Below are positions 1 to 64,000 of a DNA stretch of 64,000 nucleotides, piece by piece. Each line of letters starts with the position of its first letter. Positions within the stretch are counted from its first letter, which is position 1. A program made the position numbers and the translations under genes. The notes beneath the pieces are model-generated. The model did no database searches, had not been told where the DNA came from, and saw only the letters and a list, made by a program, of their open reading frames with translations. The DNA lies in sequence record MH791404.1. One strand, written 5' to 3'.

Positions 1-228
1 AAGTTCACGAACTTTATAATATAGACTCATTATCTCCAACTCGTTTTTATGACCAATTGGAAGAAAACGAGAAGGGGATAATTGAATTTTAATCCCAGAT
101 AGTTGAACAATGTCACCAGTCATAAGACTTGTGTATTTGTCAACAACATATGTTTNACCTACAACTAAAACACCTTCCATNTCAAGGTTNTTAACACATA
201 CAATCTCTTGATTTTCTTTAAATTTCAT
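1..228 (-). CDS. hypothetical protein, 3' end runs off window
   Basis: ATG at 228, frame open for 76 codons to the edge (MKFKENQEIVCV...). Confidence 0.6.
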   Translation of the reverse strand, partial: MKFKENQEIVCVXNLXMEGVLVVGXTYVVDKYTSLMTGDIVQLSGIKIQLSPSRFLPIGHKNELEIMSLYYKVREL

Positions 229-230
229 GA

Positions 231-410
231 TTACACCTTCACTTTAGACATTGCAAACATAATGGCCGCACGACCAACAGGAGTTTTATCATTGATCTGC
301 TTACCACACCACAAAACTTTAGCATCAAAGGATTCGAAGGTCAATTTCTGATCTTCAATGTGAGTGTTGAAAAACTCAGCAACTGCTTTTTTGAATTCTG
401 CGTTAATCAT
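231..410 (-). CDS. hypothetical protein, 59 aa
   Basis: Read by hand (MINAEFKKAV...KVKV); directly downstream of promoter at 439-467. Confidence 0.7.
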   Translation of the reverse strand: MINAEFKKAVAEFFNTHIEDQKLTFESFDAKVLWCGKQINDKTPVGRAAIMFAMSKVKV

Positions 411-432
411 CTTTTCTCTCCTTTGTTGGTAC

Positions 433-467
433 GGGGGTATAATCTCATACCCCCCAATCTACGTCAA
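433..467 (-). promoter_or_regulatory. early sigma70-like promoter with inverted repeat over -10
   Basis: TTGACG-17-GATTAT; 8-bp IR gggggtat/ataccccc. Confidence 0.75.
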
Positions 468-806
468 CTAGTTTTTATCTGTCATGTCGCGATTAAAACG
501 AAAATCTTGATACAACCGGTCTTTCAGTTCCTCTTGAAGCTGGTCGATCTGGTCTACAAGAGAGAATCGATGTGGAAGGTCACAAGGACTGTTGATAAAA
601 GAATCTACAACCTTTTGTGGGTTTTCCGGATCATCATAATCGATTTCACAATCTACGAATTCATTTGTATCTTTTTTGAATAAATACACAAAACCATCAT
701 AAGTAAACCAACTCAGTTCACCACTACTAATATCTTTGATGTAGAACTCAAAGAATTTGATGTTTCGTACAGTTAATAGACTTGTTACAGTTGAAAACAT
801 TTTCAT
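468..806 (-). CDS. hypothetical protein
   Basis: ORF tiles the minus-strand run; no motif recognised. Confidence 0.75.
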   Translation of the reverse strand: MKMFSTVTSLLTVRNIKFFEFYIKDISSGELSWFTYDGFVYLFKKDTNEFVDCEIDYDDPENPQKVVDSFINSPCDLPHRFSLVDQIDQLQEELKDRLYQDFRFNRDMTDKN

Positions 807-1294
807 TTTATACTCTCTACAAAATTAGCTGGAATTTCTTTGATCTCAAATTCATCATGAATGAACCAAACATCAATACTTTCTACAACACGAATAAAAT
901 CACCGTCATAATAGGTTGCTTCATGAGTGATATTTTTCTTGATAGTTTCTAGGATAGTTACCCAATTAGGAACACCCTCTTCTTCATCAATCACATTGCA
1001 ATCGATATCAAGAAAGCGCTTGAACTGGTTAGCCATATGCGGATTTTCTTCGAGTTTATCAAACAACTCAAAAACTAATGCATCTGTGTAAGGATCATTA
1101 CCATAACCCGGCTCTTTCCAATCATTTGCGCTGTTAAAAAACGGAGCAATAACACGGAAGAAATCGACATCATCGCGAGTCAGACCAGTATGGTAAATGG
1201 TATGGTAATAATCACCGTCGTTTTCCCAACTAGTGATCCCTACAATGTAACCACGGGGGATAACAGTCCCGATTGGGAGTTCTAATTTTTTCAT
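803..1294 (-). CDS. hypothetical protein
   Basis: ORF; start moved to MKKLELP just after upstream stop. Confidence 0.75.
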   Translation of the reverse strand: MKKLELPIGTVIPRGYIVGITSWENDGDYYHTIYHTGLTRDDVDFFRVIAPFFNSANDWKEPGYGNDPYTDALVFELFDKLEENPHMANQFKRFLDIDCNVIDEEEGVPNWVTILETIKKNITHEATYYDGDFIRVVESIDVWFIHDEFEIKEIPANFVESIK

Positions 1295-1295
1295 T

Positions 1296-1541
1296 TTAAA
1301 ATTTCCGATTGTCAATTTTTGCTATTACCATACCGCACATATCTAGGTCTGCTAGGTCGTCGTTAAGGGTTGAACAATCACTATCAATCCAAGTGTCGAT
1401 CTGTTCTTCTTCCACATCAACAACCACACAAACGGTATGGTGAGATTTTACCATCATGTCCATAACTTCAATACGAGTAGGGGTACATTCTGTAATTTCA
1501 ACCACATTCATATCATCATCAAAACCAATAAATACGATCAT
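1296..1541 (-). CDS. hypothetical acidic protein
   Basis: ORF tiles run. Confidence 0.75.
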   Translation of the reverse strand: MIVFIGFDDDMNVVEITECTPTRIEVMDMMVKSHHTVCVVVDVEEEQIDTWIDSDCSTLNDDLADLDMCGMVIAKIDNRKF

Positions 1542-1550
1542 AAAGTTCCC

Positions 1551-2012
1551 TCAATCATTAATTTTTAGATACAAACCATCTTGAAGTAGGTCAAGAACCG
1601 TGTCAACTACTTCGCGCTGTACATCCTCAACAGAACCCCTCAGAAATCCTTTCCAACCATCTTGACCAACCGTACCCATACTGATATCAATTGACCATGT
1701 GTCGTTGTTAAATCGCGTTATAGACACGTTGTGGTTATCCATATGAAAAGGACGATATACGTAGTTCACGTAATACGTTTCTTTTGATGCATCATTGTCT
1801 TTTAACCATTCTGGGTACTTGGAGAAGTGGATTGCAGCACGAACAGATTCCTTATGACACCCCTTCTCAAACTCTTCCTGATCACCCCAAGAATCCATAG
1901 CCGCTTCAATTTCTGATTCAATCATATCATCAACTCGACGCGCTAGGTCAGGGGAGATCTCATCAATTATCCTAACCAGTTCATCCACTTTTAGATTATG
2001 TTGAATATACAT
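1551..2012 (-). CDS. hypothetical protein
   Basis: ORF tiles run. Confidence 0.75.
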   Translation of the reverse strand: MYIQHNLKVDELVRIIDEISPDLARRVDDMIESEIEAAMDSWGDQEEFEKGCHKESVRAAIHFSKYPEWLKDNDASKETYYVNYVYRPFHMDNHNVSITRFNNDTWSIDISMGTVGQDGWKGFLRGSVEDVQREVVDTVLDLLQDGLYLKIND

Positions 2013-2021
2013 ATCAAACCC

Positions 2022-2228
2022 TTATTTTGATGGAGTTCCGAAATCGAATTGCTCATCTTGTTGTTTCTTTTGTTCGTATTTTTTTCCAACACCAACACCA
2101 ATGATAGTGATCACAACGATGATCAGGAACCATTCGATACCATAAGAAGGAACCCAATAATAAATATTGTTCAGAAAGGCGAACAGAAAAGAGGCGAACA
2201 TATGACAGTAACGAATAATGAAATCCAT
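2022..2228 (-). CDS. small membrane protein
   Basis: Hydrophobic segment WFLIIVVITIIGVGVG. Confidence 0.7.
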   Translation of the reverse strand: MDFIIRYCHMFASFLFAFLNNIYYWVPSYGIEWFLIIVVITIIGVGVGKKYEQKKQQDEQFDFGTPSK

Positions 2229-2230
2229 AA

Positions 2231-2458
2231 TTATTCCTCGATTACAAAATATTTTACGTCAGTCCATTCCTCAAAATAAAGAGAGTCGGTAATATCATGT
2301 TCCCATGTGTCATATTCATTTTCATATTCAAAAATACGACCGTTCCCGTCTGCATAAAAAGATTCACCAAACGGGAACGGGGTTTCTTGAAAATTACTAA
2401 TACCAGTAACAACAAAGTAACCTTTTTTCGGAATACCATCAACTTGAACAAGTTTCAT
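2231..2458 (-). CDS. hypothetical protein, MK.v..P..G family
   Basis: GAGGT SD before MKLVQVDGIPKKG; resembles 25436, 32625 C-terminus and 48675. Confidence 0.7.
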   Translation of the reverse strand: MKLVQVDGIPKKGYFVVTGISNFQETPFPFGESFYADGNGRIFEYENEYDTWEHDITDSLYFEEWTDVKYFVIEE

Positions 2459-2465
2459 TTTAACC

Positions 2466-2735
2466 TCAAAATAAGTGTGTAAGGGTTTGAGACTGTTTCG
2501 GTGTCTCGACATAATCAATATACTTTTTGTTTAGGTCTTTGTCAAACACCAAAATCTGCCCATTGATACTATCATGTTGGGAGATCATCGACCTCCCATA
2601 CTTTAACAGAGCCTCGTTGTGATTATCTGTGATAATATCCTGATAGTCAATCCAAAATCCAGTATTTCTATCTTTGAACCTTGAATGTCGATAGTTTGAC
2701 ATTAAGAAAAATCTAAGTTCTTCTTTCGAACACAT
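2466..2735 (-). CDS. hypothetical protein
   Basis: ORF tiles run. Confidence 0.7.
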   Translation of the reverse strand: MCSKEELRFFLMSNYRHSRFKDRNTGFWIDYQDIITDNHNEALLKYGRSMISQHDSINGQILVFDKDLNKKYIDYVETPKQSQTLTHLF

Positions 2736-3361
2736 CAGATGTAATCCTTGACCAATCGACGCATCATACCCTTTGCCTCTTCTAGTTGAGAGTTGAGGAA
2801 AATTACTTTGTTTTCTGCAATCGCTTTCTCTTTGATGATATTATCGATTGTATCTTTGATGTATTCAAACTCTGATGTATTTTTTACTGTGATGGTTTCG
2901 GTTGAAACATTTCTTGGTTTCGTGGACTTCGGTTTTTTAACCTTATCCCCAATATCCTGATTCAAAATAATACTAATATGTGGTTGTTCACCAAATGTTT
3001 CATACATGTACCTAATATCAATCAGATCTAGGAATTTTAAAAATTCTTTACTGTGACCATAGATGGATAGAAACGGGCCATTTATCAAACATTTTGAAAA
3101 ACTAAAAAGTTTTGTATCTATCCCTTTCTTTTTACAAAGATTTTCTATTTTTGTACCAATACCNNNNNNNNNNNNNNNNNNNNNNNNNNNNNNNNNNNNN
3201 NNNNNNNNNNNNNNNNNNNNNNNNNNNNNNNNNNNNNNNNNNNNATAACCATATTCCCCATCATAGCCACGGAGAAGGTATTTTTTGATGAGACGACTAG
3301 TATTCCGTTTCCATCGTGCTTGTTTAGCTGCGTTTCGTAATACTGCTTTTCCACTACTCAT
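2735..3361 (-). CDS. hypothetical basic protein (internal N gap)
   Basis: ORF spans an N run. Confidence 0.65.
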   Translation of the reverse strand: MSSGKAVLRNAAKQARWKRNTSRLIKKYLLRGYDGEYGYXXXXXXXXXXXXXXXXXXXXXXXXXXXGIGTKIENLCKKKGIDTKLFSFSKCLINGPFLSIYGHSKEFLKFLDLIDIRYMYETFGEQPHISIILNQDIGDKVKKPKSTKPRNVSTETITVKNTSEFEYIKDTIDNIIKEKAIAENKVIFLNSQLEEAKGMMRRLVKDYI

Positions 3362-3363
3362 TT

Positions 3364-3963
3364 TTATCCCTCAACAATAGATTCATAACTAAACAAACGA
3401 CCACACGGAACATCTGGTTTTGTTGAGCTAAATTTCAACAGATATCGTTTCCCATTGTACCAAACTTTAATGTCTGTGTAATACAAATCACAGTCTGGTC
3501 GTGGACGTCCATCGTTACTAATAGATCCTTTCTTGATAACAGTCTGTTTCCTACTTAGTTCCTCTACGATACCATACTTGATTGCGATCTCCAACGATTC
3601 ACCCTCTTGGAAAGGGAAAATATCAGTCACTCCAAACGCATCATTATATTCGTGGAAGTAAGCCCACTTGTCACCTTCCTCAAGTTGGTTCTCCATATCA
3701 TCAATATAGAGATATGGGGTATGGGGATATCCTTCTTCGTTAAAGAACTGTTCATCACAGTCGGCCCAATCGATTTCACCGTAAAAGTAATCATCGCGGT
3801 CTTCATCACCGGGCTTACAGGCTACACCAACAATACCCATTTTAAGATGGTCGTTCACAAAGCCAAACGAATAACCACGATCCAAATAACAGATCTCTAA
3901 ACCGGGGATTGGTGGTTCGTCCACCCCAATTTCATAAATGTTAAGAGTTCGCATTATCATCAT
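3364..3963 (-). CDS. hypothetical protein
   Basis: 199-aa ORF tiles run. Confidence 0.75.
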   Translation of the reverse strand: MMIMRTLNIYEIGVDEPPIPGLEICYLDRGYSFGFVNDHLKMGIVGVACKPGDEDRDDYFYGEIDWADCDEQFFNEEGYPHTPYLYIDDMENQLEEGDKWAYFHEYNDAFGVTDIFPFQEGESLEIAIKYGIVEELSRKQTVIKKGSISNDGRPRPDCDLYYTDIKVWYNGKRYLLKFSSTKPDVPCGRLFSYESIVEG

Positions 3964-4402
3964 CCCAATCTTTAATTGCTACATCGAAAGCCAGTTTGTT
4001 ATAACCTGTTTTGTTCCAGTTCTCCTTGACAAATTCTTTTGTCAGTTCTTCCCTAAGACGATTGACAGATGCGATAACAAACTCTTTTCGCGAATATGTC
4101 TCTGGGCTTTCATAAAGAACACCATCGATAAGAGCAACAATATCATACGGTTCATCAGCCTTGAGATTAGTTGCCCAGATTCGGGGTTGGATGTTGACTT
4201 GTGGAGCAGAAACAAACCAATTTTTCCCATCTACATCAATAAACATAGTCCCTGATTGATCTTCAAAGAAATCAGCGGCACCATCGACACCACGATAAAA
4301 ATTGTATTCAGTTTGGTTGCGAATTTGTTCCAGAAGATCAATATGGATGCTTGCATTTTCTTTTGATTTATATTCTTCGTAAACTTCTTTGATAGTCTTC
4401 AT
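3941..4402 (-). CDS. hypothetical protein
   Basis: AAAGGAAA SD; 153 aa. Confidence 0.75.
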   Translation of the reverse strand: MKTIKEVYEEYKSKENASIHIDLLEQIRNQTEYNFYRGVDGAADFFEDQSGTMFIDVDGKNWFVSAPQVNIQPRIWATNLKADEPYDIVALIDGVLYESPETYSRKEFVIASVNRLREELTKEFVKENWNKTGYNKLAFDVAIKDWDDDNANS

Positions 4403-5105
4403 AATATTTCCTTTGTANNNNNNNNNNNNNNNNNNNNNNNNNNNNNNNNNNNNNNNNNNNNNNNNNNNNNNNNNNNNNNNNNNNNNNNNNNNNNNNNNNN
4501 NNNNNNNNNNNNNNNNNNNNNNNNNNNNNNNNNNNNNNNNNNNNNNNNNNNNNNNNNNNNNNNNNNNNNNNNNNNNNNNNNNNNNNNNNNNNNNNNNNNN
4601 NNNNNNNNNNNNNNNNNNNNNNNNNNNNNNNNNNNNNNNNNNNNNNNNNNNNNNNNNNNNNNNNNNNNNNNNNNNNNNNNNNNNNNNNNNNNNNNNNNNN
4701 NNNNNNNNNNNNNNNNNNNNNNNNNNNNNNNNNNNNNNNNNNNNNNNNNNNNNNNNNNNNNNNNNNNNNNNNNNNNNNNNNNNNNNNNNNNNNNNNNNNN
4801 NNNNNNNNNNNNNNNNNNNNNNNNNNNNNNNNNNNNNNNNNNNNNNNNNNNNNNNNNNNNNNNNNNNNNNNNNNNNNNNNNNNNNNNNNNNNNNNNNNNN
4901 NNNNNNNNNNNNNNNNNNNNNNNNNNNNNNNNNNNNNNNNNNNNNNNNNNNNNNNNNNNNNNNNNNNNNNNNNNNNNNNNNNNNNNNNNNNNNNNNNNNN
5001 NNNNNNNNNNNNNNNNNNNNNNNNNNNNNNNNNNNNNNNNNNNNNNNNNNNNNNNNNNNNNNNNNNNNNNNNNNNNNNNNTCATAGTATTTCCTTTGTTA
5101 GGTTG

Positions 5106-5141
5106 CGGGAGTATTGTTACACACTCCCGGTAAGTCGTCAA
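5106..5141 (-). promoter_or_regulatory. early promoter with inverted repeat around -10
   Basis: TTGACG-17-AACAAT; IR cgggagt/actcccg. Confidence 0.65.
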
Positions 5142-5142
5142 C

Positions 5143-5997
5143 TCAATCGTGCATTTTGGGGCGCTGGATTACAGTCTGGTTGACCCCTTTATATTCTTCG
5201 TGAGCCTTGATAGAGAATGACATAACAGCGGTAGAACCCTTGGTTGGGATGGACTTCAAAGACGAACCCATGTATTTGTAAGTCCGACCTTCCGCGTCAA
5301 TCAACACAGCGAGGTAAACATCATAATCACCGTAATATTGAGCTTGTTTAACACACATCTCAAAGGTGGTGGTGAGTTCTACTTTCTTCACTCGGTCACC
5401 AACAGCACCAAAGAATTCATTCAACTGATTTTTCTTGAACTCAAAGTCAGCAATACCGTTTTCAATTGCAGTCTTTTGGGCCTCGGACATGGAGCAGTAA
5501 TGGATACAGGACTCGATGATCTCTTCAATCCATTCGTAACCAGTAGCCAACCCAGCATCGAACAGTTCTTTGTTGGTCTCACGATAAACTTTACGCTTTG
5601 CGTCCCATTCGTCCTGTACGGCCTTCTGAGCCATTTCTTTATCAGTTAGACCACCATTACGCGCTCGTTCCTCTTCGTTGCGTTTGCGAGTTTCTGCGGC
5701 CTTCTGTGCGTTGTTGAAAGCTTTACGCTCGGCCTTGACAGCATCAATCAATGTAGTGTCGTTGGTGTAGTTCACACACTCACAACCAACCACAAATTTC
5801 TGGCCGTCTGCATCGTGGATCATGTAGTTGTAAATGATACCAGTACCACACACATGACAGGAGCCAGCACCATAACCTTGAGGAAGCGCCGCATAGTCCT
5901 GCATGGTAGCAGTATCCTTGTTAGGCATCTTGAACATACCAACACAACGGAACGGAGCCTTACCAACACCTTGAGATTCCCATTTGTTCATAGTCAT
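5143..5997 (-). CDS. Zn-finger plus putative OB-fold protein
   Basis: CHVC...CEC at N-terminus; C-terminal FFGAVGDR...IKAHEEYKGVNQTVIQRPK looks like an OB-fold tail. Confidence 0.55.
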   Translation of the reverse strand: MTMNKWESQGVGKAPFRCVGMFKMPNKDTATMQDYAALPQGYGAGSCHVCGTGIIYNYMIHDADGQKFVVGCECVNYTNDTTLIDAVKAERKAFNNAQKAAETRKRNEEERARNGGLTDKEMAQKAVQDEWDAKRKVYRETNKELFDAGLATGYEWIEEIIESCIHYCSMSEAQKTAIENGIADFEFKKNQLNEFFGAVGDRVKKVELTTTFEMCVKQAQYYGDYDVYLAVLIDAEGRTYKYMGSSLKSIPTKGSTAVMSFSIKAHEEYKGVNQTVIQRPKMHD

Positions 5998-6036
5998 GAT
6001 TTCTTCCTCAATAGTTATGTCCCAATCGACAAAAAG

Positions 6037-6065
6037 AGTATCCCATAAATGGGATACCCCGTCAA
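6037..6065 (-). promoter_or_regulatory. early promoter with spacer palindrome
   Basis: TTGACG-17-GATACT; IR gtatccca/tgggatac. Confidence 0.75.
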
Positions 6066-6458
6066 CTAAATTTCGTCATTCATTTCCAAGTTTTTGAATG
6101 GATTTTGTTTATAAACATCTTTGTCCATATACAGTTCCATCAGGTCATACATGAACTTAGAAATGTTACGGTTTTGTTTACTTTCAAGTGTAGCGCGGTT
6201 ACACAGATTACAACCGGATTGATTACAATAGGAATTCCACTTAGCGAGATACAAATCCTTATAGAACAGATAGATAACTCCATCCACCTTATGAAGAACA
6301 ATGTTTTTCTCTACCCAAATTTCTGCTTCGATGAAGTCCTCAAACACACAATCATTAATACCAAGCTTGGTTAAGACATTATGAAAGCCAGATTGGTCAA
6401 CCAAAACCTCAGACTGTCCACCACTAACAATCTCAATCAGTTCAATTAGTTTCATCAT
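6066..6458 (-). CDS. hypothetical protein (C-x4-C-x2-C)
   Basis: ORF tiles run. Confidence 0.75.
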   Translation of the reverse strand: MMKLIELIEIVSGGQSEVLVDQSGFHNVLTKLGINDCVFEDFIEAEIWVEKNIVLHKVDGVIYLFYKDLYLAKWNSYCNQSGCNLCNRATLESKQNRNISKFMYDLMELYMDKDVYKQNPFKNLEMNDEI

Positions 6459-6464
6459 TACCCC

Positions 6465-6812
6465 TTAGTTGGCATAGTTGTTACGACGGTTCAGTTTCAG
6501 AGCGGTTTTCATTTCAGATTTATTGAAAGAGTAATGAACAGAACCATCCTCATAGGTAGTTTTCTTAACAGTGATTTCCAGCTTGTCACCAGCTTTAGCA
6601 TAGCAACCAAGGCAGTTTGTACCCTTCTGAGAAACAACGTGGTTGTTCATCTCGATACCTTCGGAAGTGGTAACGCTAACACGCTGGCTATCGGAATGCT
6701 TCTTAACGAACTTGGTAACAGTCACAGTATCAACGAAAGAAACTTCGCTAACTTCTTTTTTGCAACCAACCAGAACGAACAAAGCAACCAGAGCAATCAG
6801 TACGTGTTTCAT
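6465..6812 (-). CDS. lipoprotein, paralogue of 8554-8862
   Basis: Signal peptide with lipobox LVGC; CxxC. Confidence 0.8.
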   Translation of the reverse strand: MKHVLIALVALFVLVGCKKEVSEVSFVDTVTVTKFVKKHSDSQRVSVTTSEGIEMNNHVVSQKGTNCLGCYAKAGDKLEITVKKTTYEDGSVHYSFNKSEMKTALKLNRRNNYAN

Positions 6813-6839
6813 AATCTCTTCCTCAGTTAGGTATCTCGT

Positions 6840-6884
6840 TTCGATGTAGATATAATACCATAACCAAAGACCGATGCAAGTACT
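6840..6884 (-). repeat. 45-bp promoter repeat, copy 1 (TTGCAT-16-TATTAT)
   Basis: 43/45 identical to 7334-7378. Confidence 0.9.
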
Positions 6885-7122
6885 AAATCACACAATTTCG
6901 ATAATATGCATCAGAGTTCCATGGTAAAGGATTAATCTCTTTTGGATCAATACCACATTGAGCCATCATCAACTCGTGTGTTTTTCTCTTAAAGCATCGA
7001 CTCTCATTAAGATAACAAGCGTAACCACCATCATAAATTTGAACAACGTGGCGAGTGAATCCATCATCATGAGAATAGATCAGATCCTTCCCATGATTTG
7101 TTTCGCGTACAATTACATTCAT
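6883..7122 (-). CDS. hypothetical protein
   Basis: Start reassigned to MNVIVRE after upstream stop. Confidence 0.7.
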   Translation of the reverse strand: MNVIVRETNHGKDLIYSHDDGFTRHVVQIYDGGYACYLNESRCFKRKTHELMMAQCGIDPKEINPLPWNSDAYYRNCVI

Positions 7123-7123
7123 A

Positions 7124-7318
7124 TCAATCCTTAAAATACCAACATGGATGAGTGTTATCAAAATCGACTGGGGTTTTCCACTCACCGTACACATCATAAC
7201 AAATATTAGAATCTCCCTTGAAGAAACTAATAGAATCACTGGCTGGTGCACCAACATAACGAAGAACGTAAAACTTGGTATTGTTAGGTACGGCTTTGAA
7301 TTCACATTCGATTTTCAT
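7124..7318 (-). CDS. hypothetical protein
   Basis: AAGGAG SD, downstream of promoter repeat. Confidence 0.75.
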   Translation of the reverse strand: MKIECEFKAVPNNTKFYVLRYVGAPASDSISFFKGDSNICYDVYGEWKTPVDFDNTHPCWYFKD

Positions 7319-7333
7319 AATAGTCTCCTTCGC

Positions 7334-7378
7334 TTCGATGTAGGCATAATACCATAACCAAAGACCGATGCAAGTACT
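7334..7378 (-). repeat. 45-bp promoter repeat, copy 2
   Basis: 43/45 identical to 6840-6884. Confidence 0.9.
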
Positions 7379-7612
7379 TTATTCCATCCTCAACGAATCA
7401 AGCATCTCATTAATACGGTCTTTGAATACATATGAACAACCTCTCCAAGCAAAAAACATTTTGCCAGTACAAGGCTCACGAAACAATGGAAAAGAAATCT
7501 TACCCAAGTCAGAGAGCATCTTGTCAGTTGCTTCAATCTGGTCGCCAGCTTTGATACCCTTCGCAAGTTTAAGTAGCGCGTTTATCTCTTTCTGACTATA
7601 TTTTTTCTTCAT
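7379..7612 (-). CDS. hypothetical protein
   Basis: MKKKYSQ... start just below the N gap. Confidence 0.65.
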   Translation of the reverse strand: MKKKYSQKEINALLKLAKGIKAGDQIEATDKMLSDLGKISFPLFREPCTGKMFFAWRGCSYVFKDRINEMLDSLRME

Positions 7613-7959
7613 TAAAACTTTCTCATCTGTTGTGTAANNNNNNNNNNNNNNNNNNNNNNNNNNNNNNNNNNNNNNNNNNNNNNNNNNNNNNNNNNNNNNN
7701 NNNNNNNNNNNNNNNNNNNNNNNNNNNNNNNNNNNNNNNNNNNNNNNNNNNNNNNNNNNNNNNNNNNNNNNNNNNNNNNNNNNNNNNNNNNNNNNNNNNN
7801 NNNNNNNNNNNNNNNNNNNNNNNNNNNNNNNNNNNNNNNNNNNNNNNNNNNNNNNNNNNNNNNNNNNNNNNNNNNNNNNNNNNNNNNNNNNNNNNNNNNN
7901 NNNNNNNNNNNNNNNNNNNNNNNNNNNNNNNNNNNNNNNNNNNNNNNNNNNNNNNNNNA

Positions 7960-8241
7960 TCATACAATTTCCCCTGATTGATATGCATCATAAGCTTTCC
8001 AGCGATCATCATTGTCATCATCCATATAATCAGCAGCAGCAAGAACAACACCCTCAAGAGGCTTATAGTAATCAGAGCTGTTAATCAGTTCCTCAACCTT
8101 ATCCCATGACTCAGCCTTGATGAAGGTAGCCAGTGCACAATGGTTAAGATAGTTAACATAATTGGGAGTAGTGTGCGAACGTTCTACACAAGCACATGCA
8201 TAAGCGTTAGGATACATTTTGATATAGTCAATAACTTTCAT
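7960..8241 (-). CDS. hypothetical protein
   Basis: ORF tiles run. Confidence 0.7.
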   Translation of the reverse strand: MKVIDYIKMYPNAYACACVERSHTTPNYVNYLNHCALATFIKAESWDKVEELINSSDYYKPLEGVVLAAADYMDDDNDDRWKAYDAYQSGEIV

Positions 8242-8242
8242 T

Positions 8243-8557
8243 TTATTCTCCAATAGGTGCCCAAATCAAAACACGGTCATCGCCTTCATCCTCATTCCAA
8301 ACAGCAGAGAAACCATTCTCAACAAACAACGGGATAATGTCATCACGGATAAGGTCATAGAACATAACCCCATCAAGTTCAACATTACAAATACGTTCGA
8401 TATCATAGATACTAAGGTTTGTTTCCAGTTCATCTAGATTCAGCATAGATCCCACCGTCTCGTCATAAATCCCCCGCACAATAGCCTTGCGAAGTTCTAC
8501 ACGAGCTTGTTCTTTCTCACGAACGGCCTTTACCAATTCAGCAGCAGTCATAGTCAT
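8243..8557 (-). CDS. hypothetical protein
   Basis: ORF tiles run. Confidence 0.75.
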   Translation of the reverse strand: MTMTAAELVKAVREKEQARVELRKAIVRGIYDETVGSMLNLDELETNLSIYDIERICNVELDGVMFYDLIRDDIIPLFVENGFSAVWNEDEGDDRVLIWAPIGE

Positions 8558-8862
8558 TTCCTCAAAAATTTTTTAGTCTCATAACGGTTGATACTATAAG
8601 TAACATCACCATCATTCCAAGTTTTCTTGGTAACAGTCACAGAGAACTTATCACCCTTGTAAGCATAACACCCACTACAGCGTTTAGCAACATATTGATT
8701 AATCAAAATACCATCAGATGTTATTACCTTAATCCGCTGTCGCTTATGCCTCTTCACAAACTCAGTAACAACAACAGTATCTCGATAAGTTTCTTGATGA
8801 ACTACTTTGGGAACACAACCAACCAAACCAATCACAGCCAATAAAGCAATGAGATTCTTCAT
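8554..8862 (-). CDS. lipoprotein, paralogue of 6465-6812
   Basis: Lipobox LVGC; DTV.VT.FVK, C.GCYA motifs shared. Confidence 0.8.
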   Translation of the reverse strand: MKNLIALLAVIGLVGCVPKVVHQETYRDTVVVTEFVKRHKRQRIKVITSDGILINQYVAKRCSGCYAYKGDKFSVTVTKKTWNDGDVTYSINRYETKKFLRK

Positions 8863-9135
8863 CTAATCTACCNNNNNNNNNNNNNNNNNNNNNNNNNNNN
8901 NNNNNNNNNNNNNNNNNNNNNNNNNNNNNNNNNNNNNNNNNNNNNNNNNNNNNNNNNNNNNNNNNNNNNNNNNNNNNNNNNNNNNNNNNNNNNNNNNNNN
9001 NNNNNNNNNNNNNNNNNNNNNNNNNNNNNNNNNNNNNNNNNNNNNNNNNNNNNNNNNNNNNNNNNNNNNNNNNNNNNNNNNNNNNNNNNNNNNNNNNNNN
9101 NNNNNNNNNNNNNNNNNNNTAATGAGATTCTTCAT
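8863..9135 (-). CDS. masked gene starting MKNLI, possibly a third lipoprotein paralogue
   Basis: 21-bp start region identical to 8848-8868; body is N. Confidence 0.4.
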   Translation of the reverse strand: MKNLIXXXXXXXXXXXXXXXXXXXXXXXXXXXXXXXXXXXXXXXXXXXXXXXXXXXXXXXXXXXXXXXXXXXXXXXXXXXXXXXXXXXVD

Positions 9136-9495
9136 CTAATCCTTCCAAAAATCTTTCTTACTCTCACGCTCTACACGAACAACAACCATACCATTAACCA
9201 ACGCATTCAGTTTCTTAATAGTATCTTCACGACTCAATTTCTTTCGGCGGATATTGTACAGTTTCCAGTACACAACCCAAGAAAGACATTTATTACATTG
9301 AGATATACCACCAAGACGAACCATTTGACAACTATCAAGAAGAAAGTCATTACGATGAATATGAACACCAAATCCATGATACTTCAACCAATCACGAATA
9401 GAATACCGCTCGTTCTTAAACTTGTTTTCAGTGATATAAGCAAACATCAAGAAACACCACACCAGAGCAACAACAACACCAATAACCCATTCCAT
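9136..9495 (-). CDS. membrane-anchored hypothetical protein
   Basis: N-terminal hydrophobic helix. Confidence 0.75.
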   Translation of the reverse strand: MEWVIGVVVALVWCFLMFAYITENKFKNERYSIRDWLKYHGFGVHIHRNDFLLDSCQMVRLGGISQCNKCLSWVVYWKLYNIRRKKLSREDTIKKLNALVNGMVVVRVERESKKDFWKD

Positions 9496-9498
9496 ATC

Positions 9499-9780
9499 TT
9501 ACTCCACATAGTCAATACAGCACTTCAACACACGAACCAACTCAGCTTCACTAGTCGGGTCTTCAAAGTCAACATTATCATAGCAAAGTTCTTCTGAGAT
9601 AACCACAGAATGAATACCACGAACTAACGCAAAGTCACGCGCTACCTTTTCCAACTCACGGCCTTTGATAACCATCATAGCATTGTTATCAAGATACATA
9701 CCAAATACAGAAGTAATACCATAACCACGGGAGTTCAACAAAGTTTTCATTTCAGCCGCAACTTCACGAATGTTTTTCAT
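9499..9780 (-). CDS. hypothetical protein
   Basis: GAAGGGG SD before MKNIREV. Confidence 0.75.
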   Translation of the reverse strand: MKNIREVAAEMKTLLNSRGYGITSVFGMYLDNNAMMVIKGRELEKVARDFALVRGIHSVVISEELCYDNVDFEDPTSEAELVRVLKCCIDYVE

Positions 9781-10113
9781 ATCTATCCCCTTCTCAGTCA
9801 GTAAGAACATGGTACTACACCAANNNNNNNNNNNNNNNNNNNNNNNNNNNNNNNNNNNNNNNNNNNNNNNNNNNNNNNNNNNNNNNNNNNNNNNNNNNNN
9901 NNNNNNNNNNNNNNNNNNNNNNNNNNNNNNNNNNNNNNNNNNNNNNNNNNNNNNNNNNNNNNNNNNNNNNNNNNNNAGTTATGAAAAAATGTGAAAGAAT
10001 ATTAACAGAACCCCTTATACAGCAAGGGATAGAGAGAAAATGTTTTAAAATGGTGTATAAAAGAAAATGCACCAAAAAAGTGCATTTTACCCCTCTCATG
10101 ATCGTTTGATGAT

Positions 10114-10448
10114 TCAGCGGAACATTCGATTATATTCAGCGTGGTAAAGTTCCAAGCTACGTTCAAAAGCAGCTTTCTTTTCTTGTACATCGTCCCATAG
10201 AGCTTCAATGGTATCCATGGGATTGATAACATCTTCAACAATATCAAAATACTTCATTTCGCGTGAACTGATGAAAGCATAANNNNNNNNNNNNNNNNNN
10301 NNNNNNCCATCATTGGAGAGATACCAACCACCTCCATCTGGATTACTTCATGTGGTTCATTACCAATCTTAAACTCGATATCTTTATTAAGATTATCGCA
10401 TTGGCGGAACTCGTGTCGGGACTGTTCGTCTTTAAACTTAATCTTCAT
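10114..10448 (-). CDS. MKIRFK-family protein with C-terminal coiled coil (split by N gap)
   Basis: MKIKFKDE...; frame below the gap reads YAFISSREMKYFDIVE...LWDDVQEKKAAF. Confidence 0.65.
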
Positions 10449-10698
10449 AATGCATCTCCAAATATTGAGTTTCATCTTCAAAGAAGCAAGCATTCCATCC
10501 ATTGTCTGGAACTGCTTTACCATACGTATTGAGAGTAATATTATTCCCTTTGCTATCCACGAGTTCGATGCTTCCATCAAAGCACGATTTGGCTTCATGG
10601 AAATCGTTACCCATGTATTCGGCGATAGACATATTAGCTCGTCCACCAGTGGTAAACGCGAACTTGGATTCGATATTTTTAAATCGCACTTTCATCAA
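10438..10698 (-). CDS. MKIRFK-family protein
   Basis: MKVRFK...N.SIAEYMG.D.HEA. Confidence 0.8.
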   Translation of the reverse strand: MMKVRFKNIESKFAFTTGGRANMSIAEYMGNDFHEAKSCFDGSIELVDSKGNNITLNTYGKAVPDNGWNACFFEDETQYLEMHYED

Positions 10699-11050
10699 GC
10701 TTCTCCATTACTGCTTTGTTGTATTCAACCATAGCATCATCATACTCTGCTTTCTTCTGTTGTGCAATATCCCAGAGAGATTTAATGGAAGGTTTATTTT
10801 CTACTGGGAGAATATCCCATTCGAAAAATTGATATTCCAAAGGAAGGATAGTAGTGGCAACATCAATACCACCAATAACCACATCCTTATTGTTCTCATC
10901 CACCAGAGACCAACGACGACCATTGAATGATACACGATTCCAATCCATACCCATATGTTTGGCGATGTGGGTGTTTGCGTGTACGCTATGAGCTATAAAT
11001 CGACTCCTGTGATCTTCACTGGGGAAACGGATACGCATAATATCTGACAT
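10679..11050 (-). CDS. MKIRFK-family protein with coiled coil
   Basis: MRIRFPSE...N.HIAKHMG...LWDIAQQKKAEYD. Confidence 0.8.
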   Translation of the reverse strand: MSDIMRIRFPSEDHRSRFIAHSVHANTHIAKHMGMDWNRVSFNGRRWSLVDENNKDVVIGGIDVATTILPLEYQFFEWDILPVENKPSIKSLWDIAQQKKAEYDDAMVEYNKAVMEKLDESAI

Positions 11051-11053
11051 AAT

Positions 11054-11311
11054 TTATTCTCCTTTACTATTTTGGACTTTACCATTGACGATATAAACCT
11101 TGGGAACGAAATCTACTTCCCCATCAATGTACACGTTGAGAATACCTGAATCGTCCTCATAAGTAAAGGCCAGATTTGAGTTGGTATTAGCAACCGACAT
11201 TTCTACTTTGTGCCCAGTAGAGGAAAGACGTTCAACAGGAACAAATAGGTTATGAGTTGGATTGGCATAACCTTTATCAACGAAGGCGTAATAGATAGTC
11301 CGAATATCCAT
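11054..11311 (-). CDS. hypothetical protein
   Basis: Downstream of promoter 11352-11380. Confidence 0.75.
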   Translation of the reverse strand: MDIRTIYYAFVDKGYANPTHNLFVPVERLSSTGHKVEMSVANTNSNLAFTYEDDSGILNVYIDGEVDFVPKVYIVNGKVQNSKGE

Positions 11312-11351
11312 TTAAATTTCCTTTCCTTTTGATGTCAACGGGACAAGTACC

Positions 11352-11380
11352 AATATACAGATAACCTAATAGATGGTCAA
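11352..11380 (-). promoter_or_regulatory. early promoter
   Basis: TTGACC-17-TATATT. Confidence 0.7.
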
Positions 11381-11673
11381 CTGTTTTCTTTAACCGATTG
11401 GATATAGTCGTTGAAAGCCTTGTCGTATTCGGCCTTCTTTTCTAACATGATATCGAAAAGGGTTTTTGGATCATCTTCAATCCAATCAAAGAAATCGTGT
11501 TCGGATTCAAGGATAAGAGTGCAATCAAGAATGTCGGTTTCGATGTAGTAATGACCATGGATCTTAACTACTTCAACAGGGTGCATTCTCATAAAATCTG
11601 CAATTTCCAAATTTTCTACCGATGCAGCTTTGAAATCGCGTAGATGTTGTTCTGACTTGAAACGGATCTTCAT
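11377..11673 (-). CDS. MKIRFK-family protein with coiled coil
   Basis: MKIRFKSE...LFDIMLEKKAEYD. Confidence 0.8.
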   Translation of the reverse strand: MKIRFKSEQHLRDFKAASVENLEIADFMRMHPVEVVKIHGHYYIETDILDCTLILESEHDFFDWIEDDPKTLFDIMLEKKAEYDKAFNDYIQSVKENS

Positions 11674-11676
11674 ATC

Positions 11677-11925
11677 TTATTCCCCTTCAATAACAAAGTA
11701 ACGACGCTCACCCTTATGGATAACCGCATTCCACCCTTCAAACCCAGAGATATATGGATCTGGAATAGTGATACCACAATTATTATCATCTATCAGCCCA
11801 ATATCCCCGCTACAATAATTGTATGCTTCGTGTGTATCCATCCCCATATAGTTTGCAATAGCAACGTTAGCACGACAATTGGAGAAGTCCTGATGGGCTT
11901 GTTCATCTTTAAAACGAATCTTCAT
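11677..11925 (-). CDS. MKIRFK-family protein
   Basis: MKIRFKDE...AIANYMGMDTHEA. Confidence 0.8.
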   Translation of the reverse strand: MKIRFKDEQAHQDFSNCRANVAIANYMGMDTHEAYNYCSGDIGLIDDNNCGITIPDPYISGFEGWNAVIHKGERRYFVIEGE

Positions 11926-11928
11926 AAT

Positions 11929-12145
11929 TTATTCCTCAACAATAGTGAAGTAATGGCTTTCGTCTTCAATTTGGATAGTGAAATCTCCATCAATAGTATC
12001 CCAGAAATCACCGGTATCGTCAATCTCTACTTTGAAGGTTTTCATACCATAACTCTTAACCATGTTGTGGTTGTGGCGGTGGAAAGACGGATCCCGTTTA
12101 GCAAAACTCTTCCATGGCTTTTTCATCTTTAAAACGAATCTTCAT
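11929..12145 (-). pseudogene. MKIRFK-family gene with apparent 1-nt frameshift (or sequence error)
   Basis: ATG at 12145 gives MKIRFKDEKAMEEFC-stop; removing one base of the A4 run at 12103-12106 restores a full paralogue of 17466-17684. Confidence 0.6.
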
Positions 12146-12385
12146 TTACTTAATCTCCACCAGACGCCACGGGATCATACCAATGGTGTAGAAGCACCAA
12201 GACATTGAGCTATCTTGGATATTGTAGATAGTACCATCATCCATTTCAATCACCGTAATCCCTTCGGTATATCCAGATTTGAGGGTTTCTTTTACTGTGA
12301 AATAGTTACCAACTACCATCAGTGGAAACTCTGATTTCATGATAGGGCTTACTTCTTCGATGATTTTGAATTTCTTGTTCAGCAT
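12146..12385 (-). CDS. WCF-family small domain protein
   Basis: MLNKKF...FTVKET...YNI...WCFYT; homologous to N-terminus of the 20119 ORF. Confidence 0.8.
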   Translation of the reverse strand: MLNKKFKIIEEVSPIMKSEFPLMVVGNYFTVKETLKSGYTEGITVIEMDDGTIYNIQDSSMSWCFYTIGMIPWRLVEIK

Positions 12386-12418
12386 ATCTTTATTCCTCTA
12401 ATAGTTGGCGAACAGTAT

Positions 12419-12595
12419 TCACCCCTTGAATTCAATTCCGAAATCTCTCTTTAGTGCTACAATAGCCTTGCGCCTTACCTCACTAGTTGAACCACTTCGT
12501 GCTAATGATTCAAGGCCAATGATTCGTGAGTTTGCTGGATGACGGCCTTGGTCCCAGACGCTTTTTATGCTCGGAATGTGATTGGTCTTTGACAC
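12419..12595 (-). CDS. hypothetical protein
   Basis: GTG start 12595 with GAGGA SD. Confidence 0.55.
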   Translation of the reverse strand: MSKTNHIPSIKSVWDQGRHPANSRIIGLESLARSGSTSEVRRKAIVALKRDFGIEFKG

Positions 12596-12599
12596 TAAA

Positions 12600-12842
12600 T
12601 TATTCCTCAATGATAAAGAACTGTTGTTCACCTTGATGTACCTGTGCTTCCCACTGGTCGAATTCACCAACAGTGATTGGGTCGCCGTTAACGTCTACCA
12701 GAGCAATGATGGTCTTACCACACTCTTCATACGAAATGGCGTCATGGGTATCCATTCCCATATATTCTGTAATAGCTGCATTTGCATCAGACATACACAC
12801 GAATTCATATTGAGCGTCGGTATCTTTGAAACGAATCTTCAT
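12600..12842 (-). CDS. MKIRFK-family protein
   Basis: AAGGAG SD; MKIRFKD...AAITEYMGMDTHDA. Confidence 0.8.
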   Translation of the reverse strand: MKIRFKDTDAQYEFVCMSDANAAITEYMGMDTHDAISYEECGKTIIALVDVNGDPITVGEFDQWEAQVHQGEQQFFIIEE

Positions 12843-12851
12843 AATCAGCTC

Positions 12852-13004
12852 CTTAACAATCAACACAAACATTATAAAACAGATTACCAGAGTAAACAAC
12901 CCACCAATCCCACCATTTGCATCTTTTTTACCAGCCCATTCAGCAACATGGATAAGAAAGAGGCCGAGCAATACCAGAACCAAGGAAATGAGGATATTCA
13001 TCAT
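12852..13004 (-). CDS. small two-TM protein (apparent fusion to next gene likely an indel)
   Basis: Two hydrophobic helices; TAA of TAAGGAG is one base out of frame. Confidence 0.55.
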
Positions 13005-13009
13005 NNNNN

Positions 13010-13366
13010 NNNNNNNNNNACTTCCAGACTATCCAGAGCTTCCCGTCGTTTAGCTTTTGCCTTTTCTTGTGTATGGTTATTATAACGTTTAAGGGCTCGG
13101 TGTCGCGCATTATCCAGTGCTTTGATTTCTTTCTTGTTGTTATTGATATCGAAAATCTCAATACATGTAGTCCCGCCATTGGTATTGGATTTGTTAAGGA
13201 AAATACTGCGGGGTTTTCCTTCGGCATCACAACTAAAACCAAGATGAAAACCTTCAAAGAAAACAGTCCGTGGCGTATCACCAAAGATATCACCAGTCGG
13301 ATGGGTATCCATATACTGTACCATGGCAGCGGCTTTGGGGTCGATTTTACGGAAGAATGAGAACAT
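13010..13366 (-). CDS. hypothetical protein (MFSFFRK family)
   Basis: TAAGGAG SD; 3' end lies in N gap. Confidence 0.7.
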
Positions 13367-13376
13367 AATCAGCTCC

Positions 13377-13595
13377 TTAGTGAACCAGAGTTTTTGCTTT
13401 CTTGGTGATGATGGTAACGGCCTTGCAACCGTTCTTGCGAACACCACGACCGACAGACAGGGTTTTGTTCCCAGTAGAGTTCACATCGACAGTACGAGCC
13501 CAACGATTGGTGGCCTGAGTACCGTTGTCAGTCATTTTACCAAAACCAGCAACACGAGCAGCGGAACGAGTGGCGAAGAAGATTTGTGCAGTCAT
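13377..13595 (-). CDS. small basic protein
   Basis: AAGGA SD before MTAQIFF; follows promoter 13640-13668. Confidence 0.75.
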   Translation of the reverse strand: MTAQIFFATRSAARVAGFGKMTDNGTQATNRWARTVDVNSTGNKTLSVGRGVRKNGCKAVTIITKKAKTLVH

Positions 13596-13639
13596 GACAA
13601 TTTCCTTTTTAAGAGAGGGAACCATTTCCCGACAAAGCT

Positions 13640-13668
13640 AGTATCTCAAAACACGCTTTCAGAGTCAA
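13640..13668 (-). promoter_or_regulatory. early promoter
   Basis: TTGACT-17-GATACT. Confidence 0.75.
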
Positions 13669-13929
13669 TCAATTTTTCAAAAGATTTTTGATTTCTTCCA
13701 TCTCATCTTTCAGATCGCTAATCCAATATTGAGCAGGGAAGCAATTCAGGAACTCCATATAAGCCCGGATAACCTCGATACATTCTTCCACATCACCGAG
13801 ATAAATCATTTCGCAAGCCCAGTCATAATCGACACCACACACGGTTTGAGCTGCATCATACACTTCATCAGTGATATTGTTCTCTGCAACGTTGATAACT
13901 TTTTTGGCAAGGGAAACGACGTAGTTCAT
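13669..13929 (-). CDS. hypothetical acidic protein
   Basis: ORF with SD downstream of promoter. Confidence 0.75.
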   Translation of the reverse strand: MNYVVSLAKKVINVAENNITDEVYDAAQTVCGVDYDWACEMIYLGDVEECIEVIRAYMEFLNCFPAQYWISDLKDEMEEIKNLLKN

Positions 13930-13965
13930 GGCAATTTCCTTTTCTTCCTCAGTGGGTATATGTGT

Positions 13966-13993
13966 ATATTACCAGATCACCAAATGGAGTCAA
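13966..13993 (-). promoter_or_regulatory. early promoter
   Basis: TTGACT-16-TGG.TAATAT; leader resembles 19111-19138. Confidence 0.7.
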
Positions 13994-14473
13994 TCAATTC
14001 CGAAAAATATTTTCCATTTCTTGTACTGTCATACCAGCTTTATTAGCAATTTCCTGTTTCTTGAGGCGCTTATCAATTTGAGCTTGAACGGATTCATTCA
14101 TCTTAACTTCGTTGATGGACACATACAACTCACCATCAACACGGATAAACGGAACTTCCGCCATAGGGGTTTTGTTGGTGATAGAATAGTGTTCTGCAAC
14201 CTTCTCATCAGTGGTTGTAACAGCGCCATATCCGTTCGCAATCAACCAAGCTTTTTCTTCAATGACAACTTCGAAATAAGAGACGCTTTCGATGATGGTC
14301 AGATAGTCCTTACCAAACGAGTAATCCCGTGTGTAATAACCATCATACTTAGTTTCCTTCTGCCAATTAGCACCATTCTCAATGGCATCAATGGCTTTCT
14401 TACCCCATTCAGTCAATCCAAAACGAGACATGAATTTGGAGCGGAGAATAGGGGATTTGAATTTCAGTTTCAT
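13994..14473 (-). CDS. hypothetical protein
   Basis: GAGGA SD. Confidence 0.75.
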   Translation of the reverse strand: MKLKFKSPILRSKFMSRFGLTEWGKKAIDAIENGANWQKETKYDGYYTRDYSFGKDYLTIIESVSYFEVVIEEKAWLIANGYGAVTTTDEKVAEHYSITNKTPMAEVPFIRVDGELYVSINEVKMNESVQAQIDKRLKKQEIANKAGMTVQEMENIFRN

Positions 14474-14485
14474 ATTAATTTCCTC

Positions 14486-14782
14486 TTACTTAGAAGCGTA
14501 ATAAATTGCGGCCCGGAGATTTACCAGAGCCATATCAAGGTGAATACCAATCAGGTCATCCTCATAAGAATCACCACGGTCTGAAACAGTTTTTGCATCA
14601 TCGATATTACGAATGGCGGAATCAATATAACCCCGGATCTCATCCTCACCCATAGAAACAGAGATATAGATGTTGGAAAGGGTTTGTATGTTCTCATCAA
14701 AATCCCGGTCAGAAACCTCAAATTTCTTAGACAAACATTTAACGGATTCGAAAGCTTCACGCAGGGCGATGGTGATTTCCAT
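14486..14782 (-). CDS. hypothetical helical protein
   Basis: AAGGAG SD before MEITIAL. Confidence 0.7.
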   Translation of the reverse strand: MEITIALREAFESVKCLSKKFEVSDRDFDENIQTLSNIYISVSMGEDEIRGYIDSAIRNIDDAKTVSDRGDSYEDDLIGIHLDMALVNLRAAIYYASK

Positions 14783-14791
14783 AATATTCTC

Positions 14792-15055
14792 CTTAGACTT
14801 CAACACGAACAACAGTATAACCGTAACCAAGATACCCAGTTCTTCTTGCATTACATCAGCTCGGCGTTGGGCTTCGTCACGCGCTTTTCCATCATATTCG
14901 ATAGTAGACTCTACGTGGACCGAAACAACATAGTCAGAACTATCCGGGCCGTTTTCCAGTACCGCATATGCGTTGCGATAAACCAGACCTTGACGCTTTT
15001 TGGATTTTGCTTCTTCCAGCTTGACAGCGATTGCATTCATCATTTCGTTTACCAT
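14792..15055 (-). CDS. hypothetical protein (apparent read-through into next gene likely an indel)
   Basis: GGAGG SD before MVNEM; one extra T near 14820 gives natural stop TAAGGAG. Confidence 0.6.
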
Positions 15056-15080
15056 AAGAACCTCCCGTTTCGATATACAC

Positions 15081-15114
15081 ATAGTAAAACAAATGACTCA
15101 CCGAAGCAAGCCAT
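15081..15114 (-). promoter_or_regulatory. terminator/promoter composite
   Basis: TTGCTT-17-TACTAT; -35 lies in 5' arm of a C(UUCG)G hairpin. Confidence 0.7.
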
Positions 15115-15128
15115 TTTTCATTTTATTT

Positions 15129-15350
15129 TCAACCCAGAATCTTACTGAAATCCATAATGGATAGAAGGGTTACATACCCGTTGATGGACATTGCACACAG
15201 GGCAAAGTGCATCAAGTAAGAAAGGAATTTCTCTACCTTACTGTATTGGCGAGATTCGTAATAGGTTGCAACACCGTTGAACACGATACCACACAGAAAC
15301 ATGGTGGTAATAAGAACGAAACCAATTTGACTATTAATAAAATCCATCAT
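15129..15350 (-). CDS. two-TM membrane protein
   Basis: Two hydrophobic helices. Confidence 0.75.
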   Translation of the reverse strand: MMDFINSQIGFVLITTMFLCGIVFNGVATYYESRQYSKVEKFLSYLMHFALCAMSINGYVTLLSIMDFSKILG

Positions 15351-15360
15351 AATAAACTCC

Positions 15361-15627
15361 TTACAGGTAGTGGTCTTTCATTTCAAACGGGATATTGTTT
15401 TCTTCTGCCAGATGTTTCATGGTAGCAACATCACTCACCTCACAGGTGGTAACGTAATCATTGAAACTTGGTTCAGTAAGGATAACCCGGTGGCCGTCAA
15501 TATCGAAAATGTAATTGGTCTGGGTAAAACCGATATCTGCATCATAATTGGTCTCGGTAGCGTAATAACCCACACCAATCATTTCCAGAAGTTCCAACAG
15601 GTCTTGAATATCAAAGCGAATATACAT
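15361..15627 (-). CDS. hypothetical protein
   Basis: ORF tiles run. Confidence 0.75.
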   Translation of the reverse strand: MYIRFDIQDLLELLEMIGVGYYATETNYDADIGFTQTNYIFDIDGHRVILTEPSFNDYVTTCEVSDVATMKHLAEENNIPFEMKDHYL

Positions 15628-15781
15628 ATAAAATTTCCTCTACAAGAATTTCACACTGTTCACCATAAAAAGCTTCTTTGGCAACTTTCTTACCAAAAGA
15701 CACTGCGCCCTTTTGAGTTTTATAAACATCATAAGAAATAGAACCAGTTTCACCGTGGACAGTCACTTTGAAACCTAGCAT
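15611..15781 (-). CDS. hypothetical protein
   Basis: GAGGG SD before MLGFKV. Confidence 0.7.
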   Translation of the reverse strand: MLGFKVTVHGETGSISYDVYKTQKGAVSFGKKVAKEAFYGEQCEILVEEILYVYSL

Positions 15782-15812
15782 GATAATTCCCTCGCGTTTT
15801 ACAAACAAGGAA

Positions 15813-15841
15813 AGTATCCCATAAATCGATTACCGTTACAA
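15813..15841 (-). promoter_or_regulatory. early promoter
   Basis: TTGTAA-17-GATACT. Confidence 0.65.
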
Positions 15842-15873
15842 GTAATTTTTTAGAAAATTATACTCATCAGAGT

Positions 15874-16020
15874 TTAATTACACATTGGAACTAGATCACT
15901 ATCCAGAGACATAATAAATTCGATGACTTGAGCCTTCTCGCTCGGATAAGTATCAATCGTATCCTGTGACATCCAATATAACTTAAGTTGGACATTCTTT
16001 GTATCAATCAAAACCATCAT
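15874..16020 (-). CDS. hypothetical protein, 48 aa
   Basis: Read by hand; TAAGGGGATAGT SD. Confidence 0.55.
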   Translation of the reverse strand: MMVLIDTKNVQLKLYWMSQDTIDTYPSEKAQVIEFIMSLDSDLVPMCN

Positions 16021-16021
16021 A

Positions 16022-16435
16022 CTATCCCCTTAGAAAGTCATCATAATCGGTTGGGCTCCACAGATCGTCGTCCCAGCACTCCTGTTTCTTAGGAAGCGAT
16101 TTAACGTGCTCAGACCAGCGTTTGGCAGCCTTGTAAGTGTAGAAGGTGCGATTAGTACCACCCGGATGACTACCACCAATACCAGCATCGGTAAGGCTGA
16201 AATCATCATTAAAGAAGTTACTCACTTCTCGAACCACACCGAATTTGTAACTATTGGTTTTGAACCACTTACGATAGTTCACCCACAGAGTACCATTCAG
16301 CACAGAATCTTTTTTCTTGTACACAAATGGACGAGAGGTGATCAGAAGCTTGGTGATGAAACCGGTAGGGCCACATACACGATATACAGTCTGACCAGCG
16401 CGGAGAGATTTTGCAGTTACTTTACCTTTAGCCAT
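16022..16435 (-). CDS. basic hypothetical protein
   Basis: ORF tiles run. Confidence 0.75.
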   Translation of the reverse strand: MAKGKVTAKSLRAGQTVYRVCGPTGFITKLLITSRPFVYKKKDSVLNGTLWVNYRKWFKTNSYKFGVVREVSNFFNDDFSLTDAGIGGSHPGGTNRTFYTYKAAKRWSEHVKSLPKKQECWDDDLWSPTDYDDFLRG

Positions 16436-16437
16436 GA

Positions 16438-16614
16438 TTATTGCTCCTGATATACTTTAACCAAATTCATGAGGAAATTCAGTTCCTCGTCAGTGATGTA
16501 TGGTGTGGCTTCAATCCATTTACCCAAAGCAACTAGTGCCATTCGATGACCATTAGATTTTATCAGATCACTGGTTTGTTTTGCAACTAGTTCTACAAGA
16601 ATTTTATTTTTCAT
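16438..16614 (-). CDS. hypothetical protein, 58 aa
   Basis: Read by hand; same TAAGGGGATAGTATG junction as 16020. Confidence 0.6.
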   Translation of the reverse strand: MKNKILVELVAKQTSDLIKSNGHRMALVALGKWIEATPYITDEELNFLMNLVKVYQEQ

Positions 16615-16623
16615 ACTATCCCC

Positions 16624-16779
16624 TTAGATAGCAAGTTTTGCTTTAGCGTGATAAACACCAATATATTTTTCTTGAATCTTCTCAACTGCACATTTCGGGG
16701 AGTTTGCCCAAACGTATTCTGTAAGGACTTTATCACCAAATGCATTTTGAATTTTGAAGGAAACGATAAAACTTTTCAT
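16624..16779 (-). CDS. hypothetical protein, 51 aa
   Basis: Read by hand; TAAGGG SD. Confidence 0.6.
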   Translation of the reverse strand: MKSFIVSFKIQNAFGDKVLTEYVWANSPKCAVEKIQEKYIGVYHAKAKLAI

Positions 16780-16787
16780 AATATCCC

Positions 16788-17033
16788 TTAATAATTCTTA
16801 ACAACAATGTGAGAGATGGAATCACCGTAAGTTTCCAGCGCCTGTTTGGTGTACATACGGCCTTTATTCTCAACACCATTTTCAGTGCTGATACTCACAT
16901 CAACAACAAAGTCCATACCACCATTATCAAGTGCGGCCTTCATGGTAATGGTTCCGATAGTAGAAGTGCAAACCAGAGTTTGATTACCAAGCATGTTATT
17001 CAGGCGATTACGGAGTTTGGTGTTCATAGTCAT
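16788..17033 (-). CDS. hypothetical protein
   Basis: Downstream of promoter. Confidence 0.75.
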   Translation of the reverse strand: MTMNTKLRNRLNNMLGNQTLVCTSTIGTITMKAALDNGGMDFVVDVSISTENGVENKGRMYTKQALETYGDSISHIVVKNY

Positions 17034-17057
17034 TTCCTTCTCAGTTGGTGTACAGAC

Positions 17058-17085
17058 ATAATACCAGAACCATTTATCGAGTCAA
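17058..17085 (-). promoter_or_regulatory. early promoter
   Basis: TTGACT-16-TGG.TATTAT. Confidence 0.7.
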
Positions 17086-17088
17086 ACG

Positions 17089-17412
17089 TTATTTGATAAA
17101 TTCTTTGTTCAGACGGTAAATATTTTCTTCGTAGTAGTTGTCACCATAAACACGGTCGCGACCATAGTTGTATTTCTTCAAAGTGGGTTCTTTGACACTG
17201 AACTTGTGGTCAACAATCAGAACACCAGCCTTAATGAGAGCGCGAACAGTAGCACGGTTAACAGCACCCAGACGGAAAGTCATATCTTCTTTTGCCTTAC
17301 CCTTGGGAGTGTTTTCCCAGCGAACCAAATCAACTTGATACTGGTTCCAAAGACGCTCAACTTCCGCAACACAAATAGCAACTACTTCGTTTTGGGCTTT
17401 GCTGAGTTTCAT
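17089..17412 (-). CDS. hypothetical protein
   Basis: Downstream of leader repeat. Confidence 0.75.
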   Translation of the reverse strand: MKLSKAQNEVVAICVAEVERLWNQYQVDLVRWENTPKGKAKEDMTFRLGAVNRATVRALIKAGVLIVDHKFSVKEPTLKKYNYGRDRVYGDNYYEENIYRLNKEFIK

Positions 17413-17476
17413 GATTTCTTCCTTTCCGTCTCTCGTTTCGATATGGATATAATACCAGAACAGGATTACGATGCAA
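17407..17476 (-). repeat. 48-bp leader repeat copy 1 with promoter TTGCAT-16-TATTAT
   Basis: 17407-17454 is 47/48 identical to 18083-18130. Confidence 0.9.
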
Positions 17477-17684
17477 CAACTATTTCAAAATAAATTCCTT
17501 CACCAGTTTTATGGATAGTGAAATCACCATCTACCGTATCCCACCAAGATTCAGTAATATCAACCTCAACCTCGAAAGGGTTCATACCATGACGACGAAC
17601 CAGATCTTTATTATGGGAAGACCAACCAAGGTTGATATTTGCGAACTCGTTCATGTGTGCTTCTGATTTGAATTTGATTTTCAT
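17466..17684 (-). CDS. MKIRFK-family protein
   Basis: MKIKFKSE...HN...G...F.VE...DT.DGDFTI. Confidence 0.8.
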   Translation of the reverse strand: MKIKFKSEAHMNEFANINLGWSSHNKDLVRRHGMNPFEVEVDITESWWDTVDGDFTIHKTGEGIYFEIVVAS

Positions 17685-17686
17685 AA

Positions 17687-18088
17687 TTAACCCCTTTGAA
17701 CTTTAGCAACGTTTTTCTTGAACTCTTCGACTTTCTTTTCCATCAACTCAACAAAAGTAACCGGGGCCTTGCGAGCTTTAGCAGCATCAAGCTGGTCTTC
17801 CAGATCGAACAGCTCACGAGTGACGTAGAGTTGAGCAATGGTCAGGGTGTATTTGTCGGCCTGTTCGTCGGTCATATCAGCAACAACACCATAGTTCCGA
17901 CCGTTGGCGATATCAACCCCGTGCTCAGGACGGAAGTGGTTACCGAGCATTGCACCGGTCTCTGGATGACACAGGGTCATTTGCTTCTTACCACAGGATT
18001 TCACAACAGCACGGGACCAAGAGAAGGTTCCTTTACCGTCTACGCTTGCAACCTGAATAACAACCTGACCTTTGGTGAATGCTTTCAT
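17687..18088 (-). CDS. hypothetical protein
   Basis: Downstream of leader repeat. Confidence 0.75.
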   Translation of the reverse strand: MKAFTKGQVVIQVASVDGKGTFSWSRAVVKSCGKKQMTLCHPETGAMLGNHFRPEHGVDIANGRNYGVVADMTDEQADKYTLTIAQLYVTRELFDLEDQLDAAKARKAPVTFVELMEKKVEEFKKNVAKVQRG

Positions 18089-18163
18089 GATTTCTTCCTT
18101 TCCGTCTCTCGTTTCGATATGAATATAATAGTCGAAAAGGGCCTACCGAAGCAAGCCCTTTTT
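18083..18163 (-). repeat. 48-bp leader repeat copy 2 plus UUCG terminator/promoter composite
   Basis: GGGCUUGC-UUCG-GUAGGCCC-UUUU containing TTGCTT-18-TATTAT. Confidence 0.85.
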
Positions 18164-18168
18164 ATCAT

Positions 18169-18399
18169 TTATTTCAAAATAAATTCCACGATATCGTATT
18201 GTTCTGGATCGATTTGGACAAACAGATTGTCGTTGACACCATCCAACGTATCTTGAATTTTCTGTGAGGTGGTTTCGGTGTAGACAAAAGCAACTGCATG
18301 ATCTCCAATTGCTTCATCATCTACCAAATAAACAGCTTCACCACACACCTCTACCATAGCAACTTTACCAGTATATTTGTTTTTCAGTGCATAGAACAT
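18169..18399 (-). CDS. hypothetical protein, paralogue of 43425-43688
   Basis: MF.AL..K.TGK...Y[DE]IV. Confidence 0.7.
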   Translation of the reverse strand: MFYALKNKYTGKVAMVEVCGEAVYLVDDEAIGDHAVAFVYTETTSQKIQDTLDGVNDNLFVQIDPEQYDIVEFILK

Positions 18400-18402
18400 A
18401 TT

Positions 18403-18594
18403 TTATCCTTGGTTGAAAGTAACAACAATTTCCATCTCATGGAGTGGCTGACCATACAACTCGATAGCGTTATAACCAGTTGGGTCGAAATGCACCAATC
18501 CGTCTACGTCAAAATGGTTACCGAAGAAAACGAATTCTACTTTTGCATTGGGATCTCGTTCTTGGAGAATCTTAATCAAATCACAATTTTTCAA
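18403..18594 (-). CDS. hypothetical protein
   Basis: ORF tiles run. Confidence 0.7.
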   Translation of the reverse strand: MKNCDLIKILQERDPNAKVEFVFFGNHFDVDGLVHFDPTGYNAIELYGQPLHEMEIVVTFNQG

Positions 18595-18811
18595 ACTTTA
18601 TTTCCCCCACCAGAGATTCAGAAACCCTGTCGTAAATCATAATCGTTTTTGCGTTGTATGGACTCTCAATAGAATCCACCAGTTTCAACCAACAAGGGAA
18701 ATCGGTTTCTTCGTAATAGGTGTAACTCTCTTTCCACTGTCCGATAGTAGCAACGAAATCACCACGGGTTTCGAACCAAACATATCCCAGAGCTTCCATA
18801 ATCTTTTTCAT
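18581..18811 (-). CDS. hypothetical protein
   Basis: ORF tiles run. Confidence 0.7.
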   Translation of the reverse strand: MKKIMEALGYVWFETRGDFVATIGQWKESYTYYEETDFPCWLKLVDSIESPYNAKTIMIYDRVSESLVGEIKFEKL

Positions 18812-18814
18812 ATN

Positions 18815-19096
18815 TTATTCCTCAAACAGCCAGTTGCGAACGTGGTCACGCATAACCCCGTACATGTATTTGGTCATTTCATCAGCTGCGATATCATTGT
18901 CACAAGCATCATAATCGATTACCCGACCGAAGAAGTTGCGGAGCGCAATACATTGAGAATTGCGCAACTCTTGTCCTTCCATCATATCGCGAAATGCGTG
19001 AGACTCAGGGGAAATTGTCAGAGCGATGCGGTTATCATGATAAGCCTTGATACGGTTAATCAGTTCGGCTTGGTGGTCGGTAAAAAGAATTTTCAT
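18815..19096 (-). CDS. hypothetical protein
   Basis: GAGGA SD downstream of promoter. Confidence 0.75.
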   Translation of the reverse strand: MKILFTDHQAELINRIKAYHDNRIALTISPESHAFRDMMEGQELRNSQCIALRNFFGRVIDYDACDNDIAADEMTKYMYGVMRDHVRNWLFEE

Positions 19097-19126
19097 TTCA
19101 ATTTCCTCATCAGTGGGTACATAGGT

Positions 19127-19154
19127 ATATTACCAGAACCGGATATAGAGTCAA
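19127..19154 (-). promoter_or_regulatory. early promoter
   Basis: TTGACT-16-TGG.TAATAT. Confidence 0.7.
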
Positions 19155-19390
19155 AGACTTTTTGAAATTATTTTAGCTATAAGACAAGTAAGGATGTTCG
19201 TTTGACAAATCCAAAACAAAACAGAAGGGTTCGATCCATATTTTAGGGTAATCGTGGTGGTACAGACTACTAGAACGATAGTAAAGACCATGAGAATACA
19301 AGATAGTACCACATCACGATTGATCTTTTCCCCTAACTGAGCAATGAAGTATATCGGAGCATAACAAGATAATGCTACCAAAGAAATCAT
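19151..19390 (-). CDS. multi-TM membrane protein
   Basis: Hydrophobic throughout. Confidence 0.7.
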   Translation of the reverse strand: MISLVALSCYAPIYFIAQLGEKINRDVVLSCILMVFTIVLVVCTTTITLKYGSNPSVLFWICQTNILTCLIAKIISKSL

Positions 19391-19741
19391 ATCAAACTCC
19401 CGGTTTGTTTTTACGATGATTTTCTANNNNNNNNNNNNNNNNNNNNNNNNNNNNNNNNNNNNNNNNNNNNNNNNNNNNNNNNNNNNNNNNNNNNNNNNNN
19501 NNNNNNNNNNNNNNNNNNNNNNNNNNNNNNNNNNNNNNNNNNNNNNNNNNNNNNNNNNNNNNNNNNNNNNNNNNNNNNNNNNNNNNNNNNNNNNNNNNNN
19601 NNNNNNNNNNNNNNNNNNNNNNNNNNNNNNNNNNNNNNNNNNNNNNNNNNNNNNNNNNNNNNNNNNNNNNNNNNNNNNNNNNNNNNNNNNNNNNNNNNNN
19701 NNNNNNNNNNNNNNNNNNNNNNNNNNNNNNNNNNNNNNNNN

Positions 19742-20119
19742 TGGTTTGTTTTTACGATGATTTTCCAGAGCTTCAATCAACTCCTTCTCTTCCTTCTCCC
19801 AATTTGCTAACAACAAAGCTTTCTTTTCTTCCATCTCCTTTTCTTTCTTCTTCAAATTGGCAACTATCAAGTCTTTCTTTTCTTCGTCTGTGAGGTTTTC
19901 AACTTGGACAAGATATTCTTTTACCATATCTTCTGTGTAGAAGCACCAACACCAAGGATATGAGTCGATGTTATATTCAGTTCCACTATCCATGATGATG
20001 GATATGATACCGGGTCCGTCCGTCTCTGTTACCGTGAAAGAAGAACCCAAAACCAGTTCGGGAAATTCTTTGTGGAAATCCTCAAAATCTTTTTTTACAG
20101 TATAACGTTTGTTCAGCAT
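19742..20119 (-). CDS. WCF-family domain plus coiled coil (3' end in N gap)
   Basis: N-terminus homologous to 12146-12385; K/E-rich helix. Confidence 0.75.
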
Positions 20120-20128
20120 AATAACTCC

Positions 20129-20254
20129 TTAACCGTTCAACATAGGGATGATAACGAAAAGAACAACACCAACAATACCAGCACAGATCAAAGTCTCTTT
20201 GTGCTTGGTGATTTGGAACTTAGCGCGTTTCATAGCAAATTCAAAGTTGGTCAT
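20129..20254 (-). CDS. small membrane protein, 41 aa
   Basis: Read by hand; follows leader repeat. Confidence 0.55.
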   Translation of the reverse strand: MTNFEFAMKRAKFQITKHKETLICAGIVGVVLFVIIPMLNG

Positions 20255-20326
20255 GTCATTTTCCTCATCTGTTTTGCTTCAACAAGAATAGAATAACAAA
20301 ACGCTTACCCGAGAGCAAGCGTTTTT
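20252..20326 (-). repeat. 44-bp leader repeat copy 1 plus terminator/promoter composite
   Basis: 20252-20295 is 43/44 identical to 21476-21519; TTGCTC-17-TATTCT inside hairpin. Confidence 0.9.
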
Positions 20327-20329
20327 GAA

Positions 20330-20629
20330 TTATTTTTCCANAATACCAAGATATTGTCCAAGTTTTTTCTGGATTTCGTTTTGACGACACACTTCTTTTA
20401 GTTCTAACATCTCGTTAACAGAGTGTGTAATTTCTCCTATATCCGACGACGTAAAAACATCATCATAAGTTACACCTTTCATAGTGACTTTGTTAAAAAT
20501 GTGGTCGATTGTAATATCTTTTGTTAGATTGATTACCCATCGAAGATCACCACAAGAATCAACAAAACAACTGACTTCATATTCCCCAGTTGAGATCTTT
20601 TCTTTAATATGCTCTACAACTACTTTCAT
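20330..20629 (-). CDS. hypothetical protein
   Basis: ORF tiles run. Confidence 0.75.
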   Translation of the reverse strand: MKVVVEHIKEKISTGEYEVSCFVDSCGDLRWVINLTKDITIDHIFNKVTMKGVTYDDVFTSSDIGEITHSVNEMLELKEVCRQNEIQKKLGQYLGIXEK

Positions 20630-20638
20630 AATGTTTCC

Positions 20639-20929
20639 TTAAATATCAATCGAGTCGAAAAGTTTATTCTTGTTTTCTACCTCTACAGCCTTTTGACGAA
20701 ATACAAAGGCTAGTTGGATGGAATTAACTTCGTCTTGGCTGAAAACTTCTCCAACGTAATCATGGTTTCCGTCATGGACAAGGTAGTCGGTGAAATGGTC
20801 ACGACCACCGGGGAGGTATTTCAGCTTTAATGTTTGTGCAATAGTAATTTTATCTTTTGGGTCACCTGTAAAATTGCCATTTTTGATGTGGTCGCAAATT
20901 CGATCTACTTTCTTACTACGTTCTNTCAT
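20639..20929 (-). CDS. hypothetical protein
   Basis: ORF tiles run. Confidence 0.7.
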   Translation of the reverse strand: MXERSKKVDRICDHIKNGNFTGDPKDKITIAQTLKLKYLPGGRDHFTDYLVHDGNHDYVGEVFSQDEVNSIQLAFVFRQKAVEVENKNKLFDSIDI

Positions 20930-20938
20930 AATTTTNCC

Positions 20939-21145
20939 TTANCGNGGNTCNANCATCTTTTTGATTTCCATCATCAACATCATCTCAAGATACGAGATCT
21001 GTTGGGCGGTAAGCTCTTTGTCTAGAGTAGTCAGCGTATATTCACCATCTTTCTGGACACCTGCGGTGAAACCTAGATGGACACCGGAATCATACTTAGA
21101 TTGAACGACTAGCTTTTCATTTTCATCAATAGAGGAAATAAACAT
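20939..21145 (-). CDS. hypothetical protein
   Basis: ORF tiles run. Confidence 0.7.
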   Translation of the reverse strand: MFISSIDENEKLVVQSKYDSGVHLGFTAGVQKDGEYTLTTLDKELTAQQISYLEMMLMMEIKKMXXXX

Positions 21146-21154
21146 AATTTTTCC

Positions 21155-21478
21155 TTATTTTACTTTGAAAGTAACAACAATCGCACTACCCATAGAACCA
21201 TTCCATTCTACCTTGGTGTCTTCTATGGAACCAATCTTTTCTACCAGATCAGTTACATTCTCTTTTGGTTGGTTGTAATTGAAGTCGATATGAATTTTGT
21301 GATACCCAGTTTCTTCAACTGTACGATACATTGCGTAGTTGTACTCGCGGTATGCATCAGTCAAATTGGTTTTACGGAAGATAGCAATCTTTGCTGTATC
21401 CACCTTGCGGATGGCCTTGCGAAGTTGAACCACTTTGTGGTGAGTCTTGTTAGATGTTTCTGTGATAAATTCTGCCAT
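21155..21478 (-). CDS. hypothetical protein
   Basis: Follows leader repeat. Confidence 0.75.
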   Translation of the reverse strand: MAEFITETSNKTHHKVVQLRKAIRKVDTAKIAIFRKTNLTDAYREYNYAMYRTVEETGYHKIHIDFNYNQPKENVTDLVEKIGSIEDTKVEWNGSMGSAIVVTFKVK

Positions 21479-21551
21479 GTTATTTTCCTCATCTGTTTTG
21501 CTTCAACAAGAATAGAATATCAAAGGGCTTGAACGATTACAAGCCCTTTTT
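21476..21551 (-). repeat. 44-bp leader repeat copy 2 plus terminator/promoter composite
   Basis: TTGTAA-17-TATTCT inside AAAGGGCTTG/CAAGCCCTTT hairpin. Confidence 0.9.
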
Positions 21552-21556
21552 AGAAA

Positions 21557-21793
21557 TTACCCTTTAATTTTTACCAAGAAACGGTCTTCGTCAAAAGGAG
21601 ATACAACAGCCCGCCAACCAAAACAATCCGGATAACGATTATAGAGAATTTCTTCCACTGCATTATATGCTATATNNNNNNNNNNNNNNNNNNNNNNNNN
21701 NNNNNNNNNNNNNNNNNNNNNNNNNNNNNNNNNNNNNNNNNNNNNNNNNNNNNNNNNNNNNNNNNNNNNNNNNNNNNNNNNNNNNNNNNTCAT
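21557..21793 (-). CDS. hypothetical protein, largely masked
   Basis: ATG at 21793 and readable C-terminus. Confidence 0.45.
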   Translation of the reverse strand: MXXXXXXXXXXXXXXXXXXXXXXXXXXXXXXXXXXXXXXXIAYNAVEEILYNRYPDCFGWRAVVSPFDEDRFLVKIKG

Positions 21794-21794
21794 T

Positions 21795-22352
21795 TTAAGC
21801 CTTCTCTTTCCATTTTACAATTTTCTTTTCCATAGTAGAAAGGAAAAGATTTTCGATAGCTTGCTTGTTCATATCACCACAGGCAAGAGCGAACATATCC
21901 ATAGCAGCAATAGCCAAATCTACAGCTTCACCGCGAATACCATCCTCACCCGGTTCCTTGTAAGACAAACCGTTTTCGATCTGTACCTCTAAAGACAATT
22001 CCCCGAGTTCTTCCATACATTTGGAGAGAACGTAATCATAGGATCGCTTTTTGGAAGTATCAACCCGACCAAGTTCAACCGAGGTAGTGAAGATGGTTGA
22101 CAAGCTTGGTTCTGGTTCATATTCTTCCAAAATAATTTCTGGATCTGATGGGGCAGCGAAACACCATGCACCATGATCATAATAAGGATTTACCTGTTTA
22201 CCATAACAATAAACGTCGCGAGTCCACAAATAACCATTTTGATCGTCGATGTAATGACATTCAATCACATCACCGGTAGATACGCCGAATTCATCTGATG
22301 CATCTGCATGAATGTACACGATTTTATATTTCTTACCAAGTTCATATTTCAT
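21795..22352 (-). CDS. WCF-family domain fused to MazG-like nucleotide pyrophosphohydrolase
   Basis: C-terminal KCMEELGEL...GEAVD metal-binding acidic motifs. Confidence 0.75.
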   Translation of the reverse strand: MKYELGKKYKIVYIHADASDEFGVSTGDVIECHYIDDQNGYLWTRDVYCYGKQVNPYYDHGAWCFAAPSDPEIILEEYEPEPSLSTIFTTSVELGRVDTSKKRSYDYVLSKCMEELGELSLEVQIENGLSYKEPGEDGIRGEAVDLAIAAMDMFALACGDMNKQAIENLFLSTMEKKIVKWKEKA

Positions 22353-22362
22353 TTTCTGATTC

Positions 22363-23453
22363 TCATTTATAAAGATGATCTAAGATTACCTTAGCCATTT
22401 GGTCTTTGTCAAGCTTAATCAACTTGTTGTAAAGTCGTTTACCAACTTCTATTTCAGGAGTGTATCCTTTCTCCCTGATCGTGTCAATCAGTTCTGGGAG
22501 AATTTTAATAATATCAATCCAGTTTTGAAGGATTTCTGTCGTACCATCAGCAAACTCGTCGGGTGTGATGATAGGATGCTCCATATCCTGTCTGTATGGC
22601 TTTGTGAGACGTTCCAGTTCTTGTGGGATAGAACCGTCCTCGAACTTGAATACAATTAGCTGGTGAGGCTTGTACGACGTTTTACGAGCTTGTTGTTTGA
22701 TACGTTGATCTAAGAAGTTTGTGATACCTATTTTGAAAAACTCGTTTGTATCTTTATCGTAGTTTGTCCAGTTGGTTACGTAAAGGTATCCGGGTTTCAC
22801 TGGTCTATATCCATATTCCGCACAAGAAGGACAACCACGATCACCATGAACGAAATCATTATAAGAAANNNNNNNNNNNNNNNNNNNNNNNNNNNNNNNN
22901 NNNNNNNNNNNNNNNNNNNNNNNNNNNNNNNNNNNNNNNNNNNNNNNNNNNNNNNNNNNNNNNNNNNNNNNNNNNNNNNNNNNNNNNNNNNNNNNNNNNN
23001 NNNNNNNNNNNNNNNNNNNNNNNNNNNNNNNNNNNNNNNNNNNNNNNNNNNNNNNNNNNNNNNNNNNNNNNNNNNNNNNNNNTTGTTTTCCATGAGTAGG
23101 ACAGATGTATTCAAACTTAGAGTAACGAGTTTTTATAACCTTCTGGAAAGCCAAACATATTCATAACCCATTTCTTTACACAACCGGCCTACAATAACTT
23201 CTATCTGAAAGGGTTTCCATNNNNNNNNNNNNNNNNNNNNNNNNNNNNNNNNNNNNNNNNNNNNNNNNNNNNNNNNNNNNNNNNNNNNNNNNNNNNNNNN
23301 NNNNNNNNNNNNNNNNNNNNNNNNNNNNNNNNNNNTATACAATTTATGTGTCCCACTCTTCCTATCCGCAACACCAACAACAGTCAACACCCCACCTTTC
23401 GGAGTAGGAAAAGTTTGTCCAATGAAATCATCTACAGGGTACTGACCACACAT
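22363..23453 (-). mobile_element. free-standing homing endonuclease (Zn-ribbon repeats plus GIY-YIG-like C-terminus), broken by N gaps
   Basis: FIGQTFPTPKGGVLTV N-terminus, CPTHG/GCPSC, GYLYV...FFKIGITN...R.KQ. Confidence 0.75.
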
Positions 23454-23475
23454 AATCTATTCCTCAGAAACAACA

Positions 23476-23520
23476 AAAGCCTATATCAGCTAAGATACAG
23501 GCTTTGGATTATGAAGTCAA
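23476..23520 (-). promoter_or_regulatory. promoter overlapping an 11-bp hairpin upstream of the endonuclease
   Basis: TTGACT-17-TATCTT; stem AAGCCUGUAUC/GAUAUAGGCUU then UUUU. Confidence 0.6.
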
Positions 23521-24313
23521 CTAGATTNNNNNNNNNNNNNNNNNNNNNNNNNNNNNNNNNNNNNNNNNNNNNNNNNNNNNNNNNNNNNNNNNNNNNNNNN
23601 NNNNNNNNNNNNNNNNNNNNNNNNNNNNNNNNNNNNNNNNNNNNNNNNNNNNNNNNNNNNNNNNNNNNNNNNNNNNNNNNNNNNNNNNNNNNNNNNNNNN
23701 NNNNNNNNNNNNNNNNNNNNNNNNNNNNNNNNNNNNNNNNNNNNNNNNNNNNNNNNNNNNNNNNNNNNNNNNNNNNNNNNNNNNNNNNNNNNNNNNNNNN
23801 NNNNNNNNNNNNNNNNNNNNNNNNNNNNNNNNNNNNNNNNNNNNNNNNNNNNNNNNNNNNNNNNNNNNNNNNNNNNNNNNNNNNNNNNNNNNNNNNNNNN
23901 NNNNNNNNNNNNNNNNNNNNNNNNNNNNNNNNNNNNNNNNNNNNNNNNNNNNNNNNNNNNNNNNNNNNNNNNNNNNNNNNNNNNNNNNNNNNNNNNNNNN
24001 NNNNNNNNNNNNNNNNNNNNNNNNNNNNNNNNNNNNNNNNNNNNNNNNNNNNNNNNNNNNNNNNNNNNNNNNNNNNNNNNNNNNNNNNNNNNNNNNNNNN
24101 NNNNNNNNNNNNNNNNNNNNNNNNNNNNNNNNNNNNNNNNNNNNNNNNNNNNNNNNNNNNNNNNNNNNNNNNNNNNNNNNNNNNNNNNNNNNNNNNNNNN
24201 NNNNNNNNNNNNNNNNNNNNNNNNNNNNNNNNNNNNNNNNNNNNNNNNNNNNNNNNNNNNNNNNNNNNNNNNNNNNNNNNNNNNNNNNNNNNNNNNNNNN
24301 NNNNNNNNNNNNT

Positions 24314-25046
24314 TTATTTCAAATTGTTAAAGTAACGAAGATGTTTGGGATTATCCACATCCACCGGACGAACTCGTTTACTCTTCTTTTGATCTACATC
24401 AGCTACGTAAGTATAACCGTCAATAACCATAATATTTTTCAGCCTGTCGTCATGGGTGCTATTTTCGAACTTAACGACGTTTGGAGATACGTAGATGAAC
24501 TTATCCAACTCACAGAAGATTGGATATCCCCCAGCTTCTACAATCGATGTGATTGTACTATCAAACATATCGTTNNNNNNNNNNNNNAAACTCTTCTTTG
24601 TCGATGATATCAGTTCTGTTATTGATGGCAACATAGATAGAATTAACCATCATTCTGGAAATAATTTCGTGATCTTTACCAACACCACGAAACATTTCAC
24701 GTACTTGGTTTAGAGTATCAATCAGAACCTTTAGTTCNNNNNTACACACAATTTCCTCACCATAATGTTTACTGAGAATCTGATTGAACATGTGGCGATA
24801 ACTAGATTCCCAGATCTTGTTTTCTTTACCACCTACAATCAATCGACCTTTACAACTAGTTGAGTGAATCAGAGGTTTTCGATGGTGAGACAGACTGATA
24901 TGGGTCTTCACATCCTCAAAATACAAAGGAGAAGCCGGATTATTATAGAAGTTATTCATCACCAAACTATATTCGTCTTTTCCAATCTTGTTTACGAAAC
25001 CACTTTCAGCCAGTTCATTAACAAATTTAACAATTTTATCAAACAT
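24314..25046 (-). CDS. hypothetical protein resembling a degenerate B-family polymerase fingers/palm (two short N gaps)
   Basis: SRMMVNSIYVAINN resembles motif B; weak motif A and C remnants in order. Confidence 0.5.
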
Positions 25047-25435
25047 CTTTCATTTCCTCACTTAGTTTAGGTAAAGCCCAGTCGGAACATCCTATGGGCT
25101 ATTTTCTTTTTCACTTTACAATATCNNNNNNNNNNNNNNNNNNNNNNNNNNNNNNNNNNNNNNNNNNNNNNNNNNNNNNNNNNNNNNNNNNNNNNNNNNN
25201 NNNNNNNNNNNNNNNNNNNNNNNNNNNNNNNNNNNNNNNNNNNNNNNNNNNNNNNNNNNNNNNNNNNNNNNNNNNNNNNNNNNNNNNNNNNNNNNNNNNN
25301 NNNNNNNNNNNNNNNNNNNNNNNNNNNNNNNNNNNNNNNNNNNNNNNNNNNNNNNNNNNNNNNNNNNNNNNNNNNNNNNNNNNNNNNNNNNNNNNNNNNN
25401 NNNNNNNNNNNNNNNNNNNNNNNNNNNNTTCTGTT

Positions 25436-25660
25436 TCACTTTACAATATATTTTACATTACATTCTTCAAACACACAACGATGATAATAATCACTGAGGT
25501 TTACTTCAATCCATTCGGAAAGTGACGTATCCATATCTGGAATATCCCATACATGAAGAACGTTGTCAATATATTTGAAACTATCACTGTGTAGTTCGTC
25601 ATCCCATTCCAATACCATAACGAATGCACCATTTTGGGGCATAGTATCAACTATTTTCAT
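25436..25660 (-). CDS. hypothetical protein, MK.v..P..G family
   Basis: MKIVDTMPQNGAF. Confidence 0.7.
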   Translation of the reverse strand: MKIVDTMPQNGAFVMVLEWDDELHSDSFKYIDNVLHVWDIPDMDTSLSEWIEVNLSDYYHRCVFEECNVKYIVK

Positions 25661-25847
25661 TTGGTAGTTCCCACACAACGCAAACTCGACCCATCTCTAT
25701 GAAATCATGAGAATCCGTATAAAACCCATTTACATCAAAATCATAATAAATACCAAGAAAGAAACACCCACGAGAATCCTTAAATAAATACTCTCGACCT
25801 TCCTCTAATTCATAATGGTTCGCCACTTTAAAAGACATGCGGATCAT
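25647..25847 (-). CDS. hypothetical protein
   Basis: ORF tiles run. Confidence 0.65.
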   Translation of the reverse strand: MIRMSFKVANHYELEEGREYLFKDSRGCFFLGIYYDFDVNGFYTDSHDFIEMGRVCVVWELPNENS

Positions 25848-26004
25848 CCTTCTCAGAAACTAAGGATGGAACAAACCCATCTTCTGCCATTTTCTGAAAG
25901 ACTCCACCCTGTGCGATGGTTTCTTTTAGACGTAGTTCAAAATACTCATCATCCATCTCCAACAACTCATAAAATGCCTTTTCCATAGCTTCATCTTTTG
26001 ACAT
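25828..26004 (-). CDS. hypothetical protein, 58 aa
   Basis: Read by hand (MSKDEAMEKAFYELL...). Confidence 0.6.
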   Translation of the reverse strand: MSKDEAMEKAFYELLEMDDEYFELRLKETIAQGGVFQKMAEDGFVPSLVSEKDDPHVF

Positions 26005-26270
26005 CATTGTGTGTCCTTGTTTTCGCTTGGTAAAGTGGACGGGTCGGTAATAATACCGAACTTGAGATACTTACGGGCTGCCAGATCTTTAGAATCACCA
26101 ACCGGCGGTTTGCCATCAAGCAATTCATTAACCATTCGATCATACAGCTCGTTGGTTACCACTCGGTGGAAGCGCCAAGCGTAAAGATTCCCATCAGTTT
26201 TCTCAATCCATTGATAAGGCCCGACAGTCATCCCATCTTCCATATGGGCTTCTTTAACAATCAGTTTCAT
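26004..26270 (-). CDS. hypothetical protein
   Basis: ORF tiles run. Confidence 0.75.
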   Translation of the reverse strand: MKLIVKEAHMEDGMTVGPYQWIEKTDGNLYAWRFHRVVTNELYDRMVNELLDGKPPVGDSKDLAARKYLKFGIITDPSTLPSENKDTQ

Positions 26271-26523
26271 TTCNNNNNNNNNNNNNNNNNNNNNNNNNNN
26301 NNNNNNNNNNNNNNNNNNNNNNNNNNNNNNNNNNNNNNNNNNNNNNNNNNNNNNNNNNNNNNNNNNNNNNNNNNNNNNNNNNNNNNNNNNNNNNNNNNNN
26401 NNNNNNNNNNNNNNNNNNNNNNNNNNNNNNNNNNNNNNNNNNNNNNNNNNNNNNNNNNNNNNNNNNNNNNNNNNNNNNNNNNNNNNNNNNNNNNNNNNNN
26501 NNNNNNNTTAATTTTCATTTTCC

Positions 26524-26802
26524 CTATTCCATATATTTCTTAACACGGTTGTCACTAATACATACCAGTGTTTTACTTGGATGAATATCAGTCTCTACTT
26601 TTGCGACATAAATATCGTCTCGGTGTGGATATGTATCAGACCAATTCTCACCATTGAAAAGTGGTGGATGTATGTAAGCCACAACGGTTCCATCATAATT
26701 CATAGCCAGAAAACCATAAAGGTATTTCATGGGTAAAGTCAACTTAACCCCGTGGAAATCAACCCCGAAAGTAGGGCATACTTTATTATGAGAAACTAGT
26801 TT
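26524..26802 (-). CDS. hypothetical protein
   Basis: Start MKLVSHN after GGAG SD. Confidence 0.7.
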   Translation of the reverse strand, partial: KLVSHNKVCPTFGVDFHGVKLTLPMKYLYGFLAMNYDGTVVAYIHPPLFNGENWSDTYPHRDDIYVAKVETDIHPSKTLVCISDNRVKKYME

Positions 26803-27220
26803 CATAATAACAATCTCCATAAATCATATCACCTATAAATCGAACAACGACTATTAGAATACCAAGACACCATAAGATTGCAGCTATCCCAAGATTTTCC
26901 AAAAACTTTTTGGTCTCCAAAGTCTCTACGTTGATCAAGAACTGATGACCCTTCATATCAACTTTTTTACGAACCTCTTGTCTTGGATATTCCTTGGTAA
27001 TGTACTTACCATACTCAGCAATAAGCTTATCAGACTCGTAATTACTGAATCCACTGATATCAAAGTCACATACAAGCATACCCTTTTGTGTGTGCTCTGG
27101 TTCGTAATAACACTCTTCTAATGTGGCGGGAATATCAACATATTTTATTTCTGGACCTTCAACGATATACCCAAAAACAAGGAACGTGTAAAGCCAGAAA
27201 ATAATGGTAAATTTTTTCAT
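26786..27220 (-). CDS. membrane protein with periplasmic loop
   Basis: N- and C-terminal hydrophobic helices. Confidence 0.75.
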   Translation of the reverse strand: MKKFTIIFWLYTFLVFGYIVEGPEIKYVDIPATLEECYYEPEHTQKGMLVCDFDISGFSNYESDKLIAEYGKYITKEYPRQEVRKKVDMKGHQFLINVETLETKKFLENLGIAAILWCLGILIVVVRFIGDMIYGDCYYETSFS

Positions 27221-27654
27221 TCGTGTCTGACCCTATACAAATCGTGGTAGTTTGCAATTATTTTTTCGACAACCAGCGGTGTTTTCTCTAACATCAAATC
27301 GATGAAGTTACACATTTCCTCATCGGCTTGGATGAAAGGATCTGCGCCATCGATAACTACCATACTCTGATACAGAGATACTTTCTCAATATGAAGAATA
27401 CCAATTTTTCGTAATAGATTTTTTGTTACCTCGGCACGGATATATTTCTCGGTATAGAACCCACCAGCAAAGCTATTATCTTGAAAATATTGACATGTAT
27501 TGACACGACGTTTAAAAATCCACCCAACCACCATAGTTTCATTCATTCTGAGATTGACCCGGATATCAACGGCATCTTTCACCATAGACATGATTTTGGT
27601 ATAGTTTTCGAGAGCCCTTTCTAACTGGGATTGGTTTATAGTTTTTAGACTCAT
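27217..27654 (-). CDS. hypothetical protein
   Basis: ORF tiles run. Confidence 0.75.
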   Translation of the reverse strand: MSLKTINQSQLERALENYTKIMSMVKDAVDIRVNLRMNETMVVGWIFKRRVNTCQYFQDNSFAGGFYTEKYIRAEVTKNLLRKIGILHIEKVSLYQSMVVIDGADPFIQADEEMCNFIDLMLEKTPLVVEKIIANYHDLYRVRHE

Positions 27655-27664
27655 GATATATCCC

Positions 27665-28282
27665 TTAGATGGTTACATCATATTTATTTTTTGCTTCGGT
27701 TCGGATCTTGTATGCTTCTTGTTGAAAACTGTGATACGTAGTCCGATTACGGCGAGACAGATCACTAACTTCTCTCAACCGGATATCTAGATTTTTTTGT
27801 TCTTCGTCAAGTTCACGAAGCTTACAACTGATCTCAAACAGTTTATCTTTTGCTTCTTGAATTGCCGGTTCATTTTTGGTGAACGACGCATTACCTGACG
27901 GTTTGCCAACCTTCACAACAAAGGTAATTAAATCACCAACGTTGATGGTTGATACTTTAAATACCTGACCAAGAAGATCTGCAACATCTTTGGCGATATA
28001 TTTGTTCTTGGTTGTGATCCGCACACCATATTTTTCTCGAATTAAAGTACAATTGGCAAAACGAGAAAACACATATTGGTTTCGTTCTGCTTTGTTTGCA
28101 CACGGGTAGTACAACGGCCCCAGAATAGACTGGACGGATTTACCACCAACCAGAATATTTTTATTGATAACACCACTCAGGAAGTCAAACAGTTCCATTG
28201 TGTTGGTGACGTGGGTTTTGATGAGGCTAATACGTTTGGAGATAGCAACAGATTTATCGGTTTTGGTAGTTTTCTTAAACAT
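27665..28282 (-). CDS. hypothetical protein with C-terminal coiled coil
   Basis: 205-aa ORF. Confidence 0.75.
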   Translation of the reverse strand: MFKKTTKTDKSVAISKRISLIKTHVTNTMELFDFLSGVINKNILVGGKSVQSILGPLYYPCANKAERNQYVFSRFANCTLIREKYGVRITTKNKYIAKDVADLLGQVFKVSTINVGDLITFVVKVGKPSGNASFTKNEPAIQEAKDKLFEISCKLRELDEEQKNLDIRLREVSDLSRRNRTTYHSFQQEAYKIRTEAKNKYDVTI

Positions 28283-28286
28283 GGGA

Positions 28287-28505
28287 TTATCCTTGATTAA
28301 ATTTTGTCTTAACAGTCTTCATTTTACCACATTCTTTACAACACACAATAACAATTTGTTCTTTTTGTGTCATTTTTAGAAGGGATTCTACATTTTTTGG
28401 TCGTTCCAAGAGTTCGGTCAATCTAGAAATTTGTTCTGCTGGACTTTCAGAAGTATATTCAAAGATAACCTTCATATCATGTTTACAAAATAGTGATTTG
28501 AACAT
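28287..28505 (-). CDS. small Zn-ribbon-like protein
   Basis: LFCKH...CKECGK. Confidence 0.7.
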   Translation of the reverse strand: MFKSLFCKHDMKVIFEYTSESPAEQISRLTELLERPKNVESLLKMTQKEQIVIVCCKECGKMKTVKTKFNQG

Positions 28506-28972
28506 TAATTGATCTCCTGACCAGTAACCGCATCAACAAAATAGAAGTGATTGATATTATCATCTTCAATGACATGTTTCATAATGTTAGAAAACAAATC
28601 AGATTCCATATCAAATACATCAGAAGAATAACCACCTTTGTAACTGGGTGCTCCCCACGAAAAAGACTCTTTAACAGGACGAACAATCATTCCGGTGGTT
28701 GTCACACAATAAATATACACATTATTGTGTGACTCCGATTCTTCCATCAACTTATCGATGTTATTAAAAACAAACTCTTCATCAACGACTACACCACGAG
28801 GAACAAAATGACACAGTTGACGATCCGACTTTAGGACAAAAATCCGATGGTCATTCGGGGAGAATGCGGTGCAAGTATAAAACAAAGGTGTTCCATCAAT
28901 CTCAATCAAACGATGGTTTTGACCGAACATACCAACAGTAGAGAATCCAGAATTAGTGATTTTAATATTCAT
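28505..28972 (-). CDS. hypothetical protein
   Basis: Downstream of promoter. Confidence 0.75.
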   Translation of the reverse strand: MNIKITNSGFSTVGMFGQNHRLIEIDGTPLFYTCTAFSPNDHRIFVLKSDRQLCHFVPRGVVVDEEFVFNNIDKLMEESESHNNVYIYCVTTTGMIVRPVKESFSWGAPSYKGGYSSDVFDMESDLFSNIMKHVIEDDNINHFYFVDAVTGQEIN

Positions 28973-29010
28973 AATAAATTCCTCATTAGGATTGATTTCG
29001 TTGTATGGAT

Positions 29011-29039
29011 ACTATCTCATACCATCATTTTGATGTCAA
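29011..29039 (-). promoter_or_regulatory. early promoter
   Basis: TTGACA-17-GATAGT. Confidence 0.7.
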
Positions 29040-29047
29040 CTTGTTTA

Positions 29048-29473
29048 TTACATACTTGCCTGAATTTTTTCGATCTTGAGTTCAAGATCAATAATCTCAG
29101 ACCTCAACTCTTCACATTGAATGCGCTTCATCAGAGTTACGGGTGATGGTAGCGTAGACCAGTCTTCTACATCGTCAGTGTGTTCTGAAAACTTAGAGTT
29201 ACAAGCAGAATATTTGTCGTGGTCGATAAAGATTCCTATGTGGTATCGGTGGAGTTCCATTTCCAATTCATAGTTAGCAATCCGTTCTGGATCGTAGTAA
29301 TCCAACAGTTCTAGTGCCTGTTCGCGTGTAACCTTTTGGAGTGGTACTTTAACTTTGTGATACACATTGTCATATCCACAAACATCCCAGATAACATAGT
29401 TTTTGCCAAATGTGTATGTTTCCACACAAGCAACTGCACCACCACACATTTCATTTAGATCTTCATAACGCAT
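29048..29473 (-). CDS. hypothetical protein
   Basis: ORF tiles run. Confidence 0.75.
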   Translation of the reverse strand: MRYEDLNEMCGGAVACVETYTFGKNYVIWDVCGYDNVYHKVKVPLQKVTREQALELLDYYDPERIANYELEMELHRYHIGIFIDHDKYSACNSKFSEHTDDVEDWSTLPSPVTLMKRIQCEELRSEIIDLELKIEKIQASM

Positions 29474-29474
29474 A

Positions 29475-29666
29475 TCAATACCTCGGATTAATTGTTAGAT
29501 GGAAATCATCGCCACTACACATGTTACCATACGCTTTGACTCCATCGATGTAAACAGATAAACGACCTCCGTCATAACTAATCTCAATACGTTGGAGATT
29601 TTTCACTTTTATCTCTTCTACGGAACACCCACCGGATTGATAATCTTCAAAAATGATATCGCTCAT
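29475..29666 (-). CDS. hypothetical protein
   Basis: ORF tiles run. Confidence 0.7.
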   Translation of the reverse strand: MSDIIFEDYQSGGCSVEEIKVKNLQRIEISYDGGRLSVYIDGVKAYGNMCSGDDFHLTINPRY

Positions 29667-30163
29667 TTCTTTACCCCTTTAATGCGGTTATATTCTGCCA
29701 CGATTACCGGAGTTTGTGCTTTGGCAATATCCTTGGCTTCAATATCATCAACAATTTCGTTTACCATGTTGAAGATTGTACTATTGATTTCTTCTTTGGT
29801 CAACCCCCAATCGAAGTAGTCTTTCAGAATAGGGTCTTTCTTCATCATACCACTCAGACGTTCCATTGCATACTTTACATGTGCTTGGAGTTCTGCGGTT
29901 TTTTCAACGAAGACGATTGACTTAATATTTTTGTGGAACTGTTCCATTACAAGAACTTCGTTCATAACCGTACGAAGATCCCGAAGCACACCAACTTCCA
30001 GTGCATATAATTCTTCACAAATAGTCGCGATACGAACTTCGGCCTTTTTCTGTTGGCCTGTTGGATTTACTAACCCCGCGAAAATTTCTGATGGTGGATA
30101 CATAGCGGTTTTCTTACAGAACACATCAAAAACAGAACCACGGAAATGCGGATAATTCTTCAT
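29663..30163 (-). CDS. hypothetical helical protein
   Basis: ORF tiles run. Confidence 0.75.
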   Translation of the reverse strand: MKNYPHFRGSVFDVFCKKTAMYPPSEIFAGLVNPTGQQKKAEVRIATICEELYALEVGVLRDLRTVMNEVLVMEQFHKNIKSIVFVEKTAELQAHVKYAMERLSGMMKKDPILKDYFDWGLTKEEINSTIFNMVNEIVDDIEAKDIAKAQTPVIVAEYNRIKGVKK

Positions 30164-30165
30164 TC

Positions 30166-30402
30166 TTATTCTCCAAACCTAATATTACGAGGGAAAGAAA
30201 AACCGGTTACTTCTTCGTAACGATTGCGGAAATCTTCGGCCCAATCTTCTGGCTTCTTACCACTGATATAGTCGTAAAATGACGACTCATCACCAAAAGA
30301 AATTTCGATGGTTTCCATACAACGACGTTCATGAGCAACCAACATATGCTTTTCAACTTCACTACCGGGAGTTCCAACTGGATAATCAAGAATATNTTTC
30401 AT
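30166..30402 (-). CDS. hypothetical protein
   Basis: AAGGAG SD. Confidence 0.75.
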   Translation of the reverse strand: MKXILDYPVGTPGSEVEKHMLVAHERRCMETIEISFGDESSFYDYISGKKPEDWAEDFRNRYEEVTGFSFPRNIRFGE

Positions 30403-30423
30403 ATTTGTCTCCTTTGTTTTGAN

Positions 30424-30460
30424 GGGGCTAGTGTCTCATAAGCCCCAATCNGNTGTCAAC
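30424..30460 (-). promoter_or_regulatory. early promoter with IR around -10 (ambiguous bases)
   Basis: TTGACA...GACACT; IR ggggct/agcccc. Confidence 0.5.
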
Positions 30461-30706
30461 NAAAAACNTCNAAGAATTTTTCTAGTTCCCANTCATATAC
30501 ACACAGAGAGAANGGATANAGAAATGGTTCTTGTTTATTATCTTCATAGAAGATATATCCCTGTGGGTTTGTTTGATTGGGATCTTTTTCAACAAATATA
30601 TTATTTTCATTATTGAAAAACCAACGAACNNNNNNNNNNNNNNNNNNNNNNNNNNNNNNNNNNNNNNNNNNNNNNNNNNNNNNNCCTTAAGATAACACGT
30701 TTCATT

Positions 30707-30985
30707 TTACACCCGCACATATTCAATGATGACTTTTTCTACTGGTTTTACTTCGAATACTTCAACCATATCAGGTTCACTTTCGAATGGACGTTCATCC
30801 TGCATTTCTGTAAGACCAACACTATAATTAACAGCCCAATAACGGTCGTCGCCAAGCATACGAAACACCATTGTATGGTACTCAGACCAGCGTCCGGAAC
30901 CAGTCACTTCATTATCCAGAACTTCCCACCCTTCCGGACAATCATCCCAACACATCTCTCGTAAAATACTTTTTTCTACTTTCAT
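30707..30985 (-). CDS. hypothetical acidic protein
   Basis: ORF tiles run. Confidence 0.75.
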   Translation of the reverse strand: MKVEKSILREMCWDDCPEGWEVLDNEVTGSGRWSEYHTMVFRMLGDDRYWAVNYSVGLTEMQDERPFESEPDMVEVFEVKPVEKVIIEYVRV

Positions 30986-31293
30986 TTCATAGCACCTTCA
31001 ATAGTTTCGGAAAGACATCCACCACCGTTATACCACAAGGAAATACAATCAATGGTTCCATCTACATTACACTCAACGTCAGTATAACCACATGGGTCTA
31101 GTTCTTTATAAGAAATAACGCGATACACTTTATCGTTTAAGATCATGAATTCTTTTTCTGTTACCAGCTCATAAAATGCATCCCGTGGGTCAACGCTTTC
31201 ATCCCTCCAATTAGGAATGTTTGCTTCAAGAAACGACTCCACTCCCAACCCAGTTGTGATTATCTTACACTTCACAAATTCCATACTACTCAT
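30982..31293 (-). CDS. hypothetical protein
   Basis: ORF tiles run. Confidence 0.75.
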   Translation of the reverse strand: MSSMEFVKCKIITTGLGVESFLEANIPNWRDESVDPRDAFYELVTEKEFMILNDKVYRVISYKELDPCGYTDVECNVDGTIDCISLWYNGGGCLSETIEGAMK

Positions 31294-31765
31294 CGTTATA
31301 CCTCATAAAATATGCATACATGGAATGGTTAGTATCATTAGTAACCTCTTCCTTAAACCAGTATGGAATTTTATCAAAAGCTAATGCTTCTTCCACACTA
31401 TTAAACTCGATTTCCGCATACACACATGAGAAATCTTCCATCAGATCAACCTCAATCGTTACATCTTCACATGGGATCTTATATCTGGTCTTCCGAACTG
31501 GTTTACTATTTTGACCATTGATGATTTCCCAAAACTCATCATGTCCCATATCAGTTTCTATTTCTTCGCGATCTAGCCCGAAACCGGTTTTGATAGTTTT
31601 TATATACCAATGACTACCATAGTAGTCCTCACAATGACGATAACGAACACCGTCAATATACCATTGCTCTTGATGTTCAAGTTCTTCCTCGAACATATCA
31701 ATCGCATACCATGGGATCATAGGTCTATCAACCACCCATTTCCTTTCAATCTCACGAGCCATCAT
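31286..31765 (-). CDS. CYTH-domain (triphosphate tunnel metalloenzyme) protein
   Basis: EIERKW, RYR, REEIE, VRKTRY, EVD, YAEIEF motifs. Confidence 0.85.
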   Translation of the reverse strand: MMAREIERKWVVDRPMIPWYAIDMFEEELEHQEQWYIDGVRYRHCEDYYGSHWYIKTIKTGFGLDREEIETDMGHDEFWEIINGQNSKPVRKTRYKIPCEDVTIEVDLMEDFSCVYAEIEFNSVEEALAFDKIPYWFKEEVTNDTNHSMYAYFMRYNDE

Positions 31766-32142
31766 TTCCCCTTAATAGACCTTTGAATATCTTTACCCCA
31801 CCGTGTTTTTGCACCGGATACATCGATAATGGTATGATTCCAAAATTTACGATTTGATTTTACTTTTTCGAAATTTCCATCATGGATTTGTCTATAATTG
31901 TCCAACCAACCACTACGAACAAATGAAGGAACACGAATATCTTTAAATGCACTTTGGATCTTATTATCGTTTTTTGCAAACGTGATGATTGTGGAATTTA
32001 TTGTTTCCCTAACGTCACAACCTTTTGTGAATGTAACAGGAATCTCTGGGGTATCAATTAACACCAGACAATTCATGGAATCGTAATAAGAGATCTCTAC
32101 AACCAGATCTAGTGTATCAGTTTTCTTTAACCAATTTAACAT
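31762..32142 (-). CDS. hypothetical protein
   Basis: AAGGAG SD. Confidence 0.75.
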   Translation of the reverse strand: MLNWLKKTDTLDLVVEISYYDSMNCLVLIDTPEIPVTFTKGCDVRETINSTIITFAKNDNKIQSAFKDIRVPSFVRSGWLDNYRQIHDGNFEKVKSNRKFWNHTIIDVSGAKTRWGKDIQRSIKGK

Positions 32143-32160
32143 TTTTACTCCTTAAAATAC

Positions 32161-32200
32161 GAACGTAGTGAGTACGCCTTCGGCGGTTCGCTTCGCTCTC
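32161..32200. other. cluster of GNA-triloop mini-hairpins
   Basis: ac-GTA-gt (+), cgcc-GAA-ggcg (-), gc-GAA-gc (-). Confidence 0.6.
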
Positions 32201-32217
32201 TAATTATAGATCTTCTA

Positions 32218-32225
32218 TATAAATA
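32218..32225 (+). promoter_or_regulatory. T4-type late promoter consensus on the plus strand
   Basis: Exact TATAAATA in an intergenic gap. Confidence 0.45.
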
Positions 32226-32268
32226 CTTATAGAGATTTTATATTTTGATTTCAGGTGATACTACCTCA

Positions 32269-32349
32269 TAGGAAGCTCTACAATCAATTCTATTCAAAAC
32301 CGATACAAAGTTATAGGATTACTTTTAGAATTGATTGTAGAGCTTCCTA
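32269..32349. repeat. perfect 24-bp inverted repeat, 33-nt spacer
   Basis: taggaagctctacaatcaattcta / tagaattgattgtagagcttccta. Confidence 0.95.
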
Positions 32350-32358
32350 GGGGCTTAA

Positions 32359-32622
32359 TTAAACGAAATCTAGATAGTTATCTACTTCGTCTTTGAACAT
32401 AACTGTGAATGTAGAACCTTCGTCAAACGGTCGGAACCCATTTACCGCTTTGATTTCATTTTTATCGGTAAATTCTACCTCAAATACCTCGTCTGGTGCA
32501 ATATTAGAAAAGATATCATGTACGTCCTTGCTTGCCCACGAGGTTTCTGATGTCACAATTTCATCACTAATTGTAGACATAAATTCATCATAGCATTGGT
32601 CACTTTTAAAACGTACTTTCAT
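32359..32622 (-). CDS. MKIRFK-family protein
   Basis: MKVRFKSD...F...FEVE...F..EVDNYL. Confidence 0.75.
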   Translation of the reverse strand: MKVRFKSDQCYDEFMSTISDEIVTSETSWASKDVHDIFSNIAPDEVFEVEFTDKNEIKAVNGFRPFDEGSTFTVMFKDEVDNYLDFV

Positions 32623-32624
32623 CT

Positions 32625-33110
32625 TTATTCCTCGATAGCAAAAATTTTATAATTGGAAGGGAAAATTAACTCAATCAACGGGAATTTTATTTCAGGCATA
32701 CGTGCGATTGCAACCATATTACCCTCGGCAATAAAATCCTCAGAACGAATAACACCATTTTCTATCCACACAGCAGTAAACATACCGCTTTCAGGGATAA
32801 ACCCTTGCTCTACTAGTTTAGGCTCTTTCATATTAACCTCTTGATGTGGGGGGTCTACCTCAACGATAACCTTTTCCACAATATCACTCATGCTAAACAT
32901 TAACCAACCGGGGATCCCAATATCATTAACCGTGTCAATGGTTTGTTCCCAACGGTCACTCATGACACATTTCATCGGGGTATCAATATTGTAAATCTCA
33001 TCAACTATTGGCTTGTACTGTTCCAGATCAAATCCAAGTTGTTTATAAAAATCCTTTTTCCAATCTTCTTTGGATTTATCGTCTTTCCATACAAAATATT
33101 TTACTTTCAT
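32625..33110 (-). CDS. two-domain protein (MKIRFK-like plus MK.v..P..G-like)
   Basis: WKDDKSKEDW N-terminus; FIPESGMFTAVW C-terminal module. Confidence 0.65.
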   Translation of the reverse strand: MKVKYFVWKDDKSKEDWKKDFYKQLGFDLEQYKPIVDEIYNIDTPMKCVMSDRWEQTIDTVNDIGIPGWLMFSMSDIVEKVIVEVDPPHQEVNMKEPKLVEQGFIPESGMFTAVWIENGVIRSEDFIAEGNMVAIARMPEIKFPLIELIFPSNYKIFAIEE

Positions 33111-33388
33111 TTGAAAAGTTTCTCCACTTCATCCTTCGATAATTCCACCAAAAAATTCTCGATGTCGTCGGTCGTGAAGATTGATACGCCATAATCGTAA
33201 TCAATCCCATCGATTTTCATTACATGGTTTCGACCTTGGTAGGTATCACATCCACAAACAAGAACCTCAAGATTCATCACGTCGTTGGAGATTGCAACTA
33301 GCTTTTGATAACCACTAGCGGAAATAGACCATTTGTCTTTCGACGATTCATCCTTCCAACGATACACACGCAATACATGATTACTCAT
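33107..33388 (-). CDS. hypothetical protein related to N-terminus of 32625-33110
   Basis: YRWKDESSKDKW. Confidence 0.65.
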   Translation of the reverse strand: MSNHVLRVYRWKDESSKDKWSISASGYQKLVAISNDVMNLEVLVCGCDTYQGRNHVMKIDGIDYDYGVSIFTTDDIENFLVELSKDEVEKLFK

Positions 33389-33398
33389 ATCAACAGCC

Positions 33399-33653
33399 TT
33401 ATTCAAACCGGATGGTGGAATTTTTAAAGAGCAAACCAGAACAGACAGCACCGTTTACAACCTGACCAGATGCTTGATTTACTGCGGTAAACTTGGTTGC
33501 AAAGGTGTCTTTTTCACTACAGCTAAACCAAGCATAACCACCCACATGAACGTTTGTATATCCGTTTTGGGTCAATACACGACGGGCTCCGTCTGCATCA
33601 GTACAGGCAGATAAGGACAGTACAGCAAGGATTGCGATAATCATCTTTTTCAT
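33399..33653 (-). CDS. lipoprotein
   Basis: Signal peptide with lipobox LSAC. Confidence 0.85.
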   Translation of the reverse strand: MKKMIIAILAVLSLSACTDADGARRVLTQNGYTNVHVGGYAWFSCSEKDTFATKFTAVNQASGQVVNGAVCSGLLFKNSTIRFE

Positions 33654-33789
33654 TTCTATTTCTCCATTTGTTCAATTAAAATACTAAGTCCAGACACGGA
33701 ATCTTCAAGAAGATCTACGTTTTCACTCTGGAATACATCTGAGTTTACTATAGCCAAGATACCAAGTAAAGTACCTATTATCAAATATT

Positions 33790-34140
33790 TCATTGTTCAA
33801 CACCGGTAACCGATTCAAACTTCCCTTCTGTGATAAGGAATGTGATCTTATCGGAACAATGGTACACCATTTTTACTGGGACTTTCCCATTAATCTTGAA
33901 TTCATATTCTACACGGACAACACCAGAATTAAAAGGGGTTTCCACAATATCGATTTTCCCCAGATGTTCTTTACGAAGGTCTTTCAAGGTACGGACAATA
34001 TCAAACTTCAATTCGTCCGGAATGGCCGCAACTGCATCATAAAAGTCCTGTTCCTGAACTTTTCGTATCTGGCTTTTGATTACGTTGATGAACTTTTCGA
34101 TTGATTTGTTGTTTACGTTATCGATACGAGATTGTTTCAT
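33790..34140 (-). CDS. hypothetical protein
   Basis: ORF tiles run. Confidence 0.75.
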   Translation of the reverse strand: MKQSRIDNVNNKSIEKFINVIKSQIRKVQEQDFYDAVAAIPDELKFDIVRTLKDLRKEHLGKIDIVETPFNSGVVRVEYEFKINGKVPVKMVYHCSDKITFLITEGKFESVTGVEQ

Positions 34141-34142
34141 TT

Positions 34143-34373
34143 TTAGCTCCTAGATTTAAATGTAAACATCACAGAAACATGTGGACTTCTATCGTGGGTT
34201 GGGATCATCGACCAACATAATACATCATAACCTTTTGCCGATGCAATAGGGTATAGATCATTCAGTAAAGATTCTACCGAACTCTCGAATGCTCGATATT
34301 CGTATTTTTTCAGAGACTCAAACTCTCTTGACAATTGAACAAATGATTTTACAACAAATTTACCAGTCCACAT
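34143..34373 (-). CDS. hypothetical protein
   Basis: ORF tiles run. Confidence 0.7.
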   Translation of the reverse strand: MWTGKFVVKSFVQLSREFESLKKYEYRAFESSVESLLNDLYPIASAKGYDVLCWSMIPTHDRSPHVSVMFTFKSRS

Positions 34374-34375
34374 AA

Positions 34376-34666
34376 TTAAACCCTCTCCAACATTGGAAGA
34401 ATGAGAGTGTGTAACATATCCATATAAGTCTGATAGTAGATGTCTTTATGGATCTCTTTTAGATATTCCATGGTGTCCCGCCCGTTGAAAGACCAGCTAA
34501 CAACCGCAGCATTATCAATCTCTCTCAACGGGTTTCCGTTGAAATTAACAACGATGAAATTCTCACTTCGTGGGATCTCGATGAGCCATTCGTTTTTCCC
34601 AGCCAACGATTTACCTTTTGAAACCACAACTTTTCGTACATCTTCATTGATAAATTGGATTTTCAT
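34376..34666 (-). CDS. hypothetical protein
   Basis: GAGGT SD downstream of promoter. Confidence 0.75.
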   Translation of the reverse strand: MKIQFINEDVRKVVVSKGKSLAGKNEWLIEIPRSENFIVVNFNGNPLREIDNAAVVSWSFNGRDTMEYLKEIHKDIYYQTYMDMLHTLILPMLERV

Positions 34667-34690
34667 AAAACACCTCTCGTTTGAGAATCC

Positions 34691-34740
34691 ATAGTACCAG
34701 AAACAAAAATGGAGTCAAGCGATTTCTCGCAAGACTCCAT
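34691..34740 (-). terminator. GAAA-tetraloop terminator fused to early promoter
   Basis: AUGGAGUC-UU-GCGA-GAAA-UCGC-UU-GACUCCAU-UUUU; TTGACT-16-TACTAT. Confidence 0.75.
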
Positions 34741-34744
34741 AAAA

Positions 34745-35077
34745 TTATTTCTTGAGCATACCAGTAAGTTTGTTGTGTGCTAGGTTAAAGCTTTGTTGTG
34801 TATCTGACTGAGACCGTTTCCAAGTAATCTTACCAAAATCCTCGATAGGACTGATGTTAACCTTGGTGATATCTACGTTTTCTTTTACCCAACGCTTCCA
34901 TTCTCCCATCTGGATTTCATGGAAGCGTTTTGCCTCACGCATACCGGCAGTATTCATTTTTGCTTGAACACTGTTCAGAATAGAAATGTATTGGTTTATA
35001 ATCCGGTTATAATCTTTTGATGTTTTCATTTGAAACGATTCGTCGATTCGTTCGAAAAATTCTTTATTCTTTAACAT
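34745..35077 (-). CDS. putative internal head protein
   Basis: N-terminal MLKNKEFFE resembles T4 capsid-targeting sequence and the neighbour's MLKTKELFE; basic. Confidence 0.55.
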   Translation of the reverse strand: MLKNKEFFERIDESFQMKTSKDYNRIINQYISILNSVQAKMNTAGMREAKRFHEIQMGEWKRWVKENVDITKVNISPIEDFGKITWKRSQSDTQQSFNLAHNKLTGMLKK

Positions 35078-35483
35078 TTTAGTAATCCTCNNNNNNNNNN
35101 NNNNNNNNNNNNNNNNNNNNNNNNNNNNNNNNNNNNNNNNNNNNNNNNNNNNNNNNNNNNNNNNNNNNNNNNNNNNNNNNNNNNNNNNNNNNNNNNNNNN
35201 NNNNNNNNNNNNNNNNNNNNNNNNNNNNNNNNNNNNNNNNNNNNNNNNNNNNNNNNNNNNNNNNNNNNNNNNNNNNNNNNNNNNNNNNNNNNNNNNNNNN
35301 NNNNNNNNNNNNNNNNNNNNNNNNNNNNNNNNNNNNNNNNNNNNNNNNNNNNNNNNNNNNNNNNNNNNNNNNNNNNNNNNNNNNNNNNNNNNNNNNNNNN
35401 NNNNNNNNNNNNNNNNNNNNNNNNNNNNNNNNNNNNNNNNNNNNNNNNNNNNNNNNNNNNNNNNNNNNNNNNNNNNNNNNNNN

Positions 35484-36003
35484 AATCTATATCAGAACCA
35501 ATGATATTCTTGGCTTCATTTAGCATAGACTCAAACTCGTCTTGTATCATAAGAGATTCAACGAGCGATTCCATCATTGCGCTTTTTTGTCCAGCAGCTT
35601 GTTGTTTATGAGAAATTTTACCACCAGTTCCTTTTGGGAACACAGTTACTATATTGATTTCTCGACCCTTTACAGAACCAACTACAGAGCGGTTTTCCGA
35701 TTGGGAATGGAACATATAAGTACCATTCTTAATCTTGTTTGCTTCTACGTGTTTTACCATCTTTCGAGCAAAATCTTTCCACTCTTCCGCCGTTTTAGCA
35801 GCGGCTCGCTGGTGTGCGCGAGCTTGAGCATGAACAGAACTTTGAACCTTAAACGCACCAACCCGCATAGAAACAGGTAGCTTTGATTGTTTGCTAAGTT
35901 CGAATTCCTGATCTTTAGTAAGTTCGACCTTTTGATTTCGGCTTTGTGTCATTTGTTCATCAAACCGGGTCAGGGTTTCGAACAATTCTTTAGTTTTCAA
36001 CAT
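35484..36003 (-). CDS. putative internal head protein with RegB/BECR-like RNase motif (3' end in N gap)
   Basis: MLKTKELFE; FKVQSSVHAQARAHQR; C-terminal INIVTVF strand. Confidence 0.55.
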
Positions 36004-36031
36004 GTTGTTTTCCTTTCGTAGATCTACATAT

Positions 36032-36169
36032 CTATTTAGGAAGTAGGAAAACCTCAACAAGAACAGCAATAATACTCACACCAACCACAATAACCTTATG
36101 TTTCTTTTTCTTCGATACCATAAAAGCAGTACCTAAACCAAACCCGGTTGCAAACAGAGCAAAAGTCAT
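36032..36169 (-). CDS. small membrane protein, 45 aa
   Basis: Read by hand; two hydrophobic segments. Confidence 0.55.
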   Translation of the reverse strand: MTFALFATGFGLGTAFMVSKKKKHKVIVVGVSIIAVLVEVFLLPK

Positions 36170-36178
36170 AACATCCCC

Positions 36179-36319
36179 TTAAGACATGGCAAGAAGAGAT
36201 ATGGAAGAAAGCCCAGCTACGATATAGCCAGTAGTGAAAGCGCGTTGATATGCTGCGCGGGTAGCCTGTACCGATTTTACGAAACAAACACCAGCAACAA
36301 AACCAAGTGCGATTACCAT
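36179..36319 (-). CDS. small membrane protein
   Basis: Start MVIALG after AAGGAAG. Confidence 0.55.
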   Translation of the reverse strand: MVIALGFVAGVCFVKSVQATRAAYQRAFTTGYIVAGLSSISLLAMS

Positions 36320-36385
36320 ATCTTTCTTCCTTCTCGTTAGTTGATATGAGTAGTATACACGAGTTAGATATGAGATCAACTACTT

Positions 36386-36772
36386 TTAAAAAAGAATTTT
36401 CACGATAGTAAAAATTATTGCGTAATGAACAAGATGGTGTGCCATTTGATCTAGCCCGAGATGATACCAAAATACCGGCTCTTGTGGTGTGTGACCTCGA
36501 CTTAATTCAACTTTCATTTTATCAATAAAGAAGTGAGAGATAAAATCAAAAAGAGTAAGACCGAGTACAGCCCATATGTTCAAACCCATAATGATCGCAA
36601 CGAACATTGTCATTAATGCATGTACAGTACAATGTGCAGCCAGTGGTGTAACCCAACCAACCTCTTTAAATTTCCCAAGCATATACTTACCTTGTAGAAG
36701 GTAATCTGCTGAGTAATGCTTTATTTGGTAAAACACCAATAACCCAAAAATTGTGCTAATAGGTTCAATCAT
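36386..36772 (-). CDS. DUF3307-like membrane protein
   Basis: H..AD..LQ, H...H, HF.ID..K, DQ..H motifs. Confidence 0.8.
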   Translation of the reverse strand: MIEPISTIFGLLVFYQIKHYSADYLLQGKYMLGKFKEVGWVTPLAAHCTVHALMTMFVAIIMGLNIWAVLGLTLFDFISHFFIDKMKVELSRGHTPQEPVFWYHLGLDQMAHHLVHYAIIFTIVKILF

Positions 36773-37920
36773 TTTAAAAAGTCCTTACAAACAATGTGCT
36801 CGTCAAATACTTCTGGATACCCGAGAAGGTTCGCCAGACGTTGACGACAGGCTACCACGTTAGATTCAACTATGTCAAACCCGAATATCTGGTTAGCGAT
36901 AGTTTCCTTGTCATGCCCCATATCTAACCGACGTTCTGCGATACGGTATAGGATATTCCCATCACCACACGCCGGATCACAGAATGACCCATCCCAGTTA
37001 ACAACACGGTCAAGTAACATATCAGTAACCACGTCTGGGGTAAACACCTCGTGTGTGGATTTCTGGCGCTCTAAATCAAACTCAGAAGCAACTCGATTCT
37101 TATCCTCTGTGTGCGTCCCTGAATGGTATCTACCTCGCGTTTCTACGTCATAGTAGGGTAACACACCCATATAACCACAAATCCAATCACGAATCGTTGG
37201 GAGAGGTTTGGTGAGGTCTGGGTACGGTACTGATGCTAGGGTTCCAGAATCGAGGTGTTGATTATTCTTATACAGTGCCAAGAACACCCTAGCATAATCA
37301 GATTTGATATAATCCAAGAACTTATTAGCTTCTTCTAAAGTATCAAATCCATAGTGGTGCCATTTAAGATTTGGTTTCGTTTCAACAGAATATTCTTTTG
37401 GAACCATAGTAAAGAAATCCGCGTTAAACCTTTCACCTGCTATTGGTACGTGTCCACGGATTAATCCAATGTTAACGAAATAGTTTCCTTCTGGATTCTG
37501 GCTATTTAAAAGGTTCTTTTGAATTGGTAGCGCTTCATATAGCTTTAAGATCTGGGTTCCGAAATAGTTTAGTTCATCAACCTTCATCCTATTTCTGCCA
37601 TTAGTCATAGGCCCATATACATCGATATACCCATCAAATGGGATACCCATTATTGTATGGGTTATGGATAATGGAACAAACAACCCAGCAGAAAAATAAA
37701 GGTTACCATCGATTAGTTCCATCGATGTTATGTTTTCTCCAACCACACTTTTAAATTCAACCACACGTTTCTGTTCTTTTACCGGGCGACGATTGAAAAA
37801 TGGTGCAGATGGATGCACACAAATTATCTCTCTCCCAATACAACTCGCTTTGTTAAAGAAGTCTAAGTGAAGATTCCTGTTATATGGTGGATTCATTATC
37901 ACGTAATCATATGAACTCAT
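36769..37920 (-). CDS. N6A/N4C DNA methyltransferase, circularly permuted
   Basis: N-terminal YDYVIMNPPY; C-terminal EVFTP, FCDPACGDGNIL, GFDI, CKDFLK. Confidence 0.85.
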   Translation of the reverse strand: MSSYDYVIMNPPYNRNLHLDFFNKASCIGREIICVHPSAPFFNRRPVKEQKRVVEFKSVVGENITSMELIDGNLYFSAGLFVPLSITHTIMGIPFDGYIDVYGPMTNGRNRMKVDELNYFGTQILKLYEALPIQKNLLNSQNPEGNYFVNIGLIRGHVPIAGERFNADFFTMVPKEYSVETKPNLKWHHYGFDTLEEANKFLDYIKSDYARVFLALYKNNQHLDSGTLASVPYPDLTKPLPTIRDWICGYMGVLPYYDVETRGRYHSGTHTEDKNRVASEFDLERQKSTHEVFTPDVVTDMLLDRVVNWDGSFCDPACGDGNILYRIAERRLDMGHDKETIANQIFGFDIVESNVVACRQRLANLLGYPEVFDEHIVCKDFLK

Positions 37921-38168
37921 TCATACCGTTCGCCTATATNNNNNNNNNNNNNNNNNNNNNNNNNNNNNNNNNNNNNNNNNNNNNNNNNNNNNNNNNNNNN
38001 NNNNNNNNNNNNNNNNNNNNNNNNNNNNNNNNNNNNNNNNNNNNNNNNNNNNNNNNNNNNNNNNNNNNNNNNNNNCAATTCTTTGGCTCCATGTTCATGA
38101 GCCCAACATGGATACCCATCTTTTTTAATATAAAATACGGGACCACCAATTCTATGTAGCATAAACAC
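37917..38168 (-). CDS. hypothetical protein, largely masked
   Basis: GAGGT SD; N gap. Confidence 0.4.
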   Translation of the reverse strand: MFMLHRIGGPVFYIKKDGYPCWAHEHGAKELXXXXXXXXXXXXXXXXXXXXXXXXXXXXXXXXXXXXXXXXXXXXXXIGERYE

Positions 38169-38181
38169 CTCTAAAAAGTTA

Positions 38182-38201
38182 AAGGGGACCTAACGTCCCC
38201 A
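38182..38201 (-). terminator. intrinsic terminator
   Basis: GGGGAC-GUUAG-GUCCCC-UUUAACUUUU. Confidence 0.7.
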
Positions 38202-38206
38202 TAATA

Positions 38207-38503
38207 TCATAGGCAAATAATATCTTGGTGGAAAATATCGTTTTCAACATCACGATAAGAACGGACGTCACCAACATAATCTCGATAAAATTTAATTAGG
38301 TCTTCCAACTTACGGAAAGAACTATAAACCTCTTTTGTGAAGAACAAATTTCGTAGTGCATCATAATACACAGTATGGCTTTCCATCGCATGATATCGGT
38401 CTTCCATACCGAAATAATCTGGTTCATATACAACGGAAATAAAAGAGATCTTACCGATTTGAATGTTTTCCAACAGTTTAAATTCGTCAAATTTAATATT
38501 CAT
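38207..38503 (-). CDS. hypothetical protein
   Basis: ORF tiles run. Confidence 0.75.
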   Translation of the reverse strand: MNIKFDEFKLLENIQIGKISFISVVYEPDYFGMEDRYHAMESHTVYYDALRNLFFTKEVYSSFRKLEDLIKFYRDYVGDVRSYRDVENDIFHQDIICL

Positions 38504-38963
38504 ATTGATTCTCCGTAAGGATTGTAATTACTCGATCTTGGTTTCTTACTACTCGTAAAGAATCTGGTGGATTCTTTACAAATTCTCGGATTCGGATTTG
38601 TGCATTTACATCTAGGATACCAACCCGTCCCATATACCAGACAGTATACATGTCTCTATCTGCTGGTGTGAATTCTGGATATTCTTTAATGATATCTGAG
38701 TCTTTAACTTTGATATTTTCCACTCGTTGGAAATACCTTACAATAAAATGGTCTGTTAGATTTAATACCCCGACAGTTCTCCATGTACTGTAATTATAAT
38801 GATCTTCTATCCTACCACCTAGATAATCACCGGGCTGTAATGTGTATTCTACCTCTTCTAAAATACGATGACAGTTTGCTATCTGATCGTTCATTAGTTG
38901 GATTTGGCGATTAATCTTGGTCACTCTAGAGGGTTTAATTCCACGAATACGACGACCGTTCAT
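38493..38963 (-). CDS. hypothetical protein with BECR/RegB-like motif
   Basis: LTDHFIVRYFQR ... RVITIL. Confidence 0.5.
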   Translation of the reverse strand: MNGRRIRGIKPSRVTKINRQIQLMNDQIANCHRILEEVEYTLQPGDYLGGRIEDHYNYSTWRTVGVLNLTDHFIVRYFQRVENIKVKDSDIIKEYPEFTPADRDMYTVWYMGRVGILDVNAQIRIREFVKNPPDSLRVVRNQDRVITILTENQYEY

Positions 38964-38965
38964 AA

Positions 38966-39427
38966 TTAAACCCCCGGATATTCAATACGATTCTCGTTTA
39001 TCTCGTTCCAATAATCGTCGTTCTCATTACTACATTCGTCGTCGTCCCAGTCGCGACGGGTCCAACCAAGATTTTCTGAATTCCAGAATGCAATACACCA
39101 ATCACCAATACCCTCATACCCATCATCTGCACCATATCCATATCGGTTTTTTTGAACCCAATAATAACCAGATTTCCTAGCCTTCACTCGGAGTTCATCC
39201 AATTCCTTATTCTTGGTTTCTGCCATTTCTTGTGCAAATTTGATGACTACTGGAATCAGTTCTGGTTGGATAATAGACCTACCCCACCCAGCCCAGATAA
39301 TAATCTTACCGTCTTTATTGGGCCATGAGAATTCTTTAAGGAATTTGTAATCACTCATAACAACAGACAATTCCCAATTGTTACTCTTGCGATCACCCAA
39401 TTCGTTTACAATCCATTTTGCATTCAT
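38966..39427 (-). CDS. two-domain hypothetical protein
   Basis: GAGAGG SD; GYYWV...W.IAFW C-terminal module. Confidence 0.7.
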   Translation of the reverse strand: MNAKWIVNELGDRKSNNWELSVVMSDYKFLKEFSWPNKDGKIIIWAGWGRSIIQPELIPVVIKFAQEMAETKNKELDELRVKARKSGYYWVQKNRYGYGADDGYEGIGDWCIAFWNSENLGWTRRDWDDDECSNENDDYWNEINENRIEYPGV

Positions 39428-39462
39428 AATATATCCTCTCAATTTTTAAATATTATTACATA

Positions 39463-40083
39463 TTATTTTTCTTGTGTCAACTTGCACATAGCAACACAAT
39501 AATCGACAAAAGATTTTATATCTGGGTTTTTCTCTATTGGGTCTAAGTTAACTTCCTGTTGTTCTTTCACTTTCACTGTTTTAAGTAAATTCCAAACAAG
39601 GTCAACATGTCTGGTACGAATACAAACATTGATACTATTGAATTCAATGATAATGAAAAATCTATTAGAGGAACTATCACCCATCGGGAGGTTATAATAA
39701 GATACATCAAACGAATTATCGTTCATCCCAATTGCTTCATAAGAAAGTCTACCATATTCATTACCTGTAAGTGACACATCACCATATTTTTTGAGATTTT
39801 TGATAAAAGAACGTACTTGTCCTTTGTTAGACAAATAAACAGAATTTCTAAGTATTGGCATTGCAATATAAGATCTATGTGTATTAAGCCAAAGCTCCGA
39901 ACTGTAATTGGAAAACCACATCGTATCAGATAACGCTTTTGCAACATGAAGATGGTCATCACATGTTGCATTCTTTGCAATCATACTAGCATTCTTGTTA
40001 AAATATTTCGGTGGTTTGTTTGACTTCTCTTTGGATACCGTATTCAAGTCTTCTGTGTCATGTTTTGAATACATCTTAACCAT
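39463..40083 (-). CDS. hypothetical protein
   Basis: 206-aa ORF, GGGGAG SD. Confidence 0.75.
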   Translation of the reverse strand: MVKMYSKHDTEDLNTVSKEKSNKPPKYFNKNASMIAKNATCDDHLHVAKALSDTMWFSNYSSELWLNTHRSYIAMPILRNSVYLSNKGQVRSFIKNLKKYGDVSLTGNEYGRLSYEAIGMNDNSFDVSYYNLPMGDSSSNRFFIIIEFNSINVCIRTRHVDLVWNLLKTVKVKEQQEVNLDPIEKNPDIKSFVDYCVAMCKLTQEK

Positions 40084-40116
40084 TAAACTTCTCCCCTTAC
40101 ATTAATGATACAATAA

Positions 40117-40728
40117 TTAATGAATGACGAGATTTCNNNNNNNNNNNNNNNNNNNNNNNNNNNNNNNNNNNNNNNNNNNNNNNNNNNNNNNNNNNNNNNN
40201 NNNNNNNNNNNNNNNNNNNNNNNNNNNNNNNNNNNNNNNNNNNNNNNNNNNNNNNNNNNNNNNNNNNNNNNNNNNNNNNNNNNNNNNNNNNNNNNNNNNN
40301 NNNNNNNNNNNNNNNNNNNNNNNNNNNNNNNNNNNNNNNNNNNNNNNNNNNNNNNNNNNNNNNNNNNNNNNNNNNNNNNNNNNNNNNNNNNNNNNNNNNN
40401 NNNNNNNNNNNNNNNNNNNNNNNNNNNNNNNNNNNNNNNNNNNNNNNNNNNNNNNNNNNNNNNNNNNNNNNNNNNNNNNNNNNNNNNNNNNNNNNNNNNN
40501 NNNNNNNNNNNNNNNNNNNNNNNNNNNNNNNNNNNNNNNNNNNNNNNNNNNNNNNNNNNNNNNNNNNNNNNNNNNNNNNNNNNNNNNNNNNNNNNNNTCT
40601 TGGTATTTGTCTACTTCTTCCCCATTCATACCGATATATGAATTGTTTTTTGGTTTTGATCCGACACCATTATACATGGATGAAAGCTCCTGTTCGATTT
40701 CGTTTAGATTAATATCATACATTTTCAT
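40117..40728 (-). CDS. hypothetical protein, mostly masked
   Basis: AAGGA SD; N gap 40137-40597. Confidence 0.45.
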   Translation of the reverse strand: MKMYDINLNEIEQELSSMYNGVGSKPKNNSYIGMNGEEVDKYQXXXXXXXXXXXXXXXXXXXXXXXXXXXXXXXXXXXXXXXXXXXXXXXXXXXXXXXXXXXXXXXXXXXXXXXXXXXXXXXXXXXXXXXXXXXXXXXXXXXXXXXXXXXXXXXXXXXXXXXXXXXXXXXXXXXXXXXXXXXXXXXXXXXXXXXXXXXNLVIH

Positions 40729-40745
40729 GATGTTTCCTTAAACTT

Positions 40746-40776
40746 AAAAAGGGGATTGCCTTTCGACAACCCCCTT
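40746..40776 (-). terminator. GAAA-tetraloop terminator after e.6
   Basis: GGGGUUGUC-GAAA-GGCAAUCCCC-UUUUU. Confidence 0.8.
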
Positions 40777-40785
40777 ATCTTACTA

Positions 40786-41379
40786 TTACTTGCTCAGGGA
40801 GTCAATGTAATCTTGTACTTCAATATCACTTACTTGGGTAACCTTATCACCGGTAAAGGTGTTAACTCGGGTAAGAACTTCACTCACATCGATATCAACC
40901 AGTGCGGCAGCTTCTACCACATCTTCTGCGGAAGCGACACCCAGCTCGTTAGCAGCCTTAGTTTCGCGAATGAATTCCAGTTTTACTTGAAGGTCATTGA
41001 GCTGATCATTGAGGCGGACGGTAGCAACCTCGATCTCGGAGCGCATCCCAACAAACTCATCAGCCTTCTTGGTAAGGGCCTCGGAAGTCCGACGATACAG
41101 GATACCCAGCTTACCGTGACTTTCTACATTCACCCCTTTCTTGAGAAGACCACGAATCTCGTTTTCTTTCTTAACCGCGAGATTGGTTTTCTCTTCTGCC
41201 AGACTACGGAGCCGTTTTTCTTCTTTGATAGACTTGACGTGTGCGGTGCGAAGACGGGTGATTTCGTTGATAATCCGTTCTGCTGCCCCAGTATACTGAT
41301 CTTCAACAGTAACGTTTTTGGTGGTGAAGGTCAGGATTTTAGCAGTGATAAATGCCCAGATTTGTTTCAGAGTTTTCAT
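40786..41379 (-). CDS. e.6: T4 e.6 homologue (PspA-like coiled coil)
   Basis: VEDQYT.AA, VKSI.EEKR.R, H.KLG.LYRRT, KLE.IRET.AAN.LG match T4 e.6 as I recall it. Confidence 0.8.
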   Translation of the reverse strand: MKTLKQIWAFITAKILTFTTKNVTVEDQYTGAAERIINEITRLRTAHVKSIKEEKRLRSLAEEKTNLAVKKENEIRGLLKKGVNVESHGKLGILYRRTSEALTKKADEFVGMRSEIEVATVRLNDQLNDLQVKLEFIRETKAANELGVASAEDVVEAAALVDIDVSEVLTRVNTFTGDKVTQVSDIEVQDYIDSLSK

Positions 41380-41686
41380 TTTCATTTCCTTTTTGTTGAG
41401 AANNNNNNNNNNNNNNNNNNNNNNNNNNNNNNNNNNNNNNNNNNNNNNNNNNNNNNNNNNNNNNNNNNNNNNNNNNNNNNNNNNNNNNNNNNNNNNNNNN
41501 NNNNNNNNNNNNNNNNNNNNNNNNNNNNNNNNNNNNNNNNNNNNNNNNNNNNNNNNNNNNNNNNNNNNNNNNNNNNNNNNNNNNNNNNNNNNNNNNNNNN
41601 NNNNNNNNNNNNNNNNNNNNNNNNNNNNNNNNNNNNNNNNNNNNNNNNNNNNNNNNNNNNNNNNNNNNNNNNNNNNCCACATATTT

Positions 41687-42373
41687 TTACCAGCCTTCCA
41701 TCGGGAACTCAAGATAAACTTGGGCGTTTCGACGAATTTCATTACTGATCTTCTTTACCCTGTCTGTATTACGGGAGACCCGACCAAACCAGCGCCAACC
41801 GTTACCGACTGTTTTCGAACCGGTATGCCACGTTTGCCAATCAAACTGCAACAATGTCCGATCAGGTGCAGTATGCAACACCAGTTCCCCATTGTCAATC
41901 TTTTCCAAAACTTCTTTGTGCCATTGGCGGTAAATGAGTTCGCCATCTGGAACTTGGCTAAACTCGGCTTCTCCTACTGCAAAATGAGTAGGGCAGATAT
42001 CACCGTTAACCAAACCAAGAATATGTTCAGACATATAACGAGGGTTGTCATAGTCTGGTTGACCTGCGGTGATGAAATGTTGACCTACAGGGATGTCCGG
42101 GCGCGGAACATCATCATGATGATAACCGGGGATTGCGGGATACCAGCCGGGCATAAGCATGTGTACACGAGAATCAAACACAACATCGCCATATTGCCAT
42201 TCTTCCGGTAATTTGGCGATGAAACTCCTAGTTATAGGACCACCATGATTTATGGCAAAAGCCAAATCGCAGTTGAAGAACATAGGTTCGTTCTTGATTT
42301 CGTCATTTGATACATGTTGAGCGAACTGTCCGCGATTTTGAAACTTGGAATTAAAAATCTTTTTGCTATTCAT
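41687..42373 (-). CDS. putative 2OG-Fe(II) oxygenase
   Basis: GYHHDD (HxD), distal WHTG, R.F.R strand. Confidence 0.65.
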   Translation of the reverse strand: MNSKKIFNSKFQNRGQFAQHVSNDEIKNEPMFFNCDLAFAINHGGPITRSFIAKLPEEWQYGDVVFDSRVHMLMPGWYPAIPGYHHDDVPRPDIPVGQHFITAGQPDYDNPRYMSEHILGLVNGDICPTHFAVGEAEFSQVPDGELIYRQWHKEVLEKIDNGELVLHTAPDRTLLQFDWQTWHTGSKTVGNGWRWFGRVSRNTDRVKKISNEIRRNAQVYLEFPMEGW

Positions 42374-42375
42374 AA

Positions 42376-42660
42376 TTAATCCTTATTGAAATAATCATCG
42401 GCGCTATCAGAAATCAGTGGGTCGTGTTCGCTTCTATCATATAACTCAACACTTACTTTGGTAGAGATACTACTACAATTATCTCTCTGTTCTACACCAA
42501 CCCACAAAGATATGTTCTCTTTGATGTAACGAATCAGGTACTCTTGGTTCTGCTCAACCCACTGTTCATAAGTCGTTTTAGTATCCATGGTTATCTCCGT
42601 TGTTTCGACAAGAAGAGTATCCCATCCCTGAGATACCAAGTCAACCACTTTTTTAAAAAN
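42376..42660 (-). CDS. hypothetical protein (start in N gap)
   Basis: Open frame below the gap. Confidence 0.6.
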   Translation of the reverse strand, partial: XFKKVVDLVSQGWDTLLVETTEITMDTKTTYEQWVEQNQEYLIRYIKENISLWVGVEQRDNCSSISTKVSVELYDRSEHDPLISDSADDYFNKD

Positions 42661-42696
42661 NNNNNNNNNNNNNNNNNNNNNNNNNNNNNNNNNNNN

Positions 42697-42943
42697 ATGC
42701 ATCTTCAAATGCATCGTTTTCGGCGTATGTCCTGTCGTATTTTTCTGGGTCTAATCCACCCGAATTGACACCATGAAAAACTAAACCGTTTTTTAATGTG
42801 ATTATACAGAATAGATATCTATTATGTTTTTCAATAATACCATCCACCCCATATACACCATTTGTGTTATCGATACCCTGTTTTGCGGTAAACCAAAAAA
42901 CAGTACTGATATAACTTCCTACTTCTTCTTTACTTNTTTTCAT
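42697..42943 (-). CDS. N4 gp49/Sf6 gp66-family protein (Acb4-like sponge candidate), 3' end in N gap
   Basis: CIITLKNG..F.G......DPEKYD...A...A. Confidence 0.65.
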
Positions 42944-43264
42944 TTATCCAATCCAATCTATGAGTATAAAAAGACTCTTAGTTGTGTACACATATTCACT
43001 AACGAAACAACCTTCTGCATACCAGATCTTTTCTCCGTTAGATATGACTATGCTTCGTTTTATCGGTTCCTCGTTGAAAGAGAACATATTAAACATATTC
43101 TCCCAATCTTGGCAATGAACGACCCAAGGTTTGATGTACCTGTATTGCCCCAGAATAAACCCGTCTCTGGTTTTTACTCCACCTCGCATTTCAAATAGAT
43201 CGTCGGGTGATTCATCAGATTGTACCATGAAAACACTAGGGCCAATTTTTACATCGAATTTCAT
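42944..43264 (-). CDS. hypothetical protein
   Basis: ORF tiles run. Confidence 0.75.
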   Translation of the reverse strand: MKFDVKIGPSVFMVQSDESPDDLFEMRGGVKTRDGFILGQYRYIKPWVVHCQDWENMFNMFSFNEEPIKRSIVISNGEKIWYAEGCFVSEYVYTTKSLFILIDWIG

Positions 43265-43425
43265 TCCTTTTTACCCGCGAGCATCAGTAAAATTCCTGAA
43301 ATGACTGGACTAAACAAGACCGAACCAACCATCCAAAGAGCCCAATTCCGATTCCACATATGAGCACCGATTGAAACAAGAGCACATAAAGCAACATACA
43401 ACCCGTCGTTGATGATAAATTCCAT
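43261..43425 (-). CDS. small two-TM protein, 54 aa
   Basis: Read by hand; R..W...S.L.SP.I.GIL. Confidence 0.6.
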   Translation of the reverse strand: MEFIINDGLYVALCALVSIGAHMWNRNWALWMVGSVLFSPVISGILLMLAGKKE

Positions 43426-43688
43426 TATACTTTTACCCCAGTTAGAACCACAATTTCATATTCATCCAGAGAGAAATCAACGTCCGGATCTGAATAAAAT
43501 GTGTTGAACCCTCTTTTAATTTCTCCCCTTTCGAGAATACGCTTGACATCCATATAAGCCAATAGACACCAAACGTTGTTAGAGAATTCCGGTTCTGTTA
43601 GACAATAGTCTGTTTCTCCATCTATGTAGCTGGTAAACACCTCCCAACCTACAAACTTCCCAGTTTCTTTATGTGCAAGTGCAAACAT
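43425..43688 (-). CDS. hypothetical protein, paralogue of 18169-18399
   Basis: GAGGGT SD; MFALAHKETGK. Confidence 0.75.
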   Translation of the reverse strand: MFALAHKETGKFVGWEVFTSYIDGETDYCLTEPEFSNNVWCLLAYMDVKRILERGEIKRGFNTFYSDPDVDFSLDEYEIVVLTGVKV

Positions 43689-44347
43689 ATCTTAACCCTC
43701 GNNNNNNNNNNNNNNNNNNNNNNNNNNNNNNNNNNNNNNNNNNNNNNNNNNNNNNNNNNNNNNNNNNNNNNNNNNNNNNNNNNNNNNNNNNNNNNNNNNN
43801 NNNNNNNNNNNNNNNNNNNNNNNNNNNNNNNNNNNNNNNNNNNNNNNNNNNNNNNNNNNNNNNNNNNNNNNNNNNNNNNNNNNNNNNNNNNNNNNNNNNN
43901 NNNNNNNNNNNNNNNNNNNNNNNNNNNNNNNNNNNNNNNNNNNNNNNNNNNNNNNNNNNNNNNNNNNNNNNNNNNNNNNNNNNNNNNNNNNNNNNNNNNN
44001 NNNNNNNNNNNNNNNNNNNNNNNNNNNNNNNNNNNNNNNNNNNNNNNNNNNNNNNNNNNNNNNNNNNNNNNNNNNNNNNNNNNNNNNNNNNNNNNNNNNN
44101 NNNNNNNNNNNNNNNNNNNNNNNNNNNNNNNNNNNNNNNNNNNNNNNNNNNNNNNNNNNNNNNNNNNNNNNNNNNNNNNNNNNNNNNNNNNNNNNNNNNN
44201 NNNNNNNNNNNNNNNNNNNNNNNNNNNNNNNNNNNNNNNNNNNNNNNNNNNNNNNNNNNNNNNNNNNNNNNNNNNNNNNNNNNNNNNNNNNNNNNNNNNN
44301 NNNNNNNNNNNNNNNNNNNNNNNNNNNNNNNNNNNNNNNNNNNNNNN

Positions 44348-45256
44348 NNAACCCTCAAACGGTTTAATCATGTGTTGGTTCTTGAGGAAGAGTTGAACGT
44401 AGTTCTCCCCAATCTTGGTTTGTTCATTATAAATATCCATCACGTTTGTATAGTTCTCGTATGCATACTCGCGAAACCATCCAGAAGTGATAGAAGTACA
44501 AACCTTTTCCAATGCCATCATAAAAGCTTTGGCTGGATGAACCTTACCCGGAAATGGTACTATACACCGTTCTAGTGCCAAAACGCAAGCTTCTTCGTAT
44601 ACACCAAGAAGTTTAATACGCATATCACACTGTTCAAACTTCGTTTTTGATGTCATCACTTCTTCACCATCAACCATGTATGACAAATAAGCGGGTCGTT
44701 CTCCAACTGCAATAGCTTGGTGAACTGTGTCATGATCCATAGTGTAAAAATCGTCGGTAAAGAAATCTTTCTTCCCTACATTAAGCTTCGGATGTCCGTA
44801 AGTCAAGGATTCTTTTTCACGTTTCTTGAAGATCTCGAATTCTTTTTCATTCATCACCACACCAAAGTCACGAAGTTCATGAATGGATTTCATGGTTTTG
44901 ATAAAATTCCGTGTATTCTTTTTGAACCGATGAGCCATCTTAATCGCAAGAAGTAGACCGGGATTAGCTACCTTGATCTTACCATGTTCGTTATTCATAT
45001 AGTCCGCAATCATCTCATCAGACGAACCCGGTTGAATGATATAAGCTTCATGATAGCAACTACGACAATCCCCACGTTCAACAACAAAGGCTCGTACATT
45101 TGGATTCTGTACGGCTACAGAGCGACCTTGCATACGAGCTTGGTATTCACTCCACTCTTTTTCTGTTGCGATGAAATCATAATCCATATCTTTAGTTGGG
45201 GCCATACAATCTGCGTAGAAGCATTCCAACATAGCACGAGAACCAATCAAAATCAT
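44348..45256 (-). CDS. Pol-beta-superfamily nucleotidyltransferase-like protein (about 302 aa)
   Basis: GAGGGT SD; LIGSRA...DMDYDF...HEAY; C-terminal ALEKVCTSITSGWFR; stop probably at the gap edge. Confidence 0.7.
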
Positions 45257-45302
45257 AATATTACCCTCAAAAATTATGGGGTCAATACGACCCCATTTCA
45301 AA

Positions 45303-45530
45303 TTAGCAACTACTTTCTTCCCAGTAGCTAGGTTCAGCATCAACGGACACGGTAAAACCTTCACCACCTTCACCGTAACAAGAACTACTCAACCAGTCGT
45401 TAAACACGATCTCGTCAGAGTCTGTGTCCAGTTCTACACCATAATCGTGCTGACCAGCAAGATCGCGTACTTCTTTCAGGAGTACAGCCAGTTGTTTTGC
45501 TTTTTCTACCAGTTCATTACTACGAGACAT
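45303..45530 (-). CDS. small acidic protein with two W-x-x-S-S-C motifs, C-terminal Cys
   Basis: ...DWLSSSCYG...YWEESSC-stop. Confidence 0.8.
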   Translation of the reverse strand: MSRSNELVEKAKQLAVLLKEVRDLAGQHDYGVELDTDSDEIVFNDWLSSSCYGEGGEGFTVSVDAEPSYWEESSC

Positions 45531-45554
45531 TTTATTTTTCCTTTTGTTTAAAAA

Positions 45555-45842
45555 TTAACACTGATCCGAAGAACTCATCCAATAACCATGACCGTCACCG
45601 TGACCGTAATCTTCGGCTTGTTCAAGATCCCAATACTCATGACCGAACGGGTAGTAAGTCCGACCACTACCGTAATCACCCACTGAAAATGATACAACAC
45701 CAGCATCAGCGAATTTAGTTGCAACATCTTCCATCATTTCTGACAGTTTAATAACTGTACTCACGGCTTGTTTTGCAGTCATCTCACCGCCTGCGTGGGC
45801 TGCTTCAATTTTGTCCATTTCTTCTTTGATTTTATCAAACAT
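45555..45842 (-). CDS. small acidic protein ending YWMSSSDQC
   Basis: AAGGA SD; C-terminal Cys. Confidence 0.8.
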   Translation of the reverse strand: MFDKIKEEMDKIEAAHAGGEMTAKQAVSTVIKLSEMMEDVATKFADAGVVSFSVGDYGSGRTYYPFGHEYWDLEQAEDYGHGDGHGYWMSSSDQC

Positions 45843-45862
45843 TTTTGTTTCCTTGATTAAAA

Positions 45863-46132
45863 TTATTCATTAATGACAACAACAAGTCGTGTGTAACTAC
45901 TATACATATCATTGGATTTAGACCAAGATACCCCATATCCATCTTTAACCAAACGTTCAATAAGCGCGGGGCGAATTTCAGTTGGGATGATGTCGTTAGG
46001 AATACTAACCGTCACGTTATAGTCATTTGTCTTTTTGAGAAGATATTCATAAACGAAATTCAGTGCGTTTTGAATCAAAGCTTCTCGCTTCTCGGTGATC
46101 TTTTTGTGGATTTCGGAGCTTTTCATTTCCAT
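45863..46132 (-). CDS. hypothetical protein
   Basis: ORF tiles run. Confidence 0.75.
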   Translation of the reverse strand: MEMKSSEIHKKITEKREALIQNALNFVYEYLLKKTNDYNVTVSIPNDIIPTEIRPALIERLVKDGYGVSWSKSNDMYSSYTRLVVVINE

Positions 46133-46509
46133 CGTTCCCTTTTGTTCAATCCATATGCGATTGTGTTTTCGATAATGTTATATTGACGAATTTCTGATTT
46201 ACGTTTGATCTCTTCCAATCGGGATATCAATTCTTTTTTCTCGTCCCGGTTGAATTGGTCTTTATGTAAAATACCACGTTCATTCATCTCATGAATTAAA
46301 ACGTTACCTTGATGATAAACCAATTTTATTTCATGAGGCTTGAATCGTCTTGGTAGGTTTGGTTCTTCGATTTCAAAAGTAAAGATTAAACCATCAACAT
46401 CGTTTTTTCTTGACAAATTCCATGTATACGGGTCGTTGTCTATTACTTCGATAATCTTTTTCGCTAATGGTCTGATATTCGGTACATGTTTTTTGAANAA
46501 CCNAAACAT
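46123..46509 (-). CDS. hypothetical protein (MFSFFRK-like family)
   Basis: Start reassigned to MF..FKK at 46509. Confidence 0.65.
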   Translation of the reverse strand: MFXXFKKHVPNIRPLAKKIIEVIDNDPYTWNLSRKNDVDGLIFTFEIEEPNLPRRFKPHEIKLVYHQGNVLIHEMNERGILHKDQFNRDEKKELISRLEEIKRKSEIRQYNIIENTIAYGLNKRERWK

Positions 46510-46510
46510 A

Positions 46511-46738
46511 TCACATNACCTCTGGTTGTGTAAATACAGCTCGAAATTTTTGTTGAAGACTACGAACTGATACAATCATTGGGGTTTCTGTGTTGCTTTT
46601 GAAGTCTTTTACCATCAAAGAACCCATACCACCACGGGACATAACAACCCCCTTTTGGAAATGTTCACCGACTACCCAACCCTTACCTTCGAGAACATAT
46701 ACAAGTGCTTCGGAAAAAGTCATATCAAATTTCATCAT
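46511..46738 (-). CDS. small protein with Tad2/DUF2829-like N-terminus
   Basis: MTFSEAL..VLEGK. Confidence 0.45.
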   Translation of the reverse strand: MMKFDMTFSEALVYVLEGKGWVVGEHFQKGVVMSRGGMGSLMVKDFKSNTETPMIVSVRSLQQKFRAVFTQPEXM

Positions 46739-46745
46739 AATATCC

Positions 46746-47141
46746 TTACTTTAGTTCCGTTCTAAGAAAGTTTTTAAACTCTTCTTTTCTCTTCTTTTCC
46801 TCTACGCGAGAGGATAAATTTCTCAGAGATGTTAAAATTCGTTCTTTCTCTTCCTCATTGAAAATATCATGAACTTTACCATCGTCATCATACATTATTG
46901 AAATTGGAATTGAAATACCCCATACCAACTTAACACCATCACCGATAACAAAAGTTGTGATGGTTCTTTTCGTGTGTTTGCGGCTAAGGTCACCACAACC
47001 ATCAATAATCTCAACGATCTTATCTACTTTTTCTTGAAGGGGTGTTGGTGTAACTGGGTTGATAACATCCCAATATTGAGGCTGCTTTTCTGAATTTAAA
47101 AGCTTAGAAATCCAACCCCAAAATTTACCTTTACCTTTCAT
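46746..47141 (-). CDS. hypothetical protein
   Basis: GAGGT SD. Confidence 0.75.
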   Translation of the reverse strand: MKGKGKFWGWISKLLNSEKQPQYWDVINPVTPTPLQEKVDKIVEIIDGCGDLSRKHTKRTITTFVIGDGVKLVWGISIPISIMYDDDGKVHDIFNEEEKERILTSLRNLSSRVEEKKRKEEFKNFLRTELK

Positions 47142-47142
47142 A

Positions 47143-47322
47143 TCACATCACCTCTTCGAAAATTTTCAGGTCCGATACAAACTTGATGTGTTTGTTATCA
47201 AGGAGATACTGACCGATCCCTTTTTCGGCGGCATACTTGTCTACGGCACGATACTCACGGGTTTCGTCGTACACTTGATCATCTTGACCAACATAAACAA
47301 CTTTAAACATATATTCTTTCAT
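47143..47322 (-). CDS. hypothetical protein, 59 aa
   Basis: Read by hand; GGGAG SD downstream of promoter. Confidence 0.65.
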   Translation of the reverse strand: MKEYMFKVVYVGQDDQVYDETREYRAVDKYAAEKGIGQYLLDNKHIKFVSDLKIFEEVM

Positions 47323-47350
47323 ATCTATTCTCCCTTGTTTTGATGTAGAT

Positions 47351-47379
47351 ATATTCTCACAATTTAAATTTTAAGTCAA
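47351..47379 (-). promoter_or_regulatory. early promoter
   Basis: TTGACT-17-GAATAT. Confidence 0.65.
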
Positions 47380-47702
47380 CTGATGTATCCAAACTTTTTC
47401 AGTAATTTAAAAACCGGTTCATCACCTGCCTTCGGGTTCCGCCAGCATTCATCACCACGAACCCATACGCGGGGCAAATGAAGAACCGGGTCGATGATTT
47501 CACCATGATATAGAGTTACCAATACCAATGATGTGTCTACCTTAATCGAGTTATCCAGAGATAAGGCAGCGATTCCGATTTTTTCTTCGAAATCAAACAC
47601 ATCGCCCATATTTTCAGAAACTACATAGTATTTCCAACCAATGTTTTTCATACCACCTCTCACAAAACAAATCCTATACCACATAGGGTACAGGATTTTC
47701 AT
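47376..47702 (-). CDS. hypothetical protein
   Basis: ORF tiles run. Confidence 0.7.
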   Translation of the reverse strand: MKILYPMWYRICFVRGGMKNIGWKYYVVSENMGDVFDFEEKIGIAALSLDNSIKVDTSLVLVTLYHGEIIDPVLHLPRVWVRGDECWRNPKAGDEPVFKLLKKFGYIS

Positions 47703-47708
47703 TTATAG

Positions 47709-47981
47709 TCAATCAATTTTTGGGTATTTCGGCACTGTTTTATCCACCCATTCACATTGATAAACCCTTTCGGTCTTCACATCGTATTTTTCTGGGATCA
47801 GTTCTTTTCCGAACGACACCCATAACGTGATCCACAGAACATATCCAGCCGCTTGATACCAAGTCACATCTTTATTAAAGAAAATCTGTCTGAGTGCCAA
47901 AACTAACAATGGAAGAAGAAACCCAATACAAACAATACCAATTGCCCACCACATACGAACTTCTAAGATTGGATCCATCAT
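47709..47981 (-). CDS. two-TM membrane protein
   Basis: Two hydrophobic helices. Confidence 0.75.
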   Translation of the reverse strand: MMDPILEVRMWWAIGIVCIGFLLPLLVLALRQIFFNKDVTWYQAAGYVLWITLWVSFGKELIPEKYDVKTERVYQCEWVDKTVPKYPKID

Positions 47982-48376
47982 GAAAGTGCTTCCTCTTTTG
48001 TAATAATAGTAAGTTCTCGGTCTCGAAAATCCCAGTTGTTTCCATTAACGCTACGGATCTCTGTATTTCTAGCTGCGTAAGCAGATCCTTCCCCATGCCC
48101 ACCACCAAATGTGGTAACTTCGGTTGTTACTTTAAATTTCTGACCGTCATCGTTCTTCACGTAAAATTCGTCGGGTAGTTGGAATTGTTTTTCTCCGACC
48201 ATTTTGACATAACTTGACGCCCAACCACCACCAGAAACATATACAACTTTAACACCAGAAAGATTTTTCTTCAAGATGTTACAAGTGTTTTCTAAAATGG
48301 TGATTAATTGTACTGTGTTTTCACAGAGTCCAACCATATCAGAAATCCTTGATTTCTGTTCTTCGAAAGTGATCAT
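47978..48376 (-). CDS. hypothetical protein
   Basis: ORF tiles run. Confidence 0.75.
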   Translation of the reverse strand: MITFEEQKSRISDMVGLCENTVQLITILENTCNILKKNLSGVKVVYVSGGGWASSYVKMVGEKQFQLPDEFYVKNDDGQKFKVTTEVTTFGGGHGEGSAYAARNTEIRSVNGNNWDFRDRELTIITKEEALS

Positions 48377-48678
48377 TTCATACCCTCAATACGAGATTTC
48401 AAAACCATCAACGCCTCTTCTTGGTTCTTTAGGTCAATCGGACGGTTGTGATTGTTGTACATATCCCATAAGATTTTACAGGACACATTATTGAATACAT
48501 TATCAAAGATCCTAGTACTTTCACTATAGTCGATCAAAGATATAATTTTTTCTTCTTTGTCGAAATAGATCCTAGTATATTCGTCGATTTTCAAAACATT
48601 GTTCATCATCCAACTAATCTTACCATTGGCTTCTGCAAAGAACAACCATTTTACAATCTCGTTTTCAATATTTTTCAT
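48373..48678 (-). CDS. hypothetical protein
   Basis: ORF tiles run. Confidence 0.75.
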   Translation of the reverse strand: MKNIENEIVKWLFFAEANGKISWMMNNVLKIDEYTRIYFDKEEKIISLIDYSESTRIFDNVFNNVSCKILWDMYNNHNRPIDLKNQEEALMVLKSRIEGMK

Positions 48679-48875
48679 TCAGGAACCACCCATTGAATTT
48701 CCAATCGAGAATAAAATTCATTATTGAGATCTACAACACACCATCCATCAAGGTCATCCCAATATTCGATATCATCTAGATTGATGCGCCACTTTTCTGA
48801 CTCTATGCGACCTTCTCCACCAGACCACACTGCAATACAGTACCCCTCACCGGGCATGATATTAGTTAGTTTCAT
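48675..48875 (-). CDS. hypothetical protein, MK.v..P..G family
   Basis: MKLTNIMPGEGYCIAVW. Confidence 0.7.
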   Translation of the reverse strand: MKLTNIMPGEGYCIAVWSGGEGRIESEKWRINLDDIEYWDDLDGWCVVDLNNEFYSRLEIQWVVPE

Positions 48876-49133
48876 AATATCCNNNNNNNNNNNNNNNNNN
48901 NNNNNNNNNNNNNNNNNNNNNNNNNNNNNNNNNNNNNNNNNNNNNNNNNNNNNNNNNNNNNNNNNNNNNNNNNNNNNNNNNNNNNNNNNNNNNNNNNNNN
49001 NNNNNNNNNNNNNNNNNNNNNNNNNNNNNNNNNNNNNNNNNNNNNNNNNNNNNNNNNNNNNNNNNNNNNNNNNNNNNNNNNNNNNNNNNNNNNNNNNNNN
49101 NNNNNNNNNNNNNNNNNNNNNNNNNNNNAAGTA

Positions 49134-49166
49134 AAAACCCTATACCAGAGATGATATAGGGTTTTG
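49134..49166 (-). terminator. terminator downstream of rnlA
   Basis: AAAACCCUAUA...UAUAGGGUUUUU. Confidence 0.75.
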
Positions 49167-49183
49167 GTTATACTGTCAATGGA

Positions 49184-50362
49184 TTATTTCCATTTAGTTG
49201 GAATAAATTCTTCTGGATACTTGATAATGACTGCCATAATCTCTGGCATCACTTCCAGATCTGGTGCTTGGAACATCTTCATCACGATGTTAAAGAACAT
49301 ACGGTCTTGTTTGAATGTGTTCTGCATGGAGATTGCGTATTCGCGTCGTTCCATTCCAGCACAAGCCTTATGAGCCTCTCGGATCTTGGTATAAGTTGAG
49401 CCAGCAACACCAACCACATGATCTTCGAATTCTTGGATTTTTGTTAGAGATAACGAATCATCCAAAAACAGTTGACGTAAGTCATCTGACACACCTTGAG
49501 CAACTGCAATCACCAAATCCTTGTTGTTGGTAATGGAGTCTTTCAGCTTGTGGCGAGCCACATATGATGTGGTCTTGATCTTAACTCGGCTACCATCTTT
49601 CATAACCAGAATGTATCCTTCGATCCCAGTTTCGTTGTACATGTTCGAAATCGCGGCATTAACATCCGTACCTTCTTCAAACATGAACTGATCTACTGCA
49701 TATTTGCGGAACACAGGAGACCGAATCAACTTGTTGTTTGAGTAATATTCCCCAGTATCACGATGGCGGACGTTCAGAATCTTGAGACTTTCTTCTGGAT
49801 ACATAATAACAATCTGGTTCTTTGGAGAACACCATTCCAGATTTACGGTATATCCCGCTTCTTCGCAATCGATAACGAAGTCCAAAAGGTCTGTATGGTT
49901 CACCAACCAACGATTTGCATCATTTGCCTGTTCGCTATTAATTGAGGTCTTACTTTTCAACATGTAGTTAATGCGATTGTCGTCTTCTGGGTCGATGAAG
50001 TGATAAGAACTCACCAAACTACCATCTGCTTTATCTTCATATCGGTCGATATTAGAATAATCCAATTCCAGTTTATCGAGTCCAACAACACCGGAATTTG
50101 TTAGGTTCCATGCTTGGCGTTCTGCTAGGTTGAAAAACTTTTCCATGGGTCGAGATGCGATCCGGTACGGTTCACCGTTAACCAATTCAAACATGATACC
50201 ACGACACTCTAGAGCGTCTGGGAGCATCCATTGGGTTAATCCTGCGATGTGATAGGAGAATACCCGAAAATGGTTTCCAATGGAAGACCAATGGTCACGA
50301 AAGAAGAAACAATCGCCATGTTCTTCGGTTAGCTTCAACAGGTTATTATAAAGTTCTTTCAT
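49184..50362 (-). CDS. rnlA: RNA ligase 1 / tail-fibre attachment catalyst
   Basis: LPDALECRGIMFE, IASRPMEKFFNL, KADGSLVS (motif I), EGYI, VKIK. Confidence 0.95.
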   Translation of the reverse strand: MKELYNNLLKLTEEHGDCFFFRDHWSSIGNHFRVFSYHIAGLTQWMLPDALECRGIMFELVNGEPYRIASRPMEKFFNLAERQAWNLTNSGVVGLDKLELDYSNIDRYEDKADGSLVSSYHFIDPEDDNRINYMLKSKTSINSEQANDANRWLVNHTDLLDFVIDCEEAGYTVNLEWCSPKNQIVIMYPEESLKILNVRHRDTGEYYSNNKLIRSPVFRKYAVDQFMFEEGTDVNAAISNMYNETGIEGYILVMKDGSRVKIKTTSYVARHKLKDSITNNKDLVIAVAQGVSDDLRQLFLDDSLSLTKIQEFEDHVVGVAGSTYTKIREAHKACAGMERREYAISMQNTFKQDRMFFNIVMKMFQAPDLEVMPEIMAVIIKYPEEFIPTKWK

Positions 50363-50541
50363 TCTGTAATCCCCAAATTGATAGTATTAAGATCTTTCAG
50401 TTCAGTTTCGGACAATTCGAATGTGACACACCCAACCTTTTTAGCTTGAGTCAAACGAGTCATGATATCGGCAGATCGTGCGATAATAAGAGTGATAGTT
50501 TCTAAGTGTTTTACGTCTAAATTTGTTAAGTCGACTTTCAT
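50359..50541 (-). CDS. hypothetical protein
   Basis: ORF tiles run. Confidence 0.65.
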   Translation of the reverse strand: MKVDLTNLDVKHLETITLIIARSADIMTRLTQAKKVGCVTFELSETELKDLNTINLGITE

Positions 50542-50813
50542 AGAGCGTCCATAATAGTTTGGGTATCCATAGCCGCCAACAATTCGGATTCTCCGAAATG
50601 GGCTAGGATATCTTGGATAGTGAAGTAACTTAATACGTCTGAGTCACCAAAGTGGCTAATAAATTCGGATATGGTAATTGAATCCATTACTGGTTCTGGG
50701 TCTACCTGATCTAATGTCAAGAAAATATACGGGTTGTTTCCATATCCACCAGAAATTTCAACACCACGAGCTTCTAATTCTACATTAATTCTATTCATAT
50801 CAAATCCATTCAT
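50538..50813 (-). CDS. hypothetical protein with internal tandem repeat
   Basis: TISEFISHFGDSDVL / TIQDILAHFGESELL. Confidence 0.7.
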   Translation of the reverse strand: MNGFDMNRINVELEARGVEISGGYGNNPYIFLTLDQVDPEPVMDSITISEFISHFGDSDVLSYFTIQDILAHFGESELLAAMDTQTIMDAL

Positions 50814-50979
50814 GGATCAGGCTATATTCTTCTTTTGTGAGAATAACCTGATTTGTTTTCTTATTGAACCATGGGTAATAAATCCATGTATACAAAGCAA
50901 ATTGTTCATATGTCATAATGTTTTCAAGATCGTCTGGATTTGTCAATTTTGCATTTTTAAGGTCAATTACAATTTGCAT
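50800..50979 (-). CDS. hypothetical protein, 59 aa
   Basis: Read by hand (MQIVIDLKNA...). Confidence 0.5.
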   Translation of the reverse strand: MQIVIDLKNAKLTNPDDLENIMTYEQFALYTWIYYPWFNKKTNQVILTKEEYSLIHEWI

Positions 50980-51179
50980 TTTAGGATATACCTTTCAATA
51001 ATTTGTAGTTCTACGATGTCAACCAATATAGTATCCACCAATGGAGACTTCAAAGCAGCAACCAACTTCAACAGGATATATTTTTCATCTGCGGTTGGGG
51101 TATCACTTTGAATAGTACGTTGGATCCACTCAAGTTCGGTGTTTTCCAAAACATATTCTAATTTAATTTCATACTTCAT
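50967..51179 (-). CDS. hypothetical protein
   Basis: Start MKYEIK after upstream stop. Confidence 0.65.
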   Translation of the reverse strand: MKYEIKLEYVLENTELEWIQRTIQSDTPTADEKYILLKLVAALKSPLVDTILVDIVELQIIERYILKCKL

Positions 51180-51181
51180 AC

Positions 51182-51403
51182 TTACAGATCCAATGCATGA
51201 ACCCAAGAACCAATCAGATACACGGTTCCGGTTTCTGTTTTTACATAACGAACTTCCCCATCAACTTCAATCTTTTCTGTGATTGGTGAAGTTACAATAC
51301 TGTCTCCATTTTCAAACCGGGTTAGACAATCGTCATAGATAAGACCAGAAAGACGATTTCCGGGTACTGGACGGACTTTAGAAAGTGTTGCGTGGTGTTT
51401 CAT
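51182..51403 (-). CDS. hypothetical protein, paralogue of 52500-52739
   Basis: G.IY.D...RF..G..IVTS.I...T.[ST]GTVY. Confidence 0.75.
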   Translation of the reverse strand: MKHHATLSKVRPVPGNRLSGLIYDDCLTRFENGDSIVTSPITEKIEVDGEVRYVKTETGTVYLIGSWVHALDL

Positions 51404-51406
51404 CTC

Positions 51407-51685
51407 TTATTCCTCAAATGATTTTAGAAACTTGATAATGTCAGAACGGATCTCTTTTTGAAATGATGAAGCTGGGTTATACGGATCAAAATCACAAAGG
51501 TCGTAATTTGTATCTTTCCATGGGTATTCACAAGCCCACGAAAGCATACCTTTATTAATACCATTATTTACGTAAAAATGATATTTTCCTTCATAACAAC
51601 GCACTTCCATTAGGTATTTGATGAATTCTTCTGGTGTGACTTCAAACCGATCCTTTATAATTCGTTCACGATGGAAAGTAATCAT
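51407..51685 (-). CDS. hypothetical protein
   Basis: ORF tiles run. Confidence 0.75.
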   Translation of the reverse strand: MITFHRERIIKDRFEVTPEEFIKYLMEVRCYEGKYHFYVNNGINKGMLSWACEYPWKDTNYDLCDFDPYNPASSFQKEIRSDIIKFLKSFEE

Positions 51686-51972
51686 ACCAAATTCTCCGCC
51701 TGTTTACGCATAAGTTCAAACCGACGTTTCGTGTCTTCTTCTGTAATTTCAGGAAACCCGATAATGAATTTAATATCACCACGTTCATGAGCTTTCTTGA
51801 GAATCATACCCATAATATCAGACTTACCCATATGGCTACAAAGAGAAGGGATATAGTCGATAACTTTCCCTAACGGTATACCACCTTTCGGGAAATGGTC
51901 AGTAGGGTACATAAACTGGACGTCCATATCAACGAAAAAATCTTTTGTCATAACATATTCCTCATATACCAA
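51682..51972 (-). CDS. hypothetical protein
   Basis: ORF tiles run. Confidence 0.7.
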   Translation of the reverse strand: MVYEEYVMTKDFFVDMDVQFMYPTDHFPKGGIPLGKVIDYIPSLCSHMGKSDIMGMILKKAHERGDIKFIIGFPEITEEDTKRRFELMRKQAENLV

Positions 51973-52270
51973 ATAGTTTGTCTAGTGATGGCTCAAATAA
52001 TTTGTTAACTACGTAAGCCAGAATATCGGCGTGACACAGTTTAGGTTTACAACAACACCCTAAACGCTTACCTTCAAGTTCTTTGAAATCTTCACGAGTA
52101 AGATTGCCTGTTCGGATCTGTTCTGTCAACCAGTTTTTATATTTCTCTAAAATAATCTCTCGATCTTCTTCTCTGCGTAGGGGGAAAGGATTCCCCCACT
52201 TAGAAGGGCGCATAACAACGACGTCACAAGGTTCTTTATTCAGGTTTACAGAACGACATCTATTCATCAT
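51962..52270 (-). CDS. DUF4326-family protein
   Basis: RPSKWGNPF...EL.GK.LGC.C.P..CHADIL. Confidence 0.85.
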   Translation of the reverse strand: MMNRCRSVNLNKEPCDVVVMRPSKWGNPFPLRREEDREIILEKYKNWLTEQIRTGNLTREDFKELEGKRLGCCCKPKLCHADILAYVVNKLFEPSLDKLFGI

Positions 52271-52499
52271 GGTCGTGTTCATGTATAGACATTGGTGCGT
52301 TTCCCCAACACCCAACAAATAGAAGAACCAGAAAAATAGTTACGATTAATATATATTTCATACATCACCATTATTCTTATCACCAAACTCCAACGCACGT
52401 TTACAACGTTCTATCTGATCTGGTCTCATTAACATAACAAGCCCAGTATCAGCCATTATAGATTTAATAGCTTCCCGAAGGACTTTTATTTGGTATTCA

Positions 52500-52739
52500 T
52501 CAGATAACATCATTATTGTCCTGCATATCTCCATATACCAGTTTATAAACTGTTCCGGACTTGGTTACAATATGTGTTGATACACCGCGACAATCTCTGA
52601 TATGCTCGATAATAACAGAAGTAACAATCTGTTCCCCATCATCAAAACGACCCTTGGTATCCCCAAAAATATAACCAATCGCTTTGTTTTCGTTAAACGG
52701 ATATGGGGACGCATTTTTTAAAATTGCATCATGTTTCAT
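52500..52739 (-). CDS. hypothetical protein, paralogue of 51182-51403
   Basis: GYIFGDTKGRFDDGEQIVTS...TKSGTVY. Confidence 0.75.
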   Translation of the reverse strand: MKHDAILKNASPYPFNENKAIGYIFGDTKGRFDDGEQIVTSVIIEHIRDCRGVSTHIVTKSGTVYKLVYGDMQDNNDVI

Positions 52740-52741
52740 TC

Positions 52742-52978
52742 TTATACCTCAATCAAACAATCTTCTTTGTCTGGATAACAATTATCGATATTATTGGGCC
52801 ACTTAACCCAAGTCCAACCCGTTGTGACAGGCCAAAACCCAGATAATTGGTATTCCGGAACCGGAATAACAACACCGACCACCCCAACTGGATTTGACAC
52901 TCCACCATTACCATCGTATGACCAACGGCTTTTCGGATCCAGTTTTACTAAAGTACCAATTTTAATATTTTTGTTCAT
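52742..52978 (-). CDS. hypothetical SH3-like protein
   Basis: KIG..VK...NP.G..G...V.W...N.Y. Confidence 0.65.
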   Translation of the reverse strand: MNKNIKIGTLVKLDPKSRWSYDGNGGVSNPVGVVGVVIPVPEYQLSGFWPVTTGWTWVKWPNNIDNCYPDKEDCLIEV

Positions 52979-52979
52979 T

Positions 52980-53318
52980 TTAACTCTCCGAATATACTTC
53001 AACAGAAAACGGCTCGTCGTCAAGGTGGATAACATGATTTAGTTGACCAAAATAATCGCAAATGGCACAAATCTTTTCTTCGTTGACTCCATATAGAACG
53101 AGTTCCCAACGACTGTACCCGTACTCACTTTCGGGATAATAAGAATTGTACTTAACTTCTGTTTGTACTGTAGCCAGCATAGAGGCTACACTATGAAGTA
53201 CATATTCTTGTTTATCCTTATCTTCTAATCCGGATTCGATGTATGCAAAGGTCTTACCACCGGCTTTGTCTTCGTAACCTTCGAAGTCATCCCAGATATT
53301 AATATCGATAATCTTCAT
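52980..53318 (-). CDS. hypothetical acidic protein
   Basis: ORF tiles run. Confidence 0.75.
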   Translation of the reverse strand: MKIIDINIWDDFEGYEDKAGGKTFAYIESGLEDKDKQEYVLHSVASMLATVQTEVKYNSYYPESEYGYSRWELVLYGVNEEKICAICDYFGQLNHVIHLDDEPFSVEVYSES

Positions 53319-53319
53319 A

Positions 53320-53697
53320 TCAATCTCCGTTAAAATGTACGTTCCAAACAGGACGATATTCCCTGATTAGTCGTTGTTCGTCTATATCCAACATCATACT
53401 AGAAGAACGGAAAACATACAACCATAAATTCCCCTTGTTGATAGTCTCTACCATCTTTTTGTTCTTGTCGACATTAGATTGTCTGGCGTTTCTCCAATTT
53501 ACACAATTCCTATACGTATCGAATCGCTTCCATAAATCATTTGCTTTGCCAATGTAGAGGATTTTAGATCCTCTTACAAATGCGTATACCACATTTTGGT
53601 AATAAGTTGGGACTAACATATCCCTTGATAACAAACCTTGTTCATCTAGATATAGCTTTGATATCTTCTTAAATCCCGGAAGCATATCATTCACCAT
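53320..53697 (-). CDS. denA: GIY-YIG endonuclease II homologue
   Basis: VVYAF...LYIGKA..L.KR...YR...E..LI..Y.P.WN; sits between td and rnlA as in T4. Confidence 0.8.
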   Translation of the reverse strand: MVNDMLPGFKKISKLYLDEQGLLSRDMLVPTYYQNVVYAFVRGSKILYIGKANDLWKRFDTYRNCVNWRNARQSNVDKNKKMVETINKGNLWLYVFRSSSMMLDIDEQRLIREYRPVWNVHFNGD

Positions 53698-54013
53698 TAA
53701 ACTTTCGAAGCATCTTATACTTTACAATCTGGTAATTTAAGCATGATGTAAAAATTGAATGGATCTCATGGCGAATAGATTGAGTTAGAGGAATTTCAAC
53801 ATCTTGTAATTTACAAAATTCAGAATGATAAATTTCCTGAATGTAACCACTATGAGTTAAATCATAAAAAGCTGCCTGCAACGGTTCCTCTATTTCGTTT
53901 TTTGGTAGATTGTCGAAAACAGACAAAGCAGAAACTATACGTTCCTCCATGATTTTAGCAATAGTCATTCCATTTTCATTCATACAACATTTTTCAGTAT
54001 CATGATAAATCAT
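53687..54013 (-). CDS. hypothetical protein
   Basis: ORF tiles run. Confidence 0.7.
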   Translation of the reverse strand: MIYHDTEKCCMNENGMTIAKIMEERIVSALSVFDNLPKNEIEEPLQAAFYDLTHSGYIQEIYHSEFCKLQDVEIPLTQSIRHEIHSIFTSCLNYQIVKYKMLRKFNGE

Positions 54014-54356
54014 TTTTATTTTTATTCCTAATATCAGAGCGACGAAACAACCGAGTGGAAATATTAAAATTTACCAATTCCAAAGTATATTGTTCATAAA
54101 TCCAATAATACAAATCATCAACGTTAACATTCGGGTATAATTTTAATACTTCATCGCTAATTTCATCTATAACCTGATCGGTTGGTTTATAGATATAAAA
54201 TAGTTTTGATAACTCGATGACAAATTTTTCATTGTCCTCAATGGCGTTCAATTCCGATTTGTGCTTTTCCATTCTGGTTCGAACGTGCTCATCAATAATA
54301 GGGAGTATATCCCTTGATTCCACACTATATTCACCAGACTCTCTTGAAAATTTCAT
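54000..54356 (-). CDS. hypothetical protein
   Basis: ORF tiles run. Confidence 0.7.
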   Translation of the reverse strand: MKFSRESGEYSVESRDILPIIDEHVRTRMEKHKSELNAIEDNEKFVIELSKLFYIYKPTDQVIDEISDEVLKLYPNVNVDDLYYWIYEQYTLELVNFNISTRLFRRSDIRNKNKNDLS

Positions 54357-54826
54357 TTTAGCATCCTTATAGCCTCTTTGGCTTTTTCAGAAGACAACCC
54401 CTCTCTATGGATCTTCACCAAATGACTATGATCATATCGAAGGTCATCAATAATAACGTATTTCTCAACACCCCTAACTTTAGCATACTCTTCTGCACAA
54501 GTAAACCGATATTCACCACCACCTGTATAATCAATCACCCCATCCAGTTTAAGACCAGTGATTTCAGTGAAAACGGTAGAACCAACACAACAGACATCAC
54601 CACCCCGAAACCAAGAAGAGATCCCTATTAGTTTAACGTCGTCATAAGCTCTCAGAACGTCGTATAGGTTGTTTAACATCCATGGGCATATAAGGTATAT
54701 GATTCCATTAACAACCTCCCATATCGCTTCTGATGAGACATATGACCCCACTTGGTTTGTGTGGGTAATTTCCGAAGTTTCGTAGTTATTCAAAGGCCCA
54801 TCTACATCTAAGAAAACATATCTCAT
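54353..54826 (-). CDS. HAD-family phosphatase (RNA-repair-like HAD type)
   Basis: FLDVDGPLN, ISSW, YVIIDD. Confidence 0.8.
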   Translation of the reverse strand: MRYVFLDVDGPLNNYETSEITHTNQVGSYVSSEAIWEVVNGIIYLICPWMLNNLYDVLRAYDDVKLIGISSWFRGGDVCCVGSTVFTEITGLKLDGVIDYTGGGEYRFTCAEEYAKVRGVEKYVIIDDLRYDHSHLVKIHREGLSSEKAKEAIRMLK

Positions 54827-55485
54827 ACAAGAACCTGCTCGGCAAGGATCGCTGAATGGCGCTTTAACTTGGTTTCCAAAGATTCGAATTTATACCAATC
54901 AGTCCATCGTGTCATTTCTTTACTCCCAACAGTACCAGTAAACCAATCTGTGATTAAAGGTGGATTATAAAATTCAGTGGAAATACTCATCCTAATGTTA
55001 TGACAAAAGTAGAAATTCGCGTAAAAGGTATTTTCTGAACCCAATTTCAAAGACCAGACTTTGGTTGCTAAAAAGAACTCAGTCATCTCAAAATGTGCAT
55101 CTGGTACGAAGGATTTAATAAAATATTTCTTATGGTCGAATCCCACATCAACCAATGTCTTGTAAAGGTCGGAAGCTACTTCAATCAACTCGCTTAGGTT
55201 AACTTTCCAATAATGTCCGAGGTCAATTACCCCGATATATGCGGGTGTAATATTTTTATTTAAAATATTGAGAATTCGCTTTCCAGAATCTGTTTGTGTG
55301 ATGATGAAATCATAATCCCATAGACTGAAAACAGATGCGCGATTTACTGATTTTAGTTTTGATTCTATCACTTGAACGTAAGACGATTCATGATTCATCA
55401 TACTTTTGATACCGGTCATAGCAAGAGATAGACAGATCGGATAACCNAAATAGTCCGCAGTANCTTTATGNANTTNNGTNTACAT
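54823..55485 (-). CDS. hypothetical protein
   Basis: 220-aa ORF; ambiguous 5' bases. Confidence 0.65.
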   Translation of the reverse strand: MXXXXHKXTADYXGYPICLSLAMTGIKSMMNHESSYVQVIESKLKSVNRASVFSLWDYDFIITQTDSGKRILNILNKNITPAYIGVIDLGHYWKVNLSELIEVASDLYKTLVDVGFDHKKYFIKSFVPDAHFEMTEFFLATKVWSLKLGSENTFYANFYFCHNIRMSISTEFYNPPLITDWFTGTVGSKEMTRWTDWYKFESLETKLKRHSAILAEQVLV

Positions 55486-55487
55486 TT

Positions 55488-55907
55488 TTATTCCTCGTCG
55501 TAAACTGGTTCAACAATAATAGATTTACCGTACTTAGTAAATCCTTCTTTGGTGCTATACACCATATTTTTAAGATTACCCTTTATCCAACCGGTTTTTT
55601 GTTCTGGTGTACATCCATCCCACGAACTCATCAACCCATCAGGATAGCAATTCTGGAAATGATAAACCTCAACGGGTTTATCGTATTTGTTTTCCATGTA
55701 TGAAATGGAAGAATAGATCGAAGACTTATCATAGTGGGTTGGGAAGATCCAGTTCTCAACATCACCATTCTTCTTATTGAGTGAAACTATTAGGGTGACC
55801 GTGTTTACATTAATTTTCATGNNATGNCTCCTATNNNNTTCTATACANNTANGATACAGAAAAGCCGAAAGCGTGTCAACACNTTCGGCTAGATTTTTAA
55901 GCAGCAA
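55488..55907 (-). CDS. hypothetical protein (start uncertain)
   Basis: Ambiguous bases near 55820-55890. Confidence 0.55.
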   Translation of the reverse strand: MLLKNLAEXVDTLSAFLYXXCIEXXRXHXMKINVNTVTLIVSLNKKNGDVENWIFPTHYDKSSIYSSISYMENKYDKPVEVYHFQNCYPDGLMSSWDGCTPEQKTGWIKGNLKNMVYSTKEGFTKYGKSIIVEPVYDEE

Positions 55908-56768
55908 ACGGAATATCTAGTTTTCCGTTATGAAGATAACCATCAATTGTTACAATNTCGTAAACTTTGTTCTTTTCATCAAGTACATAGTCCAGATCGA
56001 CACACTTCTCGTCAAACACCAACACAGGGTTGTTGAGTGGGTGTGGTTCTCGTTTCAAAAACTCTTCACATGCAGCAAATTGATTTTCGTAAATGTGAAC
56101 GTTGTTCATAACATGGGTAACCTTCCCAACCTTATGACCAGTAATCTTAGCCATCAGTTCTAGGAAAAACCATGCTTGGAGCATATTGGCGGGGCCACCT
56201 AGAAGGATGTCAGTGCTACGTTGATACGACGTGAGATGAAGGGTATCACCGATAAGCTGGAACTGGTGCATCATCATACAAGGACGCAAACAACCTTCTT
56301 CGAACCGAGAAGGATCCCAAAAGGTAATGATCTCACCGCGATTATCAATACCAGCTTTTAGATCTTCATACACATCCCAAAGTAGGTCGTATTCCCCGCC
56401 CATGTTACCAAAGTCGCGAGCGATTGCACCATATACATTACCCATATCATCCTCACCCAGTCGGTTTGGATTGGCTAACCATGCTTTGGTCTCATTTGCG
56501 TTGGCATCCCATGTACGAGTACCAAGATCCCGAAATTGCTTTGCGCTAGTATATCCTCGCAGATACCCCACAAACTCAGCGATAAACATCTTGAAGAAAA
56601 CGTGTTTATGAGAAATCATCGGGCATCGGTCATAAACCATAACATGAGTTGGAATAGTTCGACAAACATATCCAGTACGAGAGTTAAAGATATCAACACC
56701 AGAGTTAAATATGTAATCGACTAAGTTGTAATAATCAGTTTCATACTGACCATGGGGAGTAATGTCAT
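55897..56768 (-). CDS. td: thymidylate synthase; apparent 1-nt frameshift near 5' end
   Basis: LRPC, YQRSTD.LLG..AN, HIYENQ; N-terminal NSRTG lies upstream of the ORF-track start and needs a shift at 56754-56757. Confidence 0.9.
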
Positions 56769-57058
56769 TGCATCAAGATCCCGCCGGTAGATTTGCTATA
56801 ACCCCCAAGAGCCTCAGTAGAACTCTTAACGTTTTCCATCTGCTCATAGAAAGACGTCATAGCAAGCTGCATTTCGGTAAATCCGGCGCGGAGTTCCGTA
56901 TTTGATTCAACTAGACTTTGAATTGTCGCTTCATGTGTCTTGATTGTTTCTCGCTGGTGTTCCAACTGTTTAACCATTGCGTCGATCATAAAATTCTGCA
57001 CAAAAATGGATTCTTCAACAGTAGGATTTTCTTTTTCAATTAGTTCATTGATATTCAT
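56765..57058 (-). CDS. coiled-coil hypothetical protein
   Basis: Heptad-rich. Confidence 0.75.
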   Translation of the reverse strand: MNINELIEKENPTVEESIFVQNFMIDAMVKQLEHQRETIKTHEATIQSLVESNTELRAGFTEMQLAMTSFYEQMENVKSSTEALGGYSKSTGGILMQ

Positions 57059-57600
57059 TTACTTTCCTTTTTGAATTTTTTGAAATGAGTATATACAACA
57101 CTCAGCCCCTCTTTAGTGGTAAGTACCTGACTATCCATGATACACATACTGCTTGAGATTTCCTTGACCAACCCCATATCGAGGTTTACGTCACAGAATT
57201 GCTTAGATGGCATTGTAGCGCAGGATATAACGGTTACATGAGCTTCGTCAACCATTCCAGAAGACATGAAATGATAAAGCATACTCGGACCACCAATAAC
57301 ACAAAAATCAGTTTCTGGGTTATCTTCAATCATCTGATTGATCAACCCCATATCATCAGAGATGACATCCGGACCCTCACCACTCTTAGTGACTGAATCA
57401 GGATTAGATGATAACACAATATGCATACGATCTTTAAGTTTACTTGGGAGAGATTCAAACGTCCCTCGACCCATAATCAGAACTTTTTTGGAAGTTACGT
57501 CTTTGAATTTCTGCATATCTTCTCGGATATGGGGCCAAGGCATAGTACCACAATGTCCGAATTGCCCTTGTTCACCAACCGCAAAAACTAAACTAATCAT
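57055..57600 (-). CDS. frd: dihydrofolate reductase
   Basis: G..G.MPW...EDM..FK..T...IMGRGTFESLP..L..R, VIGG. Confidence 0.95.
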   Translation of the reverse strand: MISLVFAVGEQGQFGHCGTMPWPHIREDMQKFKDVTSKKVLIMGRGTFESLPSKLKDRMHIVLSSNPDSVTKSGEGPDVISDDMGLINQMIEDNPETDFCVIGGPSMLYHFMSSGMVDEAHVTVISCATMPSKQFCDVNLDMGLVKEISSSMCIMDSQVLTTKEGLSVVYTHFKKFKKESK

Positions 57601-57610
57601 CTTTTACCTC

Positions 57611-57796
57611 TTAATAAGTACATTCATAACAAGAAAATTCGTACTTACTTTCTTGTTTTTCATTAGGATTTTTGATCTTAACCCGGATACCACAAAGACA
57701 ATTATCCTCCCATGGTAAGCATCGATGTTTCTTATTATCGACACCCACACAACGAATCAAATTCTCTCGGATCTCTTGCTTTGTCATATTTCTCAT
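57611..57796 (-). CDS. small Cys-rich protein
   Basis: H.C...CLC...CYEC. Confidence 0.65.
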   Translation of the reverse strand: MRNMTKQEIRENLIRCVGVDNKKHRCLPWEDNCLCGIRVKIKNPNEKQESKYEFSCYECTY

Positions 57797-58068
57797 GGTT
57801 GAAGACTCATATCCATTTTAGTTACGTCAAATAGATAAATACTTGGATGGGTCGAGCAGTAGTCATCACATTTAAACCCAAAATACATACTATCCCGATA
57901 AACGTCTTTAACAACGATTTCCATGGAGTAAACAATATCACCTTTCTTATACACCAACAAAGAATAACCATCGGATTGGAAGACCCTCCATGGATATGAT
58001 GTATAATCGTGGTCATATCGAACGTTAGTCAAGATACGTTTATCTGCATAAATATAATTCAGTTCCAT
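57793..58068 (-). CDS. hypothetical protein
   Basis: GGGG SD before MELNY. Confidence 0.65.
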   Translation of the reverse strand: MELNYIYADKRILTNVRYDHDYTSYPWRVFQSDGYSLLVYKKGDIVYSMEIVVKDVYRDSMYFGFKCDDYCSTHPSIYLFDVTKMDMSLQP

Positions 58069-58227
58069 TTTAAACCCCCAGAAGGTTAAGAAGAGTGTAT
58101 TCAGATTTCCCTTTTGCAAAATGACAGAAAGAATGAAAATCCTCCTTGGTATATCGACCTTTCCGAACATACATTTTAAAGGTACGATTCAAAATCTTTT
58201 CTCGATCTGATTGATGACCTAGCTTTT

Positions 58228-58467
58228 TCATTCTACTTCCTCCAAACACTCTTCTACCATTTTGAAATATTCTTCTTTGTTGTATCCACCCGGAACATCA
58301 AACAAAAGGAAACCGTCGTATATGTCACCATCTTGGTCTTTACTGATACCAAATGCTTTTACACCAAGCCAACCAACGTGATACACTTCGATGACGTCAC
58401 CAACACCAACGATATGTCTCTCACTAACTGGTGTTGTGATCCGATACTTTTTACCTAATTCAATCAT
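58228..58467 (-). CDS. hypothetical protein, related to N-terminus of 21795-22352
   Basis: ELGKKY.I...V.V.GDVIE. Confidence 0.7.
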   Translation of the reverse strand: MIELGKKYRITTPVSERHIVGVGDVIEVYHVGWLGVKAFGISKDQDGDIYDGFLLFDVPGGYNKEEYFKMVEECLEEVE

Positions 58468-58469
58468 AG

Positions 58470-58691
58470 TTATACCCTCACCAAGAATTGTTTTTCATAG
58501 TCGGTGATGAAGAAATCTTGTCCACCTTTACTAACCCAAAATCCACCCAAATCTTTATATGCTGGTTCGTCATGAACACGGAAAGGGTCTAGACCAACAA
58601 TACCAGCAAGCAGTAGGTTGTGTTGATCTGTACACGGCATTTCAGAAACAAATTGGTTCATAGCTTCTTCTGATTTGAACTTATACATCAT
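58470..58691 (-). CDS. MKIRFK-family protein
   Basis: YKFKSEEAMNQF...HN..LA...G..PF.V...FI...EKQF. Confidence 0.7.
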   Translation of the reverse strand: MMYKFKSEEAMNQFVSEMPCTDQHNLLLAGIVGLDPFRVHDEPAYKDLGGFWVSKGGQDFFITDYEKQFLVRV

Positions 58692-58837
58692 GATCTTAAT
58701 CCTCATAAGATTTGCGAATACCAACAGAAACTTTTTCTTTTACACCATAAGAACCGTCATTCATTTGAGTTTTGATTAACATGACAGCCTCCTTCTTGTT
58801 TCTTCATGGGCTATATTACAAAAGTCGGGACGTGAAA

Positions 58838-59818
58838 TCAACCAATTTTTGAAAATAAATCCAGTACAGCAGATGTTTTTGCTTTCGCTTCAACTTCTAG
58901 ACAACCCAAACCAGACAGGATTTTAGCTTGTTGGATGACCATAGGATCATCAATATAATCGCTATGTGCGCGGGATACTTTGTCTACTTCACGGCTTTGT
59001 GAAACGTGGAAAAACGGTTTTTGGTTTCTCCAAGTGGAAAGGATTCGTTCAAACGTAGATGAATCAACATCCAAAAATTCACCGGTCATAACAAGATGGT
59101 GATGACAGTCATACAACATTTTTATACCATATTTTTCACAAATAAGCAACGTATTTTGAGTGTCCCCCGTGAAGATCTTACCGTTTTTATCGCTATTCTC
59201 AAATGAGAGCCAAGGAATAAGATCCGAATATTGACCATTATCAAGTTCTGGGAGATGATCTAAGTTGCCTTCAAGATGAATATTAATACAAGATTTATCT
59301 GATGTAGTCAACCGTTCCATAAAATATTTGTGATACATGAGGGTAGCAAAAGATTGATTTCTGGTATCTTCACCGACAGAATTGATGATAACAAACTGGT
59401 CCGGGTGAGTAGATATCACGATACCGTTTGAATCTATTACTTTTTTGCAACGATTTAGCAACATGTCCACAGCGGATAACATATCCACATCGTAAAGAGA
59501 CCCTAACACTGGGTGGTCAAACAACGGAAGTAGATCTGAACTAATCCGCAGAGCATGACATTCAGTTGGCATACCAGACACAAAAACCAGTTGGTTGTAC
59601 AAAGCATTTAGATTTTGTTTAACTTTAGGCATCAGCTTTGCCTTTAGTTTAATAGAATTTTTAGATACCACATCCAATGTAAGGAGTGACGGGTCGTCAA
59701 TCCCACATATCTGCATCATACTTTTTCTGGTAACCGTACCCATTTTTGTATCTTTATGAGCGGTAAAAGTTGATTTAGACTTATCGAAAATACCAGTCAT
59801 ACATACAGTACCAAGCAT
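58838..59818 (-). CDS. uvsE: UV-damage endonuclease (UvsE/UvdE TIM-barrel)
   Basis: RISSDLLP, STHPDQF, NIH, FEN.D, YDCHHH, FHVSQ, HSDYI, VEAKAK. Confidence 0.9.
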   Translation of the reverse strand: MLGTVCMTGIFDKSKSTFTAHKDTKMGTVTRKSMMQICGIDDPSLLTLDVVSKNSIKLKAKLMPKVKQNLNALYNQLVFVSGMPTECHALRISSDLLPLFDHPVLGSLYDVDMLSAVDMLLNRCKKVIDSNGIVISTHPDQFVIINSVGEDTRNQSFATLMYHKYFMERLTTSDKSCINIHLEGNLDHLPELDNGQYSDLIPWLSFENSDKNGKIFTGDTQNTLLICEKYGIKMLYDCHHHLVMTGEFLDVDSSTFERILSTWRNQKPFFHVSQSREVDKVSRAHSDYIDDPMVIQQAKILSGLGCLEVEAKAKTSAVLDLFSKIG

Positions 59819-59849
59819 TTAAAAATCCCCTACAACATTATGTGGGTGT

Positions 59850-59887
59850 ATAATAACAAAAAGGGCTGACACAAGTCAACCCCTTTT
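59850..59887 (-). promoter_or_regulatory. terminator/promoter composite upstream of uvsE
   Basis: GGGUUGAC-UUGU-GUCAGCCC-UUUUU containing TTGACT-18-TATTAT. Confidence 0.7.
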
Positions 59888-59890
59888 CAT

Positions 59891-60175
59891 TTAAAATTCC
59901 AGAGTATCGAAATCTTTATCCATCAGATGAAGAACAATCTTTTTGAACTTCGCTTTTGTCTTTGAGTTAATGGGAATAGAACCCAAAAATTCCCAGTAAG
60001 AACCAGTAAATTCAAAAATCTGCAAATCGTCCCCGTCTATCTCAGTCGCCAGATAACCGAGGTTTGGACCACCCAGACATTCAAACAACCCAGTGCAAGT
60101 ACTATCACCCCAACTCAGGGTATCTTCAAACAGTGAATTAAATTTTGCAGTTTGTTCTTTATTCATCTTAGCCAT
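59891..60175 (-). CDS. hypothetical protein
   Basis: AAGGT SD. Confidence 0.75.
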   Translation of the reverse strand: MAKMNKEQTAKFNSLFEDTLSWGDSTCTGLFECLGGPNLGYLATEIDGDDLQIFEFTGSYWEFLGSIPINSKTKAKFKKIVLHLMDKDFDTLEF

Positions 60176-60207
60176 TATATTAACCTTTTTAGTTTAGTTG
60201 TGTTGGG

Positions 60208-60236
60208 GTTGCAATACGCAACCCCTTTCTATTTTT
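60208..60236 (+). terminator. hairpin at Nampt 3' end with U-tract on the plus strand
   Basis: GGGGUUGC-AAUAC-GCAACCCC-UUUCUAUUUUU. Confidence 0.55.
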
Positions 60237-61761
60237 ACAGACCAGCCAGCGCACGAGCTTGGATGTCTTTCCAGATTTGGAAGTTAACAATCTTACCGTC
60301 ACGGAAAGCAAGTTTCAATTCGCCTTGGTTGAACTCATCAGCGGTTTGGTTCTCGAAAAGAACATAATCACCATCAACCTTCTCAACCCGCAGACGACCC
60401 CGAGCGGACTTCTTACTGTTCAACGCAGTTTTCGGGTTCTTCTGCATGGAGATATCAATTCCATCAACGATGGAGTGAGTACCCTTGATTGCAATAGAGA
60501 AGCTATCGCGAGAAGCATTCTTGAGGAAACCCCAACTACCAGTACCCATCAGTACGTTGGAAACACACCAGCCAGCAGCAGCCATACCAGCATAGATCTT
60601 TTCTTGCAGTTCACCGTCAATCGCTTCACCGTAGATGATACCAACTTTCGGATTCAGAACACGGAAACCCTTCTCGTTCACAGTACCACCAAAAATATCC
60701 CACAGGATTTGCAGAGACCCTTTACGTTCGTTCTCATCTTCTGCTTCCGGGTCACCCATGATCACCTCGTAAGGAGTCTTGGGGGAACTGTCTGGGCGAA
60801 CTACAAACTTACACAGACCGTTTGAATCCGGTTGACGGGCTTCGATTTCGTCTTTCAGTGCCAGAAGGTCAACCGACAACAGACGATAATAATCTTCACT
60901 ATCCGCAACGTAACTCAGGATCCCGGTCGGATAAGTTTCTGTGAACAGACGGCGGAGGCTTTCACGTTCTGCATGTTCAAAACCAAGACCACGGAAGTAA
61001 GCGATACGTTGGGTTGCGGTAGCATGTTCGAAGGCGTTAACAGAACAACCAATCAGTTCCTCGTCGCTATTAGCACCGTAATAGTCTTCGATGTAATCGA
61101 TAGCCCAACCGGTGTCAGTACCAGCACTGAACAGAAGTTGACCCATACCAGAGATGGTAGCATCCTCAATACCACGATGACCCCGAGCGGCGAAACAGTG
61201 GTTAGCAATCAGAGTCCAGAAGTCGTCTGCACCAGTCATCGGAGCCCACTTATTGGAGGTCTTGCGGTATTGAGCAGATACCATAGCGGAGTTGCTCATA
61301 GGCCATACCATCGCACTCAGGAAGGTTTCGAGGTAGTTAACCAACCAGAAGAACTCTTTCTTGGTGTTACTCACTACGAAAGCAGGGATACCCATGTTAA
61401 TCCAGTTACCCTCTTCGATTGCTCGCACTTCAATCGGCAGATAACCAAGGTCATGAAGGTCGCTGAGGGCTTTAATCATGGAATCGCCGTGGTCTTTACC
61501 GATGGAGTTCTTGACACGACGAGAGAACCGCTTAACTACTTTCTCTTTAGACTTGCTAAAGAAGTTCTGATCCCATTGCTCCACCATGTATTGCAGGGTG
61601 TATTGCAGACCGAAGAATACCATCTTACCGTTGCCGTGAATGGTGTTAGCCAGACGGTCAGAACGAGGGGTTAGGTTGGAGATTACAAGTTCAGTACCGT
61701 TGATGTATTGATCGATGTGACCCCATTTGTAGAAGTCTACGGACATATGCGGATATTTCAT
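60235..61761 (-). CDS. nadV: nicotinamide phosphoribosyltransferase-like protein (NARP1 Namat candidate)
   Basis: DFYK.GH, TPRS, FAARG, AFEHA, S.VADS, VVRPDS, IIYGEA, GSWG, RDSFS.AIK, KKSARG. Confidence 0.9.
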   Translation of the reverse strand: MKYPHMSVDFYKWGHIDQYINGTELVISNLTPRSDRLANTIHGNGKMVFFGLQYTLQYMVEQWDQNFFSKSKEKVVKRFSRRVKNSIGKDHGDSMIKALSDLHDLGYLPIEVRAIEEGNWINMGIPAFVVSNTKKEFFWLVNYLETFLSAMVWPMSNSAMVSAQYRKTSNKWAPMTGADDFWTLIANHCFAARGHRGIEDATISGMGQLLFSAGTDTGWAIDYIEDYYGANSDEELIGCSVNAFEHATATQRIAYFRGLGFEHAERESLRRLFTETYPTGILSYVADSEDYYRLLSVDLLALKDEIEARQPDSNGLCKFVVRPDSSPKTPYEVIMGDPEAEDENERKGSLQILWDIFGGTVNEKGFRVLNPKVGIIYGEAIDGELQEKIYAGMAAAGWCVSNVLMGTGSWGFLKNASRDSFSIAIKGTHSIVDGIDISMQKNPKTALNSKKSARGRLRVEKVDGDYVLFENQTADEFNQGELKLAFRDGKIVNFQIWKDIQARALAGL

Positions 61762-61777
61762 TTTCTCATTTTCCTTA

Positions 61778-62320
61778 TTACATAATTTGGGTAAAGTATT
61801 TTTCTAACGTATCTTTTCTCATAGAATACGTTGTTTCTGTTTTAACATCAACAAAATTTACAGAGCCATCATCACAAATTTTACAAACCTGACCATCCAT
61901 AACGAAATTATCAATCGCAGTAAGCCAACCAATATTTCGGTGGTCTCTCATAAATTCGACACGATGTCTATCTGATTTGTAATATATCGAGGTCGTATTA
62001 GGTTTAAAAGCAAATTTTTTGCGGTATTCACTGATGATTTTTGGAATATCTTCAAATCCTATCATTCTGGTGAATTTACTAACATGTTCTTCTTCGAACT
62101 GTTGAATATACTCTACCACACTATCGAAGGAAAACAAAACGATTTTTTCTGACGAATAGCGATTTTTGATGAAAACAAAAATGCCATTGATATGATCTAC
62201 TACATAATTACTAGACATAGTGAACCGGTCCAGCCGACAACGGAGGTCCGCATAATCAGAAACATCCCCGTCTGCGTTTTCTACAACATAAGGAACATTA
62301 CCAATAAAATAAATTCTCAT
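61778..62320 (-). CDS. hypothetical protein
   Basis: ORF tiles run. Confidence 0.75.
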   Translation of the reverse strand: MRIYFIGNVPYVVENADGDVSDYADLRCRLDRFTMSSNYVVDHINGIFVFIKNRYSSEKIVLFSFDSVVEYIQQFEEEHVSKFTRMIGFEDIPKIISEYRKKFAFKPNTTSIYYKSDRHRVEFMRDHRNIGWLTAIDNFVMDGQVCKICDDGSVNFVDVKTETTYSMRKDTLEKYFTQIM

Positions 62321-62508
62321 AACACCAACCTTGTTCGTTGAATAACCAGATCACCACCTTCCTTAAACTCTAAGTTTACAAGAATGCAATCACCTTCATC
62401 TTTGTAAGAATGTACCACCAGATCGGATAGATTATATCCAATATTTTCGAGAGCAAGGTCGATTATTTTTGTCATAACCCGACCGGGGGTTTGCCATTTT
62501 CCAGTCAT
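62317..62508 (-). CDS. hypothetical protein
   Basis: ORF tiles run. Confidence 0.7.
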   Translation of the reverse strand: MTGKWQTPGRVMTKIIDLALENIGYNLSDLVVHSYKDEGDCILVNLEFKEGGDLVIQRTRLVL

Positions 62509-62744
62509 ACAGTTTTAACCCACAAATGTTGATTGTCTCGAACAAAACCATAAATTTTTTGTTCTACAGGAGACAAAGATAGACATCTTTCCATTTCTTC
62601 ATCTGACCACATAAGTTCCATGTCAACGTTAATACCACGGATTACAATTTTGTGGATATCGATATAAGTTTTCTTTGTCCGTTTGTGTTCGTTCATAATA
62701 TGTGCAAAAGCATCACATAGATATTTCATATCAATAGATGTCAT
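62505..62744 (-). CDS. hypothetical protein
   Basis: ORF tiles run. Confidence 0.7.
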   Translation of the reverse strand: MTSIDMKYLCDAFAHIMNEHKRTKKTYIDIHKIVIRGINVDMELMWSDEEMERCLSLSPVEQKIYGFVRDNQHLWVKTV

Positions 62745-62745
62745 A

Positions 62746-62931
62746 TTATTTCTCCTTATTAGGTATGTGGATCATAACACGGGACCTACAATTTGGGCAA
62801 GAGTAAGTTTTCTTTTTTAATGAGTCATTATAGACCCACTTTGCAGTTACCATACTATATTCATGACGACAACCATAGCAAATAAACTTGGTATCTCCCC
62901 AATGTTCCTTATACCATTTGTCATCCATCAA
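62746..62931 (-). CDS. Zn-ribbon protein
   Basis: CYGC...CPNC. Confidence 0.75.
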   Translation of the reverse strand: MMDDKWYKEHWGDTKFICYGCRHEYSMVTAKWVYNDSLKKKTYSCPNCRSRVMIHIPNKEK

Positions 62932-63353
62932 AATTTGTTCCCATCACAGTCAATACGAAGAGATTCACTTTTTCCGAACTTTCGTTCTCCGCAAATAAAC
63001 CCAGCCCGTTTAGCTCGACAACTACCGAGGCTCTGTTTATGAATGATACGTCCAATGAATTCATCCATATGATCATGGTTTACCAGTTTAGAGAAAACTA
63101 CTGTCAAAACTTTACCATCTTTAAGATCATACTCGACGAATTTATGGTCACCGATAGTATCACGACCAGTATCAATGATTTCGATATCATTTTCTTCCGA
63201 ACGGAACCAGTCATGATATCGGTCAAACATCCGGATCCGGTATACCTTTTTCACTTCGTCCATTGGAATTTCACCAATAATCTTGATGGTGATGGGTTGA
63301 TATGATTCGTGACAGTCTTCTTTCTTCAATACATATGTAATTGAATTAATCAT
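62928..63353 (-). CDS. hypothetical protein
   Basis: ORF tiles run. Confidence 0.75.
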   Translation of the reverse strand: MINSITYVLKKEDCHESYQPITIKIIGEIPMDEVKKVYRIRMFDRYHDWFRSEENDIEIIDTGRDTIGDHKFVEYDLKDGKVLTVVFSKLVNHDHMDEFIGRIIHKQSLGSCRAKRAGFICGERKFGKSESLRIDCDGNKF

Positions 63354-63529
63354 TTCTTTTCTCCAAAACAGAGAGTACCGATAGCCAGATTATGAACAAG
63401 ATTCTTGATTCCTTCTTCGTTCATCCCATTCGCCTTTTCTCGCATCAACATTTCCTGAACAGATTGGTTAGCCAGAAGTTCATCCATACGGGAGTTAATG
63501 ATTTGGGTCATAGTTTCGATACTCATCAT
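63350..63529 (-). CDS. hypothetical protein
   Basis: TAAGGA SD before MMSIET. Confidence 0.7.
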   Translation of the reverse strand: MMSIETMTQIINSRMDELLANQSVQEMLMREKANGMNEEGIKNLVHNLAIGTLCFGEKK

Positions 63530-63539
63530 GTTTAGTTCC

Positions 63540-64000
63540 TTATTTTGTCCAGTCGAAACGAGTATATACGTTGTCGATGTACTGTGCAAGGTTTTCTTTG
63601 GCGTTGTAAGAAAAAATTCCATGGGTAACAAACAGGTCCACTCGAACCGCACCAGACTCTTTCAATACTTTACCAAGATTTAGGAAAGAACGACCACCAT
63701 CACAAATATCGTCTACGATCAACAACCGCTTACCTTTGACGTCAGCATTGAAACGAGGTTCGCTAACTTCACCAGTGTTGATGTCACGAGTCTTCATGGC
63801 TTCAATTACAGGTAGTCCCGCACTTTGAGCTTGAGGATAAATCTTTTTCAGAGCACCTGCATCTGGGGATACAATAGCATCATAATTACGACGGGAAATC
63901 CCTTGAGAACCCCAACAACACTGTTTGTTAACAAATACGTTATTGATCAATGCGGTTGCTACATCGGAATGTGGATCGGTGAGACAAACCAAATCATATT
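63540..64000 (-). CDS. prs: ribose-phosphate pyrophosphokinase-like protein (NARP1 Adps candidate), 5' part outside window
   Basis: DPHS, VSPDAGA, K.R, LIVDDICDGGRSF, THGIFS; frame open to the edge. Confidence 0.9.
   Translation of the reverse strand, partial: YDLVCLTDPHSDVATALINNVFVNKQCCWGSQGISRRNYDAIVSPDAGALKKIYPQAQSAGLPVIEAMKTRDINTGEVSEPRFNADVKGKRLLIVDDICDGGRSFLNLGKVLKESGAVRVDLFVTHGIFSYNAKENLAQYIDNVYTRFDWTK

Follow-up and report, generated by a model that had tools for sequence, protein, structure and literature searches.

What do two adjacent phage genes that open with nearly the same nine residues encode, and when in infection would their products act? The question is raised by g1 and g2, neighbours on the (-) strand of Aeromonas phage Assk (Ceceduovirus, T4-like; record MH791404.1, bases 1-64000, the whole 64,000-base stretch analysed here and called the window below). 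An original prediction made from the DNA letters had taken them for capsid-packaged internal proteins, the first of them a RegB-like RNase that is injected with the phage DNA. The locus sits in an otherwise early region of hypothetical genes, and its coding features are as follows:

35079..36003, (-) strand: g1 (assk_97), interrupted by an assembly gap, with its stop placed by analogy with phages AS-szw, AS-zj and G2
35091..35483, no strand: a 393-N assembly gap within g1, present as well in MH791404.1 as published
34745..35077, (-) strand: g2 (assk_96), 110 aa, opening MLKNKEFFE

The g1 reading frame starts at 36003, with a protein opening MLKTKELFE, and runs into the gap. In AS-szw, AS-zj and G2, identical flanks enclose 344 nt and a single continuous ORF of 291 aa is present, while in CC2 the flanks are 393 nt apart and the ORF encodes 304 aa. 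The N-run of Assk has exactly the length of the CC2 interval (393), which suggests that the assembly was guided by CC2, and a length copied in this way carries no information on the reading frame of Assk. The tail of the record's own CDS (...GLLKC), which overlaps g2, is an artefact of the N-run length, and the public Assk CDS for g1 is mis-framed across this reference-length run. In the relatives, the g1 stop is a TAA that corresponds to window positions 35081..35079, 1 nt ahead of the g2 ATG. The two genes had been described as flanking the gap, with room for a third gene between them, but the gap lies inside g1, and a third gene within it is ruled out by the four gap-free relatives, all of which have one ORF of 291-304 aa there.

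After its N-terminal leader, g1 continues with a conserved N-domain and then a variable C-terminal module, the part that the gap conceals; comparison of the AS-szw type with the CC2 type gives 92% identity for the N-domain but only 23% for the C-module. The content of the cassette also differs among relatives, in line with the hypervariability that the original prediction noted for IP loci: AS-zj has an extra leader-bearing gene, g3 (90 aa), downstream of g2 and outside the gap interval, and other genes lie between g1 and g2 in some relatives. The unit opens and closes with the following elements:

36033..36039, (-) strand: CTAAATA, a late-promoter-like motif, 29 nt upstream of the g1 ATG
34701..34740, (-) strand: intrinsic-terminator-like hairpin and T-run closing the cassette, found by direct folding

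The CTAAATA motif, which had been placed about 30 nt upstream of the first gene, has no second copy anywhere in the 64 kb window, although 10.4 would be expected. Genome-wide, Assk has 51 copies that are concentrated in structural-gene regions, and 30 of these lie 20-45 nt upstream of an ATG-initiated ORF, including the portal, tail tube, neck, gp24 and fibre genes. Judged by sequence, CTAAATA is the late-promoter core of Assk. The copy ahead of g1 recurs unchanged in AS-szw, AS-zj, CC2 and G2, and in ten hand-checked lineages of the wider g1 family, TAAATA was found 20-40 nt upstream in six and was absent for Aeh1 and three fusion genes. The strong terminator proposed after the second gene was confirmed by folding, which gave a hairpin of -21.1 kcal/mol (z = -5.07; 0/200 shuffles as stable) followed by the T-run; a simple terminator scan had missed this hairpin because of its internal bulges. 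It is kept in the four relatives, with g3 of AS-zj inside the promoter-terminator unit, and an equivalent hairpin is present in L024. Promoter and hairpin are both kept in relatives despite the changed cassette content.

The N-domain of g1 belongs to a family of 91 unannotated cluster representatives, most of which (76/91) are about 130-190 aa long and stand alone. All family contexts examined were T4-like phages or phage-like contigs: the family is represented among cultured Aeromonas, Vibrio and Variovorax phages as well as in metagenomic contigs, and two of the latter carry Gp23 or gp32 genes. Searches with g1, g2, g3 and their relatives gave no meaningful Pfam, NCBIfam or PDB sequence match, the sole Pfam trace being a weak match to Gp49 (E 0.035) in one of 59 family members. 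PHROG matches (families 18967 and 17629) were all annotated as 'unknown function' rather than as internal head protein, and the present analysis offers a function-level lead for both of these families. The g1 domain is also found fused behind SAM lyase, Zeta-like kinase and RelA/SpoT enzymes, and a leader-type junction is retained within the fusion proteins. In addition, g3 and the C-module of P0008 share 61% identity and have an Ile/Leu-Asp-Glu-Ser junction in common.

The N-terminus common to g1 and g2 exceeds chance. When all Met-initiated ORFs of at least 40 aa from the whole Assk genome were considered, g1 and g2 scored 58-62 and the next best ORF scored 26; the shared nine-residue N-terminus of the original prediction is real. 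The leaders extend beyond these residues:

35956..36003, (-) strand: g1 leader, codons 1-16, with the family-wide [L/I/V/F]-x-Glu site at Phe14-Asp15-Glu16
35039-35077, (-) strand: g2 leader, codons 1-13, with Ile11-Asp12-Glu13

Glu9 had been the presumed processing site of g1, but this second site (Leu7-Phe8-Glu9) is not conserved, as Glu9 is replaced by Ala in AS-zj, CC2 and G2, and the site that is found family-wide corresponds to Glu16 of g1 and Glu13 of g2. Its P3 and P1 columns are aligned across the whole g1 family, with L in 32 sequences, I in 10, V in 6, F in 3 and M in 1 at g1 position 14, and E in 50/56 at position 16; g1 itself has Phe at P3, not Leu or Ile. Residues 1-20 of the AlphaFold model of g1 have a pLDDT of about 52.

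The proposed likeness to the capsid-targeting leaders of T4 emerges across the wider family. Internal proteins of the T4 type are marked by an N-terminal propeptide of 10-19 residues. T4 ipII and ipIII both begin MKTYQEFIAE (read from NC_000866, the T4 accession given in PMC2993671), and in the T4 leader capsid targeting depends on residues 4 and 7 and processing on residues 8 and 10 (PMC9026906). A strict version of this pattern (hydrophobic at 4 and 7, L/I at 8 and Glu at 10) was matched by 25/76 short family representatives versus 3/678 background ORFs, two of which are T4 ipII and ipIII themselves. Distant family members have the leader pattern as well, and so do the unrelated proteins g2, g3, assk_334 and assk_348; of these, assk_334 (a J-domain protein) and assk_348 (a Zeta-like kinase) have late promoters in addition to leader-like N-termini. 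Assk also encodes assk_294, which matches Peptidase_S77 (E 1.3e-70) and by this match is the gp21-type prohead protease of the phage.

An alternative that we consider improbable is that g1 and g2 are not packaged at all and are cytoplasmic late proteins, such as a late-phase RNase and its partner, whose N-termini are alike due to duplication or a shared translation-initiation region. RegB itself is cytoplasmic, the surroundings of the locus are otherwise early and hypothetical, and a literature search returned no virion proteomics for family members and no virion proteomes for Ceceduovirus, Ishigurovirus, Aeh1-like or Vibrio phages. In addition, the 27-nt 5' ends of g1 and g2 are identical at 23/27 positions in DNA, which could reflect gene conversion. 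However, some of the differences between these ends are synonymous, which suggests selection on the peptide itself, while the presence of the leader pattern in unrelated proteins and distant members, its match to T4 ipII and ipIII and the retention of the junction inside fusion proteins all argue for packaging. A late, capsid-targeted internal-protein cassette is the likely identity of the locus, as far as its motifs and layout can indicate.

The possible activity of g1 was approached through its predicted structure and conserved residues, for which the relevant features are:

35641..35871, (-) strand: predicted RelE/ParE/RegB-type core, g1 residues 45-121, AF2 pLDDT 93-97
35830-35832, (-) strand: His58 codon of g1
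35806-35808, (-) strand: Arg66 codon of g1

The AlphaFold model of g1 (pLDDT 84 overall and >93 in the core) has a RelE/ParE topology, with a core order of two strands, two helices and three strands, and the IVTVF strand that had been pointed out in g1 is present at residues 118-122. The matches to this model were weak: Foldseek against BFVD identified a 'Site-specific RNA endonuclease', which is the UniProt name of RegB (E 0.011, probability 0.99, TM 0.38/0.46, rmsd 4.0, 107 columns), and Foldseek against the PDB identified the ParE structures 6xrw (E 0.075), 6x0a and 8c26 along with HigB2, the ParE and HigB2 matches together spanning E 0.075-0.5. RegB's own structure was absent among the best 50 PDB matches. 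The suggestion of a RelE/RegB (BECR-type) fold is thus supported by the topology and by the RegB-named match but tempered by the weakness of every match, and a RelE/RegB-type fold is predicted for the g1 N-domain on the basis of the model.

These searches also bear on the idea that the g1 domain, delivered with the DNA, poisons host DNA gyrase in the manner of ParE rather than acting as an RNase. ParE-type members of the RelE/ParE fold are not nucleases, the best PDB matches of g1 are ParE toxins, and Assk encodes its own topoisomerase II subunits. We nevertheless regard a gyrase poison as a distant prospect, given that HigB2 and the RegB-named protein score similarly or better, that scores do not discriminate inside this superfamily and that the conserved His/Arg/Glu set is better suited to acid-base RNA cleavage.

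This set was apparent from 59 family members, in which His58 is the only invariant residue (59/59), while Arg66, Trp75 and Glu145 are each conserved in 58, Ser100 in 56 and Glu33 in 55. A second His is found at position 79 in 35/59 members but is Ala in Assk g1; His99 is present in 11 members, 10 of which lack His79, and Assk g1 has His99 as well as His85. Residues 51-66 of g1, FKVQSSVHAQARAHQR, include the RegB-like His/Arg motif of the original prediction, a claim that stands only in part. The motif is present in the T4 record, where RegB residues 46-56 match g1 residues 56-66 locally (Ser-x-His-x3-Arg-Ala-x-Gln-Arg), and local alignments put RegB His48 and Arg56 onto invariant His58 and near-invariant Arg66, but Arg62 varies across the family (R in 32 and Q in 26 of 59). 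In T4, the two catalytic histidines of RegB are His48 and His68 (PMC3014915). Profile comparison with RegB was not significant, with hhalign probabilities for the g1 family of 0.5% against T4 RegB and 0.2% against 24 RegB homologues. The g1 family has no match to PF10715 (RegB), and PDB sequence searches returned no RegB chain. Membership of the RegB family was rejected on the PF10715 result and the hhalign probabilities of 0.2-0.5%. A search for a RegB homologue elsewhere in Assk found none.

It is conceivable, if rather unlikely, that g1 is capsid-targeted but that its domain is non-enzymatic: it would associate with DNA as a basic carrier, or inhibit a host defence stoichiometrically, and would take variable cargo modules into the head. 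There is precedent for both roles, as the characterised T4 Ips (Ip1-3) are inhibitors of GmrSD type IV restriction that have only the leader in common (PMC12373910) and T4 IPIII can carry proteins that are fused to it (PMC9026906). A non-enzyme would also be compatible with the basic charge of the g1 core (pI 10.2), the fusion of its domain to varied modules on either side and the absence from Assk g1 of the second His found in most of the family. In contrast, a fully conserved His and near-invariant Arg, Glu and Ser in members only 20-50% identical are typical of catalysis, the second His appears to switch between 79 and 99, which also suggests catalysis, and the 76 stand-alone representatives carry no cargo. 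Based on the model, it is plausible that g1 is an RNase injected with the phage DNA.

The product of g2 is a basic protein (pI 9.8) that is predicted to be all-helical. A BFVD fold search returned only its own orthologue and no other structural relative, and its homologues form only five clusters, all in Aeromonas-phage-like contigs. RelE/ParE toxins usually require an antitoxin, and a small helical protein encoded 1 nt away (in the relatives) from a predicted RelE/ParE-like fold could be taken for one, which would make g1-g2 a toxin-antitoxin-like pair in which g2 neutralises g1. This we judge very unlikely: both proteins are basic (pI 9.4 for g1), g2 bears the same leader as g1, other genes can intervene between the two, and g2 is limited to one Aeromonas-phage clade whereas the g1 family is far wider, with most members lacking a g2-like neighbour and no cognate antitoxin evident.

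Our preferred reading, whose mechanism as a whole we hold with about even confidence, is that g1 and g2 form a late unit of T4-type internal head proteins in which g1 is an injected endoribonuclease. The unit would consist of the CTAAATA promoter, g1, g2 and the terminator. Each leader would dock its protein onto the prohead scaffolding core, where, judging by the motifs, the gp21-type protease (Peptidase_S77) would cut after Glu16 of g1 and Glu13 of g2 in the [L/I/V/F]-x-Glu context and would probably also cut the linker that joins the g1 domains, which is rich in such sites. By analogy with T4, the mature basic proteins would remain with the DNA inside the head and accompany it into the cell, and the g1 N-domain, given its predicted fold, would most likely act there as an endoribonuclease on host RNA before phage gene expression. 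More speculatively, the leader may prevent g1 from doing harm before it has entered the prohead. The proteins g2 and g3 and the swappable C-terminal modules of g1 would represent further cargo.

We extend this reading to the wider family only tentatively, as a possibility that falls short of being probable: family members would deliver a virion-borne RelE/RegB-fold endoribonuclease that is produced late as a precursor with a leader, trimmed by the prohead protease, injected along with the DNA and strung together with other effectors (SAM lyase, Zeta-like kinase, RelA/SpoT-like enzyme and J-domain protein) as cleavable polyproteins. If true, T4-like phages would inject catalytic weapons ahead of gene expression, head-packaged enzymes, and not only restriction inhibitors, would be a general arm of T4-like host takeover, and the leader with its Glu-site would be a general modular loading device. 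It would also provide a testable connection between RegB-like RNases and the virion.

Comparison with known systems shows partial likeness to several of them. RegB is also a small basic phage protein; its alpha/beta fold is akin to that of RelE and YoeB and has an additional helix at the N-terminus, an arrangement that the g1 model resembles. T4 regB, however, is an early gene with a sigma-70-type upstream region and no leader, whereas g1 is preceded by a late-promoter motif and begins with a leader. In addition, RegB His68 has no counterpart in Assk g1, and RegB functions in the cytoplasm. The predicted strand-helix-helix-three-strand core of g1 and its top PDB Foldseek matches resemble RelE, ParE and HigB, although at E 0.075 or worse and with no Pfam or NCBIfam family match; unlike these toxins, g1 is phage-borne, carries a leader and extra helices and lacks an antitoxin partner.

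T4 IPI, IPII and IPIII share with g1 and g2 a short leader at the N-terminus that contains hydrophobic residues and an [L/I]-x-Glu site, as well as tandem genes, small basic products, a variable cassette and a gp21-type protease in the same genome. The mature parts of g1 and g2 differ in having no sequence similarity to T4 proteins, their leaders are 16 and 13 aa rather than 10, the Assk locus does not adjoin the lysozyme gene or gene 1, and g1 has an enzyme-like predicted fold where the T4 Ips are restriction inhibitors. T4 Alt and the ejection proteins of phiKZ and SPN3US have other folds and sizes than the g1 family, but they are enzymes or large proteins that are loaded into the head and processed by the prohead protease, which cuts after Glu and in some cases does so at multiple positions and at both termini; g1 and g2 would share this fate.

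MH791404.1, the record of Aeromonas phage Assk (Straboviridae, Ceceduovirus), is flagged 'UNVERIFIED'. A 4-kb segment around the g1-g2 cassette agrees with it at 100% identity and in coordinates, so the window corresponds to bases 1-64000 of the record. The genes around the cassette all lie on the minus strand, are all annotated as hypothetical and form a T4-style early region of many small ORFs with an N6-adenine methylase and, farther away, RNA ligase, td and frd. The features concerned are the following.

34745-35077, minus strand: g2 (assk_96), 110 aa
35071-36003, minus strand: g1 (assk_97), annotated in the record as one CDS across the N-run
35079-35081, minus strand: position of the TAA stop of g1 in relatives, 1 base ahead of the g2 ATG
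35091-35483: N-run of 393 N, present in the public record too
36032-37920, minus strand, 5' of the cassette: genes for two very small membrane proteins of 45 and 46 aa, a third membrane protein of 128 aa and an N6-adenine methylase of 383 aa

The membrane-protein/methylase synteny recurs upstream of the cassette in phage ZPAH1 and in L024, a metagenomic relative, where a terminator-like hairpin separates these genes from the cassette promoter.

CTAAATA, expected 10.4 times in the window, occurs once, on the coding strand 29 nt 5' of the g1 ATG, in agreement with the original observation of a site about 30 nt upstream of the first gene. Genome-wide, 25 and 19 copies fall in two 50-kb structural-gene blocks, with 1, 4 and 2 elsewhere; 30 of the 51 copies lie 20-45 nt 5' of an ATG-initiated ORF, and the genes behind them include those for the portal, tail tube, neck proteins, gp24, tail fibres, fibritin and baseplate proteins. 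By its distribution, CTAAATA is the putative late-promoter core of Assk. Late-promoter-like words are strongly avoided in the early region (whole window, both strands), and TATAAATA has two copies in the window against 4.4 expected, with none on the transcribed (minus) strand. The strong terminator noted at the cassette end is present as a hairpin 3' of g2 (-21.1 kcal/mol, z = -5.07) with an adjoining T-run. Both promoter motif and hairpin are identical letter for letter in the gap-free relatives AS-szw, AS-zj, CC2 and G2.

Between these signals the cassette is variable, in line with what had been noted for internal-protein loci, with gene content and order differing among Assk (g1-g2), AS-zj (g1-g2-g3, where g3 is an extra 90-aa gene within the promoter-terminator unit), phage 65 (g1-g3-g2), ZPAH1 (g1 N-domain only, an ORF, then g2) and L024. 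The last two share a layout of hairpin, cc-TAAATA, cassette and hairpin around different cassette content. The phage 65 g1 orthologue (NC_015251.1 177392-180685) is in pieces, with two frameshifts in the record that are either real or sequencing errors; its annotation consists of ST65p295, begun at an internal Met, and a second ORF, ST65p294. An intact close relative, P0005, is found in metagenomes.

The N-run had been suggested to hold a third gene, but it lies inside g1. Between the gap flanks, AS-szw, AS-zj and G2 have 344 nt and a single 291-aa ORF, in CC2 the interval is 393 nt and the ORF 304 aa, and none of the four has a separate gene in the interval. The N-run is exactly as long as the CC2 interval, which fits a CC2-guided assembly of Assk, as do record notes naming CC2 ('hypothetical protein CC2 102'). 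More than 60 N-runs are spread over the window, which fits reference-guided assembly. The AS-szw flanks equal those of Assk except for the bases touching the gap, and the gap-adjacent letters in Assk are of AS-szw type at the g1 stop. Since the interval lengths 344 and 393 leave different remainders on division by 3, the C-terminal tail of assk_97 that overlaps g2 (35071-35090) is a frame artefact. The gap falls on the phage-variable part of g1, with AS-szw and CC2 types 92% identical over residues 1-175 and 23% identical over the remainder.

The 9-residue N-terminus shared by g1 (MLKTKELFE) and g2 (MLKNKEFFE) stood out clearly when all ORFs of the Assk genome that start with Met and encode 40 aa or more were scored against it: the pair reached 58-62, and the next best, assk_334, itself a predicted late gene, reached 26. 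In the T4 record, taken by the accession given in PMC2993671, ipII and ipIII start MKTYQEFIAE and ipI starts MKTFKEF. Propeptides are reported to span 10-19 residues, positions 4 and 7 serving chiefly in targeting and positions 8 and 10 in processing (PMC9026906), and cleavage after Glu is confirmed (PMC5694885). Among the N-termini that occur naturally in the g1 family are MKTFKQFLEE, MKTFEQFIVE, MKSFKQFLNE, MKTFRQFITE and MKSLADFLAE (Aeh1p081). Of 76 short representatives, 25 fit a strict pattern built on the T4 positions; of 678 background ORFs, 3 do, and T4 ipII and ipIII account for two of these. The proposal of a T4-like leader cut after Glu was partly upheld: an aligned Glu site exists family-wide, but not at the end of the shared nonapeptide. 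The column of g1 residue 14 is hydrophobic (L 32, I 10, V 6, F 3, M 1) and that of residue 16 is Glu in 50 of 56 occupied rows, whereas Glu9 is Ala in AS-zj, CC2 and G2; the conserved, putatively cleaved site is therefore Phe14-Asp15-Glu16. Equivalent sites occur in g2 ([I/L]11-x-Glu13, Glu invariant in six orthologues) and g3 (Leu-Asp-Glu), and the g1 inter-domain linker (residues 145-198) is crowded with [LIVM]-x-Glu sites. Assk has genes for a prohead protease of the Peptidase_S77 type (E 1.3e-70) and for a T4-type scaffold. The leaders are modelled with low confidence (pLDDT about 52 for g1, 61-65 for g2), as would be expected of free propeptides, and the predicted mature proteins are both basic (pI 10.2 for the g1 core, 10.0 for g2).

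Homologues of g2 form only five clusters, all from Aeromonas-phage-like contigs; its confident model (pLDDT 87) is all-helical, and a structure search of BFVD returned no relative besides its own orthologue. An antitoxin role for g2 is disfavoured because of its basic charge, the leader it has in common with g1 and its patchy distribution.

A word-indexed search with g1 returned 10 clusters, and an HMM scan of all 1.84 billion representatives returned 91 proteins at E <= 0.001, mostly of 130-190 aa, with a family-wide core at about residues 28-125 of g1. Among cultured phages the carriers are all T4-like, with hosts in Aeromonas (Aeh1, PX29, phiAS5, Ah1, 65, ZPAH1, Ceceduovirus), Vibrio (vB_VmeM-32, EniLVp02) and Variovorax, and in every one the gene is annotated as hypothetical; two of the examined metagenomic contigs carry gp32, DsbA or Gp23 genes. 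The only PHROG matches of g1 and its relatives, 18967 and 17629, are both of 'unknown function', and there was no significant match in Pfam or PDB sequences. In five representatives the g1-type domain forms the C-terminal part of a fusion, following a SAM lyase (P0035), a Zeta-toxin-like kinase (P0049) or RelA/SpoT-type enzymes (P0075, P0076 and P0080), with the same Glu-site junction immediately ahead of it. The g3 protein shares 61% identity with the C-terminal module of another representative, P0008, Ile/Leu-Asp-Glu-Ser junction included. A tRNA-like 3' end lies directly 5' of the P0049 gene (L022:2200-2281); in T4, ipI adjoins the tRNA cluster.

The AlphaFold2 model of g1, from a 59-sequence alignment, has a pLDDT of 84 overall and 93-97 over residues 31-120. 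It comprises a helix (30-39), two strands (45-48, 51-55), two helices (57-66, 72-88), three strands (93-100, 105-112, 115-121), a further strand (139-143) and C-terminal helices, a predicted RelE/ParE arrangement plus an extra N-terminal helix. RegB has been described as a RelE/ParE-type fold with an extra N-terminal helix (PMC3014915). The anticipated BECR/RegB-type fold is compatible with the predicted topology. Foldseek against the PDB gave nothing below E 0.001, the best matches including ParE (6xrw, E 0.075; 6x0a; 8c26) and HigB2 (5ja9, 5mje) at target TM about 0.43-0.54. Against BFVD, family members ranked on top, followed by several uncharacterised phage proteins and, at rank 14, a 'Site-specific RNA endonuclease [Escherichia phage Ec_Makalu_003]' (E 0.011, probability 0.99, TM 0.46, 107 columns), this being the UniRef name for RegB homologues. 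Ranks 5-13 (E 4e-5 to 2e-3) include several larger uncharacterised phage proteins, apparently with a domain of the same fold, among them a 'sigma-70 like domain' protein of 575 aa, a Sinorhizobium phage phiM12 protein of 602 aa and a nucleotidyltransferase-domain protein.

The originally claimed motif is present in the T4 record, where RegB residues 46-56 correspond to g1 residues 56-66; significant sequence similarity between the family and RegB was not recovered. Alignment of the g1 family by hhalign with T4 RegB gave a single local stretch (g1 48-71, RegB 38-61) at a probability of 0.5%, and with 24 RegB homologues the same stretch at 0.2%; as a RegB family member, g1 was rejected by every sequence test. 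Of the proposed catalytic motif, the His survives, since this stretch sets the RegB-family invariants His48 and Arg56 on His58 (59/59) and Arg66 (58/59), but the Arg does not, Arg62 being Arg in only 32 of 59 members. The polar residues Glu33 (55), Ser100 (56), Thr120 (55) and Glu145 (58) are also near-invariant among the 59. Position 79 holds a second His in 35 of the 59; Assk g1 combines Ala79 with His99, and 10 of the 11 members with His99 lack His79, a pattern that looks like a relocated catalytic residue but may reflect a single clade event. Elsewhere in Assk, tblastn found no RegB homologue (best E 0.39).

Two further leader-bearing candidates lie in Assk outside the window.

194781-195794 of MH791404.1 (L009:30781-31794), plus strand: assk_334, 337 aa
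203659-204510 of MH791404.1 (L009:39659-40510), plus strand: assk_348, 283 aa, just before hoc

The first starts MSKMFNELFES 23 nt downstream of CTAAATA, has a DnaJ J-domain that spans residues 20-66 (E 6.9e-9) and is possibly an injected J-domain protein. It adjoins the dNMP kinase gene, the place that ipI occupies in T4. Its homologue in vB_VmeM-32 starts MKSTKQFLME, is preceded by TATAAATA and is two genes from the g1 homologue. The second, a Zeta-toxin-like kinase (Pfam E 2.2e-7, phrog_5268), has a leader-like N-terminus and begins 30 nt 3' of CTAAATA; it shares 42% identity (E 9e-76) with the N-terminal portion of the metagenomic fusion P0049.

The conserved sequence features, a leader and Glu site common to the family, the presence of a prohead protease gene and the predicted fold make a late cassette of T4-type internal proteins the best-supported reading of g1-g2. 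The leader would dock both proteins on the prohead core, after which they would be cleaved, kept in the head and injected. An endoribonuclease role for the g1 domain is reasonable but unproven, and is suggested by the fold class, the invariant His with Arg/Glu partners and the weak match to a RegB-named protein. We found no description in the searchable literature of a toxin-type nuclease fold as capsid-targeted cargo joined to other enzymes by the same junction. Compared with T4 RegB, g1 differs in its timing signals and has a leader; compared with the capsid-targeted internal proteins already known from variable cassettes, what would set this case apart is its cargo, with a predicted nuclease fold of the toxin type.

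Follow-up and report, generated by a model that had tools for sequence, protein, structure and literature searches.

Toxins of the MenT/AbiEii class add nucleotides to tRNA 3′ ends, and motif IV of DUF1814 has the form K-L-x-A-a-x-x-R. Other Pol-beta-type enzymes nucleotidylylate side-chain hydroxyls of cognate proteins, as do GlnD on PII, GlnE on glutamine synthetase and MntA on HepT; in these cases the acceptor is a loop Tyr, the folds are unrelated, and neither a C-terminal tag nor tandem paralogous substrates are known. In CaaX prenylation and in the PEP-CTERM system with its exosortase, paralogues share a short invariant C-terminal tag alongside a single enzyme gene. In MenAT1, the 68-aa protein MenA1 is encoded upstream and binds MenT1 with a single long helix that spans the active site (PMC10435456; PMC11375011). 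Within the MenT fold class, phosphate is moved onto an active-site Ser or Thr upon binding of the small partner (PMC11375011), and the C-terminal motif IV is unique to DUF1814 (PMC10435456). Phage MNT-like nucleotidyltransferases (NTases) make competitor cyclic dinucleotides and carry the hallmark GS-x-AY[GAN]T-x4-SDxD (Ho et al. 2022, bioRxiv 10.1101/2022.06.09.495361).

Here we describe a locus of the T4-like Aeromonas phage Assk, found in a 64,000-nucleotide stretch of record MH791404.1 (the window), in which an NTase-like gene follows two genes for small tailed proteins. The gene pair is previously undescribed. Literature searches by family names, RB69 ORF names, phage RiPPs and phage NTases found nothing on either gene family, the sole family found there being another; this agrees with a preliminary description of the DNA, which knew of no characterised function for the pairing. 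Databases list both families solely as entries of unknown function (DUF7277, DUF7275, phrog_2141 and phrog_899).

The preliminary description had proposed two adjacent acidic proteins of 75 and 95 aa with Cys-ended tails, and the ORFs, their translations and their pI values (4.1 and 4.46, respectively) confirmed both. The 95-aa protein, assk_117 (45555..45842, minus strand; phrog_899 at 2e-19), is of a one-tail type and ends in Y-W-M-S-S-S-D-Q-C-stop; its C-terminal tag, W88-M-S-S-S-D-Q-C95 (45558..45581, minus strand), is supported by column shares in a protein library and by codon analysis. The 75-aa protein, assk_116 (45303..45530, minus strand; phrog_899 at 1.2e-6), falls by alignment into a two-motif subfamily and ends in Y-W-E-E-S-S-C-stop, so that its tag, W70-E-E-S-S-C75 (45306..45323, minus strand), is a short form with W at −5. 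It also contains the second, internal copy (D-W-L-S-S-S-C) that had been noted, here W46-L-S-S-S-C51 at 45378..45395 on the minus strand, with Y-G-E-G directly after it. This copy is a trait of the subfamily: the alignment shows an invariant D-W..S-S-C-Y-G-E, and the internal W..S-S-C is kept in 24 of 29 unique members. Profile-profile comparison relates the 75-aa and 95-aa types to each other (probability 89%, E 2e-6), and the tail motif occurs in only these two ORFs within the window.

The next gene downstream of the 75-aa ORF, on the same strand, encodes the NTase-like enzyme, starting with an ATG at 45256 that is preceded by GAGG 8 nt before it. Its 302 readable codons (44351..45256, minus strand; Pfam DUF7277 plus DUF7275) are the N-terminal part of GenBank CDS assk_115; the reading frame runs to 44351, and the sequence is N-masked from 44349 downwards, which hides the stop codon. 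The GenBank annotation is a single 563-aa CDS (43649..45340) that spans the masked part. Because the masked part matches the HNH endonuclease gene of phage CC2, and phage AP1 is without that gene, we take the true enzyme to be ~302 aa long. Its homologues all begin M-[IL]-x-I-G-S, not at 45340. The 563-aa annotation was set aside, and an enzyme of ~302 aa directly downstream and in the same direction, as first described, was retained.

The N-terminal lobe of the enzyme (DUF7277, residues 1-87; 44996..45256, minus strand) is supported by invariant columns in four alignments (A1, A2, A6 and A7) and by the strand-helix-strand topology of an AlphaFold2 (AF2) model. G5-S6 (45239-45244, minus strand), invariant in all four alignments, lies in the model between strand 2-4 and helix 5-13 and corresponds to the hG[GS] turn of the Pol-beta superfamily. 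D25-x-D27 (45176-45184, minus strand), invariant with truncated distant homologues included, stands at the start of the modelled strand 26-30 and corresponds to the [DE]h[DE]h feature of that superfamily. E70 (45047-45049, minus strand) is invariant in A2 and conserved in at least 90% of sequences in A1 and A7; it is modelled on strand 67-73, a part of the domain that is missing from the short homologues of Vibrio, Streptomyces and Gordonia phages. The C-terminal helical lobe (DUF7275, residues 102-288; 44393..44953, minus strand), taken from Pfam and the alignments, contains the invariant residues K106, H109, K120, H175-D176, H179, E221-E222 and E229-R230.

The AF2 model of the enzyme is confident and two-lobed (pLDDT 90.4, pTM 0.85). 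Its best solved-structure match by Foldseek was MenT1 (8an4; E 6.6e-4, probability 1.0), a moderate match with a TM of 0.47 on the target and 13% identity; the MenAT1 complex was also among the best matches, followed by the NTase-like protein 5uvd (E 1.1e-2) and, only above E 0.1, by terminal uridylyltransferases. By sequence, the enzyme matched phrog_2141 at 1.8e-125, and a Pfam search with 42 members, taken as far as E 10, gave only DUF7277 and DUF7275 and thus no named NTase family; neither an NCBIfam family nor a PDB sequence match was found. The original call of an NTase is therefore upheld by the motif, the predicted topology and the MenT1 fold match, but not by a sequence profile of any named NTase family. 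On the strength of the motif conservation and the modelled fold class, we conclude that the enzyme is a two-lobed Pol-beta-type NTase with a predicted fold nearest to that of the MenT/AbiEii toxins. An HD phosphohydrolase reading of the C-lobe, prompted by H109 and H175-D176-H179, was unsupported by the fold search or by Pfam.

The locus resembles MenAT1 (DUF1814/AbiEii) in two respects: its enzyme joins a helical C-lobe to an N-lobe that carries GS and DxD, with E70 as a candidate third acidic residue, and a helix-bearing small protein is encoded just upstream on the same strand. In contrast to MenAT1, the phage enzyme has no DUF1814 profile match in the Pfam search above, resides in virulent phages with almost no cellular copies, and has a much larger C-lobe with an invariant His/Asp/Glu set of its own. 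Each enzyme here has one to five partners, all of them tagged, whereas the tag is absent from descriptions of MenA (PMC10435456, PMC11375011). The partners are also unrelated to MenA and AbiEi, with no Pfam or PADLOC match and, for the 95-aa type, no PDB match. In the first conserved helix of the C-lobe, K106 and H109 are accompanied by a near-invariant K113, seven residues after K106; this spacing is near that of motif IV, but the residues differ. The chemistry that we propose below is like that of GlnD, GlnE and MntA, and none of these families matched the phage enzyme by sequence or fold. CaaX prenylation and PEP-CTERM are analogies in logic only, with unrelated enzymes, chemistry and cellular location; the small proteins here are cytoplasmic, acidic and phage-encoded. 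The MNT-like enzymes of Ho et al. are likewise Pol-beta-type phage enzymes from accessory regions near NAD-salvage and methylase genes, but their hallmark is absent from the present enzyme (there is no A-Y-G-T, and GS to DxD spans ~18 residues) and no tagged small proteins are described with them; their list names CC2 F485_gp357 (322 aa), whereas the orthologue of the Assk enzyme is F485_gp173.

To define the small-protein family, we gathered 153 representatives by exhaustive profile search of a 1.84-billion-protein library; a word-based search had yielded only 11 relatives of the 95-aa protein. The members share a plan of a helix, a beta-hairpin, a variable loop and an invariant tag, W-x-S-S-S-x-x-C-COOH or the short W-x-x-S-S-C-COOH. 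An exact C-terminal Cys was present in 140 of the 153, and among these 140 the column counts were W 134, S(−5) 109, S(−4) 138, S(−3) 137 and C 140. When members were collected without any motif filter, 134 of 149 ended in Cys. Eight representatives have one extra residue beyond the Cys, and a variant of the Otagovirus type buries the W..S..C motif ~17 residues from the end, which indicates that a free terminal Cys is not absolutely required. The serines at −4 and −3 are encoded by both TCN and AGY, the Cys by TGC and TGT, and stops of all three kinds follow; by this codon usage, selection acts on the amino acids of the tail. With the tail cut off, its bearers fall into 17 BLAST clusters, and the examples read range between 52 and 217 aa. 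Of all elements of these proteins the tail is conserved best, and tail and hairpin together are better conserved than the helix.

The AF2 model of the 95-aa protein (pLDDT 82) predicts a helical hairpin plus three short strands, running from two helices at the N-terminus through a D-Y-G-S-G-R-T-Y-Y-P beta-hairpin and an acidic, variable loop to the C-terminal tail. The conserved helix shows i/i+4/i+7 spacing of A23, I27, L30, A34, A41 and A45. Because W88 is modelled in a beta-strand within the protein's own sheet, part of the tag may be structural. The small proteins had no meaningful match in Pfam, NCBIfam or PADLOC, and the structural search with the 95-aa model gave no match below E 2 and no PDB counterpart. 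A profile match to residues 640-704 of lacto-N-biose phosphorylase (E 0.008), with D-Y-G-x-G-R..Y..G and W.S.S..C in common, was set aside as a local hairpin-plus-strand resemblance.

At 80 phage loci that were found via the enzyme alone, 215 of 5821 same-strand ORFs were tagged vs 0 of 6531 opposite-strand ORFs. The same-strand tagged ORFs occurred in 76 of the 80 loci and in 19 of 20 enzyme lineages, nearly all of them 0.2-3.3 kb upstream, with one to five tagged small genes per enzyme; further metagenome-assembled (MAG) contigs had the same arrangement in six of seven cases. A reverse search that started from the small proteins found the enzyme 20-950 bp downstream in four of four phages (Mx1, RsoM2USA, Kaldavass and Acj9). 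In the whole 96-kb genome of Psxphi15, all four family members lie just upstream of the enzyme and none elsewhere. No third shared gene was seen: the small family was the sole neighbour present in more than 5 of the 20 lineages, and no conserved gene was found between the small genes and the enzyme. This distribution, searched from both sides, strongly supports the proposal that enzyme and small tailed proteins belong to a single module; in the profile searches and neighbourhood counts that had been set beforehand as a test, the linkage held and the terminal Cys and Ser were conserved. The module extends across T4-like phages, Phapecoctavirus (~150 kb), Otagovirus (~96 kb), jumbo phages of 340-370 kb and Myxococcus phage Mx1, its carriers being large virulent phages of Gram-negative bacteria. 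The enzyme itself occurs in 730 sequenced phage records.

The enzyme is also found alone. In a CC31-like phage, the small genes are lost and the enzyme gene is intact, with 91% DNA identity to that of PG7, and no tagged ORF lies within 4-5 kb of the distant enzyme homologues in Brevibacillus, Vibrio, Streptomyces, Gordonia and roseobacter phages. These cases imply that the enzyme has, or had, a role without the small proteins. The small genes are replaceable as a block, and every lineage has a mosaic of small early genes in this region.

We conclude that the gene pairing, its breadth, the conservation of the tag at the protein level, the catalytic motifs and the fold class together define a phage-specific enzyme-plus-tag module. 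So strictly conserved a tag at the C-terminus of as many as five paralogues, all next to a single enzyme gene, is the mark of a dedicated step of recognition or modification, and we know of no such step in phages. A direct partnership of some kind between the small proteins and the enzyme is, in our view, probable. In the mechanism that we propose, each small protein would dock on the enzyme, its tag would enter the catalytic cleft that GS/DxD makes up together with the conserved Lys, His and Glu of the helical lobe, and a tag serine would receive a nucleotidyl (or phosphoryl) group; one enzyme would service several partners with differing bodies. As read from the sequence, the conserved tag residues (Ser-Ser and Cys) are potential nucleophiles, which we count in favour of covalent transfer onto the tag, a step whose likelihood we place somewhat short of even. 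We infer that the small proteins touch the enzyme, that their tag reaches the active site and that a group is transferred covalently, as we would infer any action on tRNA. A fuller version of the model, which we consider rather unlikely as a whole, holds that the MenT-fold NTase reads the invariant tag on small effectors and adds a nucleotide or a phosphate to a tag Ser, after which the terminal Cys might also react, and that the added group activates the effectors against host targets; this would be a post-translational tagging confined to large virulent phages.

Alternatively, the small acidic proteins could be non-covalent, MenA1-like regulators of a MenT-like enzyme that acts on RNA 3′ ends, probably those of tRNA; the amphipathic helix would bind, the tail would be a pseudo-substrate, and the activity would be blocked, timed or retargeted. 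The best solved-structure matches (MenT1 and the MenAT1 complex), the MenAT1-like gene order with the small gene or genes upstream on the same strand, and the acidic character and conserved helix spacing of the small proteins are all consistent with such regulation, and by the same analogy the earlier suggestion of a toxin-like enzyme held by small partners has gained some support. The persistence of the enzyme in CC31-like phages and in distant lineages would also be expected of an enzyme with a substrate of its own. However, one to five divergent paralogues per enzyme are unlike toxin-antitoxin pairs, the parts conserved most are the tail and hairpin rather than the helix, and the invariant Ser-Ser and terminal Cys suggest chemistry beyond mere occupancy. 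Genes for an RNA ligase or a polynucleotide kinase are present within 8 kb in 5 of 20 lineages, and likewise in BillNye, DSS3_VP1 and Kaldavass, in keeping with an RNA substrate, but this RNA-repair neighbourhood is a minority pattern and a raw count without a baseline; the enzyme, with a pI of 6.2, is also not basic overall. On balance we find regulation without covalent change somewhat unlikely. If the enzyme is MenT-like in action, phages would be using a tRNA-end-modifying class so far described from toxin-antitoxin and abortive-infection systems of bacteria, and would bring their own partner family. Whether the tail is modified or only regulates the enzyme, either outcome would give a function to many anonymous early genes and a short sequence rule for finding more.

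A further possibility is that the proteins do not interact directly and that their genes are independent accessory genes carried along together in a variable hot spot of early genes; the tail might then bind a host target or a metal, or link subunits via the lone terminal Cys. The early-gene mosaic with its block-wise exchange of small genes and the enzyme homologues that have no small genes would fit such an arrangement, as would the single Cys found in 79 of the 153 representatives, in keeping with a metal or disulphide role between molecules, and the placement of W88 inside the small protein's own predicted sheet. On the other hand, adjacency, order and strand are kept in 19 of 20 lineages without another common neighbour, the pairing is kept across very different phages, where mosaic genomes would not hold unrelated genes in this way, and the Psxphi15 genome has no family members elsewhere. 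We therefore regard independent genes as unlikely.

Ser and Cys close at the C-terminus and several tagged genes per enzyme recall lanthipeptide and AviCys RiPPs and their multi-precursor clusters. In the long form of the tag, the distance from Ser −3 to the terminal Cys is that of the C-terminal aminovinyl-cysteine ring, which we count for a RiPP-like pathway. Such a pathway, the first option of the preliminary description, would have the Ser nucleotidylylated and eliminated to dehydroalanine, upon which the terminal Cys would close a thioether (lanthionine or AviCys-type) ring. However, the defining enzymes are all absent, with no dehydratase, cyclase, decarboxylase, protease or exporter conserved nearby, and the short tag, with Ser at −1 and −2, has a different spacing in the same genomes. 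The tagged proteins are also folded, 50-200 aa long and conserved in their bodies, rather than leader-core peptides; the RiPP pattern is reversed here, since it is the C-terminal end that is conserved and the middle that varies, and the model predicts a folded body. To our knowledge, elimination following nucleotidylylation is without precedent. Thus, nucleotidylylation of Ser stays plausible, whereas the lanthionine step has neither a supporting gene nor other evidence, and a RiPP-like pathway is very improbable.

Ubiquitin-like conjugation, in which the enzyme would adenylate the carboxylate of the terminal Cys and the small proteins would be joined to targets, had been the second option and is in our view close to untenable: only the strict C-terminal place of the conserved residue speaks for it, whereas the enzyme fold is Pol-beta-type rather than E1/ThiF-type, the predicted helical hairpin with three short strands has no beta-grasp and no solved-fold match, the Gly-Gly end is absent, and some tags, as in the eight extended representatives and the buried variant, do not end in Cys.

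A 9-bp stem-loop followed by a T-rich run (45276..45296, minus strand) lies between the 75-aa gene and the start codon of the enzyme. Stem-loops between small genes and enzyme were not more stable than those of windows drawn at random from these loci (median −12.5 vs −10.7 kcal/mol), and clean stem-loops occur in some other lineages though not generally. In Assk, the stem-loop may act as a partial terminator.

The sequence is identical (100%, coordinates unchanged) to Aeromonas phage Assk (MH791404.1), a T4-like phage of 232 kb (genus Ceceduovirus), and the region around the enzyme and the small proteins, with all of its genes on the minus strand, is common to 14 other closely related Aeromonas phage records at 92–98%. 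As the preliminary description had it, ORFs and translations give two adjacent small acidic proteins with tails of W, paired Ser and Cys. The 95-aa protein (assk_117; 45555–45842; pI 4.5) ends in Y-W-M-S-S-S-D-Q-C, and the 75-aa protein (assk_116; 45303–45530; pI 4.1) ends in Y-W-E-E-S-S-C and carries a second, internal copy, D-W-L-S-S-S-C. The enzyme gene starts at an ATG at 45256, preceded by a GAGG ribosome-binding site 8 bases upstream, and 302 codons were read to 44351, up to an N-masked stretch; because the window contains 24 N-masked runs, some ORFs and motif counts there are incomplete. GenBank, in a record flagged UNVERIFIED, gives a single 563-aa protein (assk_115; 45340 to 43649), the extra annotated start segment of which (45257–45340) overlaps the 75-aa gene and crosses a stem-loop. 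Every enzyme homologue begins with M-[IL]-x-I-G-S, matching the ATG at 45256 rather than 45340; the enzyme of phage AP1 (330 aa counted from the upstream start) ends where the Assk mask begins; and in phage CC2 the stretch matching masked positions 43702–44349 contains a gene of its own, for an HNH endonuclease of 210 aa. AP1 lacks this gene, which resembles a mobile insertion placed immediately after the enzyme. Judged by these homologues, the enzyme proper is ~302 aa, the length first proposed, and the GenBank CDS is the enzyme plus the masked stretch.

We found the enzyme in 730 phage records. In 80 IMG/VR loci retrieved with the enzyme as sole query and including 8 kb of flank on each side, tagged ORFs (≤250 aa, last ten residues fitting W-x(0-2)-[SPN]-S-x(0-3)-C-end) accounted for 215 of 5821 ORFs on the enzyme strand and 0 of 6531 on the opposite strand. 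Most of these (207 of 215) started in the three 1-kb bins directly upstream of the enzyme, with 4 farther upstream and 4 downstream, and 76 of the 80 loci held one to five. Grouping at an enzyme identity of at least 60% gave 20 lineages; 19 contained tagged ORFs, and in the twentieth the enzyme lies at a contig edge. The small-protein family was the sole neighbour common to more than 5 of the 20 lineages, in which no conserved third gene was found between the small genes and the enzyme. Among the genomes of 185,579 species, the enzyme occurred on only seven metagenome-assembled contigs, 6 of which had an upstream tagged ORF. Starting from the other side, a small protein of Pseudomonas phage Psxphi15 led to relatives in phages of Myxococcus (Mx1) and Acinetobacter (Acj9) and in jumbo phages of Ralstonia (RsoM2USA) and Erwinia (Kaldavass), and in 4 of 4 an enzyme homologue (HMM E 1e-90 to 1e-115) followed on the same strand, 20–950 bp downstream. 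Psxphi15 itself, scanned as a complete genome of 96 kb, has four family members within 47189–49310, none outside this interval, and the enzyme at 50125–51093; in the 64-kb window the only small-family matches are the 95-aa and 75-aa ORFs. The suggested module of small tailed proteins and enzyme is thus strongly supported from both sides.

The C-terminal motif (W-x-S-S-S-x-x-C; hereafter the tag) was conserved in searches of two kinds. An HMM seeded with the 95-aa protein alone, run on the loci without a motif filter, recovered 149 distinct ORFs, 134 of them Cys-terminal. When 1.84 billion representative proteins were searched exhaustively by profile, 177 clusters emerged, 153 of them small; 140 of the small representatives end in Cys, and eight more have one residue beyond it. 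Among the 140, the conserved residues were W at −7 (134), S at −4 (138), S at −3 (137) and S at −5 (109; A or P in most of the others), shares that the search somewhat favoured because its profile contains the tail. Conservation of the terminal Cys and Ser, on which the preliminary description depended, was therefore found. The two-motif subfamily that includes the 75-aa protein is distinguished by a shorter version, W-x-x-S-S-C. In 136 cases, Ser was encoded by AGY in 31 at −4 and 37 at −3 (the remainder TCN) and the terminal Cys by TGC in 88 and TGT in 48, and all three stop codons were used; read from this codon mixture, the tag shows selection at the protein level. With the last 12 residues removed, tag-bearers fell into 17 BLAST clusters (the largest holding 160 of 203), and the examples examined ranged from 52 to 217 aa, so by this measure the tag outlasts the protein body. 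A free terminal Cys is usual among these sequences and not absolute, since in an Otagovirus-type variant (locus L005, 2543–2950; relatives in L048, L055, L056, L061, L062, L067–L069, L071 and L072) an internal W-E-x-S-G-x-C is followed by ~17 residues ending in Y-G-W-N-I.

Profile-profile comparison shows the two small proteins to be related (probability 89%, E 2e-6), and both match the C-terminal part of phrog_899; Pfam, NCBIfam and PADLOC gave no match for either. The 95-aa type is built from an amphipathic helix with conserved positions (A23, I27, L30, A34, A41, A45-D46), a strand and a nearly invariant hairpin, Y-G-x-G-x-x-Y, with W71 inside the chain and the tail after it. Its AF2 model (pLDDT 82, pTM 0.63) has helices at 2–17, 23–48 and 73–79 and strands at 52–54, 61–64 and 87–90, with W88 inside the last strand and the final residues forming a short turn (pLDDT ~73); no solved fold matched it below E 2. 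Residues 640–704 of lacto-N-biose phosphorylase (PDB 2zus/3wfz) resemble the small-protein profile (E 0.008) and contain both motifs in order, D-Y-G-K-G-R..Y..G and then W-S-S..E-C, a likeness that may be convergent local structure.

The enzyme matches DUF7277 (residues 1–87; 2e-21), DUF7275 (residues 102–288; 1.5e-70) and, over its full length, phrog_2141, all of which, like phrog_899, are families of unknown function. Invariant in all homologues, distant ones included, are G5, S6, A8, D25, D27, K106, H109, K120, H175, D176, H179, E221, E222, E229 and R230, and E70 is almost invariant among full-length enzymes. Short homologues from Vibrio, Streptomyces and Gordonia phages retain, before the helical lobe, just the first strand, GS helix and DxD strand, so the GS/DxD part and the helical lobe probably share one active site. 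When the confident AF2 model (pLDDT 90.4, pTM 0.85) was compared with solved structures, only the Mycobacterium tuberculosis toxin MenT1 scored below E 0.001 (chain 8an4_A, 195 residues; E 6.6e-4, probability 1.0, 170 aligned columns, TM 0.47 on target). The MenAT1 complex came next, along with a nucleotidyltransferase-like protein from a fungus, and then terminal uridylyltransferases above E 0.1. The earlier Pol-beta assignment stands in part: motifs, topology and this moderate fold match point to a putative nucleotidyltransferase, and sequence comparison gave no match to a named nucleotidyltransferase family. Matches among predicted viral structures were DUF7275 or DUF7277 proteins only, two of them longer DUF7275 proteins from giant viruses of eukaryotes (BFVD A0A3G5AJ90, Sylvanvirus, 508 aa; A0A3G5AE53, Satyrvirus, 571 aa).

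MenAT/AbiE, in which an enzyme toxin is paired with a small cognate protein, is the nearest described system. MenT toxins are two-lobed and add pyrimidines to tRNA 3′-CCA ends; the 68-aa MenA1, encoded upstream, spans the active sites of two MenT1 molecules with a single long helix, and its binding also makes the toxin phosphorylate its own active-site Thr39 (PMC10435456; PMC11375011). The phage layout is the same, with small helix-bearing gene(s) upstream of a two-lobed enzyme, and phosphate transfer onto a protein hydroxyl group is known for the MenT fold. The enzyme gave no match to the DUF1814 sequence profile, so we do not class the module as a MenAT/AbiE member, although it may work similarly. 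The nucleotidyltransferases that Ho et al. 2022 described in phages carry a different catalytic signature, and their CC2 representative is another gene, F485_gp357 (located outside the retrieved loci), a second, unrelated nucleotidyltransferase of the cyclic-dinucleotide-making family in the same phage group. The tag family itself has no counterpart among known systems.

Because the linkage is two-way, cross-lineage and position-specific and the tail behaves like a tag, we consider that the enzyme and the tagged proteins are probably direct partners. Within such a partnership we tentatively favour a mechanism in which the enzyme would transfer a nucleotidyl or phosphoryl group covalently to a tag serine, given the nucleophilic invariant residues, the pairing of one enzyme with several partners whose bodies differ, and the fold precedent for Ser/Thr phosphotransfer. 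Close behind, if itself rather unlikely, is non-covalent, MenA-like regulation by the small proteins, which best accounts for enzymes that persist without partners. In a CC31-like contig (L027; IMGVR_UViG_650627040, 165,540 bp; about 6500–7554), segment replacement has removed both small tagged genes, with its breakpoint where the last small gene ends, and the adjoining enzyme gene is intact (91% DNA identity to that of PG7). No tagged ORF was found within 4–5 kb of the distant homologues in Brevibacillus phage Sundance, Vibrio phage VH7D, Streptomyces phage BillNye, Gordonia phage Norvs and roseophage DSS3_VP1. These genomes count against the favoured partnership and show that the enzyme can exist without tagged partners. 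That the genes are independent and merely co-located is less probable again. The lanthionine extension of the tag chemistry proposed initially is very improbable, since maturase genes are absent and the Ser-Cys spacing differs between the two tag forms, and ubiquitin-like conjugation has a negligible chance.

Two further features of the neighbourhood were seen. An ORF of 228 aa that matched nothing in Pfam (41687–42373, minus strand) recurs 1–3 kb downstream of the enzyme in 22 loci but is confined to 2 enzyme lineages, and therefore is probably synteny and not a module component. RNA ligase and polynucleotide kinase genes occur no more than a few kb from the enzyme in several unrelated phages, namely Assk (49184–50362, minus strand) and Kaldavass, BillNye and DSS3_VP1 (loci L109, L111 and L121), and overall in only 5 of 20 enzyme lineages.
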